NCBI RefSeq assembly: GCF_030384885.1
Contig: NZ_CP128613.1
DNA from: Escherichia coli
GTDB taxonomy: Bacteria > Pseudomonadota > Gammaproteobacteria > Enterobacterales > Enterobacteriaceae
Reading direction: 5' to 3' (one strand)
DNA: 64,000 nucleotides
The position numbers and the translations under genes were made by a program. The notes beneath the pieces are model-generated. The model was not told where the DNA came from and did not search any database. It saw only the letters and a program-made list of their open reading frames with translations. Of this stretch, positions 1 through 64,000 are shown piece after piece (positions within the stretch are counted from its first letter, which is position 1; the number at the start of each line of letters is the position of its first letter).

Positions 1-1253
<1,253 letters not shown>

Positions 1254-1274
1254 TATCAGGCATCTGAACCAATT

Positions 1275-1385
1275 GCCTGATACTGATCGCCTGATGCGAC
1301 GCTTACGCGTCTTATCAGGCCTACGAGCCGATGCCATTTTGTGTAGGCCGGATAAGGCGTTCACGCCGCATCCGGCATGTCGTAG
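1275..1385. repeat. REP/BIME palindromic cluster
   Basis: Inverted REP units (gcctgatgcgacgcttacgcgtcttatcaggcctac / gtaggccggataaggcgttcacgccgcatccggcatg) in the glpK-glpX intergenic region. Confidence 0.8.
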
Positions 1386-1483
1386 ACTCTGAAATCGTGC
1401 GGGGGCAACCCCCGCACACATCAATAATCCCGCCCTTCCCCTGTGCTACACTTCGCGCCATTCCTTACTGCTTAGAGTTTGCT

Positions 1484-2494
1484 ATGAGACGAGAACTTGC
1501 CATCGAATTTTCCCGCGTCACCGAATCTGCGGCGCTGGCTGGCTACAAATGGTTAGGACGCGGCGATAAAAACACCGCGGACGGCGCAGCGGTTAACGCC
1601 ATGCGCATTATGCTCAACCAGGTCAACATTGACGGTACCATCGTCATTGGTGAAGGTGAAATCGACGAAGCACCGATGCTCTACATTGGTGAAAAAGTCG
1701 GTACCGGTCGCGGTGATGCGGTAGATATTGCTGTTGATCCGATTGAAGGCACGCGCATGACGGCGATGGGCCAGGCTAACGCGCTGGCGGTGCTGGCAGT
1801 AGGCGATAAAGGCTGCTTCCTCAACGCGCCAGATATGTATATGGAGAAGCTGATCGTCGGACCGGGAGCCAAAGGCACCATTGATCTGAACCTGCCGCTG
1901 GCGGATAACCTGCGCAATGTTGCGGCGGCGCTCGGCAAACCGTTAAGCGAACTGACGGTAACGATTCTGGCGAAACCACGCCACGATGCCGTTATCGCAG
2001 AAATGCAGCAACTCGGCGTGCGCGTGTTTGCCATTCCGGATGGTGACGTTGCGGCCTCGATTCTCACCTGTATGCCAGACAGCGAAGTTGACGTGCTGTA
2101 TGGCATTGGTGGCGCGCCGGAAGGCGTGGTTTCTGCGGCGGTGATCCGCGCATTAGATGGCGACATGAATGGTCGTCTGCTGGCACGTCATGACGTCAAA
2201 GGCGACAACGAAGAAAATCGCCGCATTGGCGAGCAGGAGCTGGCGCGCTGCAAAGCGATGGGCATCGAAGCGGGTAAAGTGTTGCGTCTGGGCGATATGG
2301 CGCGCAGCGACAACGTCATCTTTTCTGCCACTGGCATCACCAAAGGTGATCTGCTGGAAGGTATTAGCCGCAAAGGCAATATCGCCACCACCGAAACACT
2401 GCTGATCCGCGGTAAATCACGCACCATTCGTCGCATTCAATCCATCCACTATCTGGATCGTAAAGACCCGGAAATGCAGGTGCACATTCTCTGA
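1484..2494 (+). CDS. glpX: fructose-1,6-bisphosphatase class II
   Basis: ORF 1331-2494; start moved to the ATG giving MRRELAIEFSRV (336 aa); upstream part of the ORF overlaps REP sequence. Confidence 0.92.
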   Translation: MRRELAIEFSRVTESAALAGYKWLGRGDKNTADGAAVNAMRIMLNQVNIDGTIVIGEGEIDEAPMLYIGEKVGTGRGDAVDIAVDPIEGTRMTAMGQANALAVLAVGDKGCFLNAPDMYMEKLIVGPGAKGTIDLNLPLADNLRNVAAALGKPLSELTVTILAKPRHDAVIAEMQQLGVRVFAIPDGDVAASILTCMPDSEVDVLYGIGGAPEGVVSAAVIRALDGDMNGRLLARHDVKGDNEENRRIGEQELARCKAMGIEAGKVLRLGDMARSDNVIFSATGITKGDLLEGISRKGNIATTETLLIRGKSRTIRRIQSIHYLDRKDPEMQVHIL

Positions 2495-2516
2495 GTGATT
2501 TGATCGATTGAGCCTT

Positions 2517-2544
2517 CCAGTCCTTCGGGACTGGAATTTTTTTG
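2517..2544 (+). terminator. rho-independent terminator after glpX
   Basis: GC hairpin ccagtccttcgggactgg followed by a T-run. Confidence 0.7.
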
Positions 2545-2590
2545 TTCGGAGAACGAAGATAAGGCAAGTCAATCAAAACAGGAGAAAAAC

Positions 2591-3337
2591 ATGGCTGATT
2601 GGGTAACAGGCAAAGTCACTAAAGTGCAGAACTGGACCGACGCCCTGTTTAGTCTCACCGTTCACGCTCCCGTGCTTCCATTTACTGCCGGGCAATTCAC
2701 CAAACTAGGCCTTGAAATTGACGGCGAACGCGTCCAGCGTGCCTATTCCTACGTTAACTCTCCTGATAATCCCGATCTGGAGTTTTACCTGGTGACCGTC
2801 CCCGATGGCAAATTAAGCCCACGACTGGCGGCACTGAAACCGGGCGATGAAGTGCAGGTGGTTAGCGAAGCAGCTGGCTTCTTTGTGCTGGATGAAGTAC
2901 CAGATTGCGAAACGCTATGGATGCTGGCAACCGGTACAGCGATTGGCCCTTATTTATCAATTCTGCAACTGGGCAAAGATTTAGATCGCTTCAAAAATCT
3001 GGTTCTGGTTCACGCCGCACGTTATGCCGCCGACTTAAGTTATCTGCCACTGATGCAAGAACTGGAAAAACGCTACGAAGGGAAACTGCGCATTCAGACG
3101 GTGGTCAGTCGGGAAACGGCGGCGGGTTCGCTCACCGGGCGAATACCGGCGTTAATTGAAAGTGGTGAACTGGAAAGTGCGGTGGGCTTGCCGATGGATA
3201 AAGAAACCAGCCATGTGATGCTGTGCGGCAATCCACAGATGGTTCGCGATACGCAACAGTTGCTAAAAGAAACCCGGCAGATGACGAAACATTTACGTCG
3301 TCGACCGGGCCATATGACAGCGGAGCATTACTGGTAA
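2591..3337 (+). CDS. fpr: ferredoxin/flavodoxin-NADP+ reductase
   Basis: 248-aa ORF with RBS ggag upstream; sequence recognised as Fpr. Confidence 0.92.
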   Translation: MADWVTGKVTKVQNWTDALFSLTVHAPVLPFTAGQFTKLGLEIDGERVQRAYSYVNSPDNPDLEFYLVTVPDGKLSPRLAALKPGDEVQVVSEAAGFFVLDEVPDCETLWMLATGTAIGPYLSILQLGKDLDRFKNLVLVHAARYAADLSYLPLMQELEKRYEGKLRIQTVVSRETAAGSLTGRIPALIESGELESAVGLPMDKETSHVMLCGNPQMVRDTQQLLKETRQMTKHLRRRPGHMTAEHYW

Positions 3338-3341
3338 GCGG

Positions 3342-3770
3342 TTACTTATCGATAAACGGCACGATGAGCAGATCCGCTTTCAACTTATTGATCATCCCGC
3401 GGTATGCCGGCATCAAACGGTTGATAAATGAGTGGTGATGACCACAGACAAGGAGGTCGCACTGCTCTTGTTGCATAATATCCAGCAGTGTTTCCGGCAT
3501 TTCCCCACGTTCAATACGCAGTTTTGTCTTCGGCCATTGAATATTTTTCGTCAGTTTATACAGCTTGTTATCCGACTTATTCTTCAACAATTGAAGAATA
3601 TCCTCTGTTGCAGGGAAGTAGATACCCGGATACAACTCGCTTAAGCCATCATCAATATGAATTAACGTCAGGTGAGCGTCATTATGTCTGGCGAGCTCCA
3701 GGGCTTTATTCACCAGTAAGGCATCTTCTTCATTCCCGGAAATTGCCACGCCAATGTGTTTATAAGCCAT
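3342..3770 (-). CDS. uspD: universal stress protein D
   Basis: 142-aa ORF; Usp-like sequence in conserved position next to fpr. Confidence 0.88.
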
Positions 3771-3796
3771 GTTTAACTCCTTCTAAAGCAACTCCA

Positions 3797-4096
3797 TCAA
3801 GCTAACGAACGCAGTGATAACTCAAAAATAATCATCTCGGCCTGGCATGAGAAGGTGAAGGCCGCATCAAGTTCAACTTGCCCCTCCAGATCCTTAATCT
3901 TATAGGCCACGCTGGCCCCTTCATCCGCAGAGGATGCAGCGGTGGCAAGCTCTTTCAGTTTAGTCATAAAGGACTCTGCTTCTTCGCGGGTGGCAAAAAA
4001 GCGCGAAAACTTACTGGTACAGTTGTCGTTATCAATCACCGTACCGATATCAATCGCACATCCTTTAGTACTGCATTTATCTACGACATCTTTCAT
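3797..4096 (-). CDS. yiiS: DUF406 family protein
   Basis: 99-aa ORF; position and length match K-12 yiiS. Confidence 0.8.
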
Positions 4097-4307
4097 AGGG
4101 CACCTCTGTATATTCGCCTCTCTGTCGATTACGACTTAAGAATAATGCGCCGTTAAGGGAAGAACAAACAAGTAATGATCTTATGGATTACCATTTTTTT
4201 TGATATTGCTTAAGGTGAAGAGCTCAGAAGGATTTTCCGGGCATTGTCATTTTCAACGTGGAAATAACAAACCCGGAAAAAAATAGCAGTAAGAGATATA
4301 TTAAAGG

Positions 4308-4748
4308 TTAATTACTTGATTTATTGTCGGCTTTATACTTCACATCCTGAGTATCTTTACCATATTTATTTTCGCCTTGTGTGCCAACAAACGCACCAAG
4401 ATCGATAAACATCATCACCAGAATCAACGTCGGGACAAAACGCCCCACCGCCCATTGCCAGACACCAGGTAAAATCGCCCAGTTACCCGCCAGCAGCATC
4501 CACGCCACAATCATCAGAAATGCCCATGCGCCGGAACGCCCGCGATCATGCAAGCGCTTAACGGTTACTGCCGCTGTTGGCCAAAGCAAGCACACAAGGC
4601 AAAACGCCGCGGTCTGAATATCGAGTAAATTTTTACCCGCCAGTGAGAAAAGCACCAGCATGCCTGCGAACCACAGGCCTATCCAAATCCAGAAATCACG
4701 GCGTCCAATACGCCCTTTAAATGAAAATAACCATTGCTGTATGGTCAT
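4308..4748 (-). CDS. yiiR: DUF805 inner membrane protein
   Basis: 146-aa hydrophobic ORF; synteny. Confidence 0.8.
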   Translation of the reverse strand: MTIQQWLFSFKGRIGRRDFWIWIGLWFAGMLVLFSLAGKNLLDIQTAAFCLVCLLWPTAAVTVKRLHDRGRSGAWAFLMIVAWMLLAGNWAILPGVWQWAVGRFVPTLILVMMFIDLGAFVGTQGENKYGKDTQDVKYKADNKSSN

Positions 4749-4848
4749 GTAAGTTCCTTGATGGTTGTCTTTTCCAGGATTCTACCCTTTTGACAAGGGC
4801 GACAGATATCGTTTTAATCAGAGCCAGTCATAACAAAAGGTACTGTCA

Positions 4849-5448
4849 ATGAAGCCAGGGTGTACGCTGTTTTTTCTCTTATGTTCTGCATTAACCGTTA
4901 CAACAGCGGCGCATGCACAAACACCAGATACGGCAACGACCGCGCCTTATCTGCTGGCTGGAGCCCCTACTTTCGATCTCTCCATCAGCCAGTTTCGAGA
5001 AGACTTTAACAGCCAGAACCCCAGCCTGCCACTGAACGAATTTCGTGCCATCGACAGCAGTCCCGACAAAGCCAATCTCACTCGTGCTGCAAGTAAAATT
5101 AATGAGAACTTGTATGCTTCTACAGCGCTGGAGCGCGGTACCTTAAAAATCAAAAGCATTCAAATGACCTGGCTACCCATCCAGGGGCCAGAGCAAAAAG
5201 CCGCGAAAGCGAAAGCTCAGGAATACATGGCAGCGGTGATCCGCACACTCACCCCATTAATGACCAAAACACAAAGCCAGAAAAAACTGCAGTCGCTACT
5301 AACGGCGGGGAAAAACAAACGTTATTACACCGAGACCGAAGGTGCACTGCGTTATGTTGTCGCGGACAACGGCGAAAAGGGGCTGACCTTCGCTGTTGAA
5401 CCGATTAAGCTGGCGCTATCTGAATCGCTTGAAGGTTTGAATAAATGA
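4849..5448 (+). CDS. yiiQ: DUF1454 periplasmic protein with signal peptide
   Basis: 199-aa ORF with N-terminal signal peptide (MKPGCTLFFLLCSALTVTTAAHA); synteny. Confidence 0.8.
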   Translation: MKPGCTLFFLLCSALTVTTAAHAQTPDTATTAPYLLAGAPTFDLSISQFREDFNSQNPSLPLNEFRAIDSSPDKANLTRAASKINENLYASTALERGTLKIKSIQMTWLPIQGPEQKAAKAKAQEYMAAVIRTLTPLMTKTQSQKKLQSLLTAGKNKRYYTETEGALRYVVADNGEKGLTFAVEPIKLALSESLEGLNK

Positions 5449-5555
5449 CAAAAAGCAAAGCCTTTGTGCCGATGAATCTCTATACTGTTTCACAGACCTG
5501 CTGCCCTGCGGGGCGGCCATCTTCCTTTATTCGCTTATAAGCGTGGAGAATTAAA

Positions 5556-6323
5556 ATGCGACATCCTTTAGTGATGGGTAACTGGAAACTGAACGGCAGC
5601 CGCCACATGGTTCACGAGCTGGTTTCTAACCTGCGTAAAGAGCTGGCAGGTGTTGCTGGCTGTGCGGTTGCAATCGCACCACCGGAAATGTACATCGATA
5701 TGGCGAAGCGCGAAGCTGAAGGCAGCCACATCATGCTGGGTGCGCAAAACGTGGACCTGAACCTGTCCGGCGCATTCACCGGTGAAACCTCTGCTGCTAT
5801 GCTGAAAGACATCGGCGCACAGTACATCATCATCGGCCACTCTGAACGTCGTACTTACCACAAAGAGTCTGACGAACTGATCGCGAAAAAATTCGCGGTG
5901 CTGAAAGAGCAGGGTCTGACTCCGGTTCTGTGCATCGGTGAAACCGAAGCTGAAAACGAAGCGGGCAAAACTGAAGAAGTTTGTGCACGTCAGATCGACG
6001 CGGTACTGAAAACTCAGGGTGCTGCAGCATTCGAAGGTGCGGTAATCGCTTACGAACCAGTATGGGCAATCGGTACTGGCAAATCGGCAACTCCGGCGCA
6101 GGCACAGGCTGTTCACAAGTTCATCCGTGACCACATCGCTAAAGTTGACGCTAACATCGCTGAACAAGTGATCATCCAGTACGGCGGCTCTGTAAACGCG
6201 TCTAACGCTGCAGAACTGTTTGCTCAGCCAGACATCGACGGCGCGCTGGTTGGCGGTGCTTCTCTGAAAGCTGACGCTTTCGCAGTGATCGTTAAAGCTG
6301 CAGAAGCGGCTAAACAGGCTTAA
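5556..6323 (+). CDS. tpiA: triosephosphate isomerase
   Basis: 255-aa ORF; TIM motifs ([20 protein letters not shown]). Confidence 0.95.
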
Positions 6324-6332
6324 GTCTGACAG

Positions 6333-6355
6333 GTGCCGGATTTCACATCCGGCAC
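6333..6355. terminator. hairpin between convergent tpiA and cdh
   Basis: Perfect inverted repeat gtgccggat-ttcac-atccggcac; no clear T-run, so a bidirectional terminator is only probable. Confidence 0.45.
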
Positions 6356-6365
6356 TTAACTCGCC

Positions 6366-7121
6366 TCAACGCAAAATCTCACATTGATGATCCTGGATTT
6401 CCTCGGCTGAAGCACGGTTCAGCGTCAGTAGATTTCGTTGTGTCGCCAGCAACACAAACGAATTATCACTCTGCCGCACCATCGCCAGCCCGTAGCTTCC
6501 CATATGTTCCCGCGCCTCAGGCACTTCTTCTGCAAGCATCATAAATGGGCTGCGTTGTACCAGTTCGCTTTCCGTTACCCGACGCGCCAGATATTCATGC
6601 CCGCGCAAGCCACCTGGCAGCGGCAACCAGCGACTGCTGATGTTCGCCAGATTGTTATCCAGCTGTTCGCGCACATCAGGGCGAATACAAGAGATATGAA
6701 TATGAAAATGGTTTTGCGTACGTCCGGTGCGGGAGTTAATCGCTAAAGAAACCGCGCGATCGGGAACCGGCTGGCCGTATTTTTTGCTCATAAAATCACG
6801 CGCCTGCCAGGCCAACCAAAAGAAGTTCGGCGTTGAAGGATCGGTCAACAAAGGACTTTCAGTACCGTTAATACGATACGTTGGCATCAACAGATATTGC
6901 AGTGGGCCATTAAGATCTTTTAAAACCACGTATCCGGCATTAGGTTTGACTTCCGCACATGGCGAAGGATTTTGATTTTGCTGCTGATTGGGCAAACATT
7001 CCTCAAGGACAATCTTACGTAATGTATCCGACTCTTCACCGGTTAATTTCCAGTAACCAATACCGGCAGCCACAACGGCGATAACTATCATCACCAAAAA
7101 AAGAAGACCCGCTTTTTTCAT
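6366..7121 (-). CDS. cdh: CDP-diacylglycerol pyrophosphatase
   Basis: ORF 6366-7313; start set at [12 protein letters not shown] (251 aa), which avoids overlap with sbp and its terminator. Confidence 0.88.
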
Positions 7122-7176
7122 CTTTTTTTCCCTGTACCTCAAAGAGATGCAAGGGTAACGCAAAATCGTGACAAAT

Positions 7177-7208
7177 AAAAAACCCGGTCGCGAGAAACCA
7201 CCGGGTTT
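7177..7208 (-). terminator. rho-independent terminator after sbp
   Basis: Hairpin aaacccggtcgcgagaaaccaccgggttt followed on the minus strand by a T-run. Confidence 0.65.
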
Positions 7209-7227
7209 GATAATTATCCTGGGGAAA

Positions 7228-8217
7228 TCAGCGTTTGCTGATCTGATCGAACGTACCGCCGTTAGCAAAATGCTCTTTTTGCGCTTTCGTCCAGCCGCCG
7301 AACTCTTCATCAATGGTGAATAACTTCAATTTTGGAAACGCATTTTCGTACTTTTTCGCTACCTCAGCGTCGCGCGGACGGTAGTAGTTTTTCGCGGCAA
7401 TTTCCTGACCTTCTGGCGAGTAGAGATATTTCAGGTAGGCTTCCGCCACCTCTTTAGTACCTTTTTTCTCAACCACTTTATCGACCACCGACACGGTTGG
7501 CTCTGCGAGGATAGACTCACTCGGCGTGACGATTTCGAATTTATCTTTCCCCAGTTCATTCGCTGCCAGCAGAGCTTCGTTTTCCCAAGCAATCAGTACA
7601 TCGCCAATTCCGCGCTCGACAAAAGTGTTAGTGGAGCCGCGCGCGCCAGAATCCAGAACTTCGACGTTTTTATACAGTGCCCGAACAAAATCCTGCGCTT
7701 TTGCCTGATCGTTGTTGTTGTGGTGCAGCGCGTAGCCCCAGGCAGCCAGGTAGTTCCAGCGCGCGCCACCAGAGCTTTTCGGATTAGGCGTGATCACCGA
7801 AACACCCGGTTTAATCAGATCGTTCCAGTCATGGATCTGCTTCGGATTGCCCTTACGTACCAGGAAAACAATGGTGGAAGTGTACGGTGCGGAGTTATCC
7901 GGCAGACGTTTGATCCACTCTTTATCAATCCGCCCGCGTTCCGCAATTGCGTCCACGTCATAGGCCAGAGCCAGAGTGACAACATCAGCTTCAATACCAT
8001 TGATTACCGACGTCGCTTGTTTGCCTGAACCACCGTGTGACTGACGAATCACCACGTTATCGCCAGTTTGCTGTTTCCAGTGGGCGCTGAATGCCTTGTT
8101 GTACTGTTCGTACAATTCGCGCGTTGGATCATATGAAACGTTAAGAAGCTGAATATCCTTTGCCATAACGCTGGTTGCCGCCAGCAAAAATGTTAACCCT
8201 ACGCCCCACTTGTTCAT
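7228..8217 (-). CDS. sbp: sulfate/thiosulfate-binding periplasmic protein
   Basis: 329-aa ORF with signal peptide; recognised Sbp sequence. Confidence 0.93.
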
Positions 8218-8381
8218 CGCCCGACTCTCTTATGTTGTGTTGTGATGAGCAAAGCGTGCCAGAAGGTTAACCAAACATTAAAGAATAAAAAAAGATTGGC
8301 TATAACTTGCGGGTATATGTTGGGGGATTAAAAAGGCGGAAGAAATCCGCCTCATATTGCTGACAAAGTGCGCTTTGTCCA

Positions 8382-8485
8382 TGCCATATGCGGCGCGAAC
8401 GCCTTACACGGCCTACAAAAGTTTGCAAATTCAATAAATTGCAGAATTCATGTAGGCCTGATAAGCGAAGCGCATCAGGCATTTT
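8382..8485. repeat. REP/BIME palindromic cluster
   Basis: gccatatgcggcgcgaacgccttacacggcctac ... gtaggcctgataagcgaagcgcatcaggc between sbp and pfkA. Confidence 0.75.
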
Positions 8486-8536
8486 TGCTTCTGTCATCGG
8501 TTTCAGGCTAAAGGAATCTGCCTTTTTCCGAAATCA

Positions 8537-9499
8537 TTAATACAGTTTTTTCGCGCAGTCCAGCCAGTCGCCTTTGAACGGACGCTTCATGTTTTCGATA
8601 GCGTCGATGATGTCGTGGTGAACCAGCTGTTCGTTCTGGATACCTACACAACGACCGCCGTAACCTGCCAGCAGCAGTTCAATGGCGTAAGCACCCATAC
8701 GGGAAGCCAGAATACGGTCGTAAGGCACCGGAGAACCACCACGCTGAATGTGGCCCAACACAGTTGCACGGGTTTCACGACCAGTTTCTTTCTCGATGAA
8801 ATGCGCCAGTTCGTCAACATCACACATGTGTTCAGTAATCGCCACGATCGCGTGTTTTTTACCTTTCGCGATACCCGCTTTGATTTCGTTTACCAGGTCT
8901 TCACGGCTGAATTCAACTTCCGGAACTACAACGAATTCACAGCCACCGGCAATGGCCGCAGCCAGGGTCAGATCGCCACAATAACGACCCATCACTTCCA
9001 CCACGGAAATACGCTGGTGAGAAGAAGAGGTGTCACGCAGACGGTCGATCGCTTCTACAACGGTGCTCAGCGCAGTGAAGAAACCGATAGTGTAGTCAGT
9101 GCCTTTGATGTCGTTGTCGATAGTGCCCGGCAGGCCGATGCACGGGAAGCCCATTTCGGTCAGACGCATTGCACCCATGTAGGAACCGTCACCGCCGATA
9201 ACCACCAGCGCGTCGATACCACGTTTTTTCAGGTTTTCGATAGCCACAGCGCGGATGTTCTCGTCGCGGAATTCCGGGAAGCGTGCAGAACCGAGGAACG
9301 TACCGCCACGGTTAATCATGTCAGATACGCTGTAACGGTCTAGCTGTACCATACGGTCTTCATACAGACCCAGATAGCCGTCATAAATACCCATTACTTC
9401 CAGACCTTCTGTCAGCGCAGAACGAACAACCCCGCGAATTGCGGCGTTCATGCCTGGCGCATCACCGCCGCTTGTCAACACACCGATTTTCTTAATCAT
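8537..9499 (-). CDS. pfkA: 6-phosphofructokinase I
   Basis: ORF 8537-9595; start set at [23 protein letters not shown] (320 aa). Confidence 0.95.
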
Positions 9500-9679
9500 G
9501 ACTACCTCTGAACTTTGGAATGCAAAATGAAATCTGTTGCCGGAAGTCTTCTTGCACATCGAAGTGATCCAACGAATGTGCAAATAGTATAACAATCACT
9601 TCCTGCTGAATTGATTCAGGTCAGGCCAAATGGCGGTATTTTATACACAAAATGCGGGTCTGGCTCTCTTTTATACTGA

Positions 9680-10582
9680 TTATGAAAGCATAGACCGTTT
9701 ACCCTCCCTGGGTACGACGGAACAGGGGTCCTGATGGATAATCACATCCGATCCCGGAAAACGCCGTAAAATAGCCTGCTCTACCTGATCCGCCACCATA
9801 TGTGCCTGAACCAAAGGCAGAGAGTCTTCCATTTCCAAATGAATCTGAATAAAGCGGGTCGGCCCTGACTGCCGCGTGCGAAGATCGTGAGCGCCGCTAA
9901 CACCCGGCCAGGAAGTCACGATATCAATAATTTCTTGCCGTTCCTCATCAGGTAATGCGCGATCCAGTAATGACTGTACCGCCTCATATCCCATGCGTAA
10001 CGCGCTATATAAAATATAGATGCCGATTCCCAATGCAAACAGAGCATCGGCGCGATGCCAGCCGTACCAGGACAACCCCAGCGCCAGCAGAATTGCGCCG
10101 TTCATCATAACATCAGACTGGTAATGTAGCATATCAGCCCGCACCGCCTGGCTTTGCGTCCGGCGCACCACCCACCGCTGAAATGAGACAAGGATAATCG
10201 TACAAATTAGCGCCACAATTGTTACGATAACCCCGACGCCTGGATCTGTCATCGGTGTTGGAGATACCAGATGTTGAATACCCGTCAAAAACAGGAATAG
10301 TGCCGAACCGGAGATAAACATACTTTGCGCCAGCGCCGCGAGGGACTCAGCTTTACCGTGACCAAACGAGTGATTATCGTCGGCAGGTTGCAGGGAATAT
10401 CGCACCACCAGTAAATTCGTCAACGACGCGCCGATATCCACCAGCGAATCCACCAGCGCGGCGAGAATACTCACCGACCCGGTATACCACCATGCAAAAA
10501 TTTTAATCAGCAATAGCAGCGAAGCCATCGCCGTTGCAGCAATCGCCGCCCGACTGACCAGCCGTCCATAAGATTGATTCAT
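9680..10582 (-). CDS. fieF: cation diffusion facilitator Fe/Zn efflux transporter
   Basis: ORF 9680-10624; start set at [13 protein letters not shown] (300 aa); CDF family membrane protein. Confidence 0.92.
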
Positions 10583-10663
10583 AAATACTCCCGCTATCAA
10601 CTGACGGTAGTATAACGGAAGCAAATCATCTGCAATGCATTAAGCAGTAGGCAAATTGAGGAT

Positions 10664-10730
10664 AAAAAAAACCCCCACATCATGTGGGGGAAGACAGGGA
10701 TGGTGTCTATGGCAAGGAAAACAGGGTTTA
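10664..10730 (-). ncRNA. cpxQ: cpxP 3'UTR-derived small RNA (CpxQ-like), including the terminator hairpin
   Basis: Hairpin cccccacatcatgtggggg plus T-run on the minus strand directly after the cpxP stop; CpxQ is known to be processed from the cpxP 3' end. Boundaries approximate. Confidence 0.5.
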
Positions 10731-11231
10731 CTACTGGGAACGTGAGTTGCTACTACTCAATAGCTTCAACGATGAACTTTTTTGCCATTGCGTCACGTCG
10801 CGCAACTGCTCCATTCGTTGTTGATGTTTCTCGTTTAAAACCGCTTGCTGCTCCGGCGTTAACAGGCGATACATTTGGTTGCGGACTTTTGCCATCTCAA
10901 CCTGACGAGCAATTTGCTCATTCGCCATTTTTTCTGCCTGTGCGCGCACAGCGTTTTCATCAAAATTTTCTGCGGTGACAAGGCGATGCATTGTCTCCAG
11001 TTCGCTAACATTAACAGGCGGCTGTTCGTGCCGGGCCTGTTGCATAAGATCTCGCATCTGCTGACGCTGATGTTCGGTTAAACTTATGCCGTCGAACATA
11101 TGGCTCTGCGTACTGCGCTGCGTAAGTTCTTCACCCGGATGCCAGTTATCGCCTGAACCGACTTCAGCAGCGTGGCTTAATGAACTGACTGCCAGCGTTG
11201 AGGCCATGACGGCAGCGGTAACTATGCGCAT
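10731..11231 (-). CDS. cpxP: periplasmic Cpx pathway inhibitor/adaptor
   Basis: ORF 10731-11234; second ATG gives [21 protein letters not shown] (166 aa); contains LTxxQ motifs. Confidence 0.93.
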
Positions 11232-11304
11232 CATTTGCTCCCAAAATCTTTCTGTCGCGATTCAACGATAGAGAGTTTACGATTCAGGCTGCAAACATGC
11301 GTCA

Positions 11305-11330
11305 GGGGGTGTAAAACAACGTAAAGTCAT
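11305..11330. promoter_or_regulatory. CpxR-P binding site (GTAAA-N5-GTAAA) in the cpxP/cpxRA divergent promoter region
   Basis: gtaaaacaacgtaaag tandem GTAAA boxes between cpxP and cpxR. Confidence 0.7.
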
Positions 11331-11380
11331 GGATTAGCGACGTCTGATGACGTAATTTCTGCCTCGGAGGTATTTAAACA

Positions 11381-12079
11381 ATGAATAAAATCCTGTTAGT
11401 TGATGATGACCGAGAGCTGACTTCCCTGTTAAAGGAGCTGCTCGAGATGGAAGGCTTCAACGTGATTGTTGCCCACGATGGGGAGCAGGCGCTTGATCTT
11501 CTGGACGACAGCATTGATTTACTTTTGCTTGATGTCATGATGCCGAAGAAAAATGGTATCGACACATTAAAAGCACTTCGCCAGACACACCAGACGCCTG
11601 TCATTATGTTGACGGCGCGCGGCAGTGAACTTGATCGCGTTCTCGGCCTTGAGCTGGGCGCAGATGACTATCTCCCGAAACCGTTTAATGATCGTGAGCT
11701 GGTGGCACGTATTCGCGCGATCCTGCGCCGTTCGCACTGGAGCGAGCAACAGCAAAACAACGACAACGGTTCACCGACACTGGAAGTTGATGCCTTAGTG
11801 CTGAATCCAGGCCGTCAGGAAGCCAGCTTCGACGGGCAAACGCTGGAGTTAACCGGCACTGAGTTTACCCTGCTCTATTTGCTGGCACAGCATCTGGGTC
11901 AGGTGGTTTCCCGTGAGCATTTAAGCCAGGAAGTGCTGGGCAAACGCCTGACGCCTTTCGACCGCGCTATCGATATGCACATTTCCAACCTGCGTCGTAA
12001 ACTGCCGGATCGTAAAGATGGTCACCCGTGGTTTAAAACCTTGCGTGGTCGCGGCTATCTGATGGTTTCTGCTTCATGA
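11381..12079 (+). CDS. cpxR: envelope stress response regulator
   Basis: 232-aa OmpR-family response regulator; recognised sequence. Confidence 0.95.
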   Translation: MNKILLVDDDRELTSLLKELLEMEGFNVIVAHDGEQALDLLDDSIDLLLLDVMMPKKNGIDTLKALRQTHQTPVIMLTARGSELDRVLGLELGADDYLPKPFNDRELVARIRAILRRSHWSEQQQNNDNGSPTLEVDALVLNPGRQEASFDGQTLELTGTEFTLLYLLAQHLGQVVSREHLSQEVLGKRLTPFDRAIDMHISNLRRKLPDRKDGHPWFKTLRGRGYLMVSAS

Positions 12080-13449
12080 TAGGCAGCTTAACCGCGCGCA
12101 TCTTCGCCATCTTCTGGCTGACGCTGGCGCTGGTGTTGATGTTGGTTTTGATGTTACCCAAGCTCGATTCACGCCAGATGACCGAGCTTCTGGATAGCGA
12201 ACAGCGTCAGGGGCTGATGATTGAGCAGCATGTCGAAGCGGAACTGGCGAACGATCCGCCCAACGATTTAATGTGGTGGCGGCGTCTGTTCCGGGCGATT
12301 GATAAGTGGGCACCGCCAGGACAGCGTTTGTTATTGGTGACCACCGAGGGCCGCGTGATCGGCGCTGAACGCAGCGAAATGCAGATCATTCGTAACTTTA
12401 TTGGTCAGGCCGATAACGCCGATCATCCGCAGAAGAAAAAGTATGGCCGCGTGGAACTGGTCGGTCCGTTCTCAGTGCGTGATGGCGAAGATAATTACCA
12501 ACTTTATCTGATTCGTCCGGCCAGCAGTTCTCAATCCGATTTCATTAACTTACTGTTTGACCGCCCGCTATTACTGCTGATTGTCACCATGCTGGTCAGT
12601 ACGCCGCTGCTGTTGTGGTTGGCCTGGAGTCTGGCAAAACCGGCGCGTAAGCTGAAAAACGCGGCCGATGAAGTTGCCCAGGGAAACTTACGCCAGCACC
12701 CGGAACTTGAAGCGGGGCCACAGGAATTCCTTGCCGCTGGTGCCAGTTTTAACCAGATGGTCACCGCACTGGAACGTATGATGACCTCCCAGCAGCGCCT
12801 GCTTTCTGATATCTCTCACGAACTGCGCACGCCACTGACGCGCCTGCAACTGGGTACGGCGTTATTGCGCCGTCGTAGTGGTGAAAGCAAGGAACTGGAG
12901 CGTATTGAAACCGAAGCCCAGCGTCTGGACAGCATGATCAACGACCTGTTGGTGATGTCACGTAATCAGCAGAAAAACGCGCTGGTGAGCGAGACATTGA
13001 AAGCTAACCAGTTGTGGGGTGAAGTGCTGGATAACGCGGCGTTCGAAGCGGAACAAATGGGCAAGTCGTTTACGGTTAACTTCCCGCCTGGGCCGTGGCC
13101 TCTGTATGGCAACCCGAACGCTCTGGAAAGTGCGCTGGAAAACATTGTTCGTAATGCTCTGCGTTATTCCCATACGAAGATTGAGGTGGGCTTTGCGGTA
13201 GATAAAGATGGTATCACCATTACGGTGGACGACGATGGTCCTGGCGTTAGCCCGGAAGATCGCGAGCAGATTTTCCGTCCGTTCTATCGCACCGATGAAG
13301 CGCGCGATCGTGAATCTGGCGGTACAGGTCTTGGGCTGGCGATTGTCGAAACCGCCATCCAGCAGCATCGTGGCTGGGTTAAAGCGGAAGACAGCCCGCT
13401 GGGTGGTTTACGACTGGTGATTTGGCTGCCGCTGTATAAGCGGAGTTAA
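12076..13449 (+). CDS. cpxA: envelope stress sensor histidine kinase
   Basis: 457-aa ORF; 4-nt overlap (ATGA) with cpxR; H-box SDISHELRTPLT. Confidence 0.95.
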   Translation: MIGSLTARIFAIFWLTLALVLMLVLMLPKLDSRQMTELLDSEQRQGLMIEQHVEAELANDPPNDLMWWRRLFRAIDKWAPPGQRLLLVTTEGRVIGAERSEMQIIRNFIGQADNADHPQKKKYGRVELVGPFSVRDGEDNYQLYLIRPASSSQSDFINLLFDRPLLLLIVTMLVSTPLLLWLAWSLAKPARKLKNAADEVAQGNLRQHPELEAGPQEFLAAGASFNQMVTALERMMTSQQRLLSDISHELRTPLTRLQLGTALLRRRSGESKELERIETEAQRLDSMINDLLVMSRNQQKNALVSETLKANQLWGEVLDNAAFEAEQMGKSFTVNFPPGPWPLYGNPNALESALENIVRNALRYSHTKIEVGFAVDKDGITITVDDDGPGVSPEDREQIFRPFYRTDEARDRESGGTGLGLAIVETAIQQHRGWVKAEDSPLGGLRLVIWLPLYKRS

Positions 13450-13459
13450 ACTCCGCATT

Positions 13460-13545
<86 letters not shown>

Positions 13546-13554
13546 CTCCGGGGG

Positions 13555-14229
13555 TTATTTTCCCCACAACCGCCGTGAAAAATCTTCGATTTTGCCGCTC
13601 AGTCGGCGCTTCTGCATCGTTCGCGTCCAGCTTTTCGATAACCCGGCAGCGGAGAGTAAACGGTGATACTGCTCGTCATCAAACGGCATATGCCATGCGA
13701 TGGCAGCAGCCTCCTGCACGGTCAAATCGCTGACACGGGAAACCAACTCCAGCGGCGCATCAGCAGATACCAACCCTGGCGCAATCACGCTATACAACCA
13801 TCCCACTTTACCCGTGTTTTGCATCAACTGCGCTATATCGCTGATATCAAAATGGTAATTGAGTTTATAGCAAGGGGAGCGTGGCTGGCTGACCTGAATT
13901 AATGCCTCTCCCCAGCGGAAAATATCGCCAATATAAACATTACTTTCCGTCAGACCGTCGGTTGAGAGATTTTCGCCAAACGCAGGCGCAACAAACAACT
14001 CCGCCTGTTCAGGAAATTCCCGCGCCCAGTAGAGATAATGTTCGCGAGGATAATGACACAGCGCCCTGTCTGGCCCACCGTGAACGACTTTCTCTGCCTG
14101 CTCGTCACCTTCCAGCCCCAGCTCTGTAAGCATCAATTCGCCATCAACCTGGATTTTGGCAATTGCGCTGGGTTTGCCTTCGGGATAAGCCTGAATCTTG
14201 CCCGTGTATACATCAACCGGATATCGCAT
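13555..14229 (-). CDS. yiiM: MOSC domain protein
   Basis: ORF 13555-14259; start set at MRYPVDVYTGK (224 aa). Confidence 0.85.
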   Translation of the reverse strand: MRYPVDVYTGKIQAYPEGKPSAIAKIQVDGELMLTELGLEGDEQAEKVVHGGPDRALCHYPREHYLYWAREFPEQAELFVAPAFGENLSTDGLTESNVYIGDIFRWGEALIQVSQPRSPCYKLNYHFDISDIAQLMQNTGKVGWLYSVIAPGLVSADAPLELVSRVSDLTVQEAAAIAWHMPFDDEQYHRLLSAAGLSKSWTRTMQKRRLSGKIEDFSRRLWGK

Positions 14230-14377
14230 CTGTTCCCTCTCCACGAGAAATTTCCCCATTAGACCATATTTATTTTATGTCAGGCGTGCTGTTTTCGCGG
14301 TATGTATCCAGGCAGGAGCTCAATCGCAAACCGGACGAACGTTAGTTCATCCGGCTGTGGGGATTAAGGAAGCAGGT

Positions 14378-15361
14378 TTATTTTACCGTGCCTAAAATTT
14401 CGATTTTCGCCACTCTGGCTTTGACTTTACGTGACCAGATAGAGGTAAGGATTGGCACCAGAATCGAAGTCACAATGACCGCCGTCGCGACCAGCGAAGT
14501 TGCTGCCGGAGCCATCGGTTTCAACGCAGGCACCATTTCTGCAATCAGCACAGGTGTCGCTACCGCCGCCCCTGCGGAACTGGAAGCGGCAATTCCGGCA
14601 GTGCCATCGCCACCGCCAATCAATTTATCGGCGATAATCAACGGAATACCGGTCACGATAATTACTGCCACACCCAACAGGATCCCCAGCAAACCTGTCT
14701 GGGCAATTACAGTCAAATCAATGGTATTGCCCAGCGCGAAGGCAAAGAATGGAATCAGCGTCTGCACCGCTTTGCTGAAAAATTCTCGTAATTCAGGGTC
14801 AAGGTTCCCAAGGGCAAAGCCCACCAGGAACGGTAACACTGCGCCGACGAAAACATGCGGTTCAAACGAGGCAATCCCGGCAGTGCCCAGGATAATCATC
14901 GTCATGAGCGGCCCGGACTCCAATGACATCAACACAAATGCCCCAGCTTCTTCTTTCGTACCGTACTGCTGCATGATGGAAGCGTAAAGTCCGCCGTTGG
15001 TCATATCCATCGCCGCCACCAGCGCCAGCGTTGAAAGTCCGGCAAAGAATCCAACTTCAACACCATGTTCCGGAATAATGCGCGAGGCAATTGCCGCAAC
15101 CACCCACGCGACGGCAATTTTTGTTACCACCAGCGTACCGGATTTACGCAATACCGTTCCCGTCGCGCTTAATTTTATTGACGCCCCCATGCAAAAAAAC
15201 CACACCGCCAGAATGGGCACCGTACCGGTAATCATCCCGTTGGTGAATGATCCAAAATATTTCCCCGCCCCCGGCGAGAAGGTGTGGCACAGTGCGCCAA
15301 GGAATAGCGGGACGAGCATCATCCCCCCCGGGATTTTTTCAATCGAGCGTTTTATCTGCAT
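14378..15361 (-). CDS. kdgT: 2-keto-3-deoxygluconate permease
   Basis: ORF 14378-15370; start at [11 protein letters not shown] (327 aa); polytopic membrane protein. Confidence 0.9.
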
Positions 15362-15480
15362 TTCCATCACCTGTCGGCATATTTTTAAGGGCTGATGCGT
15401 AATTCCTCAACGGAGCATCAGTGTTGATGAAAACGAAGATAGACATTCATTTAATCAATAAAAGTGATCAAAACCACATC

Positions 15481-15503
15481 AATTGAAACACTGTTTTATT
15501 TTT
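15481..15503. promoter_or_regulatory. KdgR-type operator candidate upstream of kdgT
   Basis: Imperfect palindrome tGAAACActGTTTTA about 120 bp upstream of the kdgT start. Confidence 0.45.
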
Positions 15504-15537
15504 ATCGGATCATTGTTTTTATTTTGAAATTGATCAC

Positions 15538-15566
15538 AAAAAAACCACCGCCGTTGGCGATGGTTC
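15538..15566 (-). terminator. rho-independent terminator after sodA
   Basis: Hairpin accaccgccgttggcgatggt followed by a T-run on the minus strand. Confidence 0.6.
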
Positions 15567-15620
15567 ATTTTTTAAGCTGATATGCGGCGTAAACGCCTCA
15601 TTGCAGCAGGCGGCAAATGA

Positions 15621-16241
15621 TTATTTTTTCGCCGCGAAACGTGCCGCTGCTTCGTCCCAGTTCACCACGTTCCAGAACTCTTTGATGTAGTCAGGACGGC
15701 GGTTCTGGAATTTCAGGTAGTAAGCATGTTCCCACACATCCAGGCCCAGAATCGGGAAGCCGGAAGCGCCAGAAATAGCTTCACCCATCAGCGGGGAGTC
15801 CTGGTTAGCAGTAGAAACCACCGCCAGTTTATCGCCTTTCAGCACCAGCCATGCCCAGCCGGAACCAAAGCGGGAAGCTGCCGCTTTCTCAAATTCTGCT
15901 TTGAAGTTATCAACGGAGCCGAAGTCACGTTCGATAGCCGCTTTCAGGTCACCCTGTAAGGTGGTGCCTTTTTTCAAACCTTTCCAGAACAGGCTGTGGT
16001 TAGCGTGACCGCCAGCGTTGTTGCGCAGTACGGTTTTCTTGTCTGCTGGCAGCTGGTCCAGTTTGGTGATCAGCTCTTCAACCGGCAGGTTGGCAAATTC
16101 TGGCAGGCTTTCCAGCGCCGCGTTGGCGTTGTTGACGTAGGTCTGATGGTGTTTGGTGTGGTGGATTTCCATGGTCTGCTTATCGAAGTGCGGTTCCAGG
16201 GCATCGTAAGCATACGGCAGGGATGGCAGGGTATAGCTCAT
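15621..16241 (-). CDS. sodA: Mn superoxide dismutase
   Basis: ORF 15621-16247; start at [18 protein letters not shown] (206 aa). Confidence 0.95.
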
Positions 16242-16304
16242 ATTCATCTCCAGTATTGTCGGGCGGCCGATTGTTAATGCCGCGTAAGCAGTTGGTTCAT
16301 TATA

Positions 16305-16340
16305 GTTAATTAAATGATATTGAAAATGATTATCAATGCC
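16305..16340. promoter_or_regulatory. Fur-box-like sequence in the sodA promoter region
   Basis: aaatgatattgaaaatgattatcaatg resembles the GATAATGATAATCATTATC Fur box. Confidence 0.4.
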
Positions 16341-16525
16341 GTACTTTTCGTAAGGGTATGGTTTTGCAGGAAAATGCCCGAGATGTGAAGCAAATCACCC
16401 ACTTAATGCCGTGATTGCCAGTAAATCGACAACGGCGGCAACAGGCGAAAGGTTAATCGACAGCACGATTTTTACACTCATCTCGTCGGAGATGTGACGC
16501 GACGAAAAATGATGAGGATAAGAAG

Positions 16526-17560
16526 ATGAGTAACGCGATTACGATGGGGATATTTTGGCATTTGATCGGCGCGGCCAGTGCAGCCTGTTTTTACGCGCCG
16601 TTCAAAAAAGTAAAGAAATGGTCATGGGAAACCATGTGGTCAGTCGGTGGGATTGTTTCGTGGATTATTCTGCCGTGGGCCATCAGCGCCCTGTTACTAC
16701 CGAATTTCTGGGCGTATTACAGCTCGTTTAGTCTCTCTACGCTGCTGCCTGTTTTTCTGTTCGGCGCTATGTGGGGGATCGGTAATATCAACTACGGCCT
16801 GACCATGCGTTATCTCGGCATGTCGATGGGAATTGGCATCGCCATTGGCATTACGTTGATTGTCGGTACGCTGATGACGCCAATTATCAACGGCAATTTC
16901 GATGTTCTGATTAATACCGAAGGCGGACGCATGACGTTGCTCGGCGTTCTGGTGGCGCTGATTGGCGTAGGGATTGTAACTCGCGCCGGGCAGTTGAAAG
17001 AGCGCAAGATGGGCATAAAAGCCGAAGAGTTCAACCTGAAAAAAGGGCTGGTGCTGGCGGTGATGTGCGGCATTTTCTCTGCCGGGATGTCCTTTGCGAT
17101 GAACGCCGCAAAACCGATGCATGAAGCAGCTGCCGCACTGGGCGTCGATCCACTGTATGTCGCTCTGCCAAGCTATGTTGTCATCATGGGAGGCGGCGCG
17201 ATCATCAACCTCGGTTTCTGCTTCATTCGTCTGGCAAAAGTGAAGGATTTGTCGCTAAAAGCCGACTTTTCGCTGGCAAAACCGCTGATCATTCACAACG
17301 TGTTACTCTCGGCACTGGGCGGTTTGATGTGGTATCTGCAATTCTTTTTCTATGCCTGGGGCCACGCCCGCATTCCGGCGCAGTATGACTACATCAGCTG
17401 GATGCTGCATATGAGCTTCTATGTATTGTGCGGCGGTATCGTCGGGCTGGTGCTGAAAGAGTGGAACAATGCAGGTCGCCGTCCGGTAACGGTGTTGAGC
17501 CTCGGCTGTGTGGTGATTATTGTCGCCGCCAACATCGTCGGCATGGGCATGGCGAATTAA
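16526..17560 (+). CDS. rhaT: L-rhamnose:H+ symporter
   Basis: 344-aa polytopic membrane ORF; synteny with the rha genes. Confidence 0.93.
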
Positions 17561-18405
17561 TCTTTCTGCGAATTGAGATGACGCCACTGGCTGGGCGTCA
17601 TCCCGGCTTCCCGGGTAAACACCACCGAAAAATAGTTACTATCTTCAAAGCCACATTCGGTTGAAATATCACTGATTAACAGGCGGCTATGCTGGAGAAG
17701 ATATTGCGCATGACACACTCTGACCTGCCGCAGATATTGATTGATGGTCATTCCAGTCTGCTGGCGAAATTGCTGACGCAAAACGCGCTCACTGCACGAT
17801 GCCTCATCACAAAATTCATCCAGCGCAAAGGGACTTTTCAGGCTGGCCGCCAGCCGGGTAATCAGCTTATCCAGCAACGTTTCGCTGGATGTTGGCGGCA
17901 ACGAATCACTGGTGTAACGATGGCGATTCAGCAACATCACCAACTGCCCGAACAGCAACTCTGCCATTTCGTTAGCAAACGGCACATGCTGACTACTTTC
18001 ATGCTCAAGCTGACCGATAACCTGCCGCGCCTGTGCCATCCCCATGCTACCTAAGCGCCAGTGTGGTTGCCCTGCGCTGGCGCTAAATCCCGGAATCGCC
18101 CCCTGCCAGTCAAGATTCAGCTTCAGCCGCTCCGGGCAATAAATAATATTCTGCAAAACCAGATCGTTAACGGAAGCGTAGGAGTGTTTATCGTCAGCAT
18201 GAATGTAAAAGAGATCGCCACGGGTAATGCGATAAGGGCGATCGTTGAGCACATGCAGACCATTACCGCGCCAGACAATCACCAGCTCACAAAAATCATG
18301 TGTATGTTCGGCAAAGACATCTTGCGGATAACGGTCAGCCACAGCGACTGCCTGCTGGTCGCTGGCAAAAAAATCATCTTTGAGAAGTTTTAACTGATGC
18401 GCCAC
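17557..18405 (-). CDS. rhaR: AraC-family L-rhamnose regulator RhaR
   Basis: ORF 17557-18570; start chosen at the GTG giving [13 protein letters not shown] (282 aa, matching the K-12 length as I recall it). An upstream ATG at 18495 (312 aa) is an alternative. Confidence 0.85.
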
Positions 18406-18478
18406 CGTGGCTACCTCGGCCAGAGAACGAAGTTGATTATTCGCAATATGGCGAACAAATACGTTGAGAAGATTCGCG

Positions 18479-19315
18479 TTATTGCAGAAAGCCATCCCGT
18501 CCCTGGCGAATATCACGCGGTGACCAGTTAAACTCTCGGCGAAAAAGCGTCGAAAAGTGGTTACTGTCACTAAATCCGCAGCGATAGGCGATGTCAGTAA
18601 CGCTGGCCTCGCTGTGGCGTAGCAGATGTCGGGCTTTCATCAGTCGCAGGCGGTTCAGGTAACGCTGAGGCGTCAGTCCCGTTTTCTGCTTAAGCTGTCG
18701 ATGTAGCGTACGCAGCGAAAGAGAAAATTGATCCGCCACGGCATCCCAATTTACCTCATCGGCAAAATGGTCCTCCAGCCAGGCCAGAAGCAAGTTGAGA
18801 CGTGATGCGCTGTTTTCCAGGTTCTCCTGCAAACTGCTTTTACGCAGCAAGAGCAGTAATTGCATAAACAAGATCTCGCGACTGGCGGTCGAGGGTAAAT
18901 CATTTTCCCCTTCCTGCTGTTCCATCTGTGCAACCAGCTGTCGCACCTGCTGCAACACGCTGTGGTTAACGCGCCAGTGAGACGGATACTGCCCATCCTG
19001 CTCTTGTGGCAGCAACTGATTCAGCCCGGCGAGAAACTGAAATCGATCCGGCGAGCGATACAGTACATTGGTCAGACACAGATTATCGGTATGTTCATAC
19101 AGATGCCGATCATGATCGCGTACGAAACAGACAGTCCCACCGGTGATGGTATAGGGCTGCCCATTAAACACATGAATACCCGTGCCATGTTCGACAATCA
19201 CAATTTCATGAAAATCATGATGATGTTCAGGATAATCCGCCTGCGGGAGCCGGGGTTCTATCGCCACGGACGCGTTACCAGACGGAAAAAAATCCACACT
19301 ATGTAATACGGTCAT
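18479..19315 (-). CDS. rhaS: AraC-family L-rhamnose regulator RhaS
   Basis: 278-aa ORF; recognised sequence. Confidence 0.93.
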
Positions 19316-22328
<3,013 letters not shown>

Positions 22329-22332
22329 ACAC

Positions 22333-22370
22333 TGCCGGATGCGGCGCGAGCGCCTTATCCGGCCTACGGG
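22333..22370. repeat. REP element
   Basis: gccggatgcggcgcgagcgccttatccggcctac between rhaA and rhaD. Confidence 0.75.
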
Positions 22371-22410
22371 TCGTGCATCCGACAACACCGAATTTACAGG
22401 AACACAGAAC

Positions 22411-23235
22411 ATGCAAAACATTACCCAGTCCTGGTTTGTCCAGGGAATGATCAAAGCCACCACCGACGCCTGGCTGAAAGGCTGGGACGAGCGCAACGGC
22501 GGCAACCTGACGCTGCGCCTGGATGACGCCGATATCGCGCCTTATCACGACAACTTCCATGCACAACCGCGCTATATCCCGCTCAGCCAGCCCATGCCTT
22601 TACTGGCAAATACACCGTTTATTGTCACCGGCTCCGGCAAATTCTTTCGTAACATCCAGCTTGATCCTGCGGCTAACTTAGGCGTCGTAAAAGTCGACAG
22701 CGACGGCGCGGGCTACCACATTCTCTGGGGGCTAACTCACGAAGCCGTTCCAACCTCTGAACTTCCGGCTCACTTCCTTTCCCACTGCGAGCGCATTAAA
22801 GCCACCAACGGTAAAGATCGGGTGATCATGCACTGCCACGCCACCAACCTGATCGCCCTTACCTACGTACTGGAAAACGACACCGCGCTCTTCACTCGCC
22901 AGCTTTGGGAAGGCAGCACCGAGTGTCTGGTAGTGTTCCCGGATGGCGTCGGCATTTTGCCGTGGATGGTGCCCGGCACGGACGAAATCGGCCAGGCGAC
23001 CGCACAGGAAATGCAAAAACATTCGCTGGTGTTGTGGCCCTTCCACGGCGTCTTCGGCAGCGGTCCGACACTGGATGAAACATTCGGTTTAATCGACACC
23101 GCAGAAAAATCAGCACAAGTATTAGTGAAGGTTTATTCGATGGGCGGCATGAAACAGACCATCAGTCGTGAAGAGCTGATAGCACTCGGCCAGCGTTTCG
23201 GCGTTACACCACTAGCCAGTGCGCTGGCGCTGTAA
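22411..23235 (+). CDS. rhaD: rhamnulose-1-phosphate aldolase
   Basis: ORF 22321-23235; start at [21 protein letters not shown] (274 aa); the upstream ORF portion overlaps the REP. Confidence 0.93.
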
Positions 23236-23244
23236 GGAGCAAAC

Positions 23245-23559
23245 ATGATCCGCAAAGCCTTTGTCATGCAGGTTAACCCCGACGCCCACGAAGAGTATCA
23301 GCGTCGGCATAATCCAATCTGGCCGGAACTGGAAGCAGTGTTGAAATCTCACGGTGCGCATAACTACGCCATTTACCTTGACAAAGCGCGTAATCTGCTG
23401 TTTGCCACGGTAGAGATTGAATCTGAAGAACGGTGGAATGCGGTAGCCAGTACTGATGTTTGCCAACGTTGGTGGAAGTATATGACCGACGTTATGCCAG
23501 CTAACCCGGATAACAGCCCAGTCAGTAGCGAGCTGCAAGAAGTGTTTTACCTGCCTTAA
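23245..23559 (+). CDS. rhaM: L-rhamnose mutarotase
   Basis: 104-aa ORF immediately after rhaD. Confidence 0.92.
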
Positions 23560-23568
23560 TTGCCCAAT

Positions 23569-23604
23569 GTGCCGGAAACGCCTCCGGCACAATACTTTTA
23601 ATTT
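23569..23604 (+). terminator. probable terminator after rhaM
   Basis: Hairpin gtgccggaaacgcctccggcac followed by a T-rich stretch. Confidence 0.5.
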
Positions 23605-23872
23605 CTACTTAAAAAAATAAACATATTGCACCTTCAATGAGTATATCCAGGCAAGTTATATTTCCCCGATACATTATGAGCAAATCACAAAAATAATGAA
23701 TAACTCATTAATGATTCATGTCGTTTATTTAAATAACCATTATTTGCATTACTCCGCAAACCTGACCTTTCCCTCTATCTCAAATTGTCATCGTTTGCCG
23801 ACATATCGACTCTCATCACTTAGTCGCTCCACCATTACAATGGGTTAAAATATATTTTATGGAGTTCGATTA

Positions 23873-24421
23873 ATGGCTGCTCTTACTGCAAGCTGTATTG
23901 CCTTGAATATTCAGGGCAATAGCGATTATTCCATTCTGAGACAGCTGGCTACAATAGCATGTCAAAATGGTTTCATTACCGATTCTCATACGTTTCTGCA
24001 GACCCTACTGCGACGCGAAAAAATGCACTCCACAGGATTTGGTTCTGGCATTGCCGTACCACACGGTAAAAGAGCCTGCGTTAAACTACCCTTCGTGTTA
24101 TTCGCCCGCAAAGCACAGGCCATTAACTGGAAAGCCAGCGACGGCTAAGGCGAAAACCTGATTGTTAATCGTCTCGCCATCCCACATGGCTGGAGCGAAC
24201 AGGAACGCCGTTTTCGTGGATTTTTTATTACCCTCGCCCAACCGCTCGAGGTGAATAACGAAGTCATTAACCATGTGTTGATCGCCTGTGCCGCCGCTGA
24301 TGCGCGCCACGAGTTGAAAATATTCAGCTCTCTGGCAAGCGTACTATGTACGTATCCGGCGGAGACTATTGCCGGGCTAACGGGATATGAAGGGTGTATA
24401 GCGTTACTTCGTCAGGAGTGA
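23873..24421 (+). pseudogene. frvA: PTS EIIA-type (frv-like) remnant interrupted by an in-frame TAA
   Basis: One frame reads ...FGSGIAVPHGKRACV...ASDG-stop(24146-24148)-GENLIVNRLAIPHGWSEQ... to 24421; two IPHG-type EIIA motifs; lies where frvABXR sits in K-12, which spans several kb. Confidence 0.5.
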
Positions 24422-24459
24422 ATGATGTCGGATCCACGTTTGACACGGCTTAACGACGT

Positions 24460-24497
24460 GTAGGTCGGATAAAGCGTTTACGCCGCATCCGACCTTG
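24460..24497. repeat. REP element
   Basis: gtaggtcggataaagcgtttacgccgcatccgacc. Confidence 0.7.
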
Positions 24498-24522
24498 TAT
24501 TTCTCAGCAAAAATAAAAACGT

Positions 24523-25578
24523 TTAACGCAGGCGATTATAATCATCGACCATTTCGTTGTACTCACGTAATGCTCTCGGGAAAGAGTCGTCGACCATCCA
24601 ACTTGTGTTTGCATCCTGAAGTTGCTCTTTATCCCAGTCAGAATACGGAACTTTATCTCTGACGCGGCGAACATATTTTTTAGCCTCGAGTTGATACTGG
24701 TCTGCCGAATTAATGAACGAGAAATTCATACCGCCTTTATCCGCTTCTTTGGCCTGCGCCACCAGCGTTTCCAGTTCAGAGACTTTCTTCATTGCCGCAT
24801 CAACATCAAACTTCTCTTGCGAAATCAGGTTATTAATTTGTTTCGCTGAAATCATGACTGCCAGGGAGTAGTAGTGGAATGTTTTTCCTTCTGTTTCTTC
24901 AATATTTTTCAGTTCCGCAAGCTGACGCTTATCGTTAATTTCCTGAATCGCCGCATGATAAGATTCTGCTACAGGTTCAAAGGCTTCAAGATTTTTTAAG
25001 AATGTCTGGTGCAGCGTTTTCCCTTTCGCAAACGCATCGTCTTTATAATTTTCCTGGGTGTAATATTTATCCATTTCGTTAATGGTATTACCCAACGCCA
25101 CGGCAGCATCAATATAACTCACCGCCACGCCATCAATAGGTTGCAGCGCAGGCGTTAACGCCACAGCACTTTTTACGCCTTTTTCACACTCAGCGAGGTT
25201 GGATTCACTAATACCGTAGATACCATAAACAGTACGCTCTTCACCGGTAGGGCCCTGTTTAAAATCTTTCAGCCAGTCAGCATAACGCGCCAGACTGCTC
25301 TGTACAGGGATCTGTAACTTGTTGTAGCACTTGATATAGACATCCATTTTTTCGTCGAAAACCGCTTGTTCATCGACCACCGGTTGAGCAGGCGTTTCAG
25401 GTTTAACTTCTGCTTTTGCAACGGGAGCTTCAGCAGGTTTCGCTTCAGGAGCTGGTGCGGCAGGTTGACTATTGGCAGGCGGGGGCGTTTCTGTTTCGGA
25501 TTTTTTATCGTCACAACCCGTGAGACCGAGGGCCATTATGGCGACTATAATAGCGGAAGATAATAAATTCCTTTTCAT
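24523..25578 (-). CDS. yiiG: DUF3829 lipoprotein
   Basis: 351-aa ORF with lipoprotein signal (LGLTGC); synteny. Confidence 0.85.
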   Translation of the reverse strand: MKRNLLSSAIIVAIMALGLTGCDDKKSETETPPPANSQPAAPAPEAKPAEAPVAKAEVKPETPAQPVVDEQAVFDEKMDVYIKCYNKLQIPVQSSLARYADWLKDFKQGPTGEERTVYGIYGISESNLAECEKGVKSAVALTPALQPIDGVAVSYIDAAVALGNTINEMDKYYTQENYKDDAFAKGKTLHQTFLKNLEAFEPVAESYHAAIQEINDKRQLAELKNIEETEGKTFHYYSLAVMISAKQINNLISQEKFDVDAAMKKVSELETLVAQAKEADKGGMNFSFINSADQYQLEAKKYVRRVRDKVPYSDWDKEQLQDANTSWMVDDSFPRALREYNEMVDDYNRLR

Positions 25579-25690
25579 TTAATTGCCTTATAAATAGATA
25601 AATAAGAGTGTGAATATAATAAATGAAAAAAGAAAATGTCACTACACGCGTTTTGTTTATAAATAAATCGATAATATTCATAAAATGAAT

Positions 25691-25725
25691 AAGTCCTGTA
25701 ATTTAATTTCTAAATCACAGGACTT
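25691..25725. terminator. hairpin between the 768-aa gene and yiiG
   Basis: Inverted repeat aagtcctgt...acaggactt flanked by T-rich sequence in AT-rich DNA. Confidence 0.45.
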
Positions 25726-25788
25726 ATTTTAACTAACGGCACAACCTTTGCGGGAGGGAGTGTCATGTCCCCCACCATTAATCATGCA

Positions 25789-28095
25789 CTACATCCCGTA
25801 GCGTTCGGCAATAGTGGCATGTTTCTCTTCATTCGCCCCGGCTTCTTTGGCGAGACGCCACCAGCACAACGGATGTTCCCAGTCAGCGGTCAATTCGTGC
25901 AAGGTCTTATCGATATCACCTTTAGAAATTGAACGCGGCGCACTGATAACAAAGTAGAATGCGGGAAGTGGCTGCGCATCTTCACCCTGATGACTGTCCG
26001 TTAACGTATAGTCGTCATTACTGTTGCTCCAGTAGTACCAGTTTCGTTCACGGAGCGCCTCACGGAAAGTATTAAACTCTTCTTCACCAGGCATGACACC
26101 TTCGCAGAACCAGGACTCGCCGTATTCGGTCGGGATAATGGTGTTCAGGCACCCATAAAGCGGAGTGAAATTCTTCCGTTCTTCCTCATCCTCTGGTTGG
26201 GTGTTCAATATTTCTGCATCGAATACCACAACTTCATCAACATGTTGCGGATAATCGGTCCGGTAAGTTGGCTCAATGATCCTTGCTGTTACCGGCCCAA
26301 TACGTTGAGCATAGTAATAGCGGTATTCATAATTTTCCCGGAAGCGGATGTTTAACAGCCCCCATTTTTCGTCAATAAAACCTTCGCCTTCCGTGAGCTC
26401 GATTTCCAGTTCAGCAGCAATAGCACGAACCAAATCCCATTGTTGCAGGATGCTGGCGGTCGCCATGATATCCCACTGGAGATTGCGAATATCTTCTTCA
26501 CGGCTAATCATCAGTTGCTGCAATTGTTGTAAATAATCCAGCTGTCGATCCCAGGCTTCCTGTTTTTGTGCTGCCCAAGAGCACATGCGATAAACGCCAA
26601 CCCACTCACGCCCTTTTTCGTGTTGCAGCAACTGTTGCCCAATCGACTCCAGTTCACTCCAGTCTTCCTGTTGGTTGAGCACTCGCGCACGGAACCACAA
26701 GGCCATATGTAGCAGCCCCGCCTGTTCATACTGCTTCGCCAGGTGCTCAATGGTTTGCAGATCGTCACGGTGGAGCAATAAATCCAACAGATCGAAGCAA
26801 AGACCATTATCTTCCTGGATGTGGCTTTCGACGTAGCGTTGCAGAAGTTCAATCGACTCATCAATCGCATTACAGGCGTTTAACGCATTGACCAGTTTGC
26901 CCAGCAATTCCGCATCATCTGGCGCGTTCAGGTAAGCGCGGCGGAATGTTTCGACGTCTTTTTCTGGATCTGGTTGCGTTTCTTCATCGCTATTTTCAGG
27001 TACTTCTACAACCGGACGAGCAAGCAACTCTGCTTCTTTGGCGGCGATTTTTTCACTCAGTTCGAGAAACTCACGATCAACCCCCAGTAACACGCGTAAT
27101 TTTGGCATGTGTCGCTGGGCCAGTTTCATCGCTATTTTGGCAACCCAGACGGATTCACGCTCCAGCGCCAGGGTAATTTGCAGTTTCGCCAGATCAACCA
27201 CTTTGCGGTGCGCTCCGGCCTGCGAGCGGTGCTCCAGCATTTTTTGGATGATGCGCGCCAGTTGCCAGTTGTTTCTTTGTGGATGACGGGGAAGTAACAC
27301 AGTAATGATTTTCAGCCATGACCCCCATGAATGGGGAGTCAGATCTGACCAACGCGGTAATTCCTCCCAGACTTCTTCGTCCTGCCCGCATAACGCCATG
27401 ATGTACAGTTTTTTGAGGTGATTACTAATGCGGTCGCGGCCCCAGTAATCATTGGCTTCTGTCAGCTCATCAATCAGTATGCGTGCTTCATCATAACGCT
27501 GAAGTTCAATCAGAATATCGGCACGAGTATAAAGTAATGCATCAATATCATCTTCCCCGGCTGCTTTAACTGCGTCGATTTGTCGATCCAGATAAGCCAA
27601 TGCCTCCTCTATTCTTTTGGAATCTATCAGTGCACTGGCATATTCAGTGGACAAACACTGAAAACAGCTCCAGGTCGGATCAATCCGCGCGATGGTTTCT
27701 TCACATACCGCCATACGTTCATTCGCCCAGCCAGGTGCATCAATATTTTCGTAGCAGGCGGATAAATCCTGGGTAACGCAGATAGATTGTGGGCAATCTT
27801 TTGTCTCTTCCCGGTGCGCTTTTTCAAACAGCGCCACTACGTCAGGCAGTACTTTTTCACCTTCTTCGCGGTTAGTCAGGCGATGGCGCATTTCCCAGTG
27901 ACCAATAAAAATCTCCAGCCACGGATTTTTTGCCACCTGGGTAAGTGCTTTTACTTCAGGTAACAGCGAATCGCACTTTTCCATTTGCAGGTGCATAACG
28001 CCTTCCGAATAATCATCGATAAGTTGCGGAATATATTCCTGCCCGGCATCGCGTAACTCCTTAGTATATTTGTGATACCACTCCCATATATCCAT
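25789..28095 (-). CDS. hypothetical 768-aa acidic, predominantly alpha-helical protein, partner of the Hsp90-like ATPase
   Basis: Long uninterrupted ORF; ATG lies 1 nt after the stop of the upstream gene with RBS aagga; sequence is helix-rich and repeat-like; no catalytic motif recognised. Confidence 0.8.
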   Translation of the reverse strand: MDIWEWYHKYTKELRDAGQEYIPQLIDDYSEGVMHLQMEKCDSLLPEVKALTQVAKNPWLEIFIGHWEMRHRLTNREEGEKVLPDVVALFEKAHREETKDCPQSICVTQDLSACYENIDAPGWANERMAVCEETIARIDPTWSCFQCLSTEYASALIDSKRIEEALAYLDRQIDAVKAAGEDDIDALLYTRADILIELQRYDEARILIDELTEANDYWGRDRISNHLKKLYIMALCGQDEEVWEELPRWSDLTPHSWGSWLKIITVLLPRHPQRNNWQLARIIQKMLEHRSQAGAHRKVVDLAKLQITLALERESVWVAKIAMKLAQRHMPKLRVLLGVDREFLELSEKIAAKEAELLARPVVEVPENSDEETQPDPEKDVETFRRAYLNAPDDAELLGKLVNALNACNAIDESIELLQRYVESHIQEDNGLCFDLLDLLLHRDDLQTIEHLAKQYEQAGLLHMALWFRARVLNQQEDWSELESIGQQLLQHEKGREWVGVYRMCSWAAQKQEAWDRQLDYLQQLQQLMISREEDIRNLQWDIMATASILQQWDLVRAIAAELEIELTEGEGFIDEKWGLLNIRFRENYEYRYYYAQRIGPVTARIIEPTYRTDYPQHVDEVVVFDAEILNTQPEDEEERKNFTPLYGCLNTIIPTEYGESWFCEGVMPGEEEFNTFREALRERNWYYWSNSNDDYTLTDSHQGEDAQPLPAFYFVISAPRSISKGDIDKTLHELTADWEHPLCWWRLAKEAGANEEKHATIAERYGM

Positions 28096-28096
28096 T

Positions 28097-29932
28097 TTAT
28101 TTTCCTTGATTAATTAAGACAGGAATAACCTGAGTAAAATCTTCCAGTGCCTGATGTAAATCCCACTGCTGTTCTTTATTACCACTGGAGCACAAAATCA
28201 CTTTCAGCGATTTTAATAACCGTAATGCTGCCGCTGGCTGTTGATGGTGTTGTAATGCCGTCACCAGTTGCATGACACAGGGGTTATTAAGATTGATATA
28301 CAGACTTGAAGTTTTAGTCTTTTGGATTTGCGAGGTAAATTGCCGCGCCAGCATTAACGCTGCGGTGCTGATGCGTTTATCTGCGTCATCCTGTTCGAGA
28401 ATTTGTTTTAATTCTGCTTCGCGGTCTGGCGTGACCACGAGCGGTAAAACCGCTGGTTCGAAGCGGGAGATAATTAATTGCTCGCCGTCGCAAAGATGCT
28501 CTTCCAGATAAGCAACCTGCTCTTCAGGTAATTCTGCCAGGCTGAACAACTGCTCATTACCCGTTTGCGTACCGACTTCGATAATCCGGCAGTGATATAA
28601 CAGCGCCCAACGACGTAAAAATGGCACCACCGCATAACGATCGCCACGGGCTACGGGCCGTTGCAGAATATGAAACAACATCTCTTCAAAACCGCCGTCG
28701 CGGCTTAACAGAATATGAATGCTGTTATTAACGCGTAAATCCTTCGCCAGCAACGCCCCTTTTGACGTTGGCACCTGCAAGCGATCTTTGAGCAAATCAA
28801 ACAGACGGTCATCACATAATGCCGCACCGAGCAACGCTTCGTTGTGGCGCATTAATACACGCCGCCAGATTTCTGGCTGATTTTGTGCGAGATCGGACAA
28901 ACCAGAAATCAGCGCCTCTTTTAACGCCTCCTGCACCGCAACCCAGGTTTCGTCCCGCTGGAGATCTTCCCGGCTCGCCGTAGGCGTTAGTTTCGATGAC
29001 TCAATCACGCCGCCAATAAATCCGGCCCAGGGAGGTAACAACTCACGCGCTTCATCATCCAGTAACATACCGCGCAAAAACAGCGACAGGTTGCGGTTAT
29101 CGCTGGTGCCGTAGGTTGCGCCATCCTGAATCCATAAAATCCCGACCGCATCGCTCATACCCGCTGGCACCACCGGAATGGTGCAAATCGGTTCAAAGGA
29201 GGATTCAAACTGGGCGGCAAAGGCGAGATTTTTACGCTGCACCAGCGCGCGGTGTATGGTTACGCCTTCGGGGGCAACTTCACGCCACGGTGGTTGAAGT
29301 TTATTTACCGGCTCGCTGGCATCGCCGACATAGACCGGTTCGTGCAGCAATATGCAGTAGCGGGAAAGAACGCGGTTCAGCAGATTATTACTCGCCAGAT
29401 GGCTGTACTCTTCTTTGAGCGTCAGAATCACCTGCGTTCCCGGCGCCGAGGACTGATGCGGCGTAACGGTATATTTTTGCCCGTCGGTAGAGTGGTATTT
29501 CCAGCTCTGATCCGGCGTTTGCCAGGATGTGGTCAACACCGTGACCTCTTTCGCCAACACAAAGGCCGACAAAAAACCGAGGCCGAACATACCAATTAAA
29601 CCGGTGTTGTCATCCTGCTGGCGCAACATTCGGGTATAACCCACGCCCACTGTCGCCAGGAAGCCGTGAATTTCGCTTTCTGTCAGACCCGCACCGGTAT
29701 CGGTAATGGTGATGGTGGACTTCGCCACGTCTGCCACTACACGAATTTGGTTATCCTTTGGCGCATCGGGCTGCTCAATCCTGCGGCGAACGATCGCATC
29801 ATGGCCGTTCTGCACCAGCTCGCGCACGGCAACTACGGGAGTGGAGTAAAGATGCTTACTGAGCACCTCAATTAAACCGTTTAAATTAACTTCTGTAGAA
29901 TATGAACTGCCAGGTAACTGTAATGTACTCAT
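28097..29932 (-). CDS. Hsp90/HtpG-like GHKL ATPase paralog (611 aa)
   Basis: Bergerat-fold motifs: N-box RELVQNGHDA, G1 box ITITDTGAGLT, G2 box GMFGLGFLSAFVLAKEVTV; length close to HtpG; in-frame stop two codons upstream of the ATG. Confidence 0.85.
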   Translation of the reverse strand: MSTLQLPGSSYSTEVNLNGLIEVLSKHLYSTPVVAVRELVQNGHDAIVRRRIEQPDAPKDNQIRVVADVAKSTITITDTGAGLTESEIHGFLATVGVGYTRMLRQQDDNTGLIGMFGLGFLSAFVLAKEVTVLTTSWQTPDQSWKYHSTDGQKYTVTPHQSSAPGTQVILTLKEEYSHLASNNLLNRVLSRYCILLHEPVYVGDASEPVNKLQPPWREVAPEGVTIHRALVQRKNLAFAAQFESSFEPICTIPVVPAGMSDAVGILWIQDGATYGTSDNRNLSLFLRGMLLDDEARELLPPWAGFIGGVIESSKLTPTASREDLQRDETWVAVQEALKEALISGLSDLAQNQPEIWRRVLMRHNEALLGAALCDDRLFDLLKDRLQVPTSKGALLAKDLRVNNSIHILLSRDGGFEEMLFHILQRPVARGDRYAVVPFLRRWALLYHCRIIEVGTQTGNEQLFSLAELPEEQVAYLEEHLCDGEQLIISRFEPAVLPLVVTPDREAELKQILEQDDADKRISTAALMLARQFTSQIQKTKTSSLYINLNNPCVMQLVTALQHHQQPAAALRLLKSLKVILCSSGNKEQQWDLHQALEDFTQVIPVLINQGK

Positions 29933-30243
29933 TTTTCAATACTCATAATCCATCACCTACTATTGAAAATACATTGCTGTTTTTTACAACCGGTGCAAGG
30001 TTTGTTATTTGCATTCACTCATCGGAAACATTTATTTATTGACGCGATGATTAAAACAAAATGTCTTATATAAATAATGATTAATTCTTAAAGGATTAAT
30101 GCGACTGGAGTATATCGATATAAACTGGAATTAACGAGATAATTTCTTGTGGTGAAATTATTATTTAAATGCTGAATAATATATTGAGGATTATTTAATA
30201 GAAAAATAAAACCGCAATCCAGAATCAGAATTGCGGTATTTCT

Positions 30244-31080
30244 TTAATTATGAATCAAACGCTGCGGATGGGTATAAACCGTTGCCCGACCCGGCTTACA
30301 AAAGCCCACCAGCGTCAAATTACAGCGCTCAGCCACTTCTACGGCAAGCGTGGTCGCGGCAGACACCGCAAACAAAATTTCTACGCCGCACATCGCTGAC
30401 TTTTGCACCATTTCATAACTGGCACGACTGGAAACCAGCACCGCACCTTGATGCCAGCTTTCCCCTTCTTGTGACCGGCGGCCTAACAGTTTATCCAGCG
30501 CCACATGGCGACCCACGTCTTCATGCCCGCCTACCAGTTCGCCAGATGGCAACATCCAGGCAGCGGCGTGAGTACAACCAGTCAGTTGCCCCACTGGCTG
30601 GAAATCATTGAGATGGCGTAATGCATCATCCAGTTTGTTGAGATCAAATGTCTGAGTGAACGGCAGCGGCTGCACCGGTTTACCGATGTCATTAAGTTGC
30701 TCCACGCCGCACACGCCACATCCCGTACGTCCCGCCAGTGCCCGACGACGCTCCTTCAACCCCATAAAGCGGCGGCTGGAAAGCTCAATTTGCACTTCCA
30801 GACCATTACAGGAAGGAACGACATCCATGCCAAAGATATCGCGCGGACTTTCGATAATCCCCTCGGAAAGCGAAAAACCGAGCGCAAAGTATTCAAGGTC
30901 TTTGGGCGACGCCATCATCACCACATGCGAAATGCCGTTGTAGACCAGCGCAACGGGAACCTCTTCCGCCACCTCATCTAACCGTGGGTGTTGTAAATCG
31001 TCACGCCGCCATAACTCAATTTGACGAACACCTGTGACATTTGTCACATTTTTGATTTCTTTTTGCTGTGTTTTTTTCAC
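30244..31080 (-). CDS. fdhD: formate dehydrogenase sulfurtransferase/accessory protein
   Basis: 278-aa ORF; recognised FdhD sequence (GRTGCGVCG motif); divergent from fdoG. Confidence 0.92.
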
Positions 31081-31273
31081 TTTCTATTAACCGGATAAGA
31101 ACACACACACCAACATTATGGTATTCTGTTACAAACCCTTCCTGGATGGAGGGAAATTGAGCCAATTCTGGACCTTTGCGGCCCCTTCCGCAAAGAAAAA
31201 TAACTCCCACTCCCTGCACACGCAGCAAGCGAATGTAAATGGGACGTGACAATGTCGAAACAAGGAGCAATCC

Positions 31274-34200
31274 ATGCAGGTCAGCAGAAGGCAGTTCTTT
31301 AAGATCTGCGCTGGCGGTATGGCAGGCACCACGGCAGCGGCACTGGGTTTTGCACCCAGCGTAGCACTCGCGGAAACCCGGCAGTATAAACTGCTGCGCA
31401 CCCGCGAAACCCGTAATACCTGCACCTATTGTTCCGTAGGCTGTGGGCTGTTGATGTACAGCCTCGGTGACGGAGCAAAAAACGCCAAAGCATCTATCTT
31501 CCATATCGAAGGTGACCCGGATCACCCGGTCAACCGCGGTGCACTTTGTCCGAAAGGCGCTGGCCTGGTGGATTTCATCCACTCCGAAAGCCGTCTGAAG
31601 TTCCCGGAATACCGTGCCCCTGGTTCTGATAAATGGCAGCAAATCAGTTGGGAAGAAGCGTTTGATCGCATCGCCAAATTGATGAAAGAAGACCGCGATG
31701 CTAACTACATTGCGCAAAACGCCGAAGGCGTGACTGTTAACCGCTGGCTCTCCACCGGAATGCTGTGTGCTTCCGCGTCGAGTAACGAAACCGGCTATTT
31801 AACGCAAAAATTCTCCCGCGCGCTGGGTATGCTCGCGGTCGACAACCAGGCGCGTGTCTGACACGGACCAACGGTAGCAAGTCTTGCTCCAACATTTGGT
31901 CGCGGTGCGATGACCAACCACTGGGTCGACATCAAGAACGCCAACCTCGTCGTGGTGATGGGCGGTAACGCCGCTGAAGCTCACCCGGTCGGGTTCCGCT
32001 GGGCGATGGAAGCCAAAATTCACAACGGCGCGAAGCTGATTGTGATCGATCCTCGCTTTACGCGTACGGCGGCGGTGGCTGACTACTATGCCCCTATTCG
32101 TTCCGGTACTGACATTGCTTTCCTGTCAGGCGTATTGCTGTACCTGCTGAACAATGAAAAATTCAACCGCGAATACACCGAAGCCTATACCAACGCCAGC
32201 CTGATCGTGCGTGAGGATTACGGCTTTGAAGATGGCCTGTTCACCGGCTACGACGCGGAAAAACGCAAGTACGATAAATCCAGCTGGACCTACGAGCTGG
32301 ACGAAAACGGCTTCGCCAAACGCGATACCACGCTGCAACATCCGCGCTGCGTGTGGAACTTGCTGAAACAGCACGTTTCCCGTTATACGCCAGATGTGGT
32401 TGAAAACATCTGTGGCACGCCGAAAGACGCGTTCCTGAAAGTCTGCGAATACATCGCAGAGACCAGTGCTCACGATAAAACTGCCTCGTTCCTTTACGCG
32501 CTCGGCTGGACGCAACACTCCGTTGGTGCGCAGAACATTCGTACGATGGCGATGATCCAGCTACTGCTCGGCAATATGGGGATGGCAGGCGGCGGCGTTA
32601 ACGCCCTGCGCGGTCACTCCAACATTCAGGGGCTGACGGACCTGGGGCTGCTGTCGCAGAGCCTGCCAGGTTACATGACGCTGCCAAGCGAGAAGCAGAC
32701 CGATCTGCAAACCTACCTTGCCGCCAATACGCCGAAACCGCTGCTGGAAGGCCAGGTTAACTACTGGGGCAATTACCCGAAATTCTTCGTCTCCATGATG
32801 AAGGCCTTCTTTGGTGATAAAGCGACGGCAGAAAACAGCTGGGGCTTTGACTGGTTGCCGAAGTGGGATAAAGGCTACGACGTCCTGCAATACTTCGAGA
32901 TGATGAAAGAGGGCAAGGTCAATGGCTATATCTGCCAGGGCTTTAACCCTGTTGCCTCATTCCCGAACAAAAACAAAGTGATCGGTTGTCTGTCGAAACT
33001 GAAGTTCCTCGTCACTATCGACCCGCTGAACACTGAAACCTCTAACTTCTGGCAGAACCACGGTGAGCTGAACGAAGTGGACTCGTCGAAGATCCAGACC
33101 GAAGTGTTCCGTCTGCCATCGACCTGCTTCGCGGAAGAGAACGGTTCAATCGTTAACTCCGGTCGCTGGTTGCAGTGGCACTGGAAAGGTGCGGACGCCC
33201 CAGGGATTGCGCTGACTGATGGCGAGATCCTCTCCGGTATCTTCCTGCGCTTGCGCAAGATGTACGCCGAACAGGGTGGCGCGAACCCGGACCAGGTGCT
33301 GAACATGACCTGGAACTACGCCATCCCGCATGAGCCGAAGTCGGAAGAAGTGGCGATGGAGAGCAACGGTAAGGCGCTGGCCGATATTACCGATCCGGCA
33401 ACCGGGGCGGTTATCGTCAAGAAAGGCCAACAACTTAGCTCGTTCGCCCAACTGCGCGATGACGGTACCACCTCCTGTGGCTGCTGGATTTTCGCCGGTA
33501 GCTGGACGCCAGAGGGCAACCAGATGGCACGCCGTGATAACGCCGATCCGTCTGGCCTCGGTAACACGCTGGGCTGGGCATGGGCATGGCCGCTTAACCG
33601 CCGCATTCTGTATAACCGCGCCTCCGCAGATCCGCAGGGTAACCCGTGGGATCCGAAGCGTCAGTTGCTGAAATGGGACGGCACCAAATGGACCGGCTGG
33701 GATATTCCGGACTACAGCGCAGCGCCTCCGGGCAGTGGCGTCGGGCCGTTTATCATGCAGCAGGAAGGCATGGGGCGTCTGTTTGCCCTCGATAAGATGG
33801 CGGAAGGTCCGTTCCCGGAACACTACGAGCCGTTTGAAACGCCGCTGGGAACTAACCCACTGCATCCAAACGTTATCTCGAACCCGGCGGCGCGAATCTT
33901 TAAAGACGATGCCGAAGCATTGGGTAAAGCCGATAAGTTCCCGTATGTCGGAACCACCTATCGTCTGACCGAGCACTTCCACTACTGGACCAAACACGCG
34001 CTGTTGAATGCGATTTTGCAGCCAGAGCAGTTTGTGGAAATCGGGGAGTCGCTGGCGAATAAACTTGGCATTGCCCAGGGCGATACCGTGAAAGTCTCCT
34101 CCAACCGTGGCTATATCAAAGCCAAAGCGGTGGTGACCAAACGTATTCGTACGCTAAAAGCGAACGGCAAAGATATCGATACCATCGGTATTCCGATTCA

Positions 34201-34324
34201 CTGGGGCTATGAAGGTGTTGCGAAAAAAGGCTTTATTGCCAACACGTTAACGCCATTCGTTGGTGATGCGAACACGCAGACGCCGGAGTTTAAGTCCTTC
34301 CTTGTGAATGTGGAAAAGGTGTAA
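31274..34324 (+). CDS. fdoG: formate dehydrogenase-O catalytic subunit (selenoprotein; in-frame UGA at 31859-31861)
   Basis: ORFs 31274-31861 and 31910-34324 share one frame and are joined through TGA (..DNQARV-U-HGPTVASLAPTFG..); twin-arginine signal MQVSRRQFFKICAGG; 1016 codons. Confidence 0.93.
31859..31910 (+). promoter_or_regulatory. UGA(Sec) codon plus downstream SECIS-type stem-loop
   Basis: Directly 3' of the in-frame UGA, as bacterial SECIS elements are; the fold was not computed. Confidence 0.6.
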
Positions 34325-34336
34325 CGGAGACGACAT

Positions 34337-35239
34337 ATGGCTTATCAATCTCAAGATATCATTCGTCGTTCCGCGACTAACGGTCTGACCCCCGCGCCTC
34401 AGGCGCGGGACTTCCAGGAAGAAGTGGCGAAACTCATCGACGTCACCACCTGTATCGGCTGTAAAGCCTGTCAGGTGGCGTGTTCAGAGTGGAACGACAT
34501 TCGCGATACCGTCGGCAATAACATTGGGGTGTACGACAACCCCAATGATTTAAGCGCCAAATCGTGGACGGTAATGCGCTTCTCGGAAGTGGAGCAGAAC
34601 GACAAACTGGAATGGCTGATCCGCAAAGACGGCTGTATGCACTGTTCCGATCCAGGCTGCCTGAAAGCGTGCCCGGCGGAAGGAGCAATTATTCAGTATG
34701 CCAACGGTATCGTCGACTTCCAGTCCGAGCAGTGCATCGGCTGCGGTTATTGCATTGCGGGCTGTCCGTTCGACATTCCGCGCCTCAACCCGGAAGACAA
34801 CCGCGTCTACAAATGTACACTGTGCGTTGACCGCGTGGTGGTTGGGCAAGAACCGGCCTGTGTGAAAACCTGCCCGACGGGGGCGATTCACTTCGGTACG
34901 AAAGAGTCGATGAAAACGCTGGCGAGCGAGCGCGTGGCTGAGCTGAAAACCCGTGGTTACGACAATGCGGGTCTGTACGATCCGGCAGGCGTGGGTGGTA
35001 CGCATGTTATGTACGTGCTGCACCATGCTGACAAGCCAAATCTGTATCATGGCTTGCCGGAGAACCCGGAAATCAGCGAAACCGTGAAGTTCTGGAAAGG
35101 CATCTGGAAACCGCTCGCGGCTGTTGGCTTTGCGGCTACCTTTGCGGCCAGTATCTTCCACTACGTGGGTGTCGGTCCGAACCGTGCGGATGAGGAAGAG
35201 AATAATCTGCACGAAGAGAAAGACGAGGAGCGCAAATGA
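34337..35239 (+). CDS. fdoH: formate dehydrogenase-O Fe-S subunit
   Basis: 300-aa ORF with multiple CxxCxxCxxxCP ferredoxin motifs. Confidence 0.95.
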
Positions 35240-35871
35240 AACGACGTGACACCATCGTGCGCTACACCGCGCCGGAACGTATCAACCACTGGATCACCGC
35301 CTTCTGCTTCATCCTGGCGGCGGTGAGCGGGCTGGGCTTTTTGTTCCCTTCCTTCAACTGGTTGATGCAAATCATGGGCACACCGCAGCTGGCGCGCATT
35401 CTGCACCCGTTTGTCGGCGTGGTTATGTTTGCCTCGTTCATCATCATGTTTTTCCGTTACTGGCATCACAACCTAATCAATCGGGATGATATCTTTTGGG
35501 CGAAGAATATTCGTAAGATCGTCGTCAACGAGGAAGTAGGTGACACCGGGCGTTATAACTTCGGTCAGAAATGCGTTTTCTGGGCGGCGATTATTTTCCT
35601 GGTCCTGCTGCTGGTGAGCGGTGTGATTATCTGGCGTCCTTATTTTGCGCCTGCTTTCTCAATCCCGGTGATCCGATTCGCGTTAATGCTGCATTCATTT
35701 GCCGCAGTGGCGTTAATTGTGGTTATCATGGTGCATATCTACGCCGCCCTTTGGGTGAAAGGCACGATTACCGCCATGGTGGAAGGATGGGTTACCAGCG
35801 CCTGGGCGAAGAAACATCACCCACGCTGGTACCGTGAGGTCCGCAAGACAACGGAAAAGAAAGCTGAATGA
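35236..35871 (+). CDS. fdoI: formate dehydrogenase-O cytochrome b556 subunit
   Basis: 211-aa membrane ORF; 4-nt overlap with fdoH. Confidence 0.93.
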
Positions 35872-36797
35872 GTATTCGCATAATCCCGCAAGATGAGCTG
35901 GGTTCGAGCGAGAAACGTACGGCGGATATGATTCCGCCGTTATTGTTCCCTCGGCTCAAAAATTTATACAACCGCCGCGCTGAACGTCTGCGCGAGCTGG
36001 CAGAAAATAATCCGCTGGGTGATTACCTGCGTTTTGCTGCGCTTATCGCCCACGCCCAGGAAGTGGTGCTGTACGACCATCCGCTGGAGATGGATCTGAC
36101 CGCGCGCATTAAAGAAGCCAGCGCACAAGGCAAGCCACCGCTGGATATTCACGTTTTGCCGCGTGATAAGCACTGGCAAAAGCTGCTGATGGCAATGATT
36201 GCTGAGCTGAAACCTGAAATGAGCGGCCCGGCGCTGGCAGTGATTGAGAATCTGGAGAAGGCATCAAGCCAGGAGCTGGAAGATATGGCCAGCGCACTGT
36301 TTGCCTCTGATTTCTCGTCCGTCAGCAGCGATAAAGCGCCGTTTATCTGGGCTGCACTGTCACTCTACTGGGCGCAGATGGCCAATCTGATCCCGGGCAA
36401 AGCCCGCGCTGAATACGGCGAACAACGTCAATATTGCCCGGTTTGTGGTTCTATGCCGGTGTCCAGTATGGTGCAAATTGGCACCACTCAGGGTCTGCGT
36501 TACCTGCACTGCAACCTGTGTGAAACTGAATGGCACGTAGTGCGCGTAAAATGCAGCAACTGTGAACAGAGCGGCAAACTGCATTACTGGTCGCTGGATG
36601 ACGAACAGGCCGCGATTAAAGCCGAAAGCTGCGATGACTGCGGCACTTACCTGAAGATTCTTTATCAGGAAAAAGAGCCGAAAGTTGAAGCCGTGGCAGA
36701 TGACCTCGCCTCTCTGGTACTGGATGCGCGAATGGAGCAAGAAGGCTACGCCCGCAGTTCCATTAACCCGTTCCTGTTTCCGGGTGAAGGGGAGTAA
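35868..36797 (+). CDS. fdhE: formate dehydrogenase formation protein
   Basis: 309-aa ORF with CxxC pairs; 4-nt overlap with fdoI. Confidence 0.93.
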
Positions 36798-36979
36798 TCT
36801 CTGACGTTTTCCGGGTGGCGCAGGTCGCCCGGATTACAGTTGATAGGGTATGACGACACCATCTCTCGTATTCCGCGTTACCCATTCAAGACCATGCTGT
36901 TAGTGCCTGTTTGGCCTCATTCTTCCCGCCAACACATCGATAAGGTTATTGGTATGTCACTGATGACAAGCGTAAGATT

Positions 36980-37080
36980 GCCTGATGCGCTGCGCTTATC
37001 AGGCCTACCAATAAACTGCAATATGTTGAATTTGCACGACTTTGTAGGCAGGATAAGGCGTTCACGCCGCATCCGGCATG
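36980..37080. repeat. REP/BIME palindromic cluster
   Basis: gcctgatgcgctgcgcttatcaggcctac ... gtaggcaggataaggcgttcacgccgcatccggcatg after fdhE. Confidence 0.8.
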
Positions 37081-37127
37081 AACAACTCGCACGTTGTCAG
37101 CAATCTGATTGATATCATTTTTTCCCA

Positions 37128-45727: not shown

Positions 45728-46320
45728 AACACCTTCGCGAAATAGTCCGGGATGGTGGTTTTATCTTTCACCAGAATGCTGGTAATGCCTAGCTGATTAG
45801 CTCCTTCTATATTATCGGCGTTATCGTCGAAAAAGACCGTATCGCTGGGTGAAAAACCTTCCGCCTGCAAAACATGCTGGTAAATTCGTGCTTCAGGTTT
45901 GCGCATCCCCAGATCTTGTGACAGATAGATATGGTCAGCAGCATCACGAATTTCCGGGTATTCCTCCGGCCAGAAGGTGGTATGCAGGCGGTTGGTATTG
46001 GAAAGCACCACCACACGATGACCCTGCTCACGCAGTTTATGCATGATGGCGATCACTTCCGGGCGCAGCGCGACAAACACCGCCTGCCAGCCGTGGGAAA
46101 ACTGCTCATAGCTTAGCGGTAGAGCCATCTCATGACACAGCGCCTCTGCGAACGCTTCGTCGCTAATTTCCCCACGCTCATGCTGATGAAACGGCTCGCC
46201 CATGTGGAAACTCTTCTTAAGCGTAGCCAGGGGAACACGCGTTAAATCGCTCCAGGCTCCCAGCACACGGTTAAAGTCGATATCGACAATCACATTACCT
46301 AAATCAAAGATATAGAGCAT
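45721..46320 (-). CDS. yihX: alpha-D-glucose-1-phosphate phosphatase (HAD family)
   Basis: ORF 45721-46341; start at [16 protein letters not shown] (199 aa); HAD motif DxGxV. Confidence 0.9.
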
Positions 46321-46418
46321 TTTTGCCTCCTTTCGCGCCACAAGAAATTAACTGTAGCGGGAAAGGATGGGTTTGGCTATGTGGTCAGGTATGAAGCAAG
46401 GTCAACGGTCACAAAATT

Positions 46419-47204
46419 CTACGCGTCTTCCTGGGGAAGGATGATTTCAATTTGGCTGTCTTGTAAGCGTGATTTTAGCGCAGCGGGCGGCAGCTCGTCG
46501 GTAAAGAGCGCAGTGACCTGTGCCACGTTACCAATTTCAACCGCCGCCGAAGTATGATACTTAGTGTGATCGGCGACCAGCAGAATATTTCTCGCGTGCG
46601 CCATCATCGTTTTCACCACGTTAGCTTCGTTTACATCAAACTCCATCAACGCGCCATCGCTCTCAATCGCCCCAACGCTTGTTACCAGATAATCAGCCCG
46701 AAAATCGGCCACAAAGGAAGCCGCTGAAGGGCCAATGATCCCGCTATTATGAGAGCGCAACGTACCGCCGGGCACCATCACTTCAAAGCGCGGGTTGTGG
46801 TACAGAATATGCGCCACACGCAGGCTGTTCGTGATTATCCGCAAATGATTATGGTTAAGTAACGCCCGGGCGACATGTTCGACAGTCGTACCGATGGTGA
46901 TAAATATTGTCGATCCATCAGGAATATAGTCTGCCACCGCTTCGGCAATCGCTTTTTTCTCTTCAGTTTGCGAAACCTCACGCTGTTCGAACGCCGTATT
47001 AACGACGCTGGAGGCCCGACCCGCGCCACCGTGATGGCGCGTGATCAGCCCTTGCTCGCTTAATTTACGAATATCCCGGCGGACCGTCTGCGTGGAAACA
47101 TCCAGCAGATTTGCCAGCTCATCAATATTCATATACCCACGCTCGGCGATCAGCATGAGGAGTTGGTCGTGCCGCGGGTTACCGGTCAGTTCGGTAAGGC
47201 TCAT
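46419..47204 (-). CDS. yihW: DeoR-family repressor of the sulfoquinovose cluster
   Basis: ORF 46419-47228; start at MSLTELTGNPRHDQ (261 aa). Confidence 0.9.
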   Translation of the reverse strand: MSLTELTGNPRHDQLLMLIAERGYMNIDELANLLDVSTQTVRRDIRKLSEQGLITRHHGGAGRASSVVNTAFEQREVSQTEEKKAIAEAVADYIPDGSTIFITIGTTVEHVARALLNHNHLRIITNSLRVAHILYHNPRFEVMVPGGTLRSHNSGIIGPSAASFVADFRADYLVTSVGAIESDGALMEFDVNEANVVKTMMAHARNILLVADHTKYHTSAAVEIGNVAQVTALFTDELPPAALKSRLQDSQIEIILPQEDA

Positions 47205-47237
47205 GAAAATTCCTCGAAAAACCATCACCCTGGCATT

Positions 47238-48134
47238 TTATACAAAAAGTGACAAAAAAGATCGGGTTTGATCACAGTCAGGGATCCCGGCACGCCCACC
47301 GGGACGCGTGCATTTTAACGCCGCCACACCGCTGGCAAAGCGGACGGAATCCGCTAAATCTCCACCTGTTGCCAGCGCCACCGCCAATGCGCCGTGAAAA
47401 ACATCGCCCGCACCGGTAGTATCTACCACATCAACTTTGAAAGCTGGCTGATGCTGCCGCCCGCCATTCTCCAGCCAGTCACAGCCTGCACTGCCCTGAG
47501 TAACATAGACATGTCCATTTGTGAGCGTTTGTGCCTGTTTTAGGGCACTCGCCATCTCTTTCACGCCCGTTAGCCGCGCCAGACCCGGTTCTGAAAAAGC
47601 AGCATGATCGCTTAACGCCACCAGCTCACTGATATCCTGCGGCGTAATATCACCGTCCAGCACGGTCATCACGCCCACCTGCCGCGCCAGAGTGAAGGCT
47701 TTTTTTGCGCCGTCGTGCCAGCGTACATCTGCCAGCACCACGTCCCACTGAGAGAAATCAATTTCCTCCAACCACTCTGCGTCAGGCAGCAGGTCCGGGC
47801 TGGGATAGTTAATGATGATTCGCTCGCCTTTGGCATCCACCATGATGGCGGATTGCGAAGATTTCGCCTGGTTATACCGCTTGGTGTAACGGGTGTTAAC
47901 GCCCCAGGATTCCAGCTCTGCCAGCAGGCTGTTTCCCGTGTCGTCGTCACCGACGCGACCAATAAAATCGACCTGCGCACCCAGTCTGGCCGCCGCAACT
48001 GCTGCTGTAGCCGCTGGCCCGCCGCCAACTTCCGTATAATTTTTCGCCACGTATTTACCGATCTCCGTCGGCAACCCTTCCACGTAATAGATGCGATCCA
48101 TCACGGTAATTCCTACACAAGCAACACGAATCAT
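47238..48134 (-). CDS. yihV: 6-deoxy-6-sulfofructose kinase
   Basis: ORF 47238-48140; start at MIRVACVGITVMD (298 aa); ribokinase-family motifs. Confidence 0.9.
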   Translation of the reverse strand: MIRVACVGITVMDRIYYVEGLPTEIGKYVAKNYTEVGGGPAATAAVAAARLGAQVDFIGRVGDDDTGNSLLAELESWGVNTRYTKRYNQAKSSQSAIMVDAKGERIIINYPSPDLLPDAEWLEEIDFSQWDVVLADVRWHDGAKKAFTLARQVGVMTVLDGDITPQDISELVALSDHAAFSEPGLARLTGVKEMASALKQAQTLTNGHVYVTQGSAGCDWLENGGRQHQPAFKVDVVDTTGAGDVFHGALAVALATGGDLADSVRFASGVAALKCTRPGGRAGIPDCDQTRSFLSLFV

Positions 48135-48301
48135 GGTCATTCCTTAAGCATTTTGGGATGCGTTCATTTTAATTTCACCAATTGTTTAAAAAGTGACGGC
48201 TGTCAATTTTTTGACGATAAATTACAAATACGATCAAAAACAGACAAGCAAGGCATGTCATAAATGACAAAAAGTGACATCACTGTATTCAGGAGAGGGT
48301 T

Positions 48302-49198
48302 ATGGCAGCAATCGCGTTTATCGGTTTAGGACAAATGGGTTCGCCAATGGCGAGCAATTTATTGCAGCAAGGGCATCAACTTTGCGTCTTCGATGTGAAT
48401 GCCGAAGCCGTACAGCATCTGGTAGACAAAGGGGCGACTCCCGCTGCTAACCCAGCGCAGGCCGCTAAAGATGCCGAATTTATCATTACCATGTTGCCGA
48501 ATGGCGATCTGGTGCGCAGCGTGTTGTTCGGTGAAAACGGCATTTGCGAAAGCTTATCTACCGATGCGCTGGTCATTGATATGTCGACCATCCATCCGCT
48601 GCAAACCGATAAATTGATTGCCGATATGCAAGCCAAAGGCTTCAGCATGATGGATGTTCCGGTAGGCCGTACTTCTGCAAATGCCATTACCGGTACTCTG
48701 TTACTGCTGGCTGGCGGCACCGCTGAACAAGTTGAACGCGCCACGCCGATCCTGATGGCGATGGGCAGCGAGTTGATCAACGCGGGCGGTCCGGGCATGG
48801 GGATCCGCGTTAAGCTTATCAACAACTACATGAGCATCGCGCTCAATGCGCTGTCGGCAGAAGCCGCCGTTTTGTGCGAAGCCCTCAATCTTCCCTTCGA
48901 TGTTGCCGTCAAGGTAATGAGCGGTACTGCCGCCGGTAAAGGCCACTTCACCACTTCCTGGCCGAACAAAGTCCTCAGTGGAGATCTTTCTCCCGCCTTC
49001 ATGATCGATCTTGCCCATAAGGATCTTGGCATCGCCCTCGATGTCGCCAACCAGTTGCATGTGCCGATGCCGCTGGGGGCCGCCTCACGGGAGGTTTATA
49101 GCCAGGCGCGCGCAGCGGGTCGAGGTCGCCAGGACTGGTCCGCCATTCTGGAGCAGGTCCGTGTCAGTGCCGGGATGACTGCCAAAGTAAAAATGTAA
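48302..49198 (+). CDS. yihU: 3-sulfolactaldehyde reductase
   Basis: 298-aa ORF; NAD-binding GLGQMG. Confidence 0.92.
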
Positions 49199-49221
49199 CG
49201 ACTGGATAAAGGAATAAATGA

Positions 49222-50100
49222 ATGAATAAGTACACCATCAACGACATTACGCGCGCATCGGGCGGTTTTGCCATGCTGGCAGTCGATCAGCGCGAAGCCA
49301 TGCGCATGATGTTTGCCGCGGCTGGCGCACCCGCTCCAGTAGCCGATAGCGTTTTAACTGATTTCAAAGTTAACGCCGCGAAGGCCCTTTCACCTTATGC
49401 ATCGGCGATTCTGGTAGATCAACAATTCTGCTACCGCCAGGTGGTTGAGCAAAACGCGATTGCCAAAAGTTGCGCCATGATTGTCGCCGCCGATGAGTTC
49501 ATCCCTGGCAACGGTATTCCGGTAGATAGCGTAGTCATTGACCGCAAAATCAACCCGCTACAAATCAAACAAGACGGCGGTAAAGCCTTGAAACTACTGG
49601 TGCTGTGGCGTAGCGATGAAGATGCGCAGCAACGCCTGGATATGGTGAAAGAGTTCAACGAACTGTGCCATTCAAACGGTCTGGTGAGCATCATTGAGCC
49701 GGTTGTTCGCCCGCCGCGTCGTGGCGATAAATTCGATCGCGAACAAGCGATCATCGATGCCGCCAAAGAACTGGGCGACAGTGGCGCTGACCTCTACAAA
49801 GTTGAAATGCCGCTTTACGGAAAAGGTCCGCAACAAGAGCTTCTCAGTGCTTCACAACGTCTGAATGACCATATCAATATGCCGTGGGTGATCCTCTCTT
49901 CCGGCGTCGACGAAAAACTGTTCCCGCGTGCCGTGCGCGTGGCGATGACGGCGGGCGCATCGGGCTTCCTGGCCGGTCGGGCCGTCTGGGCATCGGTCGT
50001 CGGTTTACCAGACAACGAACTGATGCTGCGTGACGTTTGCGCACCGAAATTACAACAACTTGGCGATATCGTCGACGAAATGATGGCTAAACGCCGTTAA
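49222..50100 (+). CDS. yihT: sulfofructose-phosphate aldolase
   Basis: 292-aa ORF; synteny. Confidence 0.92.
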
Positions 50101-50115
50101 CATGAGGATACAAAA

Positions 50116-51357
50116 ATGAAATGGTTTAACACCTTAAGTCACAACCGTTGGCTGGAACAGGAAACCGATCGCATCTTTGATTTTGGTAAAAATTCCGTAG
50201 TACCGACTGGCTTTGGCTGGTTAGGCAATAAAGGGCAAATCAAAGAAGAGATGGGCACCCATCTGTGGATCACCGCCCGTATGTTGCACGTGTATTCCGT
50301 TGCTGCGGCGATGGGTCGACCTGGCGCTTACTCGTTGGTTGATCATGGTATCAAAGCCATGAACGGCGCACTGCGCGATAAAAAATATGGCGGCTGGTAT
50401 GCCTGTGTCAATGACGAGGGCGTGGTGGATGCCTCCAAACAGGGCTATCAACATTTCTTTGCCCTGCTGGGTGCCGCCAGTGCCGTCACAACGGGTCACC
50501 CGGAAGCGCGTAAGCTGCTCGATTACACCATTGAAATTATCGAGAAATACTTCTGGAGCGAAGAAGAGCAGATGTGCCTGGAATCCTGGGACGAAGCCTT
50601 CAGCAAAACCGAAGAGTACCGCGGCGGCAATGCCAATATGCACGCGGTGGAAGCTTTCTTGATTGTTTATGACGTAACGCATGACAAAAAATGGCTGGAT
50701 CGCGCGATTCGCGTGGCTTCCGTCATTATCCACGACGTCGCCAGAAATAATCATTATCGCGTTAACGAGCACTTCGATACCCAGTGGAATCCGCTGCCGG
50801 ATTACAACAAAGATAACCCGGCGCACCGCTTCCGCGCATTCGGAGGCACGCCGGGCCACTGGATCGAATGGGGCCGTTTAATGCTGCATATCCACGCTGC
50901 CCTGGAAGCCCGTTGCGAACAGCCTCCGGCCTGGTTGCTAGAAGATGCCAAAGGTCTGTTCAACGCTACCGTGCGCGATGCCTGGGCGCCCGATGGTGCC
51001 GACGGGATTGTTTATACCGTTGACTGGGAAGGCAAACCGGTGGTCCGCGAACGTGTGCGTTGGCCTATCGTCGAAGCGATGGGTACAGCTTATGCGCTCT
51101 ACACCGTTACCGGCGATCGCCAGTACGAAACCTGGTATCAGACATGGTGGGACTACTGCATTAAGTACCTGATGGACTATGAAAATGGTTCCTGGTGGCA
51201 GGAGCTGGATGCGGACAATAAGGTCACCACCAAAGTCTGGGACGGTAAACAGGATATTTATCACCTGCTGCATTGCCTGGTGATCCCGCGTATCCCGTTA
51301 GCGCCAGGCCTGGCTCCGGCAGTTGCGGCGGGTCTGCTGGACGTGAATGCCAAATAA
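50116..51357 (+). CDS. yihS: sulfoquinovose isomerase
   Basis: 413-aa ORF; synteny. Confidence 0.92.
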
Positions 51358-51475
51358 CTGACTGAAAACCCTAACCCTCTCCCCAAAGGGGAGAGGGGAC
51401 CGCCCGGCGCAGTTTTTTGGTTTGACATCAGCCTCATGGGAGGCTGTATGCCGTTTTTTAATTAAGGTGCCTCGT

Positions 51476-52378
51476 ATGCAAATCACCAACATGCATTGCA
51501 GTGGACAAACCGTTTCACTTGCCGCGGGGGATTATCACGCGACTATCGTGACGGTTGGTGCTGGTCTGGCTGAATTAACTTTTCAGGGTTGTCATTTAGT
51601 CATCCCGCACAAACCCGAAGAGATGCCGCTGGCGCATCTGGGTAAAGTGCTTATTCCGTGGCCGAACCGGATCGCCAACGGCTGTTACCGCTATCGGGGA
51701 CAGGAATATCAGTTACCCATTAATGAACATAGTTCAAAAGCCGCTATTCACGGGCTGCTTGCCTGGCGAGACTGGCAAATTAGCGAATTAACCGCCACCA
51801 GCGTTACCCTGACAGCTTTTCTACCGCCCAGTTACGGCTATCCGTTTATGCTGGCTTCGCAGGTTGTTTATTCGCTCAATGCTCGCACGGGCCTTTCCGT
51901 TGAGATCGCAAGCCAGAATATTGGTACTGTGACCGCACCTTATGGTGTGGGTATTCATCCTTATTTAACCTGCAACTTAACATCTGTTGATGACTATCTT
52001 TTCCAGCTTCCGGCAGAACAGGTTTATGCCGTCGATGAGCACGCAAATCCGACAACGCTTCACCACGTTGATGAGCTGAATTTAAATTTCACGCGGGCGA
52101 CAAAAATAGCCGCGACAAAAATAGACCATACCTTTAAAACCGCTAATGATCTGTGGGAAATGACCATTACCCATCCACAGCAGGCACTTTCGGTGAGTCT
52201 TTGTTCCGATCAACCCTGGGTGCAGGTTTATAGCGGCGAAAAATTACAGCGTCAGGGACTGGCAATTGAACCTATGAGTTGCCCGCCTAACGCCTTTAAT
52301 TCCGGCACCGATTTATTATTACTGGAACCAGGAAAAACGCATCGCCTGTTTTTTAATATTCACGGGCAGCACAATTAA
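51476..52378 (+). CDS. yihR: aldose-1-epimerase family protein
   Basis: ORF 51422-52378; start placed at the ATG (MQITNMHCSG) preceded by aagg; the true start could be up to 18 codons upstream. Confidence 0.85.
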   Translation: MQITNMHCSGQTVSLAAGDYHATIVTVGAGLAELTFQGCHLVIPHKPEEMPLAHLGKVLIPWPNRIANGCYRYRGQEYQLPINEHSSKAAIHGLLAWRDWQISELTATSVTLTAFLPPSYGYPFMLASQVVYSLNARTGLSVEIASQNIGTVTAPYGVGIHPYLTCNLTSVDDYLFQLPAEQVYAVDEHANPTTLHHVDELNLNFTRATKIAATKIDHTFKTANDLWEMTITHPQQALSVSLCSDQPWVQVYSGEKLQRQGLAIEPMSCPPNAFNSGTDLLLLEPGKTHRLFFNIHGQHN

Positions 52379-52438
52379 TTTCATTAAGAAAAAAACGAGA
52401 TCATTGTTTAGGGTTGTATTTACACAACAGGAAATATT

Positions 52439-53314
52439 ATGGACTTTTTTACGTTATTTTCGCCAGATGGGGCCATGCTGGAAACAAACGTGGTATGTAT
52501 CGTTATCGCGTTGATGTTTCTTTATACCTTTGTGGGGATATGCGCGGGATTTGGTGGCGGTTTAACCACCATGCCACTCGTCACGTTAATGCTCCCCGTA
52601 AAAATGGCAACACCACTTTCGGTAATTGTCGGCACCGCAACCGCCTTGTACGCCACCTGGCTATCACGCAAAGAAACGGATTGGCGCTCGGCAATGGTGC
52701 TGATTATTTTCTCATTTTTGGGAATACCCGTCGGTTTATATGCGCTGTCATATTTACCCGACCATTTTATGAAAGTGGGCTTAGGTGGATTTCTTATCCT
52801 CTACTCCTTTTACAGCATGTTTATTCCTCGCCTGCCGATTTATGACCGTAACTGGATCGCCGCACCTATCGGCGCAGTAGCTGGCGCATTAGGCGCGGCG
52901 TTCTCAACCAACGGGCCGCCGATGGTTATCTACGGGATGCTGCGTAACTTAGGTCCGGCGGCATTTCGCGGCACACTGAACGCCTTCTTCACCGCAAACA
53001 ACATCGCGGTGATCGGCGGGCTGGCGACCAGCGGAATTTTGACTGTTTCTATCTTTAAACTGGTGCTGTTTTGTATTCCCACCATGATCCTCGGTTCACT
53101 GATTGGACAATATGTGCATAAACGCATTTCGGTCAAAGTGTTTCGTGTGATGGTCTTTTTATTGTTGATTGCCTCCGGTTCTATGTTGATAAAAGGTGCG
53201 TTGGGAATTCCCGCCGCTGCCGCACTTCTGCCTCCGTTTACCTTGTTAGTTATACTGCAACTGGCATTTGGTAAAAAAGTGGCGGCAATCCGCCGAGCTG
53301 AAGAAAGTAAATAA
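52439..53314 (+). CDS. TauE/SafE (TSUP) family membrane transporter, possible sulfite/sulfonate exporter
   Basis: 291-aa polytopic membrane ORF with RBS agga; Gly-rich helices typical of DUF81/TauE; embedded in the sulfoquinovose cluster. Confidence 0.7.
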   Translation: MDFFTLFSPDGAMLETNVVCIVIALMFLYTFVGICAGFGGGLTTMPLVTLMLPVKMATPLSVIVGTATALYATWLSRKETDWRSAMVLIIFSFLGIPVGLYALSYLPDHFMKVGLGGFLILYSFYSMFIPRLPIYDRNWIAAPIGAVAGALGAAFSTNGPPMVIYGMLRNLGPAAFRGTLNAFFTANNIAVIGGLATSGILTVSIFKLVLFCIPTMILGSLIGQYVHKRISVKVFRVMVFLLLIASGSMLIKGALGIPAAAALLPPFTLLVILQLAFGKKVAAIRRAEESK

Positions 53315-53421
53315 TCACTTGCGCGGGTTTTAATTTATACCCGCACACATTCTTTGATTAATGAAACCTGTAATAACAGGATGGCATGAAATATTAGTTT
53401 TATACTCTATGGAGATTATTT

Positions 53422-55458
53422 ATGGATACGCCACGCCCACAGTTATTAGATTTTCAATTTCATCAGAATAACGACAGTTTTACTCTACGTTTTCAAGACC
53501 GTCTTATTTTAATCCATAGCAAAGATAATCCTTGCTTATCGATTGGCTCAGGTATAGCGGATATCGATATGTTCCGCGGTAATTTCAGCATTAAAGATAA
53601 ATTGCAGGAGAAGATTGCGCTGACCGACGCCATCGTCAGCCAGTCACCGGATGGCTGGTTAATCCATTTCTGCCGTGGTTCTGACATTAGCGCCACGCTG
53701 CATATCTCTACTGACGAACAAGGCCGTTTAGTGCTGAAACTGCAAAACGATGATCGTCACCATAACCGCATCTGGCTGCGTCTCGCCGCACAGCCGGAGG
53801 ACCATATCTACGGCTGCGGTGAACAGTTTTCCTATTTTGATCTACGCGGCAAACCGTTCCCACTGTGGACCAGCGAGCAGGGTGTTGGTCGCAACAAACA
53901 AAGCTATGTCACCTGGCAGGCCGACTGCAAAGAGAATGCGGGCGGTGATTACTACTGGACCTTTTTCCCGCAGCCAACCTTTGTCAGCACGCAGAAGTAT
54001 TACTGCCATGTTGATAACAGTTGCTATATGAACTTCGACTTTAGTGCCCCGGAATACCATGAACTGGCGCTGTGGGAAGACAAAGCAACGCTGCGTTTTG
54101 AATGTGCTGATACATACATCTCCCTGCTGGAAAAATTAACCGCACTGCTGGGACGCCAGCCAGAACTGCCCGACTGGATTTATGACGGAGTAACGCTCGG
54201 TATTCAGGGCGGGACGGAAGTGTGCCAGAAAAAACTGGACACCATGCGTAACGCGGGTGTGAAGGTTAACGGCATCTGGGCGCAGGACTGGTCCGGGATC
54301 CGTATGACCTCTTTTGGCAAACGTGTGATGTGGAACTGGAAGTGGAACAGTGAAAACTACCCACAGTTAGATTCCCGCATCAAGCAATGGAAAGAAGAAG
54401 GCGTGCAGTTCCTCGCCTACATCAACCCGTATGTTGCCAGCGATAAAGATCTCTGCGAAGAAGCGGCGCAACATGGCTATCTGGCAAAAGATGCCTCTGG
54501 CGGTGACTATCTGGTGGAATTTGGGGAGTTTTACGGCGGCGTTGTCGATCTCACTAATCCGGAAGCCTACGCCTGGTTCAAGGAAGTGATCAAAAAGAAC
54601 ATGATTGAACTCGGCTGCGGCGGCTGGATGGCTGACTTCGGCGAGTATCTGCCCACCGACACGTACCTGCATAACGGCGTTAGCGCCGAAATTATGCATA
54701 ACGCCTGGCCCGCACTGTGGGCGAAATGTAACTACGAAGCCCTTGAAGAAACGGGCAAGCTTGGCGAGATCCTTTTCTTTATGCGCGCCGGTTCTACCGG
54801 TAGCCAGAAATACTCCACCATGATGTGGGCGGGCGACCAGAACGTCGACTGGAGTCTCGACGATGGCCTGGCGTCGGTCGTCCCGGCAGCGCTGTCGCTG
54901 GCAATGACCGGACATGGTTTGCATCACAGTGACATTGGCGGTTATACCACCCTGTTTGAGATGAAGCGCAGCAAAGAGCTGCTGCTGCGCTGGTGTGATT
55001 TCAGCGCCTTCACGTCGATGATGCGCACCCACGAAGGCAACCGTCCGGGCGACAACTGGCAGTTTGACGGCGACGCGGAAACTATTGCCCATTTTGCCCG
55101 TATGACCACCGTCTTCACCACCCTGAAACCTTACCTGAAAGAGGCCGTCGCGCTGAATGCGAAGTCCGGCCTGCCGGTTATGCGCCCGCTGTTCCTGCAT
55201 TACGAAGACGATACACACACCTACACCCTGAAATATCAGTACCTGTTAGGCCGCGACATTCTGGTCGCTCCGGTGCATGAACAAGGCCGTAGCGACTGGA
55301 CGCTCTATCTGCCGGAGGATAACTGGGTCCACGCCTGGACAGGTGAAGCGTTCCGGGGCGGGGAAGTTACCGTTAATGCGCCCATCGGTAAACCGCCGGT
55401 CTTTTATCGCGCCGATAGCGAATGGGCGGCACTGTTCGCGTCGTTAAAAAGCATCTAA
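53422..55458 (+). CDS. yihQ: sulfoquinovosidase (GH31)
   Basis: 678-aa ORF; GH31-like sequence. Confidence 0.93.
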   Translation: MDTPRPQLLDFQFHQNNDSFTLRFQDRLILIHSKDNPCLSIGSGIADIDMFRGNFSIKDKLQEKIALTDAIVSQSPDGWLIHFCRGSDISATLHISTDEQGRLVLKLQNDDRHHNRIWLRLAAQPEDHIYGCGEQFSYFDLRGKPFPLWTSEQGVGRNKQSYVTWQADCKENAGGDYYWTFFPQPTFVSTQKYYCHVDNSCYMNFDFSAPEYHELALWEDKATLRFECADTYISLLEKLTALLGRQPELPDWIYDGVTLGIQGGTEVCQKKLDTMRNAGVKVNGIWAQDWSGIRMTSFGKRVMWNWKWNSENYPQLDSRIKQWKEEGVQFLAYINPYVASDKDLCEEAAQHGYLAKDASGGDYLVEFGEFYGGVVDLTNPEAYAWFKEVIKKNMIELGCGGWMADFGEYLPTDTYLHNGVSAEIMHNAWPALWAKCNYEALEETGKLGEILFFMRAGSTGSQKYSTMMWAGDQNVDWSLDDGLASVVPAALSLAMTGHGLHHSDIGGYTTLFEMKRSKELLLRWCDFSAFTSMMRTHEGNRPGDNWQFDGDAETIAHFARMTTVFTTLKPYLKEAVALNAKSGLPVMRPLFLHYEDDTHTYTLKYQYLLGRDILVAPVHEQGRSDWTLYLPEDNWVHAWTGEAFRGGEVTVNAPIGKPPVFYRADSEWAALFASLKSI

Positions 55459-55503
55459 TCACGTCCGCCCGTGGGGAAACTCACGGGCAAAGGGAGAACA
55501 ACG

Positions 55504-56889
55504 ATGAGTCACATCACAACGGAAGATCCGGCTACTTTACGTCTGCCCTTTAAAGAGAAACTCTCTTACGGTATCGGCGATCTGGCCTCTAACATCCTGC
55601 TGGATATCGGTACGCTTTATCTTTTGAAGTTTTATACCGACGTTCTGGGGCTGCCCGGCACCTATGGCGGTATTATCTTTTTGATCTCGAAATTCTTTAC
55701 CGCCTTTACCGATATGGGTACCGGCATCATGCTCGATTCCCGGCGTAAGATCGGTCCAAAAGGCAAATTCCGCCCTTTCATTTTGTACGCCTCATTCCCG
55801 GTCACTCTGCTGGCGATCGCCAACTTTGTCGGCACACCGTTTGATGTCACCGGTAAAACGGTGATGGCCACCATTCTGTTTATGCTTTACGGACTGTTTT
55901 TCAGCATGATGAACTGCTCCTACGGCGCAATGGTCCCCGCTATCACCAAAAACCCCAACGAACGCGCATCGCTGGCAGCATGGCGTCAGGGTGGCGCTAC
56001 ATTGGGCCTGCTGCTGTGTACGGTGGGATTCGTACCAGTTATGAATCTTATCGAAGGTAATCAGCAACTTGGCTATATCTTCGCCGCCACGCTATTTTCA
56101 CTGTTCGGCCTGCTGTTTATGTGGATCTGCTACTCGGGCGTGAAAGAGCGTTATGTCGAAACCCAACCTACCAATCCAGCGCAAAAGCCTGGCTTGTTGC
56201 AGTCTTTCCGCGCAATTGCGGGTAACCGCCCACTGTTCATTCTGTGTATTGCCAACCTCTGCACCTTAGGGGCGTTTAACGTCAAGCTCGCCATCCAGGT
56301 CTATTACACCCAGTACGTACTTAACGATCCCATCCTGTTGTCGTATATGGGATTTTTCAGCATGGGCTGTATTTTCATCGGCGTGTTCCTGATGCCTGGT
56401 GCAGTCAGACGTTTTGGTAAGAAGAAGGTCTATATCGGCGGCCTGCTGATTTGGGTGCTGGGCGATCTGCTCAACTATTTCTTCGGCGGCGGCTCGGTCA
56501 GTTTTGTGGCGTTCTCCTGCCTGGCATTCTTCGGCTCGGCGTTTGTTAACAGCCTGAACTGGGCACTGGTTTCCGACACCGTCGAGTACGGCGAGTGGCG
56601 CACCGGCGTTCGTTCGGAAGGTACGGTCTACACCGGCTTCACCTTCTTTCGCAAAGTATCTCAGGCGCTGGCAGGTTTCTTCCCAGGCTGGATGCTGACG
56701 CAAATCGGCTATGTGCCAAACGTGGCGCAGGCTGACCATACCATCGAAGGTTTACGCCAGCTGATCTTCATCTACCCAAGCGCACTGGCGGTAGTCACCA
56801 TTGTGGCGATGGGTTGCTTCTACAGTCTGAACGAGAAAATGTACGTCCGCATTGTTGAAGAAATAGAAGCCCGTAAACGCACGGCATAA
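55504..56889 (+). CDS. yihP: GPH-family sugar:cation symporter
   Basis: ORF 55471-56889; start at MSHITTEDPATL after RBS gggaga (461 aa). Confidence 0.9.
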   Translation: MSHITTEDPATLRLPFKEKLSYGIGDLASNILLDIGTLYLLKFYTDVLGLPGTYGGIIFLISKFFTAFTDMGTGIMLDSRRKIGPKGKFRPFILYASFPVTLLAIANFVGTPFDVTGKTVMATILFMLYGLFFSMMNCSYGAMVPAITKNPNERASLAAWRQGGATLGLLLCTVGFVPVMNLIEGNQQLGYIFAATLFSLFGLLFMWICYSGVKERYVETQPTNPAQKPGLLQSFRAIAGNRPLFILCIANLCTLGAFNVKLAIQVYYTQYVLNDPILLSYMGFFSMGCIFIGVFLMPGAVRRFGKKKVYIGGLLIWVLGDLLNYFFGGGSVSFVAFSCLAFFGSAFVNSLNWALVSDTVEYGEWRTGVRSEGTVYTGFTFFRKVSQALAGFFPGWMLTQIGYVPNVAQADHTIEGLRQLIFIYPSALAVVTIVAMGCFYSLNEKMYVRIVEEIEARKRTA

Positions 56890-56929
56890 ATAATAAACAA
56901 CGCCCTGCGGGGCGTTATAAGGAGTGATT

Positions 56930-58333
56930 ATGTCTGACCATAATCCACTGACATTAAAACTGAATCTGCGGGAAAAAATCGCTTATGGCATGGGCGACGT
57001 CGGTTCGAATTTAATGCTTAGCATCGGCACTCTGTATCTCCTCAAATTTTATACCGATGAATTAGGGATGCCTGCTTACTATGGCGGGATTATCTTTCTG
57101 GTGGCGAAATTCTTTACCGCGTTTACCGATATGCTCACCGGATTTTTACTCGACTCGCGAAAAAATATTGGGCCTAAAGGCAAATTTCGTCCCTTTATTT
57201 TATATGCAGCGGTTCCGGCGGCGTTAATTGCAACGCTCCAGTTTATCGCCACCACTTTTAGTTTGCCGATTAAAACGACGATTGCCACCGCGCTGTTTAT
57301 GATGTTTGGACTTTCATACAGTCTGATGAACTGCTCGTATGGCGCGATGATCCCAGCAATTACCAAAAACCCCAATGAGCGCGCGCAGCTTGCGGCTTAC
57401 CGCCAGGGTGGTGCAACCATAGGGCTATTGATTTGTACCGTAGCATTTATTCCATTGCAGTCGCTTTTTTCTGACTCCACTGTCGGTTATGCCTGCGCGG
57501 CACTGATGTTCTCCATTGGTGGCTTTATTTTTATGATGCTGTGCTACAGAGGCGTCAAAGAGCATTATGTGGACACGACGCCAACCGGACATAAAGCCAG
57601 TATTCTCAAATCTTTTTGCGCGATATTTCGTAATCCGCCATTGCTGGTTTTATGCATTGCTAACCTGTGTACCCTGGCGGCATTTAATATCAAACTGGCA
57701 ATTCAGGTCTATTACACCCAGTATGTGCTGAATGATATTAATTTATTGTCGTGGATGGGATTCTTCAGTATGGGATGCATCCTCATCGGCGTATTGCTGG
57801 TGCCATTAACTGTAAAATGTTTTGGTAAAAAACAGGTTTATTTAGCTGGCATGGTGCTGTGGGCGGTGGGGGATATCCTGAATTATTTCTGGGGCAGTAA
57901 CTCTTTCACTTTCGTCATGTTCTCTTGTGTCGCCTTTTTTGGTACGGCCTTTGTAAACAGCCTGAACTGGGCGCTGGTACCGGATACCGTAGATTATGGT
58001 GAATGGAAAACAGGTATACGTGCCGAAGGTTCTATTTATACCGGTTATACCTTCTTTCGTAAAATTTCAGCCGCACTTGCTGGCTTCTTGCCAGGCATTA
58101 TGCTGACGCAAATCGGTTATGTTCCCAACATCGCGCAAAGCGATGCAACATTACAGGGTTTGCGTCAGCTCATTTTTATTTGGCCTTGTGCGCTGGCGAT
58201 AATTGCTGCATTGACGATGGGATTCTTTTACACGCTCAATGAAAAACGTTTTGCGATGATTATTGAGGAAGTTAACCAACGCAAAAATAAAGAGATGGCG
58301 ACAGAAGAAAAAACGGCTTCCTTAACGTTATAA
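56930..58333 (+). CDS. yihO: GPH-family sulfoquinovose transporter
   Basis: ORF 56924-58333; ATG start after RBS aaggag (467 aa); paralog of yihP. Confidence 0.9.
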   Translation: MSDHNPLTLKLNLREKIAYGMGDVGSNLMLSIGTLYLLKFYTDELGMPAYYGGIIFLVAKFFTAFTDMLTGFLLDSRKNIGPKGKFRPFILYAAVPAALIATLQFIATTFSLPIKTTIATALFMMFGLSYSLMNCSYGAMIPAITKNPNERAQLAAYRQGGATIGLLICTVAFIPLQSLFSDSTVGYACAALMFSIGGFIFMMLCYRGVKEHYVDTTPTGHKASILKSFCAIFRNPPLLVLCIANLCTLAAFNIKLAIQVYYTQYVLNDINLLSWMGFFSMGCILIGVLLVPLTVKCFGKKQVYLAGMVLWAVGDILNYFWGSNSFTFVMFSCVAFFGTAFVNSLNWALVPDTVDYGEWKTGIRAEGSIYTGYTFFRKISAALAGFLPGIMLTQIGYVPNIAQSDATLQGLRQLIFIWPCALAIIAALTMGFFYTLNEKRFAMIIEEVNQRKNKEMATEEKTASLTL

Positions 58334-58399
58334 ATGTCAATAGCCGCTATTTCCATCCTGGTGGGTGGCGGCCTCCCTACGTTTAAAAATGGACTTATT

Positions 58400-59092
58400 A
58401 TGAAAAAGATTAATGCAATAATTCTATTATCCTCTCTGACCTCTGCCTCGGTATTTGCTGGCGCATACGTCGAAAACAGGGAGGCATATAATCTCGCCTC
58501 CGATCAGGGCGAGGTTATGCTACGTGTGGGTTATAACTTCGATATGGGCGCGGGTATTATGTTAACCAATACCTACACCTTTCAGCGAGAAGATGAACTA
58601 AAACATGGCTACAATGAAATTGAAGGTTGGTATCCGTTATTCAAACCAACTGATAAATTAACCATCCAGCCCGGTGGCTTAATTAATGATAAAAGCACCG
58701 GTTCCGGTGGTGCAGTATATCTGGACGTCAACTATAAATTTGTACCATGGTTTAATCTGACAGTGCGAAATCGCTATAACCATAATAACTACAGTTCAAC
58801 AGATTTGAACGGGGAGCTGGATAATAATGACACCTATGAAATTGGTACCTACTGGAATTTTAAAATCACCGAGAAATTCTCCTATACATTTGAGCCACAT
58901 TATTTTATACGCGTAAATGACTTTAATAGCAGCAATGGAAAAGATCATCATTGGGAAATCACTAATACCTTCCGTTACCGTATTAACGAAAACTGGCTCC
59001 CTTATTTCGAATTACGCTGGTTAGATCGTAATATAGAACCATACCACCGCGAGCAAAACCAGATTCGTATCGGGACGAAGTATTTCTTCTGA
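58400..59092 (+). CDS. ompL: outer membrane porin L
   Basis: ORF 58334-59092; start at MKKINAIILLSSLTSASVFA (230 aa) with signal peptide; C-terminal ...GTKYFF. Confidence 0.9.
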   Translation: MKKINAIILLSSLTSASVFAGAYVENREAYNLASDQGEVMLRVGYNFDMGAGIMLTNTYTFQREDELKHGYNEIEGWYPLFKPTDKLTIQPGGLINDKSTGSGGAVYLDVNYKFVPWFNLTVRNRYNHNNYSSTDLNGELDNNDTYEIGTYWNFKITEKFSYTFEPHYFIRVNDFNSSNGKDHHWEITNTFRYRINENWLPYFELRWLDRNIEPYHREQNQIRIGTKYFF

Positions 59093-59100
59093 TGTGAAAC

Positions 59101-59177
<77 letters not shown>

Positions 59178-59182
59178 ATTAA

Positions 59183-60448
59183 TCAAGCTTCAGCCGCCAA
59201 CATCTCTTTCTTACGTTGGCTAATTCGCTTAACCAGCATTACGGAAACCACCGCACCACAGAATGCGAAGCAGGCCATAATGCCAAACACGATTTTGTAG
59301 CCAATAATCCCCGGGTTTAAATCCAGAATGTAGCCATACAGACTGAAGCAGAACATCGCCGGGGCGTAACCGATAAAGCTACCCAACGCCATCGCCGCGC
59401 CTGTTTTATTTTCAGCAATTTTTGCTTCGCCGATAGGTGCAAAAAATACGGCTCGCTGTGTAAAGACTATCGCGCCAAAGCCTAATGTACAGGCCATCCC
59501 TAAATAGACCGGCATACTTTCGTGCGGCAGCATAATCAACAGTACGAGCGCAGCGGTACTGATGATAAAGGTGTAGCATAGATATTTACTCGGCGATTTC
59601 AGGATCTTATCTGAAATCATGCCACCAATCGGTCCACCGATCATTTTCAGACAGTATTGGTTAATGATGCCGTAAGCACCCACCAGCGCAACGGGCAGCA
59701 GATAGATGTTTTTCAGGAATGGAATGAAGAATGTCAAGCCACAGTAAACCGCGTAAACGAAGAAGACGTTGAAAGCGATAAGCCAGATGGTTTTATCTCT
59801 CAGCACCGAAGTCATACTGGTGTTTTGCGATGCTTCGTCTTCTTTTTTCACCTCCACGGACGGTGCCTCTTCTTTGTCATTGAGTACAAAGAAAATGATA
59901 ACGCCCACGGCAATCACAATAAGGGAATAGAACCAGATACCCGCTTTAAAGCCCAACAAGCCACTGCCAAACCAGGTAAATACTGCCAACGCAGAAAATG
60001 CCACCACAGTATCGACAATGCCACGCCCTGTTTCGAAGAAGCCAAACAAACGACCTTGTTGTTCGCTATTGCCCAGTCGACTTACCGACTTGAGCAAGAC
60101 AGGCCAGTTCATCATGTCGCAGGTAACGCCAAATAGCGCCCAGACAAAGAGGATGCCCCAATACCCCGGCATTGTCGTCAAATAAACACCCAGTAATCCC
60201 GTCGCAATGAGGGAGAATGACATGGTGTATCTGCGCGGTAGTTTATCGGCAAAATAAATAGACAGAAAAAAGCCTACTGTCGTGACAAATGAGTTTACCG
60301 ACATAGCATTACCAATTTGACCATTGGTCAAATGGAAATATTCCTGCATCGGGATATAAAACGCATCTTTCAACGACGGTAATTTATAAATTGTACCGCC
60401 ACACAATGTTAATAGACTAAATAACGCCCATTTCTTTTTCGTGAGCAT
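59183..60448 (-). CDS. yihN: MFS transporter
   Basis: 421-aa polytopic membrane ORF; synteny. Confidence 0.9.
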   Translation of the reverse strand: MLTKKKWALFSLLTLCGGTIYKLPSLKDAFYIPMQEYFHLTNGQIGNAMSVNSFVTTVGFFLSIYFADKLPRRYTMSFSLIATGLLGVYLTTMPGYWGILFVWALFGVTCDMMNWPVLLKSVSRLGNSEQQGRLFGFFETGRGIVDTVVAFSALAVFTWFGSGLLGFKAGIWFYSLIVIAVGVIIFFVLNDKEEAPSVEVKKEDEASQNTSMTSVLRDKTIWLIAFNVFFVYAVYCGLTFFIPFLKNIYLLPVALVGAYGIINQYCLKMIGGPIGGMISDKILKSPSKYLCYTFIISTAALVLLIMLPHESMPVYLGMACTLGFGAIVFTQRAVFFAPIGEAKIAENKTGAAMALGSFIGYAPAMFCFSLYGYILDLNPGIIGYKIVFGIMACFAFCGAVVSVMLVKRISQRKKEMLAAEA

Positions 60449-60550
60449 AACATCCCCTAAGCGATTTTGAAAATCACTGTTCTAAAGGCAATAAGATACC
60501 GGCCATTCTTATGGAATGGTTTTTATTAACAGCGGATGAGTTAAAGCTTA

Positions 60551-61531
60551 TTAGTGGTTCAGAAGATGGCTTGCCTCTTGTTTGATTTGTTGTAGTACGT
60601 TACGCACATGATTTATCTGATTAATTGCATCTTCTTTTTCTTTACGTAACCGCGCATCCAGTAAATGATTTTCTGGCAGTGGTGTTTCACTCATCTGGCG
60701 ATAAGGGATCCACGGATTATCATCTTCGTCTTCAAAGCGGAACGCCGGAGCATAATAATCAACCTCTTCTTCCAGGCCATACGCTGTCACCTGCGGTTCT
60801 TCATCGCCAAGGCAGATAAGGTGTGTTAATAACTCTTTGAATGGCATATCACCCTGACCTGAAATACAGGCTTTATGGCCCAGGCCACCTTGTTCTTTAA
60901 CAATCAAGGCATCTTTGATATGGACCTGGGTAATATGTGGTGCCATCGTTTTTAAAGCGTCTATGGGATGTTCATTTGCATTGATCATGTTCGCAAAATC
61001 AAACAGTAAGGAAAGAGACTCCATCTCACTCCCTCTGACCAGCGACACCAGTTCATGGCTTTTTAAATCTTCATGCTGTTCGATCGTAAAGGTCAGGCCG
61101 CTGTCCTGATACGCTTCCCGCACATAGGCAATGTCGTTAGCGATGATCGATAATACGTCGCGCAAATTACCTTCATAACGCGGATAAAAACGCACTGACG
61201 ATGCCCCAGTTTTCAACGCAATGGCAACGGCTTCGTCAATAGATGCCTTATCTGAGGCACTGGTTTCAATATGAATATCAAGGTTCAGATGGCGGGCTTT
61301 ATCGCCAAAGGCAGAGAGTTCTTTATCTGCCATATTGCCCAAAGAAAAACGTTCGCCATCCAGAACATGAATTTTTACGCCTCGCAGATTATTTTCACTC
61401 GCAATATCAAGTAAATCAGCTGGCAATACTCTTTCCAGCCGCATATTTAAATGAAAAGCGTAGGCATGCAAATAAAGAGGAAGAGTATCGACACGTTGTA
61501 GAATCTTTCTTGCGTTATTTATTGTCACCAT
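60551..61531 (-). CDS. yihM: sugar phosphate isomerase/epimerase (TIM barrel) family protein
   Basis: ORF 60551-61585; start at MVTINNARKILQ (326 aa). Confidence 0.85.
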   Translation of the reverse strand: MVTINNARKILQRVDTLPLYLHAYAFHLNMRLERVLPADLLDIASENNLRGVKIHVLDGERFSLGNMADKELSAFGDKARHLNLDIHIETSASDKASIDEAVAIALKTGASSVRFYPRYEGNLRDVLSIIANDIAYVREAYQDSGLTFTIEQHEDLKSHELVSLVRGSEMESLSLLFDFANMINANEHPIDALKTMAPHITQVHIKDALIVKEQGGLGHKACISGQGDMPFKELLTHLICLGDEEPQVTAYGLEEEVDYYAPAFRFEDEDDNPWIPYRQMSETPLPENHLLDARLRKEKEDAINQINHVRNVLQQIKQEASHLLNH

Positions 61532-61538
61532 AAAACAC

Positions 61539-62249
61539 CTACAGATTAATGATGAGATCCACGGCCTCAAATCGCCAATATTCAATATCTATCTGGACAA
61601 TATTGCCTTGCTGGTCAGCGCGATGTTTTTCAATTAAGATCGCAGGCATGCCCGCTGAACCGCCAAGAAATTTACTGATATCACCCGGCATTCTTACGGG
61701 TTTGAAAACCAGTTTTTTTACTACCGTCTCTTTTTGGTAGCATTTTTCCCAGACTGAAGAAAATGAGTGGTTTTCAAGTTGCTCTATAAAACCTGGGGCA
61801 ACTTCAGGATTAATATATGTTTCGTGATAGAAAACTTTATGTCCTTCCAGCGCCCCCCAGCCGGTAATGCGATAGAGTTCAGTTGATGGCGTCACTGCAA
61901 CCAGTGGCGCGAGCGTCTCGGGAATGTCGCTGGTACGGCTTTTCTCAGTAAAGCCCCAGGAAGGTTCCCGCCCTTGCTCAATTGCGGCCCGCTGAAAGCT
62001 CGCCGACAGCTCCGGACTGTAATTAAATCGCGGCTGAGTCACGAACCACCCTTTACGATCCTTACGGAAAATTTTGGATTCTGCCTCAAGGTTCAGCAAC
62101 GCCTGGCGTAACGTCATACGTTTAATGCCCAGCAACTCTCCCAGCTCTCTTTCTGAAGGGAGTTTTCCACCCGGCGTGGTGATGCCATCTTTCAACCACC
62201 GATCCAGTTTCTCTTTTGCATTTTCTACGGTGGATTGATTCTCCGCCAT
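61539..62249 (-). CDS. yihL: GntR-family transcriptional regulator
   Basis: 236-aa ORF; N-terminal wHTH (LPSERELGELLGIKRMTLRQAL). Confidence 0.88.
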   Translation of the reverse strand: MAENQSTVENAKEKLDRWLKDGITTPGGKLPSERELGELLGIKRMTLRQALLNLEAESKIFRKDRKGWFVTQPRFNYSPELSASFQRAAIEQGREPSWGFTEKSRTSDIPETLAPLVAVTPSTELYRITGWGALEGHKVFYHETYINPEVAPGFIEQLENHSFSSVWEKCYQKETVVKKLVFKPVRMPGDISKFLGGSAGMPAILIEKHRADQQGNIVQIDIEYWRFEAVDLIINL

Positions 62250-62415
62250 TGTTTAATCCTTTTGGTTTAAACCAGATGAGGCATCTTACGCTTACGCCAA
62301 AAAAGAAAGCAATTAACAGCGTATGACTTTGCAGATAATTGTGACAAAGCTCTCTATTGACGTAACCACAAACTTATAAGGGAGATACTCGCACTGGTGA
62401 GAACTTACGACAGGC

Positions 62416-62448
62416 AAAAAAAAACCTGCCATCACTGGCAGGTTTTTT
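62416..62448 (-). terminator. rho-independent terminator after typA
   Basis: Hairpin cctgccatcactggcagg flanked by an A-run and a T-run. Confidence 0.7.
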
Positions 62449-62465
62449 ATGACTAAAAAACGAAA

Positions 62466-64000
62466 TTAATCGTCTTTCGGTGCGCGGTTGGCGCGACGAC
62501 GATCGTTTTCCGTCAGGTGACGTTTACGAATACGGATAGAGGTCGGAGTCACTTCTACCAGTTCGTCATCATCGATGAACTCCAGCGCTTGTTCCAGAGT
62601 CATGCGGATAGGCGGAACCAGAACAACGGCTTCGTCAGTACCGGAAGCACGCATGTTGGTCAGTTTCTTACCGGTCAGACAGTTTACAGTCAGGTCGTTA
62701 GAGCGGCTATGAATACCGATAATCTGACCTTCGTAAACTTCTGCACCGTGACCGAGGAACAGCTTACCGCGATCCTGCAGACCGAACAGCGCGAACGCGA
62801 CCGCTTTACCCTGACCGTTAGAGATCAGTACGCCGTTCTGACGCTGACCCACTTCACCCGGACGTACGTCGTCATAGTGGCTGAAGGTGGAGTACAACAG
62901 ACCCGTACCAGAGGTCATGGTCATGAACTCAGAACGGAAGCCAATCAGACCACGGCTTGGGATCACGTAGTCGAGACGTACGCGGCCTTTACCGTCTGGA
63001 TTCATGTTTTTCAGGTCGCCTTTACGTTCGCCCAGCGCCTGCATCACAGAACCCTGATGCTGTTCTTCAACGTCCAGCGTCACGTTTTCATACGGCTCTT
63101 GTTTACGACCGTCGATTTCACGGAAGATAACTTTCGGACGGGATACCGCCAGTTCGAAACCTTCACGACGCATGTTTTCGATCAGAACAGACAGGTGCAG
63201 TTCGCCACGACCAGAAACGCGGAACGCATCGGCGTCTTCAGTTTCTTCTACGCGCAGCGCAACGTTGTGTACCAGTTCTTTGTTCAGACGATCCAGAATC
63301 TGACGAGACGTTACGAACTTACCTTCTTTACCGCAGAACGGTGAGGTGTTAACGCAGAAGAACATAGAAACGGTCGGCTCATCAACGGAGAGTGCCGGCA
63401 GCGCTTCAACGTTTTGCGTGTCGCAAACGGTGTCAGAAATGTTCAGTTCGCCCAGGCCCGTGATCGCCACGATATCGCCAGCTTCCGCCAGATCGGTTTC
63501 GATACGTTCCAGACCGAGGTGGCCCAGCACTTTACCGACTTTCGCGTTGCGGGTTTTGCCTTCGCTATCGATGATAGTAACTTGCTGGTTCGGCTTCACT
63601 TTACCGCGCTTGATGCGGCCAATGCCGATAACGCCAACATAGCTGTTGTAATCGAGCTGAGAAATCTGCATCTGGAACGGACCGTCAAGGTCAACGTCCG
63701 GCGCAGGAACGTGGTCAACAATTGCCTGATACAGCGGGGTCATGTCTTCCGCCATATCTTCGTGGTCCAGACCGGCGATACCGTTCAGCGCAGAAGCGTA
63801 AACGATCGGGAAGTCCAGCTGCTCGTCGGTCGCGTCGAGGTTAACGAACAGATCGAATACCTGATCCACAACCCAATCAGGACGCGCGCCAGGGCGGTCA
63901 ACTTTGTTGATAACAACAATTGGCTTCAGGCCGTAAGCAAACGCTTTTTTGGTTACGAAGCGCGTTTGCGGCATCGGGCCGTCAAATGCGTCAACCACCA
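62466..64000 (-). CDS. typA: ribosome-associated translational GTPase BipA/TypA, C-terminal portion (N-terminus lies outside the window)
   Basis: Frame open to the window edge; EF-G-like domains; C-terminus ...[10 protein letters not shown]. Confidence 0.93.

Follow-up and report, generated by a model that had tools for sequence, protein, structure and literature searches.

The cpxQ small RNA gene at the 3′ end of cpxP in an Escherichia coli genome: identity, conservation and overlap with a phage attachment core

The 3′ untranslated region (UTR) of cpxP in the Escherichia coli genome studied here almost certainly contains the cpxQ gene, which occupies positions 10721 to 10664 on the minus strand of the window, that is, of the whole 64,000-nt stretch of contig NZ_CP128613.1 that was analysed. 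A probable CpxQ had been proposed for this place in the initial annotation, and the proposal is supported by near-complete identity with the K-12 gene (57/58 to b4716), together with position, strand and terminator, with a CpxR box upstream of cpxP and with stretches complementary to the cfa and skp mRNAs. CpxQ, which forms the noncoding arm of the Cpx response to inner-membrane stress, is already known and annotated in K-12, and there is nothing new in the element itself; a strand problem in Rfam family RF02628 and the overlap of cpxQ with the attB site of phage WPhi, both described below, are useful side notes, not discoveries.

Layout of the locus and identity of the RNA

The features of the cpxP-cpxQ region, with the basis of each in brackets, are as follows.

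10731-11231, minus strand: cpxP coding sequence, parental mRNA of CpxQ (ORF list and RefSeq features under the match)
10722-10730, minus strand: 9-nt spacer UAAACCCUG from the cpxP stop to the CpxQ 5′ end (alignment to K-12 cpxQ)
10664-10721, minus strand: CpxQ small RNA, 58 nt, UUUUCCUUGCCAUAGACACCAUCCCUGUCUUCCCCCACAUGAUGUGGGGGUUUUUUUU (57/58 against K-12 b4716)
10706-10721, minus strand: 5′ seed region, nt 1-16, UUUUCCUUGCCAUAGA (invariance and target pairing)
10692-10708, minus strand: predicted internal 5-bp hairpin AGACA/UGUCU with loop CCAUCCC, nt 14-30 (MFE and centroid folds)
10672-10690, minus strand: Rho-independent terminator hairpin CCCCCACA-UGA-UGUGGGGG (terminator scan and fold)
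10664-10671, minus strand: U8 tail, expected Hfq-binding 3′ end (sequence)

RefSeq annotation beneath the matching E. coli stretches consists of 'cpxP' and 'fieF', and in the ORF list the cpxP start is extended to an ATG at 11234 (ORF 10731-11234). The cpxP stop codon TAG lies at 10733-10731 and is followed directly by an in-frame TAA (10730-10728). Read on the plus strand, a run of eight A residues (10664-10671) precedes cccccacatcatgtggggg (10672-10690); on the minus strand these form a hairpin of 8 bp, 6 of them G-C, which has a loop of 3 nt and is followed by the U8 tail, and a consensus scan found this to be the sole minus-strand terminator-like site in 10300-11500. Given the position of the stop codon and the end of the hairpin and U8 at 10664, the interval 10664-10730 coincides exactly with the cpxP 3′ UTR up to and including the U-tract, and the UTR and terminator claimed there were indeed found by sequence, ORF list and terminator scan. 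Two details of the earlier description need amending: the hairpin and U-run exist, but the string quoted for the hairpin is the plus-strand reading of an element that itself lies on the minus strand, and the distance from the cpxP stop to the hairpin, given as approximately 60 nt, is in fact 40 nt, about 60 being the length of the mature RNA inclusive of hairpin and tail. The hairpin at 10672-10690 is predicted both to terminate cpxP and to make up the 3′ structure of CpxQ. In Hfq-dependent small RNAs (sRNAs) a 3′ U tail is the expected Hfq-binding end, and the hairpin and U8 tail match the usual Hfq module in the terminator scan and fold.

In K-12 MG1655 the ncRNA gene cpxQ (b4716) corresponds to NC_000913.3 4106330-4106387, with a length of 58 nt, and lies between cpxP and fieF in the gene order cpxA-cpxR / cpxP-cpxQ-fieF. 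When window 10721 to 10664 (minus strand) was aligned with it, 57 of 58 positions were identical, the single mismatch being nt 42 (window 10680), the third base of the terminator loop, which is A in the window and C in K-12 and sits outside any pairing region. Divergence in the seed, which would have spoken against CpxQ, was sought in this alignment and none was seen in the window. Both genes share the locus, the strand, the 58-nt length, the start 9 nt past the cpxP stop, the terminator architecture and a CpxR-controlled parental gene, and they differ at nt 42 only, where the form seen in the window is the more frequent among E. coli. A stretch of 70 nt, running from the stop codon through the U-tract, is present in 5425 of 5426 complete E. 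coli genomes. In 4189 of the 5426 complete-genome records it is 100% identical to the window, which makes the window allele the majority form and that of K-12 the minority form. The 241 nt around the element likewise show 100% identity to many E. coli chromosomes.

The 58-mer folds with a minimum free energy (MFE) of -17.4 kcal/mol (z = -2.74 against shuffled sequences), and both MFE and centroid structures consist of the 5-bp hairpin (nt 14-18 with 26-30) and the terminator. Its near-universal presence in E. coli and this folding energy both speak against a chance feature. In the non-K-12 E. coli records listed, the RefSeq annotation produced by PGAP contains no feature over cpxQ, just cpxP and fieF; cpxQ is therefore named in the curated K-12 record only, and the sRNA goes unannotated in the others listed.

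Conservation across Enterobacterales

Species-representative genomes were scanned with the DNA pattern CTGTTTNCCTTGCCAN{6,12}CCTGTC, which has 20 fixed positions. Among the 120 matches listed, 114 were enterobacterial loci and six were chance matches in unrelated phyla, which were rejected, the terminator being absent from them. The enterobacterial loci listed span more than 30 genera of the Enterobacteriaceae, Erwiniaceae, Pectobacteriaceae and Yersiniaceae; since 20 bases are required by the pattern, lineages with diverged seeds fall outside this sample, and the frequency of divergence is not measurable from it. A homologue of cpxP lay immediately upstream of CpxQ on the same strand in 109 of 109 listed loci with such a homologue in the fetched DNA, and fieF lay downstream on the same strand in all 93 of the listed loci where it was found. 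The exact 58-mer of the window was the commonest form among the loci listed and recurs in 27 other species-representative genomes.

In 113 of the loci listed CpxQ nt 1-30 do not vary, apart from a 1-nt deletion in some Pantoea; 13 of these 30 positions are free of the pattern, and within the seed (nt 1-16) 11 of 16 are fixed by it. The CpxP proteins of the listed loci are 48-98% identical to that of the window (median 71%). The cpxP 3′ UTR is more conserved than the coding region in this sample, in which 20 positions are fixed by the pattern.

The terminator behaves differently. Among the matches listed, 49 distinct sequence variants were obtained with 25 different hairpins, and every stem is a perfect one of 6-9 bp, with two G-U pairs overall. 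Stem positions 4-7 exchange between CG, GC, AU and UA in a compensatory manner with no mismatches, and the tail has 7-9 U in all 49 variants, a few of which open with one or two C. These comparisons were made by folding each sequence separately and registering it from the base of the stem, in place of RNAalifold, which on a MAFFT alignment misregistered the variable-loop terminators and recovered only three stem pairs. Invariance of nt 1-30 alongside exchanging stems indicates that the 5′ part is held by its primary sequence and the 3′ part by its structure, as expected for seeds and a cleavage site on the one hand and for a terminator and Hfq module on the other. Because the region of the internal hairpin never varies across the genera listed, there is no covariation for or against that hairpin.

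This pattern bears on a simpler explanation, namely that the region is an inert cpxP 3′ UTR with a terminator and gives rise to no trans-acting RNA product. A sequence scan by itself proves no more than a terminator, which such a UTR would also have. An inert UTR would drift, however, and the invariance of the 30 nt before the hairpin in the more than 30 genera listed, where CpxP falls to 48% identity, counts against it, as does the 57/58 match to an experimentally characterised CpxQ; we consider the inert UTR very improbable and retain the reading of the element as CpxQ.

Regulation and biogenesis

One further feature belongs to the promoter of the parental gene, for which the CpxR consensus is GTAAA-N5-GTAAA.

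11311-11325, plus strand: CpxR box GTAAAACAACGTAAA between cpxR and cpxP, some 80-95 nt ahead of the cpxP start codon (consensus match)

No other perfect match to GTAAA-N5-GTAAA occurs in the 64-kb window, and the box points to control of cpxP, the parental gene, by CpxR. A promoter scan of the minus strand from 11403 to 10423 found no sigma-70-like -35/-10 pair, which fits an RNA made by processing and not from a promoter of its own. From the K-12 annotation, processing is predicted to take place between 10722 and 10721 (CCCUG|UUUUCC).

RNase E is known to cleave CpxQ out of the cpxP mRNA with assistance from Hfq (PMC9438474, PMC4817254), on which CpxQ depends and to which it binds (PMC4817254, PMC9438474), and the product carries a 5′ monophosphate and is very stable (PMC9438474, PMC10250213). 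It could alternatively be a primary transcript initiated at a promoter within the 3′ end of cpxP, as some 3′ UTR sRNAs, e.g., MicL, have internal promoters (PMC5736990). Besides the outcome of the promoter scan, this is opposed by the 5′ end of the RNA, UUUU, which is a poor initiating sequence (PMC10250213), and by the abolition of CpxQ when the conserved RNase E cleavage site is mutated (PMC9438474), so that we attach very little probability to a promoter of its own and favour processing.

Near-identity of the sequence to the CpxQ that has been studied allows the following course of events to be proposed for the strain of the window. Phosphorylated CpxR at the box 11311-11325 would drive the cpxP promoter, as the literature indicates, and the transcript would run through cpxP and end at the hairpin and U8 (10690-10664), both of which are present in the sequence. 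RNase E and Hfq would then cut 9 nt past the stop codon, releasing a stable 58-nt RNA with a 5′ monophosphate, of which the terminator and U tail would be held by Hfq. The invariant, single-stranded nt 1-31 would be left to pair with the skp, cfa, nhaB, agp, ydjN, fimA and fadL mRNAs; translation of these targets would be blocked or their decay promoted, regulation that we infer for this strain from the published system, with complementarity seen directly for cfa and skp. The presumed effect would be fewer membrane proteins to handle during inner-membrane stress.

Such a pathway would place CpxQ beside SdhX, SroC, NarS and GlnZ, which are also released from an mRNA 3′ end by RNase E, act with Hfq through short seed pairing and use the terminator of the parental mRNA (PMC9438474). 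Unlike, e.g., GlnZ, CpxQ has a monocistronic parental mRNA and is conserved over its entire length (PMC8550237).

Complementarity to target mRNAs

CpxQ represses nhaB, skp, agp, ydjN, fimA and cfa (PMC9438474, PMC4817254, PMC10250213, PMC6755755, PMC5736990), with fadL as a more recently reported target (bioRxiv 10.1101/2024.10.18.618624), and its 5′ end is the seed for nhaB and cfa (PMC6755755). Pairing with K-12 target sequences was evaluated by whole-mRNA RNAduplex, which permits long internal loops, and by a short-window duplex scan.

In the short-window scan positions -135..-127 of the cfa 5′ UTR (GGCAAGGGU) pair with CpxQ nt 3-12 at -14.3 kcal/mol, just downstream of the G residues -143, -147 and -148, in agreement with the published site (PMC6755755). 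In the whole-mRNA comparison the unstructured part of CpxQ scored -25.7 against the cfa leader, a value matched or beaten by one of 200 shuffles. For skp, the short-window scan paired positions -18..-6 with CpxQ nt 2-14 (-15.9 kcal/mol), and it matched a second stretch of CpxQ, ACCAUCCC (nt 17-26), to positions -21..-12 (UGGGAUGGUA), which overlap the ribosome-binding region, at -15.1 kcal/mol. Either stretch is thus complementary to the region around the skp translation start (-21..-6), AAGGAG included. The sequences of the seed and of these two validated targets, cfa and skp, are thus consistent with direct pairing.

By whole-mRNA RNAduplex cfa alone stood out, the scores of nhaB, skp and cpxP being no better than those of shuffles. 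Nor did the best duplexes of nhaB surpass shuffled sequences in the short-window scan, by which its published coding-region site was not singled out. Pairing of CpxQ with the cpxP 5′ region, as suggested previously (PMC4817254), reached -15.9 kcal/mol, a value for which 174 of 200 shuffles were at least as good, and it was set aside.

Rfam and the Erwinia orthologue Hrs1

At gathering thresholds, Rfam yielded nothing at the locus, no CpxQ family being matched. With permissive thresholds RF02628, Hrs1 (Hfq-regulated sRNA 1), matched the plus strand at 10664-10736 with 44.5 bits (E = 3.5e-7), below the gathering score of the family (56.4) and on the strand opposite to cpxP and CpxQ. Minus-strand matches to NsiR1, RyhB, anti-hemB, OmrA-B and Spy779816 in the same permissive search had E >= 0.1 and were dismissed as generic terminator similarity.

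As the RF02628 match is the only near-significant one and lies on the plus strand, its orientation would imply a functional RNA on that strand. The RF02628 consensus, however, opens with A7 and a hairpin, i.e. a terminator read backwards, and a plus-strand RNA would be without a U tail. In Erwinia, Pantoea and Winslowiella the family is matched above threshold, at 63-69 bits, again on the strand opposite to cpxP and CpxQ, and the same inversion was seen at every locus checked (L043, 1373-1446; L016, 3279-3351; L052, 6295-6368; L075). The hrs1 gene of Erwinia amylovora, at 130070-130143 on the plus strand, was described as encoding a 74-nt, Hfq-dependent RNA with a Rho-independent terminator, located between cpxP and fieF and co-oriented with both ('> > >') (PMC4070566). 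With published hrs1 on the cpxP strand and the model matching the opposite one, RF02628 appears to be reverse-complemented, and a functional RNA on the plus strand is therefore hardly credible; the minus-strand CpxQ remains the preferred reading.

Judged by alignment, Hrs1 is the CpxQ orthologue: it shares the cpxP-fieF site, the strand, Hfq dependence and the terminator, aligns over its whole length, and differs in being reported as 74 nt long, its 5′ end lying some 16 nt upstream of that of CpxQ (Zeng and Sundin 2014). The authors' grouping of Hrs1 as Erwinia-specific (PMC4070566) does not hold. Automated RNA annotation misses CpxQ, as Rfam has only Hrs1, apparently on the wrong strand, and a merged and strand-corrected CpxQ/Hrs1 family would annotate the sRNA across Enterobacterales.

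cpxQ as a phage attachment site

Most of the sRNA gene also coincides with a further feature of the window.

10661-10707, no strand assigned: 47-nt attB core used by WPhi-type P2-like phages, unoccupied here, equal to CpxQ nt 15-58 plus AUC (exact WPhi attP match)

In the genome of WPhi (NC_005056) the core at 22552-22596 plus 2 nt, located between ogr and int and flanked by arm repeats of the tgTGGaCa type, is identical to window 10707-10661 at 47 of 47 positions, and a second P2-like phage lineage shows 45/45 core identity with the window. The integrases of the two lineages are 68% identical. The 70-nt element was found at 6099 places in the 5426 E. coli records, i.e. at more places than there are genomes, and one of the surplus copies is located on a circular 'plasmid' of 32 kb, in fact a P2-like phage genome (L002), about 110 nt from its integrase gene. 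In strain K_EC180 (L003) cpxP and fieF are separated by the remnant of a P2-like prophage, a segment with int (20189-21169) and ogrK (31188-31406) that is bordered by direct repeats of the core (20029-20070 and 31520-31561); fieF follows at 31643. Alignment of attB from the window, attP from the circular phage and both K_EC180 junctions gives the classical att pattern with the common core CACCATCCCTGTCTTCCCCCACATGATGTGGGGGTTTTTTTTATC.

The left junction after integration is a 100% identical cpxQ, as the phage carries an identical copy of nt 15-58 plus 3 nt and its integration rebuilds an intact gene. Junctions of cpxQ with an integrase and a WPhi-like arm were found in 792 of 5426 complete E. 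coli genomes and junctions with the arm of the second lineage in 41 of 5426; together these make 833, in agreement with the 836 genomes whose cpxQ and fieF do not adjoin each other. A P2-like prophage or remnant thus occupies this site in about 15% of the complete E. coli genomes; in the window the site is empty. The allele at window nt 42 is that of the WPhi attP core, so that K-12 has one mismatch inside the att core.

The integration site itself is known, having been described as 'cpxP-fieF' intergenic before CpxQ was known. We take the offset between the old and current MG1655 numbering to be about 1977 bp, which would put coordinate 4104392 at about 4106369, inside cpxQ. This coordinate was given by Nilsson et al. 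for WPhi and L-413C in MG1655 (PMC3448106), and prophage Wphi1 was placed at 'cpxP-fieF' in the E. coli W genome paper (PMC3032704). No paper linking CpxQ to the WPhi integrase site was found in the literature searched, which misses most subscription journals and is no proof of novelty. Location of the WPhi site inside cpxQ adds CpxQ to the sRNA genes that serve as phage docking sites, and comparable P2-like sites include those of P2 at cyaR, Rybb prophages at rybB, Fels-2 and SopE-phi at ssrA and 186 at tRNA-Ile, where, as at cpxQ, the core is the 3′ part of a conserved RNA gene that is rebuilt from the phage copy (PMC3032704, PMC3448106).

Conservation of the element could in principle be due to the attachment site instead of RNA function, given the exact 47-nt match to the WPhi attP core and the occupation of about 15% of E. 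coli genomes. The core, however, comprises nt 15-58 only and the invariance extends to nt 1-14 and the cleavage context, and the terminator arms, which lie within the core, vary freely between genera, the opposite of what this would predict. Hosts gain nothing by keeping a phage entry site, and phages are known to pick conserved RNA genes, such as those of tRNAs, ssrA, cyaR and rybB (PMC3032704, PMC3448106). Conservation driven by attachment is thus highly unlikely, and we ascribe the invariance to the function of CpxQ.

Regulatory consequences of the cpxQ/att overlap can be envisaged, although we regard them as improbable. Both attP and, in the roughly 15% of E. coli genomes that are occupied, the attR site upstream of fieF contain CpxQ nt 15-58, a copy truncated at its 5′ end in which the terminator, where Hfq binds, and the second stretch able to pair are still present. 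Were it transcribed, this copy might behave as a partial CpxQ or compete for Hfq. WPhi ogr appears to have a hairpin and T-rich terminator of its own before attP, which argues against expression of the truncated copy by read-through. Integration of WPhi might also be more or less efficient in K-12, where the loop base within the att core is C in place of A. In studies of cpxQ in natural isolates an adjacent prophage is worth checking for, considering the approximately 15% of genomes concerned.

Similar arrangements were observed outside E. coli. In Yersinia pestis NCTC5923 (L069) a fragment of 99 residues with 67% identity to the WPhi integrase is encoded right after CpxQ, about 170 nt downstream of the CpxQ 5′ end, which suggests a past P2-like integration at the Y. 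pestis cpxQ, although Yersinia is reported to lack a matching attB for L-413C (PMC3448106). A genome labelled Erwinia sp. OLFS4 (L118) has a full-length integrase gene beside cpxQ, 159 nt downstream of the CpxQ 5′ end, its product sharing 99% identity with the integrase encoded by the circular P2-like phage from E. coli (L002). In several other genera (L007, L014, L090, L105) the U-tract is followed directly by phage-like arms, and arms and integrases beside cpxQ in several genera indicate that the site is used across genera.

Other Rfam matches in the window

Elsewhere in the window Rfam matched a SECIS_3 selenocysteine insertion element at 31856-31914 on the plus strand (84.3 bits), which by its position presumably lies in the formate dehydrogenase-O gene fdoG. 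Further matches above gathering score were naRNA4 (CssrE), a REP-type repeat just past cpxA at 13464-13541 on the plus strand, and two copies of ES036 (CssrF), at 8418-8459 on the plus strand and 37001-37043 on the minus strand.

Follow-up and report, generated by a model that had tools for sequence, protein, structure and literature searches.

Does the near-palindrome upstream of kdgT, the gene for the 2-keto-3-deoxygluconate (KDG):H+ symporter, serve as an operator for the repressor KdgR, or does it belong primarily to another regulator, or to none? The original prediction had described the site as a near-palindrome of the KdgR-box type in the AT-rich promoter region of kdgT. It had named two checks: a scan with a KdgR position weight matrix (PWM), with a low score as the outcome that would count against it, and a comparison with the upstream regions of kdgK and eda. 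We took a KdgR operator to be recognizable by four properties: an imperfect palindrome of 17–21 bp matching the published consensus, a position within the control region that precedes a gene for the catabolism or transport of KDG, hexuronates or pectin, a phylogenetic footprint upstream of orthologous genes, and a cognate regulator gene in the same genome.

Results

The sodA–kdgT spacer and its palindrome

The window, by which we mean the whole 64-kb stretch of DNA that was analysed, is Escherichia coli chromosome with the annotated gene order cpxP, cpxR, cpxA, yiiM, kdgT, sodA, rhaT, rhaR, rhaS. Over positions 14300–16300, its identity to the 2013C-4282 chromosome of E. coli (NZ_CP027579.1) is 100%, compared with 95–99% for the majority of the other complete genomes of the species. 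The regulated gene, kdgT, occupies 14378–15361 on the minus strand (RefSeq annotation), and its product matches Pfam PF03812 (KdgT, 2-keto-3-deoxygluconate permease) with 382 bits and an E-value of 2e-114. The 259-bp spacer 15362–15620 lies downstream of sodA (15621–16241, minus strand) and upstream of kdgT, and it contains the intrinsic terminator of sodA (15542–15566, minus strand; an 11-bp stem followed by a T-run), which bounds the kdgT control region on its upstream side. The A+T content amounts to 62% in the spacer and 76% in its core (15436–15540), compared with 50% for the whole window, which bears out the AT-rich location described originally.

The near-palindrome tGAAACActGTTTTA is found at 15484–15498 on the plus strand; it consists of two half-sites, TGAAACA and TAAAACA, which share 6 of 7 positions, and a central C at 15491. 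It is part of the 21-nt sequence AATTGAAACACTGTTTTATTT (15481–15501), hereafter box 1, the candidate primary operator, which has the same centre (15491); this centre precedes the kdgT ATG by 130 nt. For KdgR sites, a 21-nt consensus has been published, AAATGAAACAnTGTTTCATTT, as quoted, after Rodionov 2000/2004, in PMC5559549. Against the consensus in that quoted form, box 1 has two mismatches over 20 specified positions (18/20 agree); it is the sole match in the 64 kb at ≤3 mismatches, and dinucleotide-preserving shuffles of the window contained matches in 0 of 100 cases. Similarly, box 1 has one mismatch to AATRAAAYRNYRTTTYAKT, which we take to be the 19-nt IUPAC form of the KdgR site, where 0.01 matches would be expected per window. 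The site is thus an imperfect palindrome of the KdgR-box type, within the 17–21 bp typical of KdgR operators and unique in the window, and it is situated in the control region before a KDG transport gene.

One position of the box is polymorphic. At position 10 (window 15490) the strain analysed has A and K-12 has G (CAGTG versus CAGCG in the kdgT sense), and a search of complete E. coli genomes with the exact 41-mer gave 2090 for the A of the window and 2058 for the G of K-12. Both alleles fit the KdgR consensus, and they differ little in PWM score (28.7 bits for A versus 28.1 bits for G), so that the polymorphism looks neutral.

Matrix scan and comparison with other K-12 sites

For the scan we used a symmetrised log-odds PWM derived from KdgR-type sites of E. 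coli K-12, seven in all and none of them at kdgT; the sites were located in the regions upstream of other genes of the KDG pathway. They comprise TAATGGAACACTGTTTTAATA at kdgK, the two kduI boxes AAATGAAACATTGTTTTATTT and AAACGAAACAGTGTTTCACTA, AAATGAAACGTTGTTTTAATT at tabA (yjgK), TGAAACCACATTTCA at yeeO, the weaker TATTGGACCGGTGTTTCAAAA at eda, which lies within the end of edd, and the site at ygjV. Box 1 scored 28.7 bits with the seven-site matrix and 30.6 bits with a matrix from the four strong sites only, a score equal to or above that of every training site except kduI-1. The runner-up in the window reached about 13–16 bits (13.4–15.9) and the top scores across 20 shuffled windows were 14.6–17.9, which places box 1 ∼13–15 bits above both the remainder of the window and the shuffles. 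Because its score matches those of the best training sites, the operator reading survives the low-score outcome that had been set against it.

In the comparison with kdgK and eda, kdgK carries TAATGGAACACTGTTTTAATA and eda the weaker TATTGGACCGGTGTTTCAAAA. The sites at kdgK, eda, yeeO and ygjV are weaker than the kdgT box; in K-12 these four were missed by the 21-mer consensus at ≤3 mismatches and were identified via a 15-nt core or by eye. The supplements of PMC6127512 contain no list of KdgR sites. The second-best PWM match in the window, AAGTAAAACAACCTTGTATTA (37514–37534, in the yiiF–yiiE spacer), was rejected as probably due to chance, its 13–16 bits being at shuffle level. As a separate observation, the KdgR/PlaR-type box TGAAACCACATTTCA of K-12 falls within the yeeO coding sequence, at its 5′ end, as annotated in NC_000913.3, which suggests that the annotated yeeO start codon may be too far upstream.

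Conservation of the box upstream of kdgT

A scan for KdgT proteins, using one genome per species, yielded 80 loci across Enterobacterales. Of these 80, 74 had a box scoring at least 18 bits within the 400 nt that precede kdgT (median, 25.3 bits), with its centre mostly 96–150 nt before the ATG; as a control, the best PWM scores within coding regions had a median of −1.2 and a maximum of 6.5. The box-less loci were those of a Limnobaculum, Pantoea sp. IMH, Budvicia and a Selenomonadales metagenome-assembled genome, together with two loci that fell barely under the cut-off.

When the 75 boxes (from the 74 loci and the window) were compared, the AAA of the left half-site and the TTT of the right half-site were invariant, and the G before the right TTT was present in 74 of 75. 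The position closing the left half-site was C in 63 boxes and T in 12, and at its mirror position the counts were 50 for C and 25 for T. More variation was seen at the A/T positions that flank the core. The kdgT box therefore leaves a phylogenetic footprint upstream of the orthologues of the gene.

KdgR and PlaR as candidate regulators of kdgT

An intact kdgR gene of 792 bp is found at 646511–647302 of NZ_CP027579.1, the genome identical to the window around kdgT, so that the box and its cognate regulator gene occur together; moreover, K-12 kdgR DNA was matched in 5424 of 5426 complete E. coli genomes. Published expression data agree with a role of KdgR at this gene. Northern blots showed that deletion of kdgR in K-12 raises the mRNA levels of kdgT, kdgK, eda and kduD, which were named as known KdgR targets, and the same study states that these genes carry a KdgR box (PMC6958661). 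Likewise, kdgT, kdgK, kduD and kduI were overexpressed in a strain with a 39-gene deletion that includes kdgR (PMC6892915), and kdgT belongs to the kdgR regulon according to classical genetics (so described in PMC4784465 and in PMC6892915). In the literature searched, neither a footprint nor a gel shift of KdgR itself was found for the kdgT operator of E. coli; the one in vitro binding to this fragment that was found is that of PlaR. A search for E. coli KdgR ChIP-exo, DAP-seq or SELEX data returned nothing relevant. Overall, the matrix score, the conservation of the box, the intact kdgR and the derepression of kdgT in kdgR mutants support the original assignment, and we put the probability that the palindrome at 15481–15501 is a functional KdgR operator of kdgT at about 0.9, the binding of KdgR itself being predicted.

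The main competitor for the site is PlaR (YiaJ), an IclR-family paralogue of KdgR. If box 1 were primarily a PlaR operator, the control of kdgT by KdgR would be indirect or secondary. The kdgT spacer was selected by PlaR in genomic SELEX, as one of ten high-affinity targets, and a kdgT probe was shifted by PlaR in gels (PMC6958661). The primers of that probe map to 15352–15370 and 15707–15726 of the window, and the 375-bp probe hence includes box 1; the PlaR contact is localized to the probe as a whole rather than to the box, the sequence of which is compatible with the PlaR palindrome. The PlaR-box consensus, with TGAAAC and GTT(T)CA as half-sites 3 nt apart, is of the same type as the kdgT box (PMC6958661). 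However, the gel shifts required micromolar PlaR (1–5 μM), and kdgT, named among the genes with increased mRNA in the kdgR mutant, is missing from the derepressed genes that the text gives for the plaR mutant (PMC6958661). The classical genetics cited above also argues against PlaR, as may the conservation of kdgT boxes in many genera. We consider a primary role of PlaR at this box quite improbable, and PlaR is not likely to be the main regulator of kdgT. Because kdgT is omitted from the genes derepressed in the plaR mutant and named for the kdgR mutant, the binding of PlaR at kdgT is probably cross-recognition rather than its main function, and recognition of the box by both KdgR and PlaR is likely.

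A second KdgR-like box, CRP-like sites and the predicted kdgT promoter

To place the KdgR box within the control region, we aligned the spacers of 15 Enterobacteriaceae and compared, anchored on box 1, the 75 sequences from the 74 loci and the window. In the kdgT sense, box 1 is preceded at a distance of exactly 22 bp by a weaker KdgR-like box, AATAAAAACAATGATCCGATA in the minus-strand reading (15503–15523; box 2), with a conserved left half (RAAAC) and a degenerate right one (ATCC). Taken alone, box 2 is at shuffle level, being the third-best PWM match in the window with 12.7–13.7 bits; the evidence for it comes from invariant alignment columns and from phasing. Averaged over the 74 loci, the PWM score by offset from box 1 was +5.6 at −22 and −8.1 at −21, and at most −12 at the other offsets 12 to 70 bp to either side. 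The position of box 2 upstream of kdgT is kept across many genera of Enterobacterales.

The two boxes are flanked by sites resembling those of CRP. The proximal one, TGTGGTTTTGATCACT (15463–15478, minus strand; centre 15470.5), abuts box 1 and has two mismatches to TGTGA-N6-TCACA; its GATCACTTTT is invariant in the 15 Enterobacteriaceae, and among the 75 sequences a GATCAC(T)TTT block begins 20–22 nt after the centre of box 1. The distal one, TGTGATCAATTTCAAA (15523–15538, minus strand; centre 15530.5), has one mismatch to the CRP core. It is centred 39.5 bp upstream of the centre of box 1 and is shared by 16 of the 75 box-carrying sequences, all of them from Enterobacteriaceae. Raw matches to the CRP 16-mer are not enriched across the window (17 found versus 26 expected); the CRP assignment is based on conservation and on published SELEX, in which kdgT was among the new CRP targets (PMC3105977).

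Three GATC (Dam) sites fall within ∼70 bp in this region, one in each CRP-like site (15466–15469 and 15532–15535) and one in box 2 (15509–15512). Elsewhere in the window, good matches to the CRP core occur in the sodA–rhaT and rhaS–rhaB spacers (16384–16399, 19444–19459 and 19479–19494), where CRP sites of the rhamnose regulon are to be expected. Separately, kdgT has been listed among the genes with a GATC site that changes methylation in long-term stationary phase (PMC5155068); such a change might reflect protein occupancy in the control region.

A simple promoter scan of 15300–15700 found no σ70 promoter at 9/12 matches, and we therefore inferred the kdgT promoter from conservation. The predicted −10 hexamer is TATCTT (15436–15441, minus strand), in which the A at 15440 and the T at 15436 are invariant in the 15-spacer alignment; in 66 of 75 loci a TAnnnT follows GATCAC at exactly 22 nt. 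Transcription would then start, provisionally, near 15429, and relative to this start the centre of box 1 would lie at about −62, that of box 2 at about −84, and those of the proximal and distal CRP-like sites at about −41.5 and −101.5, respectively. The proximal centre is located 29.5 nt upstream of the −10 hexamer, measured to its first base, which is the −41.5 geometry of class II and suggests that the kdgT promoter is a class II CRP-dependent promoter.

This placement bears on the weakest reading, that box 1 is a chance near-palindrome without a regulatory role or that the kdgT promoter merely has a UP-element-like A/T tract there: DNA such as the 76% A+T spacer core often contains short palindromes rich in A/T, and contacts of the RNA polymerase α-CTD or a UP element are expected at about −62, but no shuffle attains the match of the kdgT box, the 75 sequences hardly vary at the G and C of GAAAC...GTTT(C/T) while their flanks drift, and the motif also precedes other genes of the KDG pathway (kdgK, kduI and tabA), so that we give this reading hardly any credence.

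From the predicted start, the leader of kdgT would extend over ∼68 nt, followed by a Shine-Dalgarno sequence and the ATG. It contains a 7-bp inverted repeat, CTGATGC...GCATCAG (15392–15421, minus strand), and Citrobacter spacers have a differing but likewise self-complementary sequence at the same place. As a distinctive structure, the hairpin that would pair 15392–15398 with 15415–15421 was rejected, its fold z-score being −1.4. An Rfam scan of 15250–15700 returned sub-threshold hits only (16.7–23.2 bits versus gathering scores of 50–60).

Discussion

The presence of a KdgR box before kdgT, a member of a long-known regulon, is already known and ordinary. It confirms that the standard control of KDG uptake by KdgR is kept in this strain, which has little import beyond correct annotation, and the kdgT box provides a well-conserved training example for motif models of KdgR and PlaR. 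The only angle that is possibly new is the geometry, in which a phased box 2 and box 1 are sandwiched between CRP-like sites.

With box 1 read as the KdgR operator, regulation at kdgT may be pictured as follows. KdgR, a repressor of the IclR family, would bind the palindrome at 15481–15501 and keep the gene for the KDG transporter off, and in the presence of KDG it would leave the DNA. In the kdgT sense, the predicted control region runs from the sodA terminator through the distal CRP-like site, box 2, box 1, the proximal CRP-like site, the −10 hexamer TATCTT and the leader to the ATG. At box 1, KdgR would abut the CRP site (22 bp) and take up the stretch upstream of CRP with which the α-CTD of RNA polymerase makes contact, and it would therefore repress by anti-activation, that is, by blocking CRP-dependent activation and not by covering the −35 and −10 regions. 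A point against the picture as a whole is that about −62 would be an uncommon place for a repressor acting by simple occlusion, so that anti-activation is an inferred step, to which we would give a little less than an even chance.

Tetramer formation occurs in the IclR family. If a second KdgR dimer were bound at box 2, at a distance of two helical turns, it might add cooperativity. Taken to its full extent, the arrangement might constitute a conserved composite switch, in which two KdgR boxes phased 22 bp apart, a strong one and a degenerate half-site, lie between two CRP sites and a KdgR dimer of dimers displaces CRP or the α-CTD while the core promoter stays uncovered; we offer this composite form as a tentative proposal, with somewhat more speaking against it than for it. 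The order of box 2, box 1, the CRP-like site and the −10 hexamer, kept at fixed spacing across Enterobacterales, offers a testable model of an IclR-type repressor opposing activation by CRP. Antagonism between CRP and KdgR was reportedly described by Nasser et al. in 1997 for the pectinolysis promoters of Erwinia.

Three known systems invite comparison. In class II CRP promoters with an adjacent specific repressor, the position of the CRP site and the abutting repressor box have the same arrangement as the CRP-like site and box 1 at kdgT, a likeness that at kdgT is one of sequence. The K-12 box of PlaR (YiaJ) is a palindrome near-identical to the kdgT box, but the PlaR system differs in having the yiaK operon as its main target and in the mutants for which derepressed genes are named in the text, kdgT being named for the kdgR mutant and absent for the plaR mutant (PMC6958661). 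The closest relatives are the KdgR boxes of the pectinolysis regulon of Dickeya and Erwinia and those of E. coli kdgK, kduID, eda and tabA (Rodionov 2000, 2004, as cited in PMC6958661 and PMC5559549), since the kdgT box is the same 21-nt imperfect palindrome. Like the known targets of KdgR operators, kdgT is a gene of the KDG pathway in a genome that has kdgR, and its box scores as high as the best K-12 sites. There is no substantial difference between the kdgT box and known KdgR operators, the only one being the A at position 10 where K-12 has G.

Follow-up and report, generated by a model that had tools for sequence, protein, structure and literature searches.

The rhaS-rhaR locus of Escherichia coli raises the question of which codon starts rhaR and, with it, whether the two genes overlap. 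We addressed this question in a window of 64,000 nucleotides, the whole stretch of E. coli DNA that was analyzed. The original prediction chose no start. It had placed the beginning of the longest open reading frame (ORF) inside the 3' end of rhaS, had cautioned that this ORF is not necessarily the gene, and had named an ATG at 18495 and a GTG at 18405 as further candidates. The features on which the argument turns are the following.

18479 to 19315, minus strand: rhaS coding sequence, 278 aa, with the stop codon TAA at 18481-18479.
17557 to 18405, minus strand: best-supported rhaR coding sequence, 282 aa, with the start codon GTG 18405 and the stop codon TAA at 17559-17557.
17557 to 18570, minus strand: longest ORF in the rhaR frame, 337 aa, whose first start codon is the GTG at 18568 to 18570.
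18514 to 18516, minus strand: alternative in-frame GTG within rhaS, giving a 319-aa form, found by walking the frame.
18493 to 18495, minus strand: alternative in-frame ATG, giving a 312-aa form, made by the rhaS codons GAT-GGC (Asp-Gly).
18637 to 18639, minus strand: nearest upstream in-frame stop codon, TGA, which bounds the open rhaR frame and ends at offset -231 from GTG 18405.
18413 to 18417, minus strand: putative Shine-Dalgarno (SD) sequence GAGGT, 7 nt upstream of GTG 18405, read from the sequence.
18406 to 18478, minus strand: rhaS-rhaR intercistronic spacer of 73 nt, classed as non-coding on the basis of spacer lengths, missing codon periodicity, and stop codons in other genera.

Walking the frame bore out the expected protein lengths. 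The longest ORF does begin within rhaS, at GTG 18570; ATG 18495 yields 312 residues; and GTG 18405 yields 282 residues (849 nt including the stop codon), which is the length of K-12 RhaR in RefSeq, as the original prediction had it. A fourth in-frame candidate, GTG 18516 (319 aa), had been missing from the original prediction. The choice among these codons decides, as anticipated, whether rhaS and rhaR overlap: GTG 18570 would give an overlap of 92 nt, GTG 18516 one of 38 nt, and ATG 18495, placed 14 nt before the rhaS stop codon, one of 17 nt, as against no overlap and a 73-nt gap after rhaS for GTG 18405. Our results indicate that RhaR very probably starts at GTG 18405 and that rhaR is a separate, non-overlapping cistron.

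The NCBIfam RhaS equivalog matched RhaS over residues 1-278 of 278. RhaR was compared with the two NCBIfam RhaR equivalogs, NF010025 and NF010027, which have 282 positions each; it scored 571.9 bits against a cut-off of 525 for the former and 564.8 bits against a cut-off of 384 for the latter. The protein, an L-rhamnose-responsive activator of the AraC/XylS family, combines an AraC-type ligand-binding cupin with a C-terminal double helix-turn-helix (HTH), and the precomputed domains PF02311, PF07883, PF12833, and PF00165 of Pfam are present on all close homologues. Its N-terminal domain is covered by the PDB entries 5U93 and 5U9E, and its C terminus matches the DNA-binding domains of SoxS, MarA, and AraC. 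The gene lies directly downstream of rhaS, divergent from rhaBAD and convergent with rhaT, and this gene order was also found in Salmonella and Enterobacter loci. K-12 RhaR binds and activates the rhaSR promoter in a rhamnose-dependent manner, as cited in a passage of PMC3870299.

The protein comparisons place the N terminus at GTG 18405. The alignment with curated RhaR that had been proposed as a check was run, and the 282-position models begin at the residue encoded by this codon: residue 56 of the 337-aa ORF corresponds to GTG 18405, and residues 57-337 match profile positions 2-282 of both NF010025 and NF010027. Homologues outside Escherichia are almost all 282 aa long and span 81-84% of the 337-aa query, corresponding to its 282-aa part; related RhaR proteins are 70-82% identical starting from residue 1 of this form. 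Leu-5, Leu-7, Lys-9, Phe-12, and Phe-13 of the 282-aa protein are invariant among eleven aligned RhaR proteins. The construct of 5U93 begins MAHQLKLL, and that of 5U9E begins two residues later. The paralogue RhaS, which shares the cupin and double-HTH architecture and is 35% identical to RhaR over 266 residues, aligns with its residue 8 to residue 11 of the 282-aa RhaR, the two N termini being collinear only given the GTG start. Unlike RhaR, RhaS starts with ATG, and it scores under the RhaR equivalog cut-offs. The two regulators activate different promoters.

Annotation records agree in part. A 2-kb segment of the window shows 100% identity to strain 2013C-4282 of E. coli and is matched by 5,423 of 5,426 complete E. 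coli genomes. In the RefSeq record of 2013C-4282, rhaR has 849 nt and 282 aa and starts 73 nt after rhaS; in that of K-12 MG1655 (b3906, NP_418342.2), it likewise encodes 282 aa behind a 73-nt spacer, the 282-aa record being version 2. RefSeq gives the same length for eight more E. coli genomes, sampled so as to span the range of identities. Public data are nevertheless divided: the exact K-12 sequences of 282 aa and of 312 aa each occur on at least 1000 contigs, there are 288-aa calls too, and gene callers often pick 312 aa. The rhaR start ambiguity is thus real in automatic annotation, as an annotation point that is already known and settled. This line of evidence is partly circular, the 282-position family models being themselves used by PGAP. 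We found no experimental data on the RhaR N terminus or initiation site, and the TetRP and ribosome-signature supplements, obtained under conditions of minimal rhaSR expression, do not list rhaR. Tobin and Schleif reportedly described rhaS and rhaR in 1987 as partially overlapping.

The K-12 locus resembles that of the window in its GTG start, its spacer length, and its neighbors rhaS, rhaT, rhaBAD, and sodA. It differs from the window at three residues of the 282-aa product (N108S, K197E, and T267A), by one substitution in the spacer (T/A at -49), and by strain-level polymorphism in the 3' end of rhaS. K-12 also lacks a start codon at the position equivalent to 18570, and its first start codon in the rhaR frame lies 9 nt further upstream.

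To compare the locus across Enterobacteriaceae, we scanned one genome per species and obtained 80 rhaR loci from about 25 genera, 79 of which were usable. All 79 have a start codon at the position homologous to 18405 (69 GTG and 10 ATG, the latter in Citrobacter and Trabulsiella). Judged from these alignments, the replacement of GTG by ATG is the pattern that would be expected of an initiator codon. The homologous start precedes a conserved L-x-L-x-K motif by four codons (three in Superficieibacter). Of the 79 loci, 71 have a stop codon in the rhaR frame 3-48 nt upstream of the start, and in 36 of these 71 the stop is exactly 9 nt away. Four further loci have an open stretch of 72 nt. The last four, namely those of an E. 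coli-like Escherichia sp., Klebsiella oxytoca, K. michiganensis, and Raoultella terrigena, keep the frame open over 192 nt, so that it reaches into rhaS. Together, the upstream stops and the invariant N-terminal residues leave no possible alternative start in most species. The caution that the longest ORF need not be the gene was therefore justified, the comparative evidence favoring GTG 18405.

In the closest outgroup (locus L007, deposited as "E. coli E69," with a RhaR 93% identical), the spacer has 72 nt and a TGA stands 9 nt upstream of the start, which marks the long frame as derived in E. coli proper. Of the 79 loci, 20 have an ATG homologous to 18495, and this ATG runs on into rhaR in the E. 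coli-like locus L006 only; elsewhere it leads to a dead end of 13-71 codons or is out of frame. Within the species, this ATG and the open frame occur in all 10 E. coli-type sequences sampled, as they do in L006. The length of the open frame itself is unremarkable. When the 231 nt upstream of GTG 18405 were shuffled 5000 times with dinucleotides preserved, 34% of the shuffles kept the frame open over 90 nt or more, 13% over 165 nt or more, and 5% over 231 nt or more, so that the long rhaR frame is within chance expectation (p 0.05-0.34).

We also compared the initiation contexts of the candidates in E. coli. The GAGGT upstream of GTG 18405 forms a predicted duplex of -7.2 kcal/mol with the anti-SD sequence and is near-invariant among 62 aligned spacers, with GGAGT in the Klebsiella/Raoultella group. 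Upstream of ATG 18495, the purine-rich AGGGACGGG gives a duplex of -7.8 kcal/mol, but it pairs right up against the ATG and is therefore poorly spaced. The two sites have similar predicted accessibility. GTG 18570 (-3.3 kcal/mol) and GTG 18516 (-2.4 kcal/mol) have no SD.

Among the other ways of reading the locus, a RhaR that begins deep inside rhaS, at GTG 18570 (337 aa) or GTG 18516 (319 aa), has a negligible probability in our view. The open frame is its sole support, and that frame is what chance would give; neither GTG carries an SD, GTG 18570 is absent in K-12, and the first 30 residues, which overlap rhaS in a different frame, have no match. It is also very improbable that RhaR starts solely or mainly at ATG 18495, with a 312-aa product, a 17-nt overlap, and translational coupling to rhaS. 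ATG is a stronger initiator than GTG, and the 312-aa form stands in many automatic annotations and database entries; older literature numbering reportedly follows 312 aa as well, including the residue numbers of the Egan laboratory (e.g. RhaR D276). Yet a 312-aa equivalent is impossible in 78 of the 79 related loci, where RhaR is nonetheless conserved from the first residue of the 282-aa form. Both the GTG and its SD are conserved throughout, E. coli included, and the family models, the crystal constructs, and version 2 of the K-12 RefSeq record all start at the GTG. Nor do stop and start codons overlap as in a coupled gene pair, the conserved start lying 73 nt past the rhaS stop; rhaS-rhaR spacers in other genera measure 71-155 nt.

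A combination of the two starts deserves more attention, although we consider it unlikely: the main 282-aa RhaR would come from GTG 18405, and an E. coli-specific 312-aa isoform with a 30-residue N-terminal extension would come from ATG 18495, where ribosomes ending at the rhaS UAA 14 nt downstream may, for example, re-initiate. That distance falls within the known range of termination-reinitiation (general knowledge), the SD-like context is acceptable in energy, and the 1990 purification by Tobin and Schleif is said to have given perhaps two forms of RhaR, each from its own in-frame start. Every E. coli-type sequence sampled also has the ATG and the open frame, but conservation of this ATG says nothing about its use because it is fixed by the coding of rhaS (GAT GGC). 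Against dual initiation, the extension lacks homologues beyond E. coli-type genomes, and the site lies inside the translated region of rhaS with its SD pairing too close to the ATG. Changes in the extension frame are mostly non-synonymous (A-to-V at -86, L-to-F at -27, and A-to-V at -14, with one synonymous change at -49); in this small sample of four sites from 10 genomes and a few database variants, they are compatible with no constraint at the protein level. Conservation among relatives of both starts and of the coding sequence between them, by which dual initiation is recognized, was not found. The genes infB (IF2 alpha/beta) and clpB resemble E. coli rhaR in having two in-frame start candidates in one ORF, but they differ in that their two starts are both conserved and both isoforms have been demonstrated, whereas the upstream start of rhaR is absent or closed off in 78 of 79 loci.

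We therefore return to GTG 18405 as the start of RhaR. rhaS and rhaR share one rhaSR mRNA, on which they would form tandem cistrons that are translated separately, RhaR initiating at GTG 18405 by means of the GAGGT SD. We infer that this codon is the initiation site, or at least the main one, used in E. coli in vivo, and that RhaR is translated from it independently; direct stop-start coupling is unlikely because of the 73-nt gap. E. coli and its closest relatives would simply happen to be without rhaR-frame stops in the spacer and in the 3' end of rhaS, and their absence would create the longer ORFs of 312, 319, and 337 aa, which have no counterpart in other Enterobacteriaceae. ATG 18495 itself would be a by-product of the Asp-Gly codons of rhaS.

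By analogy, the weak GTG codon may help to hold RhaR levels low. Conserved non-ATG starts are known from the carbohydrate regulators lacI, cra, and mlc (PMC11445065), a pattern that the GTG of rhaR in 69 of 79 loci fits; in that study, whose survey of start codons rests on annotation, a physiological role of the weak start was shown experimentally for lacI only.

The position of the start has practical consequences. It fixes the numbering of RhaR residues, for which the 282-aa and 312-aa schemes are 30 apart, and a GTG start settles the rhaS/rhaR question in favor of no overlap. For the design of rhamnose-inducible vectors, it shows which upstream sequence is needed for rhaR expression. The gene is also a clear case in which callers that prefer the longest ORF or an ATG are misleading.

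We then considered the spacer itself. The 62 distinct spacers that could be aligned are 71, 72, 73, 75, 79, or 80 nt long, differences that are not multiples of 3, and insertions of about 30-80 nt are found in the spacers of Salmonella, several Citrobacter, and K. indica. Read in the rhaR frame, the spacer has identities to E. coli of 0.59, 0.51, and 0.41 at codon positions 1, 2, and 3. The corresponding values are 0.93, 0.93, and 0.54 for the last 150 nt of rhaS and 0.88, 0.90, and 0.51 for rhaR codons 5-54 (150 nt). With no codon periodicity and with indels that are not multiples of 3, the spacer evolves in these alignments as non-coding DNA would.

The aligned spacers contain two conserved blocks, as follows.

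18457 to 18467, minus strand: conserved spacer block TCAACGTATTT, consensus (A/G)TCA(C/A)CG(T/A)TTT, in which alignment columns T15, C16, C19, G20, T23, and T24 are invariant and the per-base identity is about 1.0.
18436 to 18444, minus strand: conserved spacer block GCGAATAAT, consensus GC(T/G)AATAAT, with near-invariant alignment columns.

A third block, TAACGCGA, consists of the rhaS stop codon and five further bases and is invariant or nearly so. Across the 62 sequences and about 25 genera, TAACGCGA, (A/G)TCA(C/A)CG(T/A)TTT, GC(T/G)AATAAT, and the SD are all invariant or near-invariant, with unconserved stretches between them. The spacer is apparently not neutral, its conservation being confined to discrete blocks.

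Several candidate roles for these blocks were tried and rejected. RNAalifold predicted 0 pairs of conserved RNA structure from the 62 sequences, the E. coli spacer folded no better than its shuffles (z = +0.6), and two spacer hairpins drawn by eye had 74% paired cells, compared with 72% in shuffles. An anti-SD helix, in which the UCACC block would pair with the rhaR SD (GGUGA) until ribosomes terminating at rhaS unmasked it, was not supported. Its pairing of 83%, with one compensatory change (in the Klebsiella/Raoultella clade), refers to a helix that was drawn from these same sequences; SD accessibility in 62 species was no lower than with a shuffled upstream region (0.36 vs 0.40); and, against such a helix, Salmonella and Citrobacter tolerate insertions of 30-80 nt that separate the block from the SD. 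No internal sigma-70 promoter or intrinsic terminator was found in the spacers of E. coli, Enterobacter, and Pluralibacter, and Rfam gave no match to the spacer even at E = 10. The spacer is not operator-like for RhaS or RhaR, having no 7-mer in common with the rhaBAD-rhaSR control region, and a likeness of TCGACGTTTT to the rhaSR promoter is limited to this strain. An origin of the spacer as a duplicated rhaS leader was likewise rejected, the consensus of 78 rhaS leaders being unlike the spacer consensus.

The conserved blocks are the only part of the locus that might repay experiments. We hold it rather doubtful that the locus contains a recent 312-aa isoform of E. coli, gained by loss of in-frame stops and made by termination-reinitiation at ATG 18495, or spacer blocks that form an undescribed cis-acting element, or both. 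If true, a spacer element could control how rhaR is translated, how the mRNA is processed, or the ratio of RhaS to RhaR. In the insertion-bearing spacers of Salmonella and K. indica, the first three blocks adjoin the rhaS stop codon and the SD adjoins the GTG, a placement which suggests that the upstream blocks may act with the 3' end of rhaS and not at a fixed distance from the rhaR start.

In the 73-nt spacer between rhaS and rhaR (18406-18478, minus strand), we noticed blocks that vary little or not at all among about 25 genera, as seen in A2, our alignment of 62 distinct spacers (rhaSR loci L006-L085). The same alignment showed no conservation in the stretches between these blocks, which are as follows:

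Within 18406-18478, minus strand, conserved spacer block TAACGCGA (alignment A2)
Within 18406-18478, minus strand, conserved spacer block (A/G)TCA(C/A)CG(T/A)TTT (alignment A2)
Within 18406-18478, minus strand, conserved spacer block GC(T/G)AATAAT (alignment A2)

Structure, promoter, terminator, Rfam family, and operator similarity did not account for the blocks of the rhaS-rhaR spacer.

The spacer carries an insertion of 30-80 nt in Salmonella, several Citrobacter species, and Klebsiella indica (loci L003, L008, L009, L012, L016, L019, and L079). Reading through the Salmonella and K. indica spacers placed the insertion site between the AATAAT block and the Shine-Dalgarno sequence of rhaR, giving a total spacer length of 105-155 nt and leaving the conserved rhaR start undisturbed. 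Judged by eye, the Salmonella and Citrobacter insertions resemble palindromic elements of the REP type (GCCGGATG...CATCCGGC). A different event was observed in E. coli NCTC9064 (locus L093, NZ_LR134315.1 4427998-4429261), where IS1A is inserted ahead of rhaR, approximately 50 nt from its GTG. Here, the 5' part of the spacer is replaced by IS1A and rhaS no longer adjoins rhaR; despite this, the annotation still shows rhaR intact, at 282 aa.

A RhaR of 288 aa is annotated in some database records from Shigella dysenteriae and E. coli (RhaR proteins P0126 and P0131), a third variant among the RhaR start calls in public data. Its start precedes the GTG by six codons and falls on a codon that is CTG in the window.

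At its other end, rhaR (minus strand) converges with rhaT (plus strand, 16526-17560), with a 4-nt overlap at the stop codons (17557-17560); the same convergent overlap is found in K-12 and in strain 2013C-4282, which is identical here. Compared with K-12 RhaR, the protein encoded at 17560-18405 differs in three residues, N108S, K197E, and T267A. The rha allele of this strain is relatively uncommon, as most E. coli genomes share only 95-99% identity with it over the rhaSR segment.

Elsewhere in the window, Rfam matches were obtained for the following elements:

31856-31914, plus strand, SECIS_3 selenocysteine insertion element (84 bits)
13464-13541, plus strand, naRNA4 (CssrE)
8418-8459, plus strand, ES036 (CssrF), first of two
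37001-37043, minus strand, ES036 (CssrF), second of two

From its map position, the SECIS_3 element presumably lies within fdoG, the formate dehydrogenase-O gene, and we take the naRNA4 (CssrE) and ES036 (CssrF) families to be repetitive extragenic elements in E. coli.

Follow-up and report, generated by a model that had tools for sequence, protein, structure and literature searches.

A fused frvA'-'frvR segment between rhaM and yiiG, very probably a non-functional relic of the frvABXR operon in Escherichia clade I

The segment at positions 23873-24421 of the window (the whole 64,000-nt stretch of DNA that was analysed) consists of the 5' end of frvA joined to the 3' end of frvR, and it is regarded here, with high confidence, as a non-functional relic of the frvABXR operon. 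The order of genes between rhaM and yiiG in K-12 is frvA-frvB-frvX-frvR, as the original prediction had stated and as was verified in that genome. The relic shares the chromosomal position, strand and neighbours of this operon (encoding an EIIA, an EIIBC, an aminopeptidase and a regulator), and its two halves are orthologous to the frvA 5' end and the frvR 3' end. The rhaM-yiiG interval measures 963 bp in the window versus 5,066 bp in K-12. In total, ∼4,168 bp of K-12-equivalent DNA are gone, comprising the 3' end of frvA, all of frvB and frvX, and most of frvR (calculated from the aligned breakpoints, L002 2851 and 7001, and corrected for a 19-bp overlap). To the earlier description the present analysis adds an order of events: the deletion gave rise to an in-frame chimera, neutral drift followed, and the stop codon came last.

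Features of the relic and its two spacers, with coordinates in the window.
Feature	Position	Strand	Remarks
rhaM-frvA' intergenic region, 313 bp	23560..23872	+	K-12-type, without carbohydrate porin gene; matches K-12 rhaM-frvA spacer end to end, 86.6% identity
Terminator-like hairpin 3' of rhaM	23568-23591		Within the rhaM-frvA' spacer
frvA', codons 1-91, fructose-like PTS EIIA	23873..24145	+	Corresponds to K-12 frvA nt 1-273, 84.6% identity
Deletion junction, 7 bp, GGCTAAG	24143..24149	+	GGCGAAG in both K-12 parents; crossover inside
TAA stop, from GAA (Glu) by G>T at 24146	24146..24148	+	Sublineage of the window only
'frvR, last 90 codons and stop	24149..24421	+	Corresponds to K-12 frvR nt 1477-1749, 86.8% identity
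frvR-yiiG spacer, 101 bp (K-12: 49 bp)	24422..24522	.	88-91% identical to clade VI and 06-00048 spacers
REP-like palindromic element in frvR-yiiG spacer	~24463-24503		Rfam naRNA4 (REP-derived), 30.8 bits, gathering score 59.5

The reading frame described originally, with its GIAVPHGK motif, its internal TAA and a second IPHG-like motif, was recovered in every detail. The ORF that begins at the ATG (23873-24148) codes for 91 amino acids and includes the codon of the phospho-acceptor His64 (24062-24064) within GIAVPHGK, while the C-terminal third of the EIIA domain is gone. Beyond the TAA the frame stays open to a TGA at 24419-24421. This second half encodes part of the C-terminal EIIA-like domain of FrvR, including the motif LAIPHGW (His codon 24185-24187), the HTH domain and the remainder of the gene having been deleted. 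Alignment of 23873-24421 to the K-12 genes, a check proposed with the original prediction, revealed frvA nt 1-276 followed in the same frame by frvR nt 1477-1749, at identities below those of the flanks (95-97%). In megablast comparisons with thousands of E. coli genomes, both halves were matched with E-values of 1e-84 to 0, well beyond what chance would give.

Domain assignments point the same way, and together with the K-12 alignments they agree with the proposal of a hybrid of frvA 5' and frvR 3' left by a deletion inside the operon. Residues 1-91 match positions 1-91 of the 148 in the NCBIfam FrvA model (NF007389) at 155 bits, which exceeds the cut-off of 151 bits but over that part of the model only; a sequence-only annotator can therefore call a protein from the 91-aa stub. 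The second half matches positions 497-585 of the 586 in the FrvR model (NF007366), where its score of 136 bits falls short of the cut-off of 426, the N-terminal HTH and the central region of FrvR being absent. Pfam PTS_EIIA_2 (PF00359) is detected twice in the read-through translation, at model positions 3-94 of 144 in frvA' and 54-119 in 'frvR; a complete EIIA domain (∼144 model positions) is thus lacking, since the 91-aa product covers 3-94 and the chimera restarts at 54. The EIIA-like end attributed to FrvR was likewise confirmed, K-12 FrvR carrying HTH_11 at residues 5-60 and PTS_EIIA_2 at residues 455-560. The conserved G-x-A-x-P-H-G loop with His64 is retained in GIAVPHGK as a putative site of phosphorylation. 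The gene for the cognate EIIBC, frvB, is absent, as is frvX, and yiiG starts 101 bp past the relic. A sigma-70 consensus scan of the rhaM-frvA' spacer gave no match and is uninformative as to the presence of a promoter; in the downstream spacer, Rfam yielded nothing beyond the sub-threshold REP-like match.

The relic is already known to public annotation, in that RefSeq/PGAP treats each piece as a partial pseudogene, with the label 'PTS fructose transporter subunit IIA, incomplete, missing C-terminus' at 23873-24145 and 'putative frv operon regulatory protein, incomplete' at 24149-24421. A stretch of 971 bp around the relic matches one complete genome at 100%, the E. coli 2013C-4282 chromosome (NZ_CP027579.1); all other complete E. 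coli genomes show only 80-90% identity to each relic half. Strain 2013C-4282 is stx1-positive and belongs to Escherichia cryptic clade I, serotype OG9:H45 (PMC10100065). The identical 91-aa ORF occurs in 515 index blocks of public assemblies, in a constant context, and a JGI metagenome contig also carries the relic, which excludes an assembly artefact.

The junction can be placed within a few nucleotides. The window aligns up to 24152 with K-12 frvA nt 1-280 and from 24134 onward with K-12 frvR nt 1462-1749, so that the junction 7-mer sits within an imperfect match of 16-19 bp (24134-24152). The parental bases switch from frvA (GCCAGCGAY) to the left of 24143 to frvR (GCGAAAACCTG) to the right of 24149. 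The heptamer GGCGAAG is common to K-12 frvA and frvR, and the clade I alleles share GCGAAG.

The deletion had been ascribed to recombination between two homologous EIIA-like domains, and both breakpoints do lie within PTS_EIIA_2 domains. A RecA-dependent unequal crossover in which the frvA and frvR EIIA domains paired is nevertheless extremely improbable as its source. Despite the common Pfam family, BLASTP of FrvA against the C-terminus of FrvR returned no alignment with E-values up to 100 allowed. In DNA, blastn of the two K-12 genes against each other has its best patch at the junction itself (frvA 262-277 / frvR 1462-1477, 14/16, E 0.33), which is at the level of chance, given that frvA and frvR have 92 7-mers in common; the longest exact words that they share are 9-mers. 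Furthermore, the join passes from PTS_EIIA_2 model position ∼94 to ∼54, ∼40 positions out of register. The null results of BLASTP and blastn, together with this register shift, rule out homologous recombination of the EIIA domains in register. The same shift accounts for the duplicated His loop. The second motif was thus rightly read as a trace of the deletion; its cause is the out-of-register join and not domain homology.

These features support a microhomology-mediated, out-of-register deletion, as judged from the alignments. In the ancestor of one clade I sublineage, a single illegitimate event would have taken out ∼4.17 kb, using 6-7 bp of microhomology (GGCGAAG, within the 14/16 patch) that frvA nt 271-277 and frvR nt 1471-1477 presumably shared by chance. 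The route may have been replication slippage or another RecA-independent microhomology join. The DNA lost comprised the 3' end of frvA, frvB, frvX and frvR up to nt 1,476. Equal codon phase at the two breakpoints yielded an in-frame chimera of 182 aa (FrvA 1-92 and FrvR 493-582), in which domains joined ∼40 positions out of register carry the phospho-His loop twice and make up no complete EIIA fold. This chimera then drifted without selection, and in the lineage of the window (OG9:H45, including TW10509), the G>T change at 24146 converted the junction Glu to TAA and left an N-terminal stub of 91 aa.

The stop codon is a later G>T change and not a product of the deletion, since the junction codon is GAA in all of the intact alleles examined (5/5 frvA and 5/5 frvR) and 14/14 fusion copies outside the lineage of the window (L019-L032) have G at 24146. 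The hybrid pseudogene with an in-frame stop, as originally proposed, therefore stands as a pseudogene, with the amendment that its stop is younger than the deletion, as the GAA of the sister copies indicates. All 14 fetched copies are located between rhaM and yiiG, have the same junction and are 97.8-99.3% identical over rhaD-yiiG. An exact look-up of the window translation, with Glu in place of the stop, retrieved a public 182-aa protein (P0142), and six more 182-aa variants were found, one of them WP_416136337.1 and one from clade I strain MOD1-EC4550. The open 182-aa ORF (WP_416136337.1; Escherichia sp. MOD1-EC4550; 'PTS fructose transporter subunit IIA') agrees with the window in junction, length and locus; in these sister clade I strains the junction reads GAA, whereas the window has TAA and can encode the first 91 residues only. 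An intact gene of the same length elsewhere had been named as an observation that would speak against a hybrid, and such 182-aa ORFs (e.g., WP_416136337.1) formally fit that description, but they are the same fusion before the stop was acquired and do not refute it. Among the sampled forms, that with TAA is the most frequent (515 index blocks, clade I strain TW10509 included).

The existence of an open form raises the alternative that the in-frame 182-aa chimera is or was a working EIIA-like gene, with two phospho-His loops and with HPr/PTS partners, and that the stop is a secondary loss, possibly selected if the product was harmful. The chimera is exactly in frame, it retains the frvA start, the ribosome-binding region and the upstream spacer, both of its halves still score as PTS_EIIA_2, and its frame is intact in several diverged strains of clade I, with WP_416136337.1 as an annotated protein. 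The substitutions after the fusion argue otherwise. Leaving out a 57-bp patch in L031/L032, apparently converted from a K-12-like frvR allele, the fusion haplotypes differ by nine nonsynonymous changes and one nonsense change versus six synonymous ones. The neutral expectation, derived from all single-base changes of the ORF, is ∼70-73% nonsynonymous, which the observed 10/16 nonsynonymous or nonsense changes fit, and the constraint that held before the deletion (omega 0.13) is rejected for the post-fusion changes (P = 0.0017), in a polymorphism sample that is small (16 changes). Amino-acid replacements hit residues that are conserved from Escherichia to Kluyvera, e.g., K23, S67 and D85. The out-of-register join leaves no complete EIIA fold in the chimera, and its partner genes frvB and frvX are gone. 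The truncated form is also the commonest, with 515 index blocks versus 24, 15, 6, 6 and 1 contigs for the five open forms that were looked up. On balance, a working chimera is very unlikely.

The frame is broken in three independent ways: by the TAA in the window, by a 4-bp deletion at 24064-24067 in L019, which spans the His64/Gly65 codons, and by an additional T at ∼24220 in L031/L032. Such repeated breakage could alternatively reflect selection against the chimera product. A fuller version of the same alternative, in which the 182-aa chimera would be a young, expressed EIIA-like protein of clade I that receives HPr phosphate on two acceptor loops and whose stop and frameshifts were selected to silence it, is considered decidedly unlikely. 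The 182-aa frame is still open in 7/10 protein variants, i.e., in most of the sampled fusion haplotypes, and the 'frvR half shows zero amino-acid variation among the open forms. Synonymous and spacer sites are, however, equally invariant from 24152 to 24564, so that the invariance of the 'frvR half reflects low diversity and not protein constraint; constraint as its cause is thereby ruled out.

In summary of its status, the segment is truncated relative to its intact syntenic orthologues, its remaining frame carries a disabling lesion (the TAA), and relaxed selection and independent lesions are seen in its relatives, within a small sample. As to its status as a fusion gene, the junction is closed in the window by the TAA and open in the sister strains (182-aa ORF), and purifying selection after the fusion was not detected. 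On this sequence evidence the chimera appears to be decaying and not a new gene, and a lack of function is the probable state of the relic.

A further feature is the deep divergence of the allele. Compared with every intact allele (K-12, SBF22, clade I EC42405, MFDS1019527 and clade VI), the relic shows a dS of ∼0.55 (± 0.09) and a dN of ∼0.08, with dN/dS of 0.13-0.15; the flanks of MFDS1019527 match the window as closely as those of EC42405. This distance is about that between E. coli and clade VI (dS 0.49-0.74), whereas intact E. coli and clade I alleles differ by a dS of only 0.08-0.20. The flanks are 98.8-99.4% identical to those of EC42405 and MFDS1019527, the ∼99% identity extending leftward from the relic for 10 kb and rightward for 1 kb, and dS of rhaD, rhaM and yiiG versus EC42405 is 0.015-0.07. 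By comparison, the intact alleles of EC42405 (L017) and MFDS1019527 (L018) match the relic and its spacers (23560-24600) at 77-87% identity, the differences being mostly synonymous. Both of these strains carry a porin gene and an intact frv operon at the same locus, while the upstream spacer of the relic is of the no-porin type of K-12 (86.6% identical).

It could be supposed that the relic is the frv of clade I itself, deleted long ago and diverged by 13-17% through neutral decay alone. The 38 private substitutions of the relic, versus 4 in the same 543 nt of K-12, would be in keeping with such decay, as would its nonsynonymous excess (dN ∼0.08, versus 0.045 for E. coli compared with clade VI). 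This account is unlikely. Neutral decay predicts a dN/dS near 1, and the divergence is mostly synonymous (0.13-0.15); if the ancestor was an allele of clade I or of the E. coli type, the dN excess predicts a dS of ∼0.22 and not 0.55; the flanking rhaD, rhaM and yiiG have diverged from EC42405 by a dS of only 0.015-0.07; and only ∼3% of the relic divergence looks post-deletion. A dN/dS of ∼0.14 and a dS of 0.55, set against these flanks, rule out neutral decay as the sole process. Mostly synonymous divergence between near-identical flanks implies that most of it built up under purifying selection, which suggests that frvA and frvR were still working genes when it arose, in a lineage roughly as far removed as clade VI.

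Two origins may be envisaged for this ∼1-kb allele: it may have entered clade I by recombination, or it may be an old haplotype. Linked to the notion of a young expressed protein is the possibility that the whole allele entered clade I from an unsampled Escherichia lineage as diverged as clade VI. Protein searches with each half retrieved no intact parental allele, the best full-length FrvA being 88% identical. None was found among 100,044 species-representative genomes either, where the scan gave clade VI and two Kluyvera loci only, and a 33-mer lying immediately to the left of the junction matched nothing in JGI metagenomes except this relic, TAA included.

Additional variation was noted at this locus. 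In clade VI, clade I, SBF22 and the allele without frv (L009, L012-L015, L017 and L018), a carbohydrate porin gene of 1.4 kb occupies the space between rhaM and frvA; neither K-12 nor the window has it. The identity of the K-12-type spacer to the frvA upstream region of the porin type reaches only ∼75%. In L031/L032, the region equivalent to window 24260-24316 contains 12 substitutions in 57 bp of the 'frvR half, partly with K-12-like frvR states, a pattern suggestive of gene conversion of the relic by an intact allele.

The survey of the rhaM-yiiG interval that had been proposed with the original prediction was run on complete E. coli genomes, and frv DNA was detected in 4,216 of the 5,426, the remaining 1,210 (∼22%) having none. 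A rhaM-porin-yiiG' deletion allele, without frv and with a truncated yiiG, accounts for 1,166 of the 5,426 genomes. In this allele frv was also removed at the same locus, but with other breakpoints and with no frv DNA left. An IS1 element is present between rhaM and yiiG in at least 11 further genomes; these IS1-associated deletions of frv have breakpoints other than those of the relic, with the element left in place of the operon, and are further independent routes to frv loss. The IS1 strains without frv include the complete genomes H193-H203 (e.g., NZ_CP123247.1 and NZ_CP022912.1), some with a truncated yiiG. Several loss alleles in many genomes indicate that frv is dispensable and that its loss is common and recurrent.

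A second frvA'-'frvR remnant was found in two complete genomes, 06-00048 (O36:H14) and GF43 (L012/L013 6501-7012, 276 + 236 bp). It is also a fusion of frvA 5' and frvR 3' between rhaM and yiiG, annotated as two partial pseudogenes, and its left end falls at frvA nt 276, at the same GGCGAA as the window junction. In contrast to the window, its frvR part begins 37 bp later, exactly at the 9-mer ATTGCTGGA that is common to frvA and frvR; the remnant is out of frame, and the porin gene, lacking upstream of the window relic, is kept. The GF43 copy is 98% identical to the intact E. coli-type operon of SBF22 and only 84-87% identical to the window relic, and no derived bases common to the two fusions were found beside the junction. 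Given the close match to SBF22, the 06-00048/GF43 remnant probably represents a deletion independent of that in the window.

For biology at large these findings carry little weight, being an ordinary loss of an operon that is absent in about one-fifth of E. coli genomes and whose deletion has followed at least four routes. Their value lies in a clean, datable microhomology deletion that produced an in-frame chimera, with the stages of decay still visible: an open frame, a nonsense change and two frameshifts. They also call for caution in annotation, since the same DNA is a pseudogene in a complete genome and a 'PTS fructose transporter subunit IIA' or 'PTS sugar transporter subunit IIA' protein in drafts. 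The junction and the G>T change at 24146 may serve as markers of clade I sublineages, and the large distance of the relic from all known intact alleles gives a hint of ancient or foreign haplotypes between rhaM and yiiG.

Other features were observed in the window. Between yiiG and fdhD, a two-gene insertion (25789-29932, minus strand) encodes a 768-aa protein with a faint TPR match only and a 611-aa HSP90-family/HATPase_c_3 ATPase (NCBIfam PRK14083, 288 bits, cut-off 455). PADLOC gave weak TmtA and REase matches for the ATPase and none for the 768-aa protein. This insertion is absent in K-12, clade I EC42405 and L027/L028, and is present in SBF22, GF43 and most fusion-bearing loci. The rhaA-rhaD spacer contains one 41-bp REP-like unit (22333-22373), which matches four successive positions of the K-12 spacer and thus leaves the spacer ∼370 bp shorter in the window. 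Two stretches, 37992-42955 and 52370-53363, have no collinear match in the corresponding K-12 region, representing indel differences downstream of the fdo genes. Finally, 55555-58245 contains two adjacent paralogous genes, probably yihO and yihP, which are ∼68% identical to each other's K-12 counterparts.

What the first reader, a model, noticed from the sequence alone, without database searches (positions are those of the whole stretch)
25580..30243. Two-gene operon, Hsp90-like ATPase plus 768-aa helical partner, inserted between yiiG and fdhD
In K-12 as I recall it, yiiG and fdhD are neighbours. Here about 4.6 kb lies between them, bounded on both sides by AT-rich DNA. It carries two co-directional minus-strand genes whose stop and start codons are 1 nt apart. 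The first encodes a full-length HtpG-size GHKL ATPase and the second a large acidic alpha-helical protein with no motif I can assign. I do not know of a characterised bacterial system with this architecture. Two hypotheses are a dedicated chaperone with a client or co-chaperone-like partner, or a conflict (defence) module built on an ATPase. There is no integrase, transposase or tRNA at the borders.
Basis: partly seen in the sequence, partly recalled or inferred. Interest (0 to 1): 0.9.

Follow-up and report, generated by a model that had tools for sequence, protein, structure and literature searches.

The report
Hsp90 paralog with dedicated TPR partner
This is a real, intact two-gene operon encoding a second Hsp90-type chaperone ATPase and a large, uncharacterised TPR partner with an invariant cysteine motif; it is an old chromosomal module that most E. 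coli have lost, not a mobile defence island, and the partner is a candidate dedicated cofactor for a bacterial Hsp90.

Summary
Two minus-strand genes (A, 611 aa, 28097-29932; B, 768 aa, 25789-28095) lie 1 nt apart in about 4.5 kb that BL21 and about 95% of complete E. coli genomes lack.

A is a genuine Hsp90-family ATPase: all ATP-binding motifs and the middle-domain catalytic arginine are present, and TRAP1 and HtpG are its best solved relatives. B has an N-terminal helical module with a near-invariant Cys/His motif, a canonical TPR array and a C-terminal alpha/beta domain found only in this family.

The pair is strictly operonic in 75 of 76 testable species loci across Gamma- and Betaproteobacteria and beyond. 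It co-diverges (r = 0.98) under strong purifying selection (dN/dS 0.02 and 0.1). It is widespread in P. aeruginosa (inferred PA1068/PA1069), Xanthomonas and Stenotrophomonas. It sits at the same fdhD-yiiG site in other Escherichia species, Salmonella and Superficieibacter.

It has no mobility genes, no defence-model hits, no effector domain and no true plasmid or phage copies. "Inserted defence module" is therefore not supported. The best reading is an ancestral, variably lost, specialised Hsp90-paralog machine with an obligate TPR cofactor. Its function is uncharacterised in the literature searched. Interest is moderate to high.

The parts
25733..30243 (.). DNA present here and absent from empty-site E. 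coli such as BL21(DE3); about 4.5 kb between the fdhD stop codon and the ancestral fdhD-distal hairpin
   Evidence: Alignment with the BL21 empty site and the junction sequences. A short TTAA(A) microhomology occurs at both junctions. There are no long repeats.
30211..30237 (-). Intrinsic-terminator-like hairpin with a T-run immediately after the fdhD stop; it insulates the pair from fdhD transcription
   Evidence: 10-bp stem, 5 GC pairs, TTTATTTTT tail; sequence.
29933..30210 (-). AT-rich (about 28% GC) leader and presumed promoter region of the operon; the promoter was not identified
   Evidence: for composition. Searches found only weak sigma-70-like matches and no sigma-32- or sigma-54-like match. 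One search found no Rfam element.
29929..29946 (-). Five-codon upstream ORF (MSIEK*) with a GGTGA Shine-Dalgarno; its TGA stop overlaps the ATG of gene A (ATGA). Possible translational coupling; unverified
   Evidence: Read directly from the sequence.
28097..29932 (-). Gene A: 611-aa (68 kDa) Hsp90-family GHKL ATPase, an HtpG paralog of the 'Hsp90xo'/PA1068 type. Catalytic E38, N42, D45; D78-x-G-x-G82; G114-MFGLGF120; middle-domain R321 in the TASREDLQ loop; LYxNxxNP motif in the C-terminal region
   Evidence: NF010683 288 bits; HtpG 197 bits; HATPase_c_3 plus HSP90 Pfam; TRAP1/HtpG, E about 1e-29, residues 10-359 aligned; conservation over 73 sequences; source names.
25789..28095 (-). Gene B: 768-aa (90 kDa, pI 4.7) partner of the PA1069 type
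   Evidence: (AF2 mean pLDDT 92).
27622..28095 (-). B residues 1-158: the most conserved part of B, carrying the near-invariant W4, W6, W59, H66, W67, C101-P-Q-S-x-C106, D110, C114, D119-G-P-G, C144-x-x-C147; a candidate metal, redox or Hsp90-contact site
   Evidence: C101 204/204, C106 201, C144 200, C147 199, H66 202 of 204. No Pfam or PDB sequence match for this stretch.
27022..28095 (-). B residues 1-358: first helical-repeat (TPR-like) superhelix
26410..26967 (-). B residues 377-562: canonical TPR array, joined to module 1 by a flexible linker (359-376, low pLDDT)
   Evidence: (profile matches consensus TPR proteins over 378-540, E down to 1e-53).
25792..26361 (-). B residues 579-768: family-specific alpha/beta C-terminal domain (beta-hairpins plus a ferredoxin/ACT-like beta-alpha-beta unit) with a conserved RTGPVTA strand and an acidic PEDEEER loop
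25688..25728 (-). 18-19-bp hairpin about 60 nt after B's stop. The same hairpin directly follows fdhD in empty-site genomes; probable terminator of the operon
   Evidence: I1.

Best explanation
The interval encodes a specialised Hsp90-paralog chaperone machine with an obligate partner. Gene A is a catalytically complete, presumably dimeric Hsp90-family ATPase, distinct from housekeeping HtpG. It probably belongs to the deep 'group C' HtpG lineage. Gene B is made with A by translational coupling and is proposed to act with it as a dedicated cofactor or adaptor. B's two TPR superhelices provide peptide- or protein-binding grooves. Its N-terminal Cys/His motif is a metal or redox site, or the Hsp90 contact. 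Its unique ACT/ferredoxin-like C-terminal domain may bind a ligand or a client. In the proposed cycle, B recruits or holds a specific client, or senses a cue, and A's ATP-driven clamp remodels it. The module is an ancient chromosomal unit inherited with its flanks. It is widespread in P. aeruginosa, Xanthomonas and Stenotrophomonas and variably lost in E. coli and Salmonella, so K-12 carries a deletion and this strain does not carry an insertion. What is shown: family membership of A, the domain anatomy of B, the strict operon linkage, co-divergence, purifying selection, synteny and the absence of mobility or defence hallmarks. What is inferred: physical A-B interaction, the cofactor role of B, metal binding, and any client.
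For: A is Hsp90-family. It hits NF010683 'HSP90 family protein' (E 1e-85) and HtpG (E 7e-58) and Pfam HATPase_c_3 plus HSP90. Its best solved relatives are TRAP1 and HtpG, aligned over the N and middle domains with the RELxxNxxDA, DxGxG, GxxGxGF and SRE-arginine motifs. These motifs are at least 95% conserved in 73 orthologues. Linkage: A lies directly upstream on the same strand in 75 of 76 testable species loci and in every other motif-bearing context examined except two. Gaps in the called or annotated contexts run from a 1-nt overlap to about 36 nt, and here the junction is TAA-A-ATG with an internal SD. No third gene is conserved. A and B distances correlate with r = 0.98, and B evolves 1.46 times faster. 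Selection: dN/dS is 0.022 for A and 0.06-0.11 for B, against 0.029 for fdhD. History: fdhD-A-B-yiiG synteny is seen in E. whittamii, cryptic Escherichia, Superficieibacter and Salmonella. A's dS equals that of the neighbouring fdhD. In P. aeruginosa the pair sits between a LysR gene and the bra/flg genes, on at least 1000 contigs. PA1069 is described as operonic with an Hsp90 gene and is detected as a protein. The Cys/His motif is near-invariant over 204 sequences at a median 32% identity. All three motif-less family members lack an adjacent Hsp90 gene.
Against: No direct evidence of A-B binding was obtained; a complex prediction could not be run. A's C-terminal tail is variable and lacks any MEEVD-like motif, so the classical eukaryotic TPR-clamp mode is not conserved. 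A scores below the curated cut-offs of both NCBIfam Hsp90 models, so it is a divergent clade whose chaperone activity is assumed. Two motif-bearing B homologues (Thorsellia; P0182) have no adjacent A, so B can persist without a neighbouring A. The motif-pairing correlation (Fisher p = 9e-5) is not phylogenetically independent. PA1069 transcripts fall at 46 C and no sigma-32-like promoter is present, so this is not a classical heat-shock chaperone. No client is known.
Confidence: 0.6

Rival explanations
1. B is not a cofactor but the dedicated client of A. B would be a large multi-domain, possibly metal-containing protein whose folding, metal insertion or activation needs its own Hsp90 paralog. 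The cellular function then resides in B, for example ligand sensing or scaffolding through the TPRs and the ACT-like domain.
For: Gene order A then B with translational coupling. B evolves faster than A. B family members exist alone in some Actinomycetota and in Thorsellia, so B can function without a neighbouring A. The Cys/His motif could be a cofactor site needing assisted maturation. PA1069 was recovered in a co-IP list that also contains IscS and IscR, which is a weak hint.
Against: Stand-alone B homologues that lost the motif also lost A. This fits 'the motif mediates work with A' at least as well. Stoichiometric co-expression by coupling is more typical of complexes than of chaperone-client pairs. 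No enzymatic or output domain was detected in B.
Confidence: 0.2
2. The pair is a split signalling switch analogous to STAND/MalT-type regulators. B's TPR superhelix and ACT-like domain sense a ligand or peptide, and the GHKL ATPase A provides the nucleotide-driven conformational switch that controls an unknown downstream target.
Against: No DNA-binding, kinase, cyclase or other output domain exists in either protein, and there is no conserved neighbouring regulator or target. TPR superhelix similarity is generic. A has the full Hsp90 N-M-C organisation and not a minimal switch ATPase.
Confidence: 0.1
3. The pair is an anti-phage or other conflict system. B's TPR sensor would detect an invader and the GHKL ATPase would execute or license an abortive response. 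Its patchy presence in E. coli and Salmonella would reflect defence-gene turnover.
For: Presence/absence polymorphism: 4.7% of complete E. coli genomes carry the pair, and it is absent from Salmonella LT2. The borders are AT-rich. GHKL N-domains give weak hits to PADLOC TmtA and REase models and to two PHROG families. TPR sensors are common in defence proteins (established knowledge). Cronobacter has hok/gef genes next to the pair.
Against: PADLOC hits cover only the generic ATP-binding fold of A, and B has none. There is no nuclease, protease, TIR, pore or other effector domain. Neighbourhoods are housekeeping and differ between genera. Copies are chromosomal only, and the plasmid and phage database hits are mislabelled chromosomal records. 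Purifying selection is as strong as on fdhD. The pair is widespread and syntenic in P. aeruginosa, Xanthomonas and Stenotrophomonas. The locus is syntenic across genera.
Confidence: 0.07

Closest known systems
Bacterial Hsp90 (HtpG) and the deep HtpG paralog groups B and C (Stechmann & Cavalier-Smith 2004; Chen et al. 2006, PMC1525184; Press et al. 2013, PMC3708813); NCBIfam NF010683 'HSP90 family protein'
   Same: A has the Hsp90 N-terminal GHKL ATPase with every nucleotide-binding motif, the middle-domain catalytic arginine loop and an Hsp90-like C-terminal region. Its length matches HtpG (611 against 624 aa). It is a second Hsp90 copy in gammaproteobacteria, as described for group C.
   Different: A scores below the curated cut-offs of both NCBIfam models (288 against 455 bits; 197 against 371 bits), so PGAP calls it only 'ATP-binding protein'. 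HtpG is monocistronic, heat-induced and has no known dedicated cofactor (established knowledge). A is always coupled to B, has no sigma-32-like promoter, and the PA1069 transcript (gene B of the inferred P. aeruginosa operon) drops at 46 C. The paralog groups were explicitly left out of the main functional study. Assignment to group C is inferred, not tested.
Eukaryotic TPR co-chaperones of Hsp90 (Hop/Sti1, PP5, CHIP, RPAP3, Sgt1), and the Zn-binding CHORD proteins (Rar1, Chp1) that bind the Hsp90 N-domain
   Same: A TPR-containing protein is functionally tied to an Hsp90. B combines TPR arrays with a Cys/His-rich element and an extra domain, which resembles conceptually the TPR-plus-effector layout and the CHORD/Sgt1 partnership. 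CHIP and RPAP3 TPR domains appear among B's structural matches.
   Different: There is no sequence homology beyond generic TPR. B's TPR superhelices are far longer than the 3-repeat carboxylate clamp. A has no conserved acidic MEEVD-type tail. The Cys motif (CPQSxC...CxxC) is not a CHORD or Hsp33 signature, and Pfam found none. Binding is untested.
P. aeruginosa PA1068/PA1069 (Q9I4Q5) and 'Hsp90xo' of Xanthomonas and Stenotrophomonas: uncharacterised orthologues
   Same: The same two-gene operon (B 41-42% and A about 58% identical), at a fixed chromosomal site between a LysR gene and braG. PA1069 was noted as 'operonic with Hsp90'.
   Different: These appear only in omics tables: Ca2+/biofilm proteomes, the AmrZ regulon, a heat-shock RNA-seq and a BatR co-IP. 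No function has been assigned. The PA-number identity is inferred from neighbourhood and the literature statement, not from an accession match.
GHKL-ATPase-containing defence systems (for example MORC/paraMORC-type or restriction-associated GHKL proteins, PADLOC TmtA)
   Same: They share the Bergerat ATP-binding fold.
   Different: The match is limited to about 100 residues of the nucleotide-binding fold at E 5e-6 or weaker. A carries Hsp90-specific middle-domain features that those proteins lack. There is no effector and no defence context.

Membership tests
Hsp90 family (HtpG/TRAP1-type chaperone ATPase) | N-terminal Bergerat-fold ATPase with catalytic Glu and the N-x-x-D, DxGxG and GxxGxG motifs | tested here: met
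   E38/N42/D45, D78-G80-G82 and G114-G119 align to TRAP1 and are at least 95% conserved in 73 orthologues. Pfam HATPase_c_3 at E 6e-9.
Hsp90 family (HtpG/TRAP1-type chaperone ATPase) | Hsp90 middle domain with the catalytic-loop arginine (the SRE motif) that completes the ATPase site | tested here: met
   LPPWAGFIGGVIESSKLTPTASREDLQ aligns with TRAP1 [27 protein letters not shown]. Pfam HSP90 hit over residues 274-353. R321 is conserved.
Hsp90 family (HtpG/TRAP1-type chaperone ATPase) | C-terminal dimerisation domain | tested here: inconclusive
   The NF010683 profile aligns to residue 571 and an LYxNxxNP motif is conserved. PDB alignments stop near residue 359 and no structure of A was predicted.
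Hsp90 family (HtpG/TRAP1-type chaperone ATPase) | Score above the curated NCBIfam cut-off for HtpG (NF003555) or the HSP90 family protein model (NF010683) | tested here: not met
   196.6 against 371 bits and 288.1 against 455 bits. A is a divergent sister clade, not an equivalog of either model.
Hsp90 family (HtpG/TRAP1-type chaperone ATPase) | ATP hydrolysis and client remodelling activity | not testable with these tools
   Requires biochemistry.
Classical TPR-clamp Hsp90 co-chaperone (Hop/CHIP/PP5 type) | TPR domain in the partner | tested here: met
Classical TPR-clamp Hsp90 co-chaperone (Hop/CHIP/PP5 type) | Conserved acidic C-terminal (M)EEVD peptide on the Hsp90 that the TPR clamp binds | tested here: not met
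   The C-terminal 25 residues of about 60 distinct A orthologues are variable and non-acidic, for example ...VLINQGK and ...VTQLLAR.
Classical TPR-clamp Hsp90 co-chaperone (Hop/CHIP/PP5 type) | Physical binding to Hsp90 and modulation of its ATPase | not testable with these tools
Anti-phage defence system | Match to a known or candidate defence-system protein model | tested here: not met
   In PADLOC, B has no hits and A hits only generic GHKL N-folds at E 5e-6 or weaker.
Anti-phage defence system | Effector domain capable of killing or degrading (nuclease, protease, TIR, pore and similar) | tested here: not met
Anti-phage defence system | Location in defence islands or mobile elements; variable neighbourhood enriched in defence genes | tested here: not met
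   Neighbours are housekeeping genes and are lineage-specific. There are no true plasmid or phage copies.
Anti-phage defence system | Patchy presence/absence within species | tested here: met
   254 of 5426 E. coli genomes; absent from Salmonella LT2. In contrast, the pair is widespread in P. aeruginosa and present in about 30 Xanthomonas species.
Anti-phage defence system | Protection against phage when expressed | not testable with these tools
   Requires plating assays.
Mobile genomic island or insertion | Integrase, transposase or recombinase, a tRNA target, and flanking repeats | tested here: not met
   No such ORFs, no tRNA, no border repeats beyond a 4-5-nt TTAA(A) microhomology.
Mobile genomic island or insertion | Atypical base composition of the cargo genes | tested here: not met
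   A is 50.9% and B 48.8% GC against 50.0% for the window. Only the intergenic DNA is AT-rich.
Zinc or redox Cys4 centre (Hsp33-like switch, CHORD-like Zn site, or Fe-S) | Four or more invariant Cys (and His) positioned to bind a metal | tested here: inconclusive
   C101, C106, C144, C147 and H66 are 97.5-100% conserved. The two pairs lie at opposite ends of a long helix by secondary structure, so they may form two sites or an inter-subunit site. No Hsp33 or CHORD Pfam hit.

The most novel reading that the evidence does not exclude
B (PA1069 family) is the first dedicated co-chaperone or adaptor of a bacterial Hsp90. It would dock onto the paralog A through its invariant N-terminal Cys/His module, which senses metal or redox state. 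It would use its TPR grooves and ACT-like domain to deliver specific clients. This would be an independent bacterial invention of the Hsp90-TPR partnership, using a binding mode other than the MEEVD clamp.
Probability: 0.35. Interest if true: 0.8.

Novelty: new variant of a known kind. Interest (0 to 1): 0.55.

Why it matters
By established knowledge (not tested here), bacterial Hsp90 (HtpG) is held to work without dedicated co-chaperones; the papers retrieved add that few prokaryotic clients are known and that bacteria lack a Hop orthologue. The ancient Hsp90 paralog lineages were set aside in the main functional study found, and no functional work on them turned up in my searches. This locus shows that one such paralog is almost always co-transcribed with a large, conserved TPR protein carrying a near-invariant cysteine motif. 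That gives a concrete, testable candidate for a bacterial Hsp90 cofactor, or a privileged client, in genetically tractable organisms: P. aeruginosa PAO1 (PA1068/PA1069, inferred), Xanthomonas, and natural E. coli carriers alongside natural E. coli non-carriers. It also shows that presence/absence plus AT-rich borders in E. coli does not by itself indicate a defence island.

Tried and rejected
- **Defence libraries.** PADLOC gave only generic GHKL hits for A and nothing for B. PHROGs gave nothing for B and two families of unknown function for A.
- **Mobility signatures.** tRNA scan, repeat search and ORF listing found nothing.
- **Leader RNA or riboswitch.** No Rfam hit at E <= 1.
- **Heat-shock (sigma-32) or sigma-54 promoter upstream of A.** None within 3 mismatches. 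The sigma-70 scan was no better than shuffles, so the promoter remains unidentified.
- **Conserved third gene.** ORF clustering over 39 loci from 32+ genera found only A, B and shadow ORFs.
- **Functional link to fdhD or formate dehydrogenase.** Rejected: adjacency is limited to Escherichia, Salmonella and Superficieibacter, and neighbours differ elsewhere.
- **Plasmid and phage carriage.** The four hits are mislabelled chromosomal records.
- **MEEVD-type tail on A.** Absent.
- **Literature.** Searches for a characterised Hsp90-TPR bacterial operon, Hsp90 in defence, and 'Hsp90xo' found nothing functional.
- **Not possible here.** An A-B complex prediction could not be run (single-chain tool, both jobs used). 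The Cys geometry in the model could not be inspected (coordinates not exposed).
Full report
**1.

The ORF list shows two co-directional minus-strand ORFs. A runs 28097-29932 (611 aa) and B runs 25789-28095 (768 aa). They lie between yiiG (24523-25578) and fdhD (30244-31080).

The junction reads ...AAGGAAAATAA-A-ATGGAT. That is a 1-nt gap with a Shine-Dalgarno sequence inside A's last codons, the signature of translational coupling.

Alignment with the BL21(DE3) empty site places the extra DNA at about 25733-30243. It starts immediately after the fdhD stop codon. It ends just before an 18-19-bp hairpin (25688-25728) that directly follows fdhD in empty genomes. Only a TTAA(A) microhomology marks the junctions.

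Inside the right border, fdhD has its own terminator-like hairpin (30211-30237). About 280 bp of 28% GC DNA follows, then A. The pair is therefore an independent transcription unit.

The genes themselves have genome-typical GC content (50.9% and 48.8% against 50.0%). There is no tRNA, integrase or transposase, no border repeats and no Rfam element.

**2. Distribution in E. coli**

The window is identical to E. coli 2013C-4282, where PGAP names the genes "ATP-binding protein" and "hypothetical protein".

Of 5426 complete E. coli genomes, 254 (4.7%) carry the pair. Each has one copy, always chromosomal, and 246 of the 254 also match at least 80% of the query that included the yiiG and fdhD flanks. 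Alleles fall into bands of about 97%, 96%, 95% and 92% nucleotide identity.

BL21(DE3), an O157:H7 genome and about 95% of the other genomes have yiiG next to fdhD.

**3. Gene A is a true Hsp90-family ATPase**

- It matches NCBIfam "HSP90 family protein" NF010683 (E 1e-85, residues 13-571) and HtpG NF003555 (E 7e-58). It falls below both curated cut-offs, which explains the bland PGAP name.
- Pfam finds HATPase_c_3 and the Hsp90 middle domain.
- The best solved relatives are TRAP1 and HtpG (E about 1e-29), aligned over residues 10-359.
- The catalytic and nucleotide-binding motifs are all present: E38/N42/D45, DTGAGL, GMFGLGF and the middle-domain arginine R321 in TASREDLQ. They are at least 95% conserved in 73 orthologues.
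- The C-terminal tail is variable and has no MEEVD-like motif.
- Source names include "heat shock protein (Hsp90-family)" and "Hsp90xo protein".
- Chen et al. 2006 place the second gammaproteobacterial and actinobacterial Hsp90 copies in HtpG "group C". Press et al. 2013 note the ancient paralogs and exclude them from analysis. A most likely belongs to that lineage. This is an inference and was not tested by phylogeny.

**4. Gene B is an uncharacterised family with a fixed architecture**

The AlphaFold model is confident (mean pLDDT 92, pTM 0.74). It shows four parts:

- a first helical-repeat superhelix (residues 1-358)
- a flexible linker (359-376)
- a second helical module (377-562) that is a canonical TPR array (profile against consensus TPR proteins, E down to 1e-53)
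- an alpha/beta C-terminal domain (579-768; domain-only model pLDDT 95)

The most conserved part of B is the first 158 residues or so. Over 204 full-length members (median 32% identity), conservation is as follows:

| Residue | Present in |
|---|---|
| C101 | 204/204 |
| C106 | 201/204 |
| C144 | 200/204 |
| C147 | 199/204 |
| H66 | 202/204 |
| D110 | 202/204 |
| D119 | 204/204 |

The motif is CPQSxC...C...CxxC. It points to a metal or redox site, or a conserved interaction surface.

**5. A and B form one unit**

- A scan of one genome per species found B relatives in 157 genomes. The 80 best loci were kept. In 75 of the 76 loci with room upstream, A lies directly upstream on the same strand. 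The exception is Thorsellia.
- The same arrangement holds in Cronobacter, P. aeruginosa, Xanthomonas, a metagenomic bin, Salmonella and two distant members.
- No third gene is conserved.
- A is 52-62% identical and B 31-41% identical across classes. Their pairwise distances correlate with r = 0.98, and B evolves about 1.5 times faster.
- The three family members that have lost the Cys/His motif (Nonomuraea, P0180, P0189) are exactly those without an adjacent Hsp90 gene.
- About 84 of 86 motif-bearing members are paired (Fisher p = 9e-5). These cases are not phylogenetically independent, and two motif-bearing orphans exist.

**6. This is not a mobile or defence element**

- *Neighbourhoods.* They are housekeeping genes and lineage-specific. 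In P. aeruginosa the pair sits between a LysR gene and braG...flgB. In Xanthomonas it sits between an AraC-type gene and an old-yellow-enzyme/RsbR-type cluster.
- *P. aeruginosa.* This context matches my recollection of the PAO1 gene map. One paper also states that PA1069 "appears operonic" with an Hsp90 gene. Together these identify the orthologues as PA1068/PA1069, by inference. The A orthologue is seen on at least 1000 P. aeruginosa contigs and in the outlier strain PA7.
- *Plasmid and phage hits.* All are mislabelled chromosomal DNA. They are an 847-kb P. aeruginosa replicon record, an 11.8-Mb Nonomuraea "plasmid", a Xanthomonas "plasmid" carrying radA and the chromosomal neighbourhood, and a Salmonella contig in the phage set.
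- *Selection.* It is strongly purifying. dN/dS is 0.022 for A and 0.106 for B between two E. coli alleles. Against Salmonella the values are 0.036 and 0.060. The housekeeping neighbour fdhD gives 0.029.
- *Synteny.* The order fdhD-A-B-yiiG is conserved in E. whittamii, two cryptic Escherichia clades and Superficieibacter. In Salmonella Infantis the pair lies in the same fdhD-yiiG-rha region, with three extra genes between fdhD and A, two of which are yiiG-like.
- *Other Escherichia.* A is also reported from E. fergusonii, E. marmotae and E. ruysiae.
- *Divergence with flanks.* A's dS (0.20) equals that of fdhD (0.22). The B and yiiG half is more divergent. Sliding-window identity shows a mosaic with a break near the A/B junction.

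The simplest history is an ancestral enterobacterial locus that evolves and recombines with its flanks and has been deleted in most E. coli, including K-12-like strains. This strain probably did not gain it by insertion.

**7. What the literature says**

Seven of the ten permitted full-text searches were run. None found a functional study of this operon, of "Hsp90xo", or of a bacterial Hsp90 with a TPR partner.

PA1069 (Q9I4Q5, "uncharacterized protein") appears only in omics tables:

- present in Ca2+/biofilm proteomes and lowered in an efhP mutant
- present in surface-adhesion proteomes
- repressed about 4-fold at 46 C
- AmrZ-bound and 3.2-fold AmrZ-activated
- slightly repressed by inulin and FOS
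- enriched in a BatR co-IP list that also contains IscS and IscR

A recent Hsp90 review notes that only a handful of prokaryotic clients are known. That bacterial Hsp90 lacks known co-chaperones is established knowledge, consistent with the abstracts retrieved.

**8. Mechanism**

Shown here:

- A has everything needed for an Hsp90-type ATPase cycle.
- B offers two TPR binding grooves, a near-invariant Cys/His element and a unique ACT/ferredoxin-like domain.
- The two genes are co-translated, co-inherited and co-evolving.

Inferred (confidence about 0.6): they form a specialised chaperone machine. B would be the obligate cofactor or adaptor that selects a client or senses a metal or redox cue, and A would supply ATP-driven remodelling.

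The classical eukaryotic docking mode, a TPR clamp on an MEEVD tail, was tested and is not met. Any interaction must therefore use another surface, and B's N-terminal motif region is the best candidate.

The module is not a classical heat-shock unit. It has no sigma-32-like promoter, and the P. aeruginosa transcript falls on heat shock.

Rivals:

| Rival reading | Confidence |
|---|---|
| B is A's dedicated client | 0.2 |
| A split TPR-sensor/GHKL signalling switch | 0.1 |
| A defence system | 0.07 |

**9. Verdict**

Novelty is a new variant of a known kind: an Hsp90 system with a dedicated, previously unnamed TPR/Cys-motif partner.

I score interest at 0.55. It is not a new defence system. 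It is a conserved, untouched two-gene system that bears directly on whether bacterial Hsp90s have cofactors and on what the deep Hsp90 paralogs do. It can be tested readily in PAO1 and in natural E. coli carrier and non-carrier strains.

Noticed in passing
window 23873-24421: The frv operon is largely deleted in this strain. A truncated frvA (PTS IIA, missing its C-terminus) is followed directly by a 3' remnant of frvR, and both are annotated as pseudogenes. Other E. coli (AREA_R505, BL21) have frvB-frvX-frvR intact upstream of yiiG.
   Followed up: partly
window 24523-25578 (yiiG); L092 1314-3505 and 8897-9997: yiiG is unusually divergent between E. coli strains: 78% aa and 83% nt identity, dN/dS 0.22, against 0.03 for fdhD. 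Some genomes annotate it only as a DUF3829 protein. Salmonella Infantis has three yiiG-like paralogs around the pair.
   Followed up: partly
window 27500-28100 versus 28100-31000: Mosaic divergence between two carrier E. coli strains. The yiiG and B half is 80-92% identical, while A, fdhD and fdoG are 94-99% identical. The change is sharp near the A/B junction, which suggests a recombination breakpoint inside the operon.
   Followed up: partly
window 29929-29946 (-): A five-codon upstream ORF (MSIEK*) has a good GGTGA Shine-Dalgarno, and its stop overlaps the ATG of gene A (ATGA). A's own SD is weak, so A may be translated by coupling to this leader peptide. Conservation in other alleles was not checked.
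   Followed up: no
window 31274-34324 (+): The formate dehydrogenase alpha-subunit gene appears as two ORFs (31274-31861 and 31910-34324) in the mechanical ORF list but is annotated as one CDS. This is the well-known in-frame TGA selenocysteine codon and is ordinary.
   Followed up: no
L004 and L005 4894-5596 (Cronobacter): Two tandem hok/gef-family toxin genes lie immediately upstream of the A-B pair in Cronobacter dublinensis, and a dynamin-like GTPase plus a YjcZ gene lie downstream. This was the only context with any toxin-type neighbour.
   Followed up: no
protein A residues 127-415; PHROG phrog_32952: The middle region of A matches a PHROG family of unknown function at E 2e-19, and a second family (phrog_6203) at E 1e-6. 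Some phage or prophage-derived records therefore encode Hsp90-like proteins. It was not checked whether these are genuine phage genes.
   Followed up: no
records NZ_LT559118.1, NZ_CP034650.1, AFYI01000005.1: Three database mislabels were seen. An 11.85-Mb Nonomuraea 'plasmid I' is chromosome-sized. Xanthomonas vasicola 'plasmid' pXVH29 carries radA and a chromosomal neighbourhood identical to L008. A 156-kb Salmonella Infantis chromosomal contig sits in the phage collection.
   Followed up: partly
P. aeruginosa PA1069 (literature): PA1069 was enriched in a BatR (PA3049) co-immunoprecipitation list together with IscS and IscR. It is also AmrZ-bound and activated. The Fe-S link is intriguing given B's invariant cysteines, but it rests on a single pull-down table.
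   Followed up: no
L093 (Nonomuraea), L095, L096, L099: Actinobacterial-type B homologues (24-29% identity) stand alone next to housekeeping genes (miaA-dapF in Nonomuraea; DUF6315 nearby in L096 and L099). Three of the four have lost the Cys/His motif. It was not examined whether those genomes encode a group C Hsp90 elsewhere.
   Followed up: partly

Follow-up and report, generated by a model that had tools for sequence, protein, structure and literature searches.

A TPR protein with a conserved four-cysteine module, encoded beside a divergent Hsp90-family ATPase, is a candidate helper of a bacterial Hsp90

In eukaryotes, a class of TPR co-chaperones that includes Hop/Sti1, PP5, CHIP, FKBP51/52 and Tah1 is tied to Hsp90-family ATPases through a three-repeat carboxylate-clamp TPR domain that engages the C-terminal MEEVD peptide of Hsp90. 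For the bacterial Hsp90, HtpG, no cochaperone has been identified (PMC7926864), and the long-branch bacterial paralogs hsp90B and hsp90C, treated in Chen 2006 (PMC1525184), were left unstudied in comparative work (Press 2013, PMC3708813). Here we describe a two-gene operon of Escherichia coli in which the gene of a divergent Hsp90-type ATPase is immediately followed by that of a TPR protein, hereafter the partner; by this placement, the partner ranks as the best candidate so far for a helper of a bacterial Hsp90. As with the eukaryotic co-chaperones, a TPR protein is tied to an Hsp90-family ATPase and carries extra non-TPR domains that could bring clients or activities. Unlike them, the partner comprises a ~560-residue solenoid, a Cys4 N-terminal module and a family-specific C-terminal domain, shares an operon with the ATPase, and accompanies an ATPase without an acidic tail; and whereas HtpG stands without an identified cochaperone, the paralog described here is nearly always paired. 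The orthologous pair of Pseudomonas aeruginosa, PA1068/PA1069 (ATPase 57% and partner about 41% identical), has the same gene order and lies next to bra/liv and flg genes. PA1069 (UniProt Q9I4Q5) is annotated as hypothetical and is known from omics tables only: the protein has been found in proteomes, where it was called operonic with an Hsp90 gene (PMC4053335), and it occurs in the list of a BatR pull-down (PMC13411936).

The window, a stretch of 64,000 nucleotides of E. coli chromosome, contains the pair as its own transcription unit, with its own terminators, between fdhD and yiiG (Table 1). The partner reading frame is genuine, with the boundaries first assigned to it, and full-length homologues of 750-790 aa found in many bacterial lineages argue that it is not a chance ORF. 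One base separates the ATPase TAA from the partner ATG, and a Shine-Dalgarno sequence (AAGGA) 7 nt upstream of that ATG falls within the 3' end of the ATPase gene, an arrangement of tight coupling that bears out the translational coupling proposed in the initial annotation. In other lineages the two genes always share a strand, with a gap of -4 to about +50 nt. The hairpin behind fdhD insulates the operon from transcription upstream, and the K-12 counterpart of the hairpin behind the partner gene sits directly after fdhD. The operon promoter is presumed to lie in the AT-rich intergenic region, where neither a strong minus-strand match to sigma-70 nor an Rfam family was found. Given that the sigma-32 consensus is absent from the window, and that the PA1069 transcript goes down, not up, at 46 C (PMC4957987), a classical heat-shock role is unlikely.

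Table 1. Coordinates of the ATPase-partner operon and its features within the window.
Feature	Position	Strand	Remarks
Terminator-like hairpin 3' of fdhD	30211..30237	-	10-bp stem, then T-run
AT-rich intergenic region 5' of the two-gene operon	29933..30210	-	Between fdhD terminator and ATPase start
Hsp90-family ATPase gene, 611 aa	28097..29932	-	NCBIfam, Pfam and PDB matches
Stop/start junction TAAaATG	28093..28099	-	1-nt spacer, read from sequence
Partner gene, PA1069-family protein	25789..28095	-	768 aa plus stop
N-terminal conserved helical module, aa 1-160	27616..28095	-	Segment of highest conservation
Codons of C101, C106 (CPQSxC) and C144, C147 (CxxC)	27655..27795	-	Putative metal (Zn) site
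First TPR-like array, aa 161-360	27016..27615	-	Profile, weak Pfam, helical hairpins in model
Acidic disordered linker, aa 361-376	26968..27015	-	Length varies among homologues
Second TPR array, aa 377-562	26410..26967	-	Profile matches, Foldseek
C-terminal alpha/beta domain, aa 576-768, family-specific	25792..26370	-	
Long terminator-like hairpin 3' of partner gene	25688..25728	-	

Over its full length the ATPase aligns to the NCBIfam 'HSP90 family' model, as Hsp90 proteins do (NF010683, PRK14083; 288 bits, cut-off 455, residues 13-571), and it scores 197 bits against HtpG NF003555 (cut-off 371). An identity as HtpG or as the PRK14083 equivalog was rejected, both scores lying under the curated cut-offs. 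Pfam matches are to HATPase_c_3 and HSP90, and the best PDB matches, TRAP1 (1e-29) and HtpG (5e-27), cover residues 10-359. The protein keeps E38, N42, D45, DxGxG, GxxGxG and the middle-domain Arg R321 (TASREDLQ), so that its active-site residues are intact; the segments RELVQNGHDA, DTGAGLT, GMFGLGFLSAF and TASREDLQ align with TRAP1/HtpG motifs and are invariant in 20 orthologues. Like HtpG, hsp90B and hsp90C, it combines an Hsp90 N-terminal GHKL domain with a middle domain bearing the catalytic Arg. Judged by these GHKL Bergerat motifs and the middle domain, the ATPase is a member of the Hsp90 family, in which it appears as a long-branch paralog of a distinct clade. Among 18 representative orthologues from a 70-sequence alignment, the last 60 residues are variable and non-acidic and include no EEVD-like acidic tail; conservation in the C-terminal region is confined to an amphipathic 'LNxAL' helix lying internally. 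This lack excludes the sole established mode of TPR-Hsp90 docking and makes a eukaryotic-type TPR co-chaperone mode impossible for the pair, and the analogy to eukaryotic Hsp90 co-chaperones drawn in the initial annotation therefore fails at its defining point.

The partner had been described as an acidic helical repeat protein, possibly TPR- or HEAT-like, with a distinct C-terminal region, and this description holds. Its pI is 4.71 and its net charge -61, and the AlphaFold model of the full protein (pLDDT 91.9) comprises three modules (residues 1-160, 161-562 and 576-768), with 28 helices across residues 1-561 forming an alpha-solenoid and the C-terminal domain standing apart. Taken singly, the partner sequence falls below Pfam thresholds for TPR, with weak TPR_12/TPR_19 matches at 150-215, and TPR_19 is passed by 9 of 35 homologues at E<=0.001. 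The family profile matches TPR/PPR proteins at ~154-280 and, over residues ~375-535, TPR proteins of the PDB at E = 8.5e-38 to 1e-13, among them engineered TPR (8.5e-38) and consensus TPR (1e-22); the matches to engineered and consensus TPR, OGT, SRP72 and APC/C subunits together span E 8.5e-38 to 1e-5. When the full model was compared with the PDB by Foldseek, generic TPR scaffolds were the only matches. Membership of the TPR superfamily, with tandem repeats recognised by TPR profiles, is therefore confirmed. The linker between the two arrays contains six D/E and no K/R, has pLDDT <50 at model residues 365-371 (protein residues 366-372), and carries a large insertion in one homologue (P0053). 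The architecture is otherwise uniform across the family, and domain shuffling was not seen.

Conservation is distributed unevenly over this architecture. The mean pairwise identity of the N-terminal module (59%) equals that of the ATPase (59%), and the TPR arrays (37%) and C-terminal domain (44%) evolve faster. Within the module, C101, C106, C144 and C147 are 98-100% conserved among 206 full-length homologues, each pair being positioned at or within the first turn of a helix (102-135 and 143-158; AF2 annotation). Neither the near-invariant cysteines nor the most-conserved module had been mentioned in the initial annotation. We found no PDB sequence match for the module; Pfam searches of the partner family identified TPR families only, with nothing for this segment, and a profile search for the module elsewhere recovered just fragments of the partner family. 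Two described proteins offer points of comparison. The Cys4 redox switch of Hsp33 likewise consists of two cysteine pairs in a chaperone-associated protein, the pairs of the partner being about 37 residues apart, and LapB/YciM (TPR plus rubredoxin) similarly combines TPR repeats with a Cys4 site. However, the cysteines of the partner are located at, or a little inside, helix N-termini of an N-terminal alpha-helical module, which is neither the C-terminal domain of Hsp33 nor a rubredoxin fold, and against LapB the TPR part alone matches, weakly (7wzb_B, E 8e-05). The four cysteines form a probable zinc site, and the module may represent the interface with the ATPase.

The C-terminal region had been proposed as a separate domain of about 150 residues. 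A separate, compositionally distinct domain is indeed present (aromatic residues 15% versus 6.5-8% in the TPR arrays, Leu 6% versus 15%; pLDDT 94.9 for the domain), although its length is about 190 residues. An effector function, also suggested for it, finds no counterpart in its conservation pattern, the invariant residues (R557, P601, A604, G666, P669 and Y696) all being structural and catalytic-type residues not being conserved among homologues. No sequence family was matched. Its closest folds belong to small families with links to the immunity proteins of polymorphic toxin systems, such as 5ueb, a hypothetical Neisseria protein for which a remote relationship to DUF2314/Imm34 has been reported; identity to DUF4265 proteins and 5ueb is 9-10%, and whereas these are small, stand-alone or immunity-type proteins, the domain here is part of a 768-aa protein. 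According to Pfam, no member of the partner family matches DUF4265 or DUF2314/Imm34. An assignment of the domain to DUF2314/Imm34 was rejected following hhalign comparison with the YegJ/DUF2314 alignment (probability 0.2%). Fusions of the domain to other proteins, for which the initial annotation had advised a search, were absent from the best 150 of 432 hits obtained with a C-domain HMM among 1.84 billion representatives, all of these 150 being 750-790 aa proteins or C-terminal fragments.

Genomic context points to a consistent association of the two genes. Starting from the partner, tblastn identified the ATPase directly upstream on the same strand in 73 of 80 genome loci, three of the linked loci being clipped by the locus start; of the 80, one locus (L081) has both genes truncated and four lack upstream DNA. 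Thorsellia (L065) alone among the 80 has upstream room but no ATPase at the locus, and in Nonomuraea (L085) the ATPase is not near a 25%-identical partner homologue. The occurrence of these two homologues without a nearby ATPase was counted against the reading of the partner as an adaptor. The initial annotation had considered that a partner gene without the ATPase would contradict the pairing; such cases do exist, as these two local exceptions, against about 75 linked genome loci. Starting from the ATPase, the partner was missing from none of 54 evaluable metagenome loci, although in two metagenome lineages (L140 and L145) 2.7-3.2 kb of DNA separates the genes; the two inserts are unrelated, and no annotation could be obtained for them. 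Linkage is therefore near-obligate both ways across Proteobacteria, Acidobacteria and Chloroflexi-like contigs. Pairwise identities of the ATPase and the partner correlate (r = 0.98), and the two are co-inherited. Clustering of all ORFs from 81 loci revealed no conserved third gene beyond genus-level synteny, leaving the ATPase and the partner as the sole genes common across genera.

About 4.7% of complete E. coli genomes carry the pair; its dispensability in the other ~95% was also counted against the adaptor reading. The fdhD-[pair]-yiiG synteny is common to Escherichia species and Superficieibacter, and the same fdhD-rha region also houses the pair in Salmonella Infantis, where additional genes separate it from fdhD. 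It belongs to the core chromosome in Stenotrophomonas, as in P. aeruginosa, where a LysR regulator and the bra/liv genes flank it, and in Xanthomonas, where its synteny is common to about 26 species; in other genera it is surrounded by unrelated housekeeping genes. Both borders of the E. coli pair carry a degenerate ~25-nt repeat of the fdhD 3' end, and apart from this no insertion signature (integrase, IS or tRNA) was found there. Plasmid and phage collections hold effectively no copies: among three 'plasmid' records are an 11.85-Mb Nonomuraea replicon and an 847-kb P. aeruginosa replicon that carries genes of core type (antiporter, liv/bra, flg); the lone 'phage' record is a Salmonella WGS contig. 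The context of the pair is non-mobile, chromosomal and vertical. An identity as a known defence system was rejected, PADLOC yielding no match to the partner and only generic GHKL matches to the ATPase; the DefensePredictor paper and its supplements match the pair by neither accessions nor HATPase terms.

From these observations we consider it somewhat probable that the partner is a dedicated, co-inherited adaptor or co-chaperone of the divergent Hsp90-family ATPase. According to this model, the ATPase would act as a catalytically competent GHKL/Hsp90 clamp and the partner as a long TPR solenoid scaffold, whose Cys4 module, probably stabilised by zinc, would dock on or regulate the ATPase, while the faster-evolving TPR arrays and the C-terminal alpha/beta domain could bind a client or ligand. 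The pair would then be a two-component machine that uses ATP to remodel proteins, its chromosomal role being one of housekeeping or stress. A physical complex of the two proteins and a chaperone-adaptor function of the partner are both suggested by this pattern. A more ambitious version, which we regard as possible but doubtful, is that the pair represents the first dedicated co-chaperone system of a bacterial Hsp90, with a Zn-stapled TPR adaptor, possibly redox- or metal-sensing, that docks via its Cys4 module instead of an EEVD clamp and delivers specific clients via the variable TPR arrays and the undescribed C-terminal domain.

Strict operon linkage is equally compatible with a partner that is a client, or with a non-chaperone ATPase-sensor system. 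The partner might thus be the principal client or regulatory sensor of the ATPase, either as a Zn/thiol redox or metal switch gating the paralog, or as a solenoid that needs the ATPase to fold or assemble. The presence of four near-invariant cysteines in the module of highest conservation, their C-x4-C ... C-x2-C motif loosely recalling the Hsp33 zinc centre, the evolution of that module at the rate of the ATPase, and the unshuffled architecture would all fit such a role, as would the shifts in PA1069 abundance with Ca2+/EfhP and biofilm conditions (PMC4053335). However, a 560-residue TPR scaffold with an added binding-type domain would be less usual in a client than in an adaptor, no conserved redox or metal genes lie nearby, and covariation is not measurable on invariant cysteines; we consider a client or sensor role unlikely.

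Less probable still is a two-gene conflict or anti-phage system, with the GHKL ATPase as motor or effector and the TPR protein sensing a phage component. In its favour, the two-gene module is compact and of restricted distribution in E. coli, GHKL domains are known from defence proteins, and TPR sensors are frequent in immune systems; in addition, the N-terminal domain of the ATPase weakly matches Tiamat TmtA in PADLOC (E 5e-06) and BbrUII-type restriction enzymes in NCBIfam, and the closest folds of the C-terminal domain include the immunity-linked 5ueb. Yet PADLOC-DB v2 yields nothing for the partner, and the ATPase matches (TmtA, type II REase) reflect the generic GHKL fold only; hhalign shows no homology of the C-terminal domain to DUF2314/Imm34. 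No nuclease, protease, TIR, pore-forming or other effector domain is present in either protein, and plasmids and phages contain essentially no copies of the pair, whose chromosomal synteny is stable across genera and across the Xanthomonas species, amid housekeeping neighbours. Immune genes diversify fast, whereas the ATPase is conserved to an unusual degree (52-62% identity across classes). Finally, that adjacency is a mere operonic convenience between proteins of unrelated processes would accommodate the two partner homologues without a local ATPase and the separated genes of two metagenome lineages, but is highly improbable given near-obligate linkage in both directions across such divergent lineages, co-divergence of the two proteins and the lack of any other conserved neighbour.

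The partner is a widely conserved and unstudied protein that combines two unclassified conserved modules and is tied to an Hsp90 paralog, and a dedicated helper of a bacterial Hsp90 would be a kind of protein so far not known. The adaptor reading offers a working hypothesis for PA1068/PA1069, and the pair is found in P. aeruginosa, Xanthomonas, Stenotrophomonas and some E. coli and Salmonella. The more ambitious version, if true, would represent a TPR-Hsp90 partnership independent of, or much older than, the eukaryotic one, and the operon provides a two-gene test case of whether a prokaryotic Hsp90 without an EEVD tail may have a dedicated adaptor.

The window proved to be Escherichia coli chromosome with 100% identity to strain 2013C-4282 (NZ_CP027579.1), and the partner gene directly follows that of an Hsp90-like ATPase. 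In line with its initial annotation as an acidic, ATPase-coupled reading frame, the partner has a pI of 4.71 and a net charge of -61, the ATPase TAA stop is separated by 1 base from the partner ATG, and a Shine-Dalgarno sequence (AAGGA) lies 7 nt upstream, within the ATPase coding sequence. Because same-length homologues were found across many lineages, the frame is, on comparative grounds, a genuine gene. In the best-supported reading, towards which we lean, the two genes encode a two-component machine in which an Hsp90 paralog, competent for catalysis, works with a TPR protein dedicated to it as adaptor or co-chaperone.

Judged by its sequence, the ATPase belongs genuinely to the Hsp90 family: residues 13-571 align to the NCBIfam "HSP90 family" model, with scores under the curated cut-offs for this model and for HtpG, Pfam matches comprise HATPase_c_3 and HSP90, and TRAP1 and HtpG are the closest relatives in PDB. 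The catalytic Glu, Mg-binding Asn, adenine-binding Asp, both glycine motifs and the middle-domain Arg (TASREDLQ) are all retained, and are invariant among 20 orthologues. Identity to the E. coli proteins is 52-62% for the ATPase versus 31-41% for the partner, so that the former is far better conserved. Its C-terminal tail is variable and non-acidic, and thus no EEVD-like peptide was found among the orthologues compared.

An AlphaFold2 model of the partner, built from an alignment of 35 homologues, was confident (mean pLDDT 91.9) and bears out its description as helix-rich, with 28 helices across residues 1-561, broken at ~361-376 by an acidic linker that is disordered, followed by an alpha/beta domain (~576-768). 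The repeats, previously suggested to be TPR- or HEAT-like, can be assigned to the TPR family: although the single sequence fell below Pfam thresholds, several homologues passed Pfam TPR models, the family profile matched engineered and consensus TPR proteins, OGT, SRP72 and APC/C subunits (E = 8.5e-38 to 1e-5, residues ~375-535) as well as TPR/PPR proteins (residues ~154-280), and Foldseek searches with the whole model returned generic TPR scaffolds only.

The most conserved segment, the N-terminal 160 residues (N-module), had been overlooked. Conservation across 206 full-length homologues is 95% or higher at W6, E47, W59, H66, W67, C101, P102, Q103, C106, D110, D119, G122, C144, C147 and E151, and is 98-100% for the four cysteines. 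The cysteines are arranged as two pairs (C-x4-C and C-x2-C), each located at, or inside, the opening turn of a helix annotated in the model, an arrangement that suggests a putative metal site, structural or sensing. The N-module had no sequence match in Pfam or PDB, and profile searches did not find it outside the partner family. That the partner is instead a client, or a redox or metal sensor, we regard as unlikely, though the least so of the alternatives.

The C-terminal region is indeed distinct, as had been proposed, and folds equally well when modelled alone (pLDDT 94.9); the effector role suggested for it found no support. Invariant residues toward the C-terminus are structural only (R557, P601, A604, G666, P669, Y696), with no conserved catalytic-type residues and no sequence relative in PDB. 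An HMM of the domain matched 432 cluster representatives among 1.84 billion proteins, of which the best 150 were all proteins of 750-790 aa carrying the domain C-terminally, or pieces of such proteins; fusions to other partners were absent from this set. Given these structural invariants and uniform architecture, nothing favours domain shuffling or an effector function. Nor did profile-profile comparison with a YegJ/DUF2314 alignment reveal any relationship (probability 0.2%). Separately, the yegJ locus of K-12 represents another chaperone paralog set among small binding-domain proteins, where yegI kinase, pphC phosphatase and yegL (vWA) genes also occur.

The E. coli pair stands as a unit of its own between fdhD and yiiG: the terminator after fdhD is followed by an AT-rich leader of 311 bp and then by both genes, and a long hairpin terminator closes the unit. 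Of 5,426 complete genomes, 246-254 have it; in those without it, fdhD and yiiG lie 152 bp apart. Gene order is the same in E. whittamii, other Escherichia species and Superficieibacter; in Salmonella Infantis the pair likewise sits in the fdhD-rha region, separated from fdhD by extra genes. This shared synteny, together with unremarkable GC content, points to an old, vertically inherited locus that has been lost repeatedly and not to a mobile island. The fdhD-end repeat flanking the pair, found as one copy in K-12, could be the scar of an ancient insertion or a substrate for deletion; the K-12 fdhD terminator hairpin corresponds to that 3' of the partner gene here. Elsewhere, synteny around the pair is common to about 26 Xanthomonas species, and unrelated housekeeping genes adjoin it in Holophaga, Budvicia, Phytobacter and others. 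The Pseudomonas aeruginosa orthologues, between a LysR regulator and bra/liv and flg genes, correspond by gene order and literature to PA1068/PA1069 (PMC4053335). Plasmid and phage collections contained essentially no copies, and no PADLOC model covers the partner. That the pair is a conflict or defence system is improbable: the genomic context, its conservation and its lack of an effector domain speak against this.

Linkage of the two genes was assessed from both sides. Among 80 loci retrieved with the partner (one genome per species), 73 had the ATPase directly upstream in the same orientation by tblastn, three of them clipped by the locus start; four had no upstream DNA, and one, from Xanthomonas axonopodis, held only truncated copies of both genes, which are therefore probably pseudogenes. 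The sole real exception was Thorsellia anophelis, with PRPP-synthetase-like and NadV-like genes upstream, and a Nonomuraea homologue likewise had no Hsp90-like gene nearby. Occurrence without the ATPase, named at the outset as contrary evidence, is thus confined to two local cases, set against 73 linked loci among the 80. Reciprocally, none of the 54 ATPase-seeded metagenome loci extending 2.4 kb or more beyond the ATPase lacks the partner, and in shorter contigs its start was visible wherever at least about 570 bp followed the ATPase. Intergenic gaps range from -4 to about +50 nt across lineages, with 2.7-3.2 kb of unrelated DNA intervening in two metagenome lineages, and no third gene was common to different genera around partner-seeded loci. 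Pairwise identity of one protein closely tracks that of the other (r = 0.98). In divergent pairs the N-module evolves at exactly the ATPase's rate (both 59% identity) and may therefore be the part constrained by it; the TPR arrays (37%) and C-domain (44%) evolve faster than the ATPase. Mere adjacency is hardly credible.

Coordinates of features in the window and in other loci
Sequence	Position	Strand	Feature
Window	25789..28095	-	Partner ORF, 768 aa
Window	28097..29932	-	ATPase ORF, 611 aa, preceding partner
Window	25728-25753; 30243-30268		Degenerate ~25-nt direct repeat of fdhD 3' end
Window	23873-24421	+	Two short pseudogene remnants between rhaM and yiiG (N-terminal fragment of PTS fructose IIA gene, C-terminal fragment of frvR), to which the frv operon is reduced in this strain
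Window	24463-24503	+	Sub-threshold Rfam naRNA4 (REP-like element) match just downstream of yiiG
Window	31105-31303		Sub-threshold Rfam FdoG1_thermometer match in fdoG/fdnG leader
Window	31274-34324	+	fdoG/fdnG, split in the ORF list (31274..31861, 31910..34324) at an in-frame TGA, the selenocysteine codon of formate dehydrogenase
E. coli K-12 (L086)	2147674-2153128		yegJ (DUF2314/Imm34) adjoining yegD (Hsp70 paralog)
X. axonopodis DSM 3585 (L081)	about 6500-10300		Truncated ATPase (317 aa) and partner (401 aa)
T. anophelis (L065)	4755-7061		Full-length partner homologue, 33% identity; no Hsp90-like gene within available flanks
Nonomuraea gerenzanensis (L085)	4995-7271		Full-length partner homologue, 25% identity; no Hsp90-like gene within available flanks
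Metagenome contigs L140; L145 (68-69% GC)	4036-6738; 3343-6518		ATPase-partner inserts, mutually unrelated, no family matches

PA1069 (Q9I4Q5) is an uncharacterised protein, called "operonic" with the Hsp90 gene and Ca2+/EfhP-dependent in proteomes (PMC4053335), and listed in a BatR pull-down (PMC13411936). No sigma-32 promoter was found for the pair, and the PA1069 transcript falls about 4-fold at 46 C (PMC4957987), which makes a classical heat-shock role unlikely. A 2006 study defined groups B and C of the bacterial Hsp90 paralogs (PMC1525184), a 2013 co-evolution study expressly set them aside (PMC3708813), and a 2021 paper described bacterial Hsp90 as without identified cochaperones (PMC7926864); our literature search found no description of the pair as a system. 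Under the adaptor reading, the partner would dock on the ATPase via its Cys4 N-module, rather than an EEVD clamp, leaving the variable TPR arrays and C-domain to bind a client or ligand. Like known TPR partners of Hsp90, it is a TPR protein paired with an Hsp90; unlike them, it is bacterial, operon-encoded and EEVD-independent, with two unclassified modules. The original observation is thereby confirmed and extended, and its interpretation supported in part. With this pair, whether bacterial Hsp90 has co-chaperones can be tested directly in model pathogens.

Follow-up and report, generated by a model that had tools for sequence, protein, structure and literature searches.

Eukaryotic Hsp90 operates with tetratricopeptide-repeat (TPR) co-chaperones, among them Hop/Sti1, PP5 and FKBP51/52, and with Sgt1 alongside the Cys/His-rich CHORD protein Rar1, and its acidic C-terminal MEEVD docks into a TPR carboxylate clamp. 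In Escherichia coli the family is represented by HtpG ('Hsp90A' or Group A), the gene for which we found in 5424 of 5426 genomes. Among bacterial Hsp90 proteins, the Group C or 'Hsp90C' lineage has the shortest variable regions of three groups, and Groups A and C are the ones in which Gammaproteobacteria, with Xanthomonas sampled, have been placed (Chen et al. 2006, PMC1525184; Press et al. 2013, PMC3708813). No partner gene is mentioned in those two papers, nor is a function described there. In Pseudomonas aeruginosa, PA1069 has been described as lying in an apparent operon with an Hsp90 gene and as inducible by Ca2+ or growth in biofilms (PMC4053335), is down approximately 4-fold after heat shock at 46 C (PMC4957987 Table 4), and has a product that has been detected as protein, these mentions of PA1069 being incidental ones from omics work. 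Finally, metagenomic contigs carry operons in which an Hsp90-like gene and an adjacent TPR gene are accompanied by TIR, SLOG-type or SLATT genes.

The locus analyzed here lies in a 64,000-nucleotide window from an E. coli contig (NZ_CP128613.1) and pairs a 611-aa ATPase of the Hsp90 family with a 768-aa TPR protein. Like the eukaryotic systems, it joins an Hsp90 ATPase to a TPR protein and involves a Cys-rich domain with putative metal binding, here in the partner; unlike them, its Hsp90 has no MEEVD-type end, and the putative partner has no sequence kinship to the eukaryotic TPR co-chaperones and shares an operon with its Hsp90. The ATPases of the TIR-, SLOG- and SLATT-linked operons are approximately 30% identical to the E. 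coli protein over residues 10-570 but are longer (845-908 aa), and their partners are 415-451 aa in length and have no Cys4 motif, with extra effector genes alongside. The pair sits in a clean insertion between fdhD and yiiG, the borders and control regions of which are as follows.

25733..30243, no strand: 4.5-kb insert relative to K-12, between the fdhD stop codon and a shared hairpin; left border approximate
30211..30237, minus strand: terminator-like hairpin directly 3' of fdhD, part of the insert
29933..30210, minus strand: AT-rich 5' region of the operon, with no sigma-70 or sigma-32-like consensus and no Rfam match
25688..25728, minus strand: terminator hairpin 3' of the partner gene, which in K-12 follows fdhD directly

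The first gene of the operon is an open reading frame of 611 codons, the translation of which agrees with the sequence quoted in the first-pass annotation. Its features are listed below.

28097..29932 including the stop codon, minus strand: CDS of the 611-aa divergent Hsp90-family ATPase (WP_000105777, annotated 'ATP-binding protein')
29795..29824, minus strand: GHKL motif I (N-box) RELVQNGHDA, R37-A46, with catalytic Glu38 and Mg-binding Asn42
29681..29701, minus strand: GHKL motif II (G1 box) DTGAGLT, D78-T84, with adenine-contacting Asp78
29558..29593, minus strand: GHKL motif III (G2 box) GMFGLGFLSAFV, G114-V125, with a shortened lid between motifs II and III
29435..29440, minus strand: GHKL motif IV, G165-T166, aligned with the 'GT' of HtpG
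28958..28981, minus strand: middle-domain catalytic loop TASREDLQ, T318-Q325, in which R321 is the Arg of HtpG NVSREILQ and TRAP1 LSRELLQ

The N-box, G1 box and G2 box had been assigned to 29573-29821, and all three are present there: this span runs from codon E38 to codon F120 and so covers the N-box from its Glu, the G1 box, and the core of the G2 box (G114-M-F-G117-L-G119-F120), the HtpG string given for comparison (GQFGVGFYSAF) also being correct. Motif IV was absent from that list yet is present, with PGTQVILTLK corresponding to RGTEITLHLR of HtpG, such that the four GHKL motifs occur in canonical order (ExxxNxxD, DxGxG, GxxGxG, (G)T). In an alignment of 44 relatives with 35-47% identity to the 611-aa query, E38, N42, D45, D78, G80, G82, G114, G117, G119 and G165 were invariant, T166 being the sole residue tested in motifs I-IV that was not; at least 90% of the family retained R321, which takes the place of the catalytic Arg in the Hsp90 middle-domain loop (L/N)xSRExLQ, and E322 was invariant. 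When aligned with E. coli HtpG, E38 corresponded to E34, the residue changed in the E34A mutant (PMC3708813), N42 to N38, and D78 to D80. The two points that had been proposed for examination by HtpG alignment both came out in favor of an Hsp90-type enzyme, in that the middle-domain Arg is kept as R321, and a lid is present between G1 and G2, albeit 5-6 residues shorter. The lid has the family consensus LATIGxGYTRxLR, and the structural model is of lower confidence there (pLDDT 74-78). The C-termini varied among family members (…NQGK, …VGDN, …SKGE, …IGGE), the last 40 residues being the least conserved part of the protein, and a comparison of these termini revealed no conserved MEEVD-like acidic end.

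Profile searches placed the protein in the Hsp90 family rather than with histidine kinases, MutL or gyrase, and the fold search agreed. Pfam HATPase_c_3 matched residues 32-150 (E 5.8e-9) and Pfam HSP90 residues 274-353 (E 1.1e-7), while the best model overall was NCBIfam NF010683 (PRK14083), 'HSP90 family protein', over residues 13-571 (E 1.3e-85; 288.1 bits, below the curated cut-off of 455 bits). Against the PDB, phmmer recovered TRAP1 and HtpG at approximately 1e-29, aligned over residues 10-359. The AlphaFold monomer model had a pLDDT of 89 and a pTM of 0.83, and the best 50 Foldseek matches to it in the PDB were all full-length HtpG, Hsp90, TRAP1 or GRP94, with TM scores of 0.58-0.71, approximately 650 aligned columns, and E values down to 3e-38. 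The Hsp90-like middle and C-terminal domains that had been expected from the protein's length are thus predicted at the level of the fold. MutL and gyrase identities were ruled out by the profile and fold searches favoring Hsp90, as was that of a histidine kinase, given the lack of HisKA, a GHKL domain at the extreme N-terminus, an HATPase_c match at only E 0.001, and no kinase among the fold matches. The invariance of the catalytic set, a dN/dS of 0.04 (strong purifying selection), and the full-length superposition on Hsp90s together support the Hsp90 reading, and by profile and predicted fold the 611-aa protein belongs to that family, though as a deeply divergent member. The Hsp90 identity is already in public annotation, to which the motif observation adds nothing new, and hence the initial interpretation was right without being novel. 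Some databases label the protein 'molecular chaperone HtpG'.

The ATPase and its partner are co-inherited as an autonomous two-gene operon, in which the order of ATPase gene first and partner second is conserved. In 76 of 80 loci, drawn from Gamma- and Betaproteobacteria, Holophaga and a Chloroflexi MAG, the next gene downstream in the same orientation encoded a partner homologue, with a median intergenic gap of 24 nt (range -4 to 122). Three of the four loci without an adjacent partner were cut by a contig end, and the fourth, in Thorsellia, belonged to a genome in which a full-length partner orthologue is encoded elsewhere. Genes flanking the pair were unrelated between genera, and no fusion of the ATPase paralogue with partner domains was present among 270 retrieved proteins. 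Moreover, Hsp90 relatives at approximately 30% identity also adjoined a TPR or helical partner, one of which shares the N-terminal M..W.W helix. It is this co-occurrence and operon structure that suggest a tie between the two proteins.

The partner itself combines a helical Cys4 domain with two blocks of TPRs and with an orphan alpha/beta domain.

25789..28095, minus strand: CDS of the 768-aa partner (WP_000355936, annotated hypothetical or TPR protein), starting 1 nt past the ATPase stop codon
27655..27795, minus strand: C101-C147, the most conserved stretch of the protein, with C101, C106, C144 and C147 invariant and C114 nearly so
26410..26967, minus strand: residues 377-562, a genuine TPR superhelix
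25792..26373, minus strand: residues 575-768, an alpha/beta domain with a conserved PEDEEE loop and an ERYG(L/M) C-terminus

The Cys cluster points to a putative metal site. The TPR assignment holds in that tandem helix-turn-helix repeats match TPR profiles; the predicted structure is confident (pLDDT 91.7), and the helical part resembles the ligand- or peptide-binding TPR sensors MalT domain III, AimR, Rap and NprR. A dN/dS of 0.10 indicated purifying selection on the partner also. Residues 575-768 had no sequence match in Pfam, NCBIfam or the PDB, and the best match of the C-terminal 200 residues to Pfam and PDB profiles, M. tuberculosis 'paralogous family 11', was not significant (E 0.02). 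Scans of the whole partner against PADLOC, PHROGs and NCBIfam gave no match, and those of the ATPase yielded only Hsp90 or GHKL models. Four Pseudomonas species retain only partner residues 1 to 334-367, such that half of the partner is dispensable, a pattern more in line with an adaptor than with one fixed client.

In our preferred reading, which we hold with moderate confidence, this is a genuine divergent second Hsp90 that probably acts as a clamp on or with its dedicated, co-encoded 768-aa partner. From established Hsp90 behavior, the ATPase would form a C-terminally joined dimer, in which ATP binding would close the short lid and bring the two N-domains together, Arg321 would complete the active site, and hydrolysis would reopen the clamp. 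The weakest step is that the clamp would act on or with the partner, which may be an obligate adaptor or co-chaperone bringing substrates via its TPR superhelices, or a dedicated client with a Cys4 or orphan C-terminal domain requiring ATP-driven remodeling. Because the ATPase has no MEEVD-like end and conservation is lowest in its last 40 residues, canonical eukaryotic TPR docking would be unavailable to the pair. More tentatively, the partner may be the first co-chaperone or dedicated client of a bacterial Hsp90 that is both obligate and genome-encoded, which we put forward as a possibility rather than an expectation.

The alternative that survives best, although we regard it as unlikely, is an anti-phage or other conflict module, in which the ATPase would be an ATP-driven switch or threshold device, the orphan C-terminal domain an effector, and the TPR region a sensor that recognizes a protein or peptide of the invader. 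The clamp would then restrain or activate its TPR/Cys4 partner, as a bacterial counterpart of Hsp90-Sgt1-CHORD control of plant NLRs with kinship to the TIR-, SLOG- and SLATT-linked operons; to this immune version we give the same low weight. Among the distant relatives, a 32%-identical Hsp90-like protein is followed by TPR, TIR and LD_cluster (SLOG-type) proteins, another by a SLATT protein, and a third is near resolvase and TrbC genes, and such neighbors indicate a possible conflict role that the chaperone reading leaves unexplained. The effector-linked relatives nevertheless belong to the different, longer subfamily described above. The C-terminal half of the partner is modular, being missing in some Pseudomonas, yet domain searches found no recognizable toxic domain. 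'Molecular chaperone HtpG' is among the neighbor-gene names that push towards defense in DefensePredictor (Table S3), and neither WP_000105777 nor WP_000355936 occurred in the searched parts of the DefensePredictor supplements. There was also a weak match of the ATPase N-domain to PADLOC TmtA (E 5e-6, residues 13-137); against this, PADLOC-DB 2.0 matched only the GHKL domain of the ATPase and nothing in the partner.

The distribution of the pair bears on the same question. It was present in just 256 of 5426 complete E. coli genomes (5%), and the differing flanks between genera likewise favor a conflict role. In contrast, the genes neighboring the E. coli pair are housekeeping ones (rha, frv, yiiG, fdhD/fdo) rather than a defense island, and the insert has no mobile-element marks. 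Neither direct nor inverted repeats turned up on its flanks in a repeat search, and a transposon or integrative-element origin was rejected on this basis. Searches of plasmid and phage collections showed the ATPase family to be essentially chromosomal, the few 'plasmid' or 'phage' matches looking like chromosomal segments or mis-filed bacterial contigs. Carriers outside E. coli include E. fergusonii and E. marmotae, further Escherichia lineages, Xanthomonas, Stenotrophomonas and P. aeruginosa. The pair is at the same locus in several Escherichia species, with divergence like that of the neighboring core gene fdhD and under strong purifying selection, and it is apparently genus-wide in Xanthomonas and Stenotrophomonas and located among core genes in P. 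aeruginosa, all of which speaks against a conflict module.

A redundant general heat-shock chaperone, that is, an HtpG isoform beside a functionally unrelated neighbor gene, is an improbable explanation. The fold and catalytic residues are indeed common to both proteins, E. coli HtpG having the same three-domain fold (TM ~0.7), motifs I-IV, the catalytic Glu, and the Arg in its SRExLQ loop, and the HtpG name in some databases points the same way. In contrast, identity to HtpG was 26% and alignable only over residues 20-357 (the N and middle domains), no sequence alignment being possible for the C-terminal domain, and HtpG has a longer lid and several longer loops. The NCBIfam HtpG equivalog NF003555 covered only residues 14-385 (E 6.6e-58) at 196.6 bits, as against its curated cut-off of 371 bits, and because its scores fall under both NCBIfam cut-offs the ATPase is not an HtpG orthologue. 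With 35% identity, a Streptomyces 'HSP90 family protein' stands nearer to it than HtpG does. The loops of the ATPase, shorter than those of HtpG at several positions, are reminiscent of the short loops of Group C, a comparison made through published descriptions. The co-inherited partner, at near-zero spacing in 76 of 80 loci, also argues against an isoform. The 611-aa protein is thus a second Hsp90 beside HtpG, accessory in E. coli and accompanied by an operon partner, whereas htpG is universal.

Regulation likewise separates the pair from a heat-shock chaperone. Promoter scans of the operon upstream region gave matches no commoner than in shuffled sequence, and no RNA family or thermometer emerged when the insert was scanned against Rfam. 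The P. aeruginosa pair is orthologous by position, with the same gene order, an ATPase 57% identical (in one P. aeruginosa record) and a partner 40.6% identical (in strain PA7), and occupies a core chromosomal position, in contrast to the accessory pair of E. coli; PA1069 was equated with the partner by gene order in the P. aeruginosa record, not by direct sequence comparison. With no sigma-32-like promoter seen, and with this presumed partner gene dropping on heat shock, the pair does not belong with the classical heat-shock genes. No functional study turned up in literature searches on hsp90xo, paralogues of Hsp90, Hsp90-like defense and PA1068/PA1069.

That the ATPase is decayed or catalytically silent, retaining the fold after loss of ATP turnover, is highly improbable: the shorter lid and its lower model confidence would be compatible with this, but the catalytic and nucleotide-contacting residues are invariant across the 44 relatives and dN/dS is 0.04, in keeping with the original proposal of a probably active ATPase rather than a decayed paralogue. 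A non-Hsp90 GHKL enzyme (a histidine kinase, a MutL/MORC- or topoisomerase-type ATPase, or a GHKL restriction enzyme) can be set aside as scarcely credible, since the N-domain hits to the sacsin N-terminal domain (E 4e-7), BbrUII/HgiDII restriction enzymes (E 1.6e-9) and HATPase_c, all of them weak, are limited to the common GHKL domain and score far under the Hsp90 models, the whole-chain fold matches Hsp90s only, and a Pfam profile search turned up neither a HisKA or DHp domain nor a nuclease or transducer-Lys domain.

Our understanding of bacterial Hsp90 is poor, and the preferred reading, that of a second Hsp90 with a dedicated partner, offers a simple, genetically tractable two-gene system in which to ask whether a bacterial Hsp90 can have a helper or client of its own and what it does with such a partner. 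Across several phyla, a very divergent Hsp90 paralogue that appears catalytically intact, judging from its residues, is inherited together with one particular TPR/Cys4 protein. The pair also raises the question of whether Hsp90-type clamps may have been recruited into bacterial conflict systems.

The Bergerat-fold ATP-binding motif set that the first-pass annotation had reported at 29573-29821 proved to be real and correctly placed, since this span corresponds to codons E38 to F120 of a 611-aa ORF and holds RELVQNGHDA (from its Glu), DTGAGLT, and the core of GMFGLGFLSAFV. The region is E. coli chromosome, 100% identical to strain 2013C-4282 across the 4.4 kb tested. The 611-aa gene and the 768-aa gene behind it form a two-gene operon between fdhD and yiiG, with the following features:

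29932-28097, minus strand: 611-aa ORF, labeled merely 'ATP-binding protein' in RefSeq
28095-25789, minus strand: 768-aa ORF, starting 1 nt past the 611-aa stop codon, labeled hypothetical or 'tetratricopeptide repeat protein'
30237-30211: terminator-like hairpin after fdhD
25728-25688: terminator-like hairpin after the 768-aa gene

Just ahead of the 611-aa gene lies a five-codon mini-ORF, MSIEK* (ATG AGT ATT GAA AAA TGA; 29929-29946, minus strand), whose TGA and the start codon of the Hsp90 gene overlap (AATGA); it may have arisen by chance, or may be a leader or serve translational coupling.

Profile searches matched the 611-aa protein to Pfam HATPase_c_3 (E 5.8e-9, residues 32-150) and HSP90 (E 1.1e-7, residues 274-353), and to the NCBIfam models NF010683, 'HSP90 family protein' (E 1.3e-85, 288 bits, residues 13-571), and NF003555, HtpG (E 6.6e-58, 197 bits), with scores under the curated cut-offs of both (455 and 371 bits, respectively). 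NCBIfam matches to a restriction-enzyme family and sacsin were at the level of the GHKL domain only, and phmmer against PDB sequences recovered TRAP1, HtpG, GRP94, and cytosolic Hsp90s (1e-29 to 1e-19). By BLASTP, residues 20-357 were 26% identical to E. coli K-12 HtpG. Here, E38 corresponds to the catalytic Glu of HtpG, E34 (E34A is the mutant employed in PMC3708813), N42 and D45 to the N-box residues N38 and D41, D78 to the G1 box D80, GMFGLGF to the G2 box GQFGVGF, and G165-T166 to the 'GT' of GHKL motif IV. The middle-domain catalytic Arg is likewise conserved (R321 in TASREDLQ, against NVSREILQ), and the G1-G2 lid is kept, although it is 5-6 residues longer in HtpG.

When 1.84 billion cluster representatives were searched exhaustively, 502 relatives were recovered at E <= 1e-30, and roughly fifty among the 150 listed were near-full-length with 35-52% identity. 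Across 44 aligned relatives, E38, N42, D45, D78, G80, G82, G114, G117, G119, G165, and E322 were invariant, and R321 was kept in at least 90%. An AlphaFold2 model built on this alignment (pLDDT 89, pTM 0.83) retrieved exclusively full-length Hsp90-family chains as its top 50 Foldseek matches in PDB (TM-scores 0.58-0.71, ~650 aligned columns), the best being an integrative DnaK-HtpG model, so that N, middle, and C-terminal domains are all predicted to be present, the latter two as had been supposed from protein length. The residues and predicted fold are those of an intact Hsp90 ATPase. Placement in a kinase or other GHKL clade is ruled out by the profile matches and the Hsp90-only fold matches, and loss of catalytic residues by the HtpG alignment and the invariance among the 44 relatives. 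Further, dN/dS was 0.04 against the Escherichia whittamii orthologue; thus the gene is not decaying, in keeping with its initial description as something other than a decayed paralog.

The 611-aa protein is a second Hsp90, distinct from HtpG. Of 5426 complete E. coli genomes, 5424 had htpG proper and 256 had the 611-aa gene. Its Hsp90 identity is already in public annotation, where the same or near-identical protein, known from E. coli, E. fergusonii, E. marmotae, E. ruysiae, and further Escherichia lineages, is named 'molecular chaperone HtpG', 'heat shock protein (Hsp90-family)', or 'Hsp90xo protein'. Divergent bacterial Hsp90 lineages were catalogued in 2006 as groups A, B, and C (PMC1525184; named Hsp90A/B/C in PMC3708813), with Gammaproteobacteria reported in groups A and C, and variable regions shortest in C (PMC1525184/PMC3708813). 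Short loops, as in Group C, together with a best model that is the non-HtpG 'HSP90 family protein' and 35% identity to Streptomyces 'HSP90 family protein' genes, suggest that the 611-aa protein belongs to Group C.

A scan with two family motifs, covering 100,044 species at one genome each, found 361 loci encoding a relative of the 611-aa protein, 80 of which were examined. These came from Superficieibacter, Phytobacter, Pantoea, many Xanthomonas, Stenotrophomonas, and Lysobacter, as well as Pseudomonas (including P. aeruginosa PA7), Wohlfahrtiimonas, Azonexus, Variovorax, Holophaga, one Chloroflexi MAG, and Desulfovibrio. In 76 of the 80, tblastn placed a homologue of the 768-aa protein immediately downstream in the same orientation, with a median intergenic gap of 24 nt (range -4 to 122). 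Other neighborhood genes differed from genus to genus. Three of the remaining four loci ended at a contig end, and in the fourth, from Thorsellia, aspS was downstream and a full-length partner orthologue was encoded elsewhere in the genome. The 611-aa protein hence has an obligate genomic partnership with the 768-aa protein. In four Pseudomonas species (loci L075, L077, L079, and L080, at about 7820-8920) the partner is just 364-367 aa long and retains only its first 334-367 residues, with the Cys4 region and first TPR block but no second TPR block or C-terminal domain; in L077 the next gene encoded a methyl-accepting chemotaxis protein. In Diaphorobacter and Variovorax (L074 and L078, ~10215-12650) the pair was followed by a same-strand protein of ~800 aa, which we take to resemble a DUF5682-type protein.

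Within the partner, the conserved Cys and His residues all fell in its best-conserved stretch, residues 61-150. Among 30 aligned orthologues C101, C106, C144, C147, and H66 were invariant and C114 and H94 nearly so, a pattern that points to a putative four-Cys metal site. A PEDEEE loop is also kept, as are the N-terminal M..W.W helix (28078-28095, minus strand) and the ERYG(L/M) C-terminus (25792-25809, minus strand); across phyla, few features of the partner are as well conserved as these termini, which suggests terminal docking motifs. The AlphaFold2 model (pLDDT 91.7) was helical throughout residues 1-358 and again in a block at 377-562, with a disordered linker (360-376) in between, and ended in an alpha/beta domain (575-768) with no match in Pfam, NCBIfam, PHROGs, or PDB sequences. 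The dN/dS of the partner was 0.10.

In K-12, fdhD and yiiG are spaced by 152 bp, and this spacer opens with the hairpin that follows the 768-aa gene in our sequence. Because the right border is, in addition, exactly the fdhD stop codon, the module is a clean insertion/deletion of ~4.5 kb (about 25733-30243). A repeat search found no flanking repeats, and no RNA family matched the insert. Among E. coli carriers the insert was 90-97% identical to that studied here, alongside 94-96% for the core neighbor fdhD in sampled non-carrier genomes, which fits old DNA that was vertically inherited and lost in most lineages, not a recent transfer. In the fdhD comparison (29933-30700), only 5 of 5424 E. coli records reached 99%; given these identities, the source strain represents a rare, divergent lineage. 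The frv operon nearby is reduced to two short pseudogene fragments, the frvA N-terminus and frvR C-terminus (23873-24421, plus strand), and since K-12 has full-length frvR beside yiiG, a deletion in the source strain is indicated. On the other side, the formate dehydrogenase alpha subunit (31274-34324, plus strand) is split into 195-aa and 804-aa ORFs in the ORF list; RefSeq has a single CDS across both, so the in-frame TGA at 31859-31861 is presumably the selenocysteine codon of fdoG.

That the pair might be a conflict system, the main alternative to a chaperone role, is suggested by relatives at about 30% identity, in which some Hsp90-like genes adjoin TPR and conflict-effector genes. In metagenomic contigs L085-L087 (5001-10600), the gene for an 845-aa Hsp90-like protein is followed, in an apparent operon, by genes for TPR (415 aa), TIR (378 aa), and LD_cluster2/3 (SLOG-type; 221 aa) proteins, a set that looks like a conflict system built on an Hsp90-like ATPase. 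Another locus, L090 (243-5910), has tandem 620-aa and 908-aa Hsp90-like genes and then a SLATT-domain protein, while an 853-aa Hsp90-like gene is preceded by a TPR gene and has resolvase and TrbC genes nearby. Distant relatives of 611 and 616 aa (~30% identity) are followed by a 351-aa TPR protein, which has the N-terminal M..W.W helix in common with the partner, and a 416-aa helical protein. Additionally, 'molecular chaperone HtpG' is among the neighbor names raising defense predictions in the DefensePredictor SHAP table. These neighborhoods suggest that Hsp90-like ATPases and TPR partners have long formed a module, some branches of which include typical conflict effectors. The evidence on the E. 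coli branch, however, leans away from such a system, and we consider it unlikely: the pair has neither a PADLOC match nor a recognizable effector domain, its neighbors are housekeeping genes, it occupies a fixed locus across Escherichia species under strong purifying selection, and in both Xanthomonas and Stenotrophomonas it appears conserved throughout the genus.

The pair most likely works as a chaperone system, in a way that can be proposed from the established Hsp90 cycle. The 611-aa protein would dimerize through its C-terminal domain, ATP would drive lid closure and then N-terminal dimerization, Arg321 would complete the active site, and hydrolysis would reset the clamp. In the least secure step, the clamp would act on or via the 768-aa protein, which may be an adaptor or co-chaperone displaying substrates on its TPR surfaces, or else a dedicated client. 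In eukaryotic Hsp90, MEEVD docks in a TPR clamp, a mode not available to the 611-aa paralogue because its C-terminus is its least conserved part.

The AT-rich 280-bp region upstream of the 611-aa gene displayed neither a sigma-70 nor a sigma-32 consensus; lacking a visible sigma-32-type promoter, the module does not look heat-inducible. In a P. aeruginosa record the pair is flanked by a LysR gene and the liv/bra operon, and from gene order and the PAO1 numbering we presume it to be PA1068/PA1069. PA1069, the presumed partner, turns up in proteomic and co-IP lists. It was ~4-fold down-regulated following a 46 C shock (PMC4957987), which likewise speaks against heat induction, and another study reports its induction by Ca2+ or biofilm growth and calls it 'operonic' with an Hsp90 gene (PMC4053335).

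In the literature searched, we found no functional study of this Hsp90 lineage and no description of the conserved partner except the one-line PA1069 remark (PMC4053335). The motif finding is correct but ordinary, while the two-gene system around it is uncharacterized. According to the reviewed literature, bacterial Hsp90 has no known obligate co-chaperone (PMC3708813), so a partner that is strictly co-inherited is of real interest for the Hsp90 field, and one that is easily tested.
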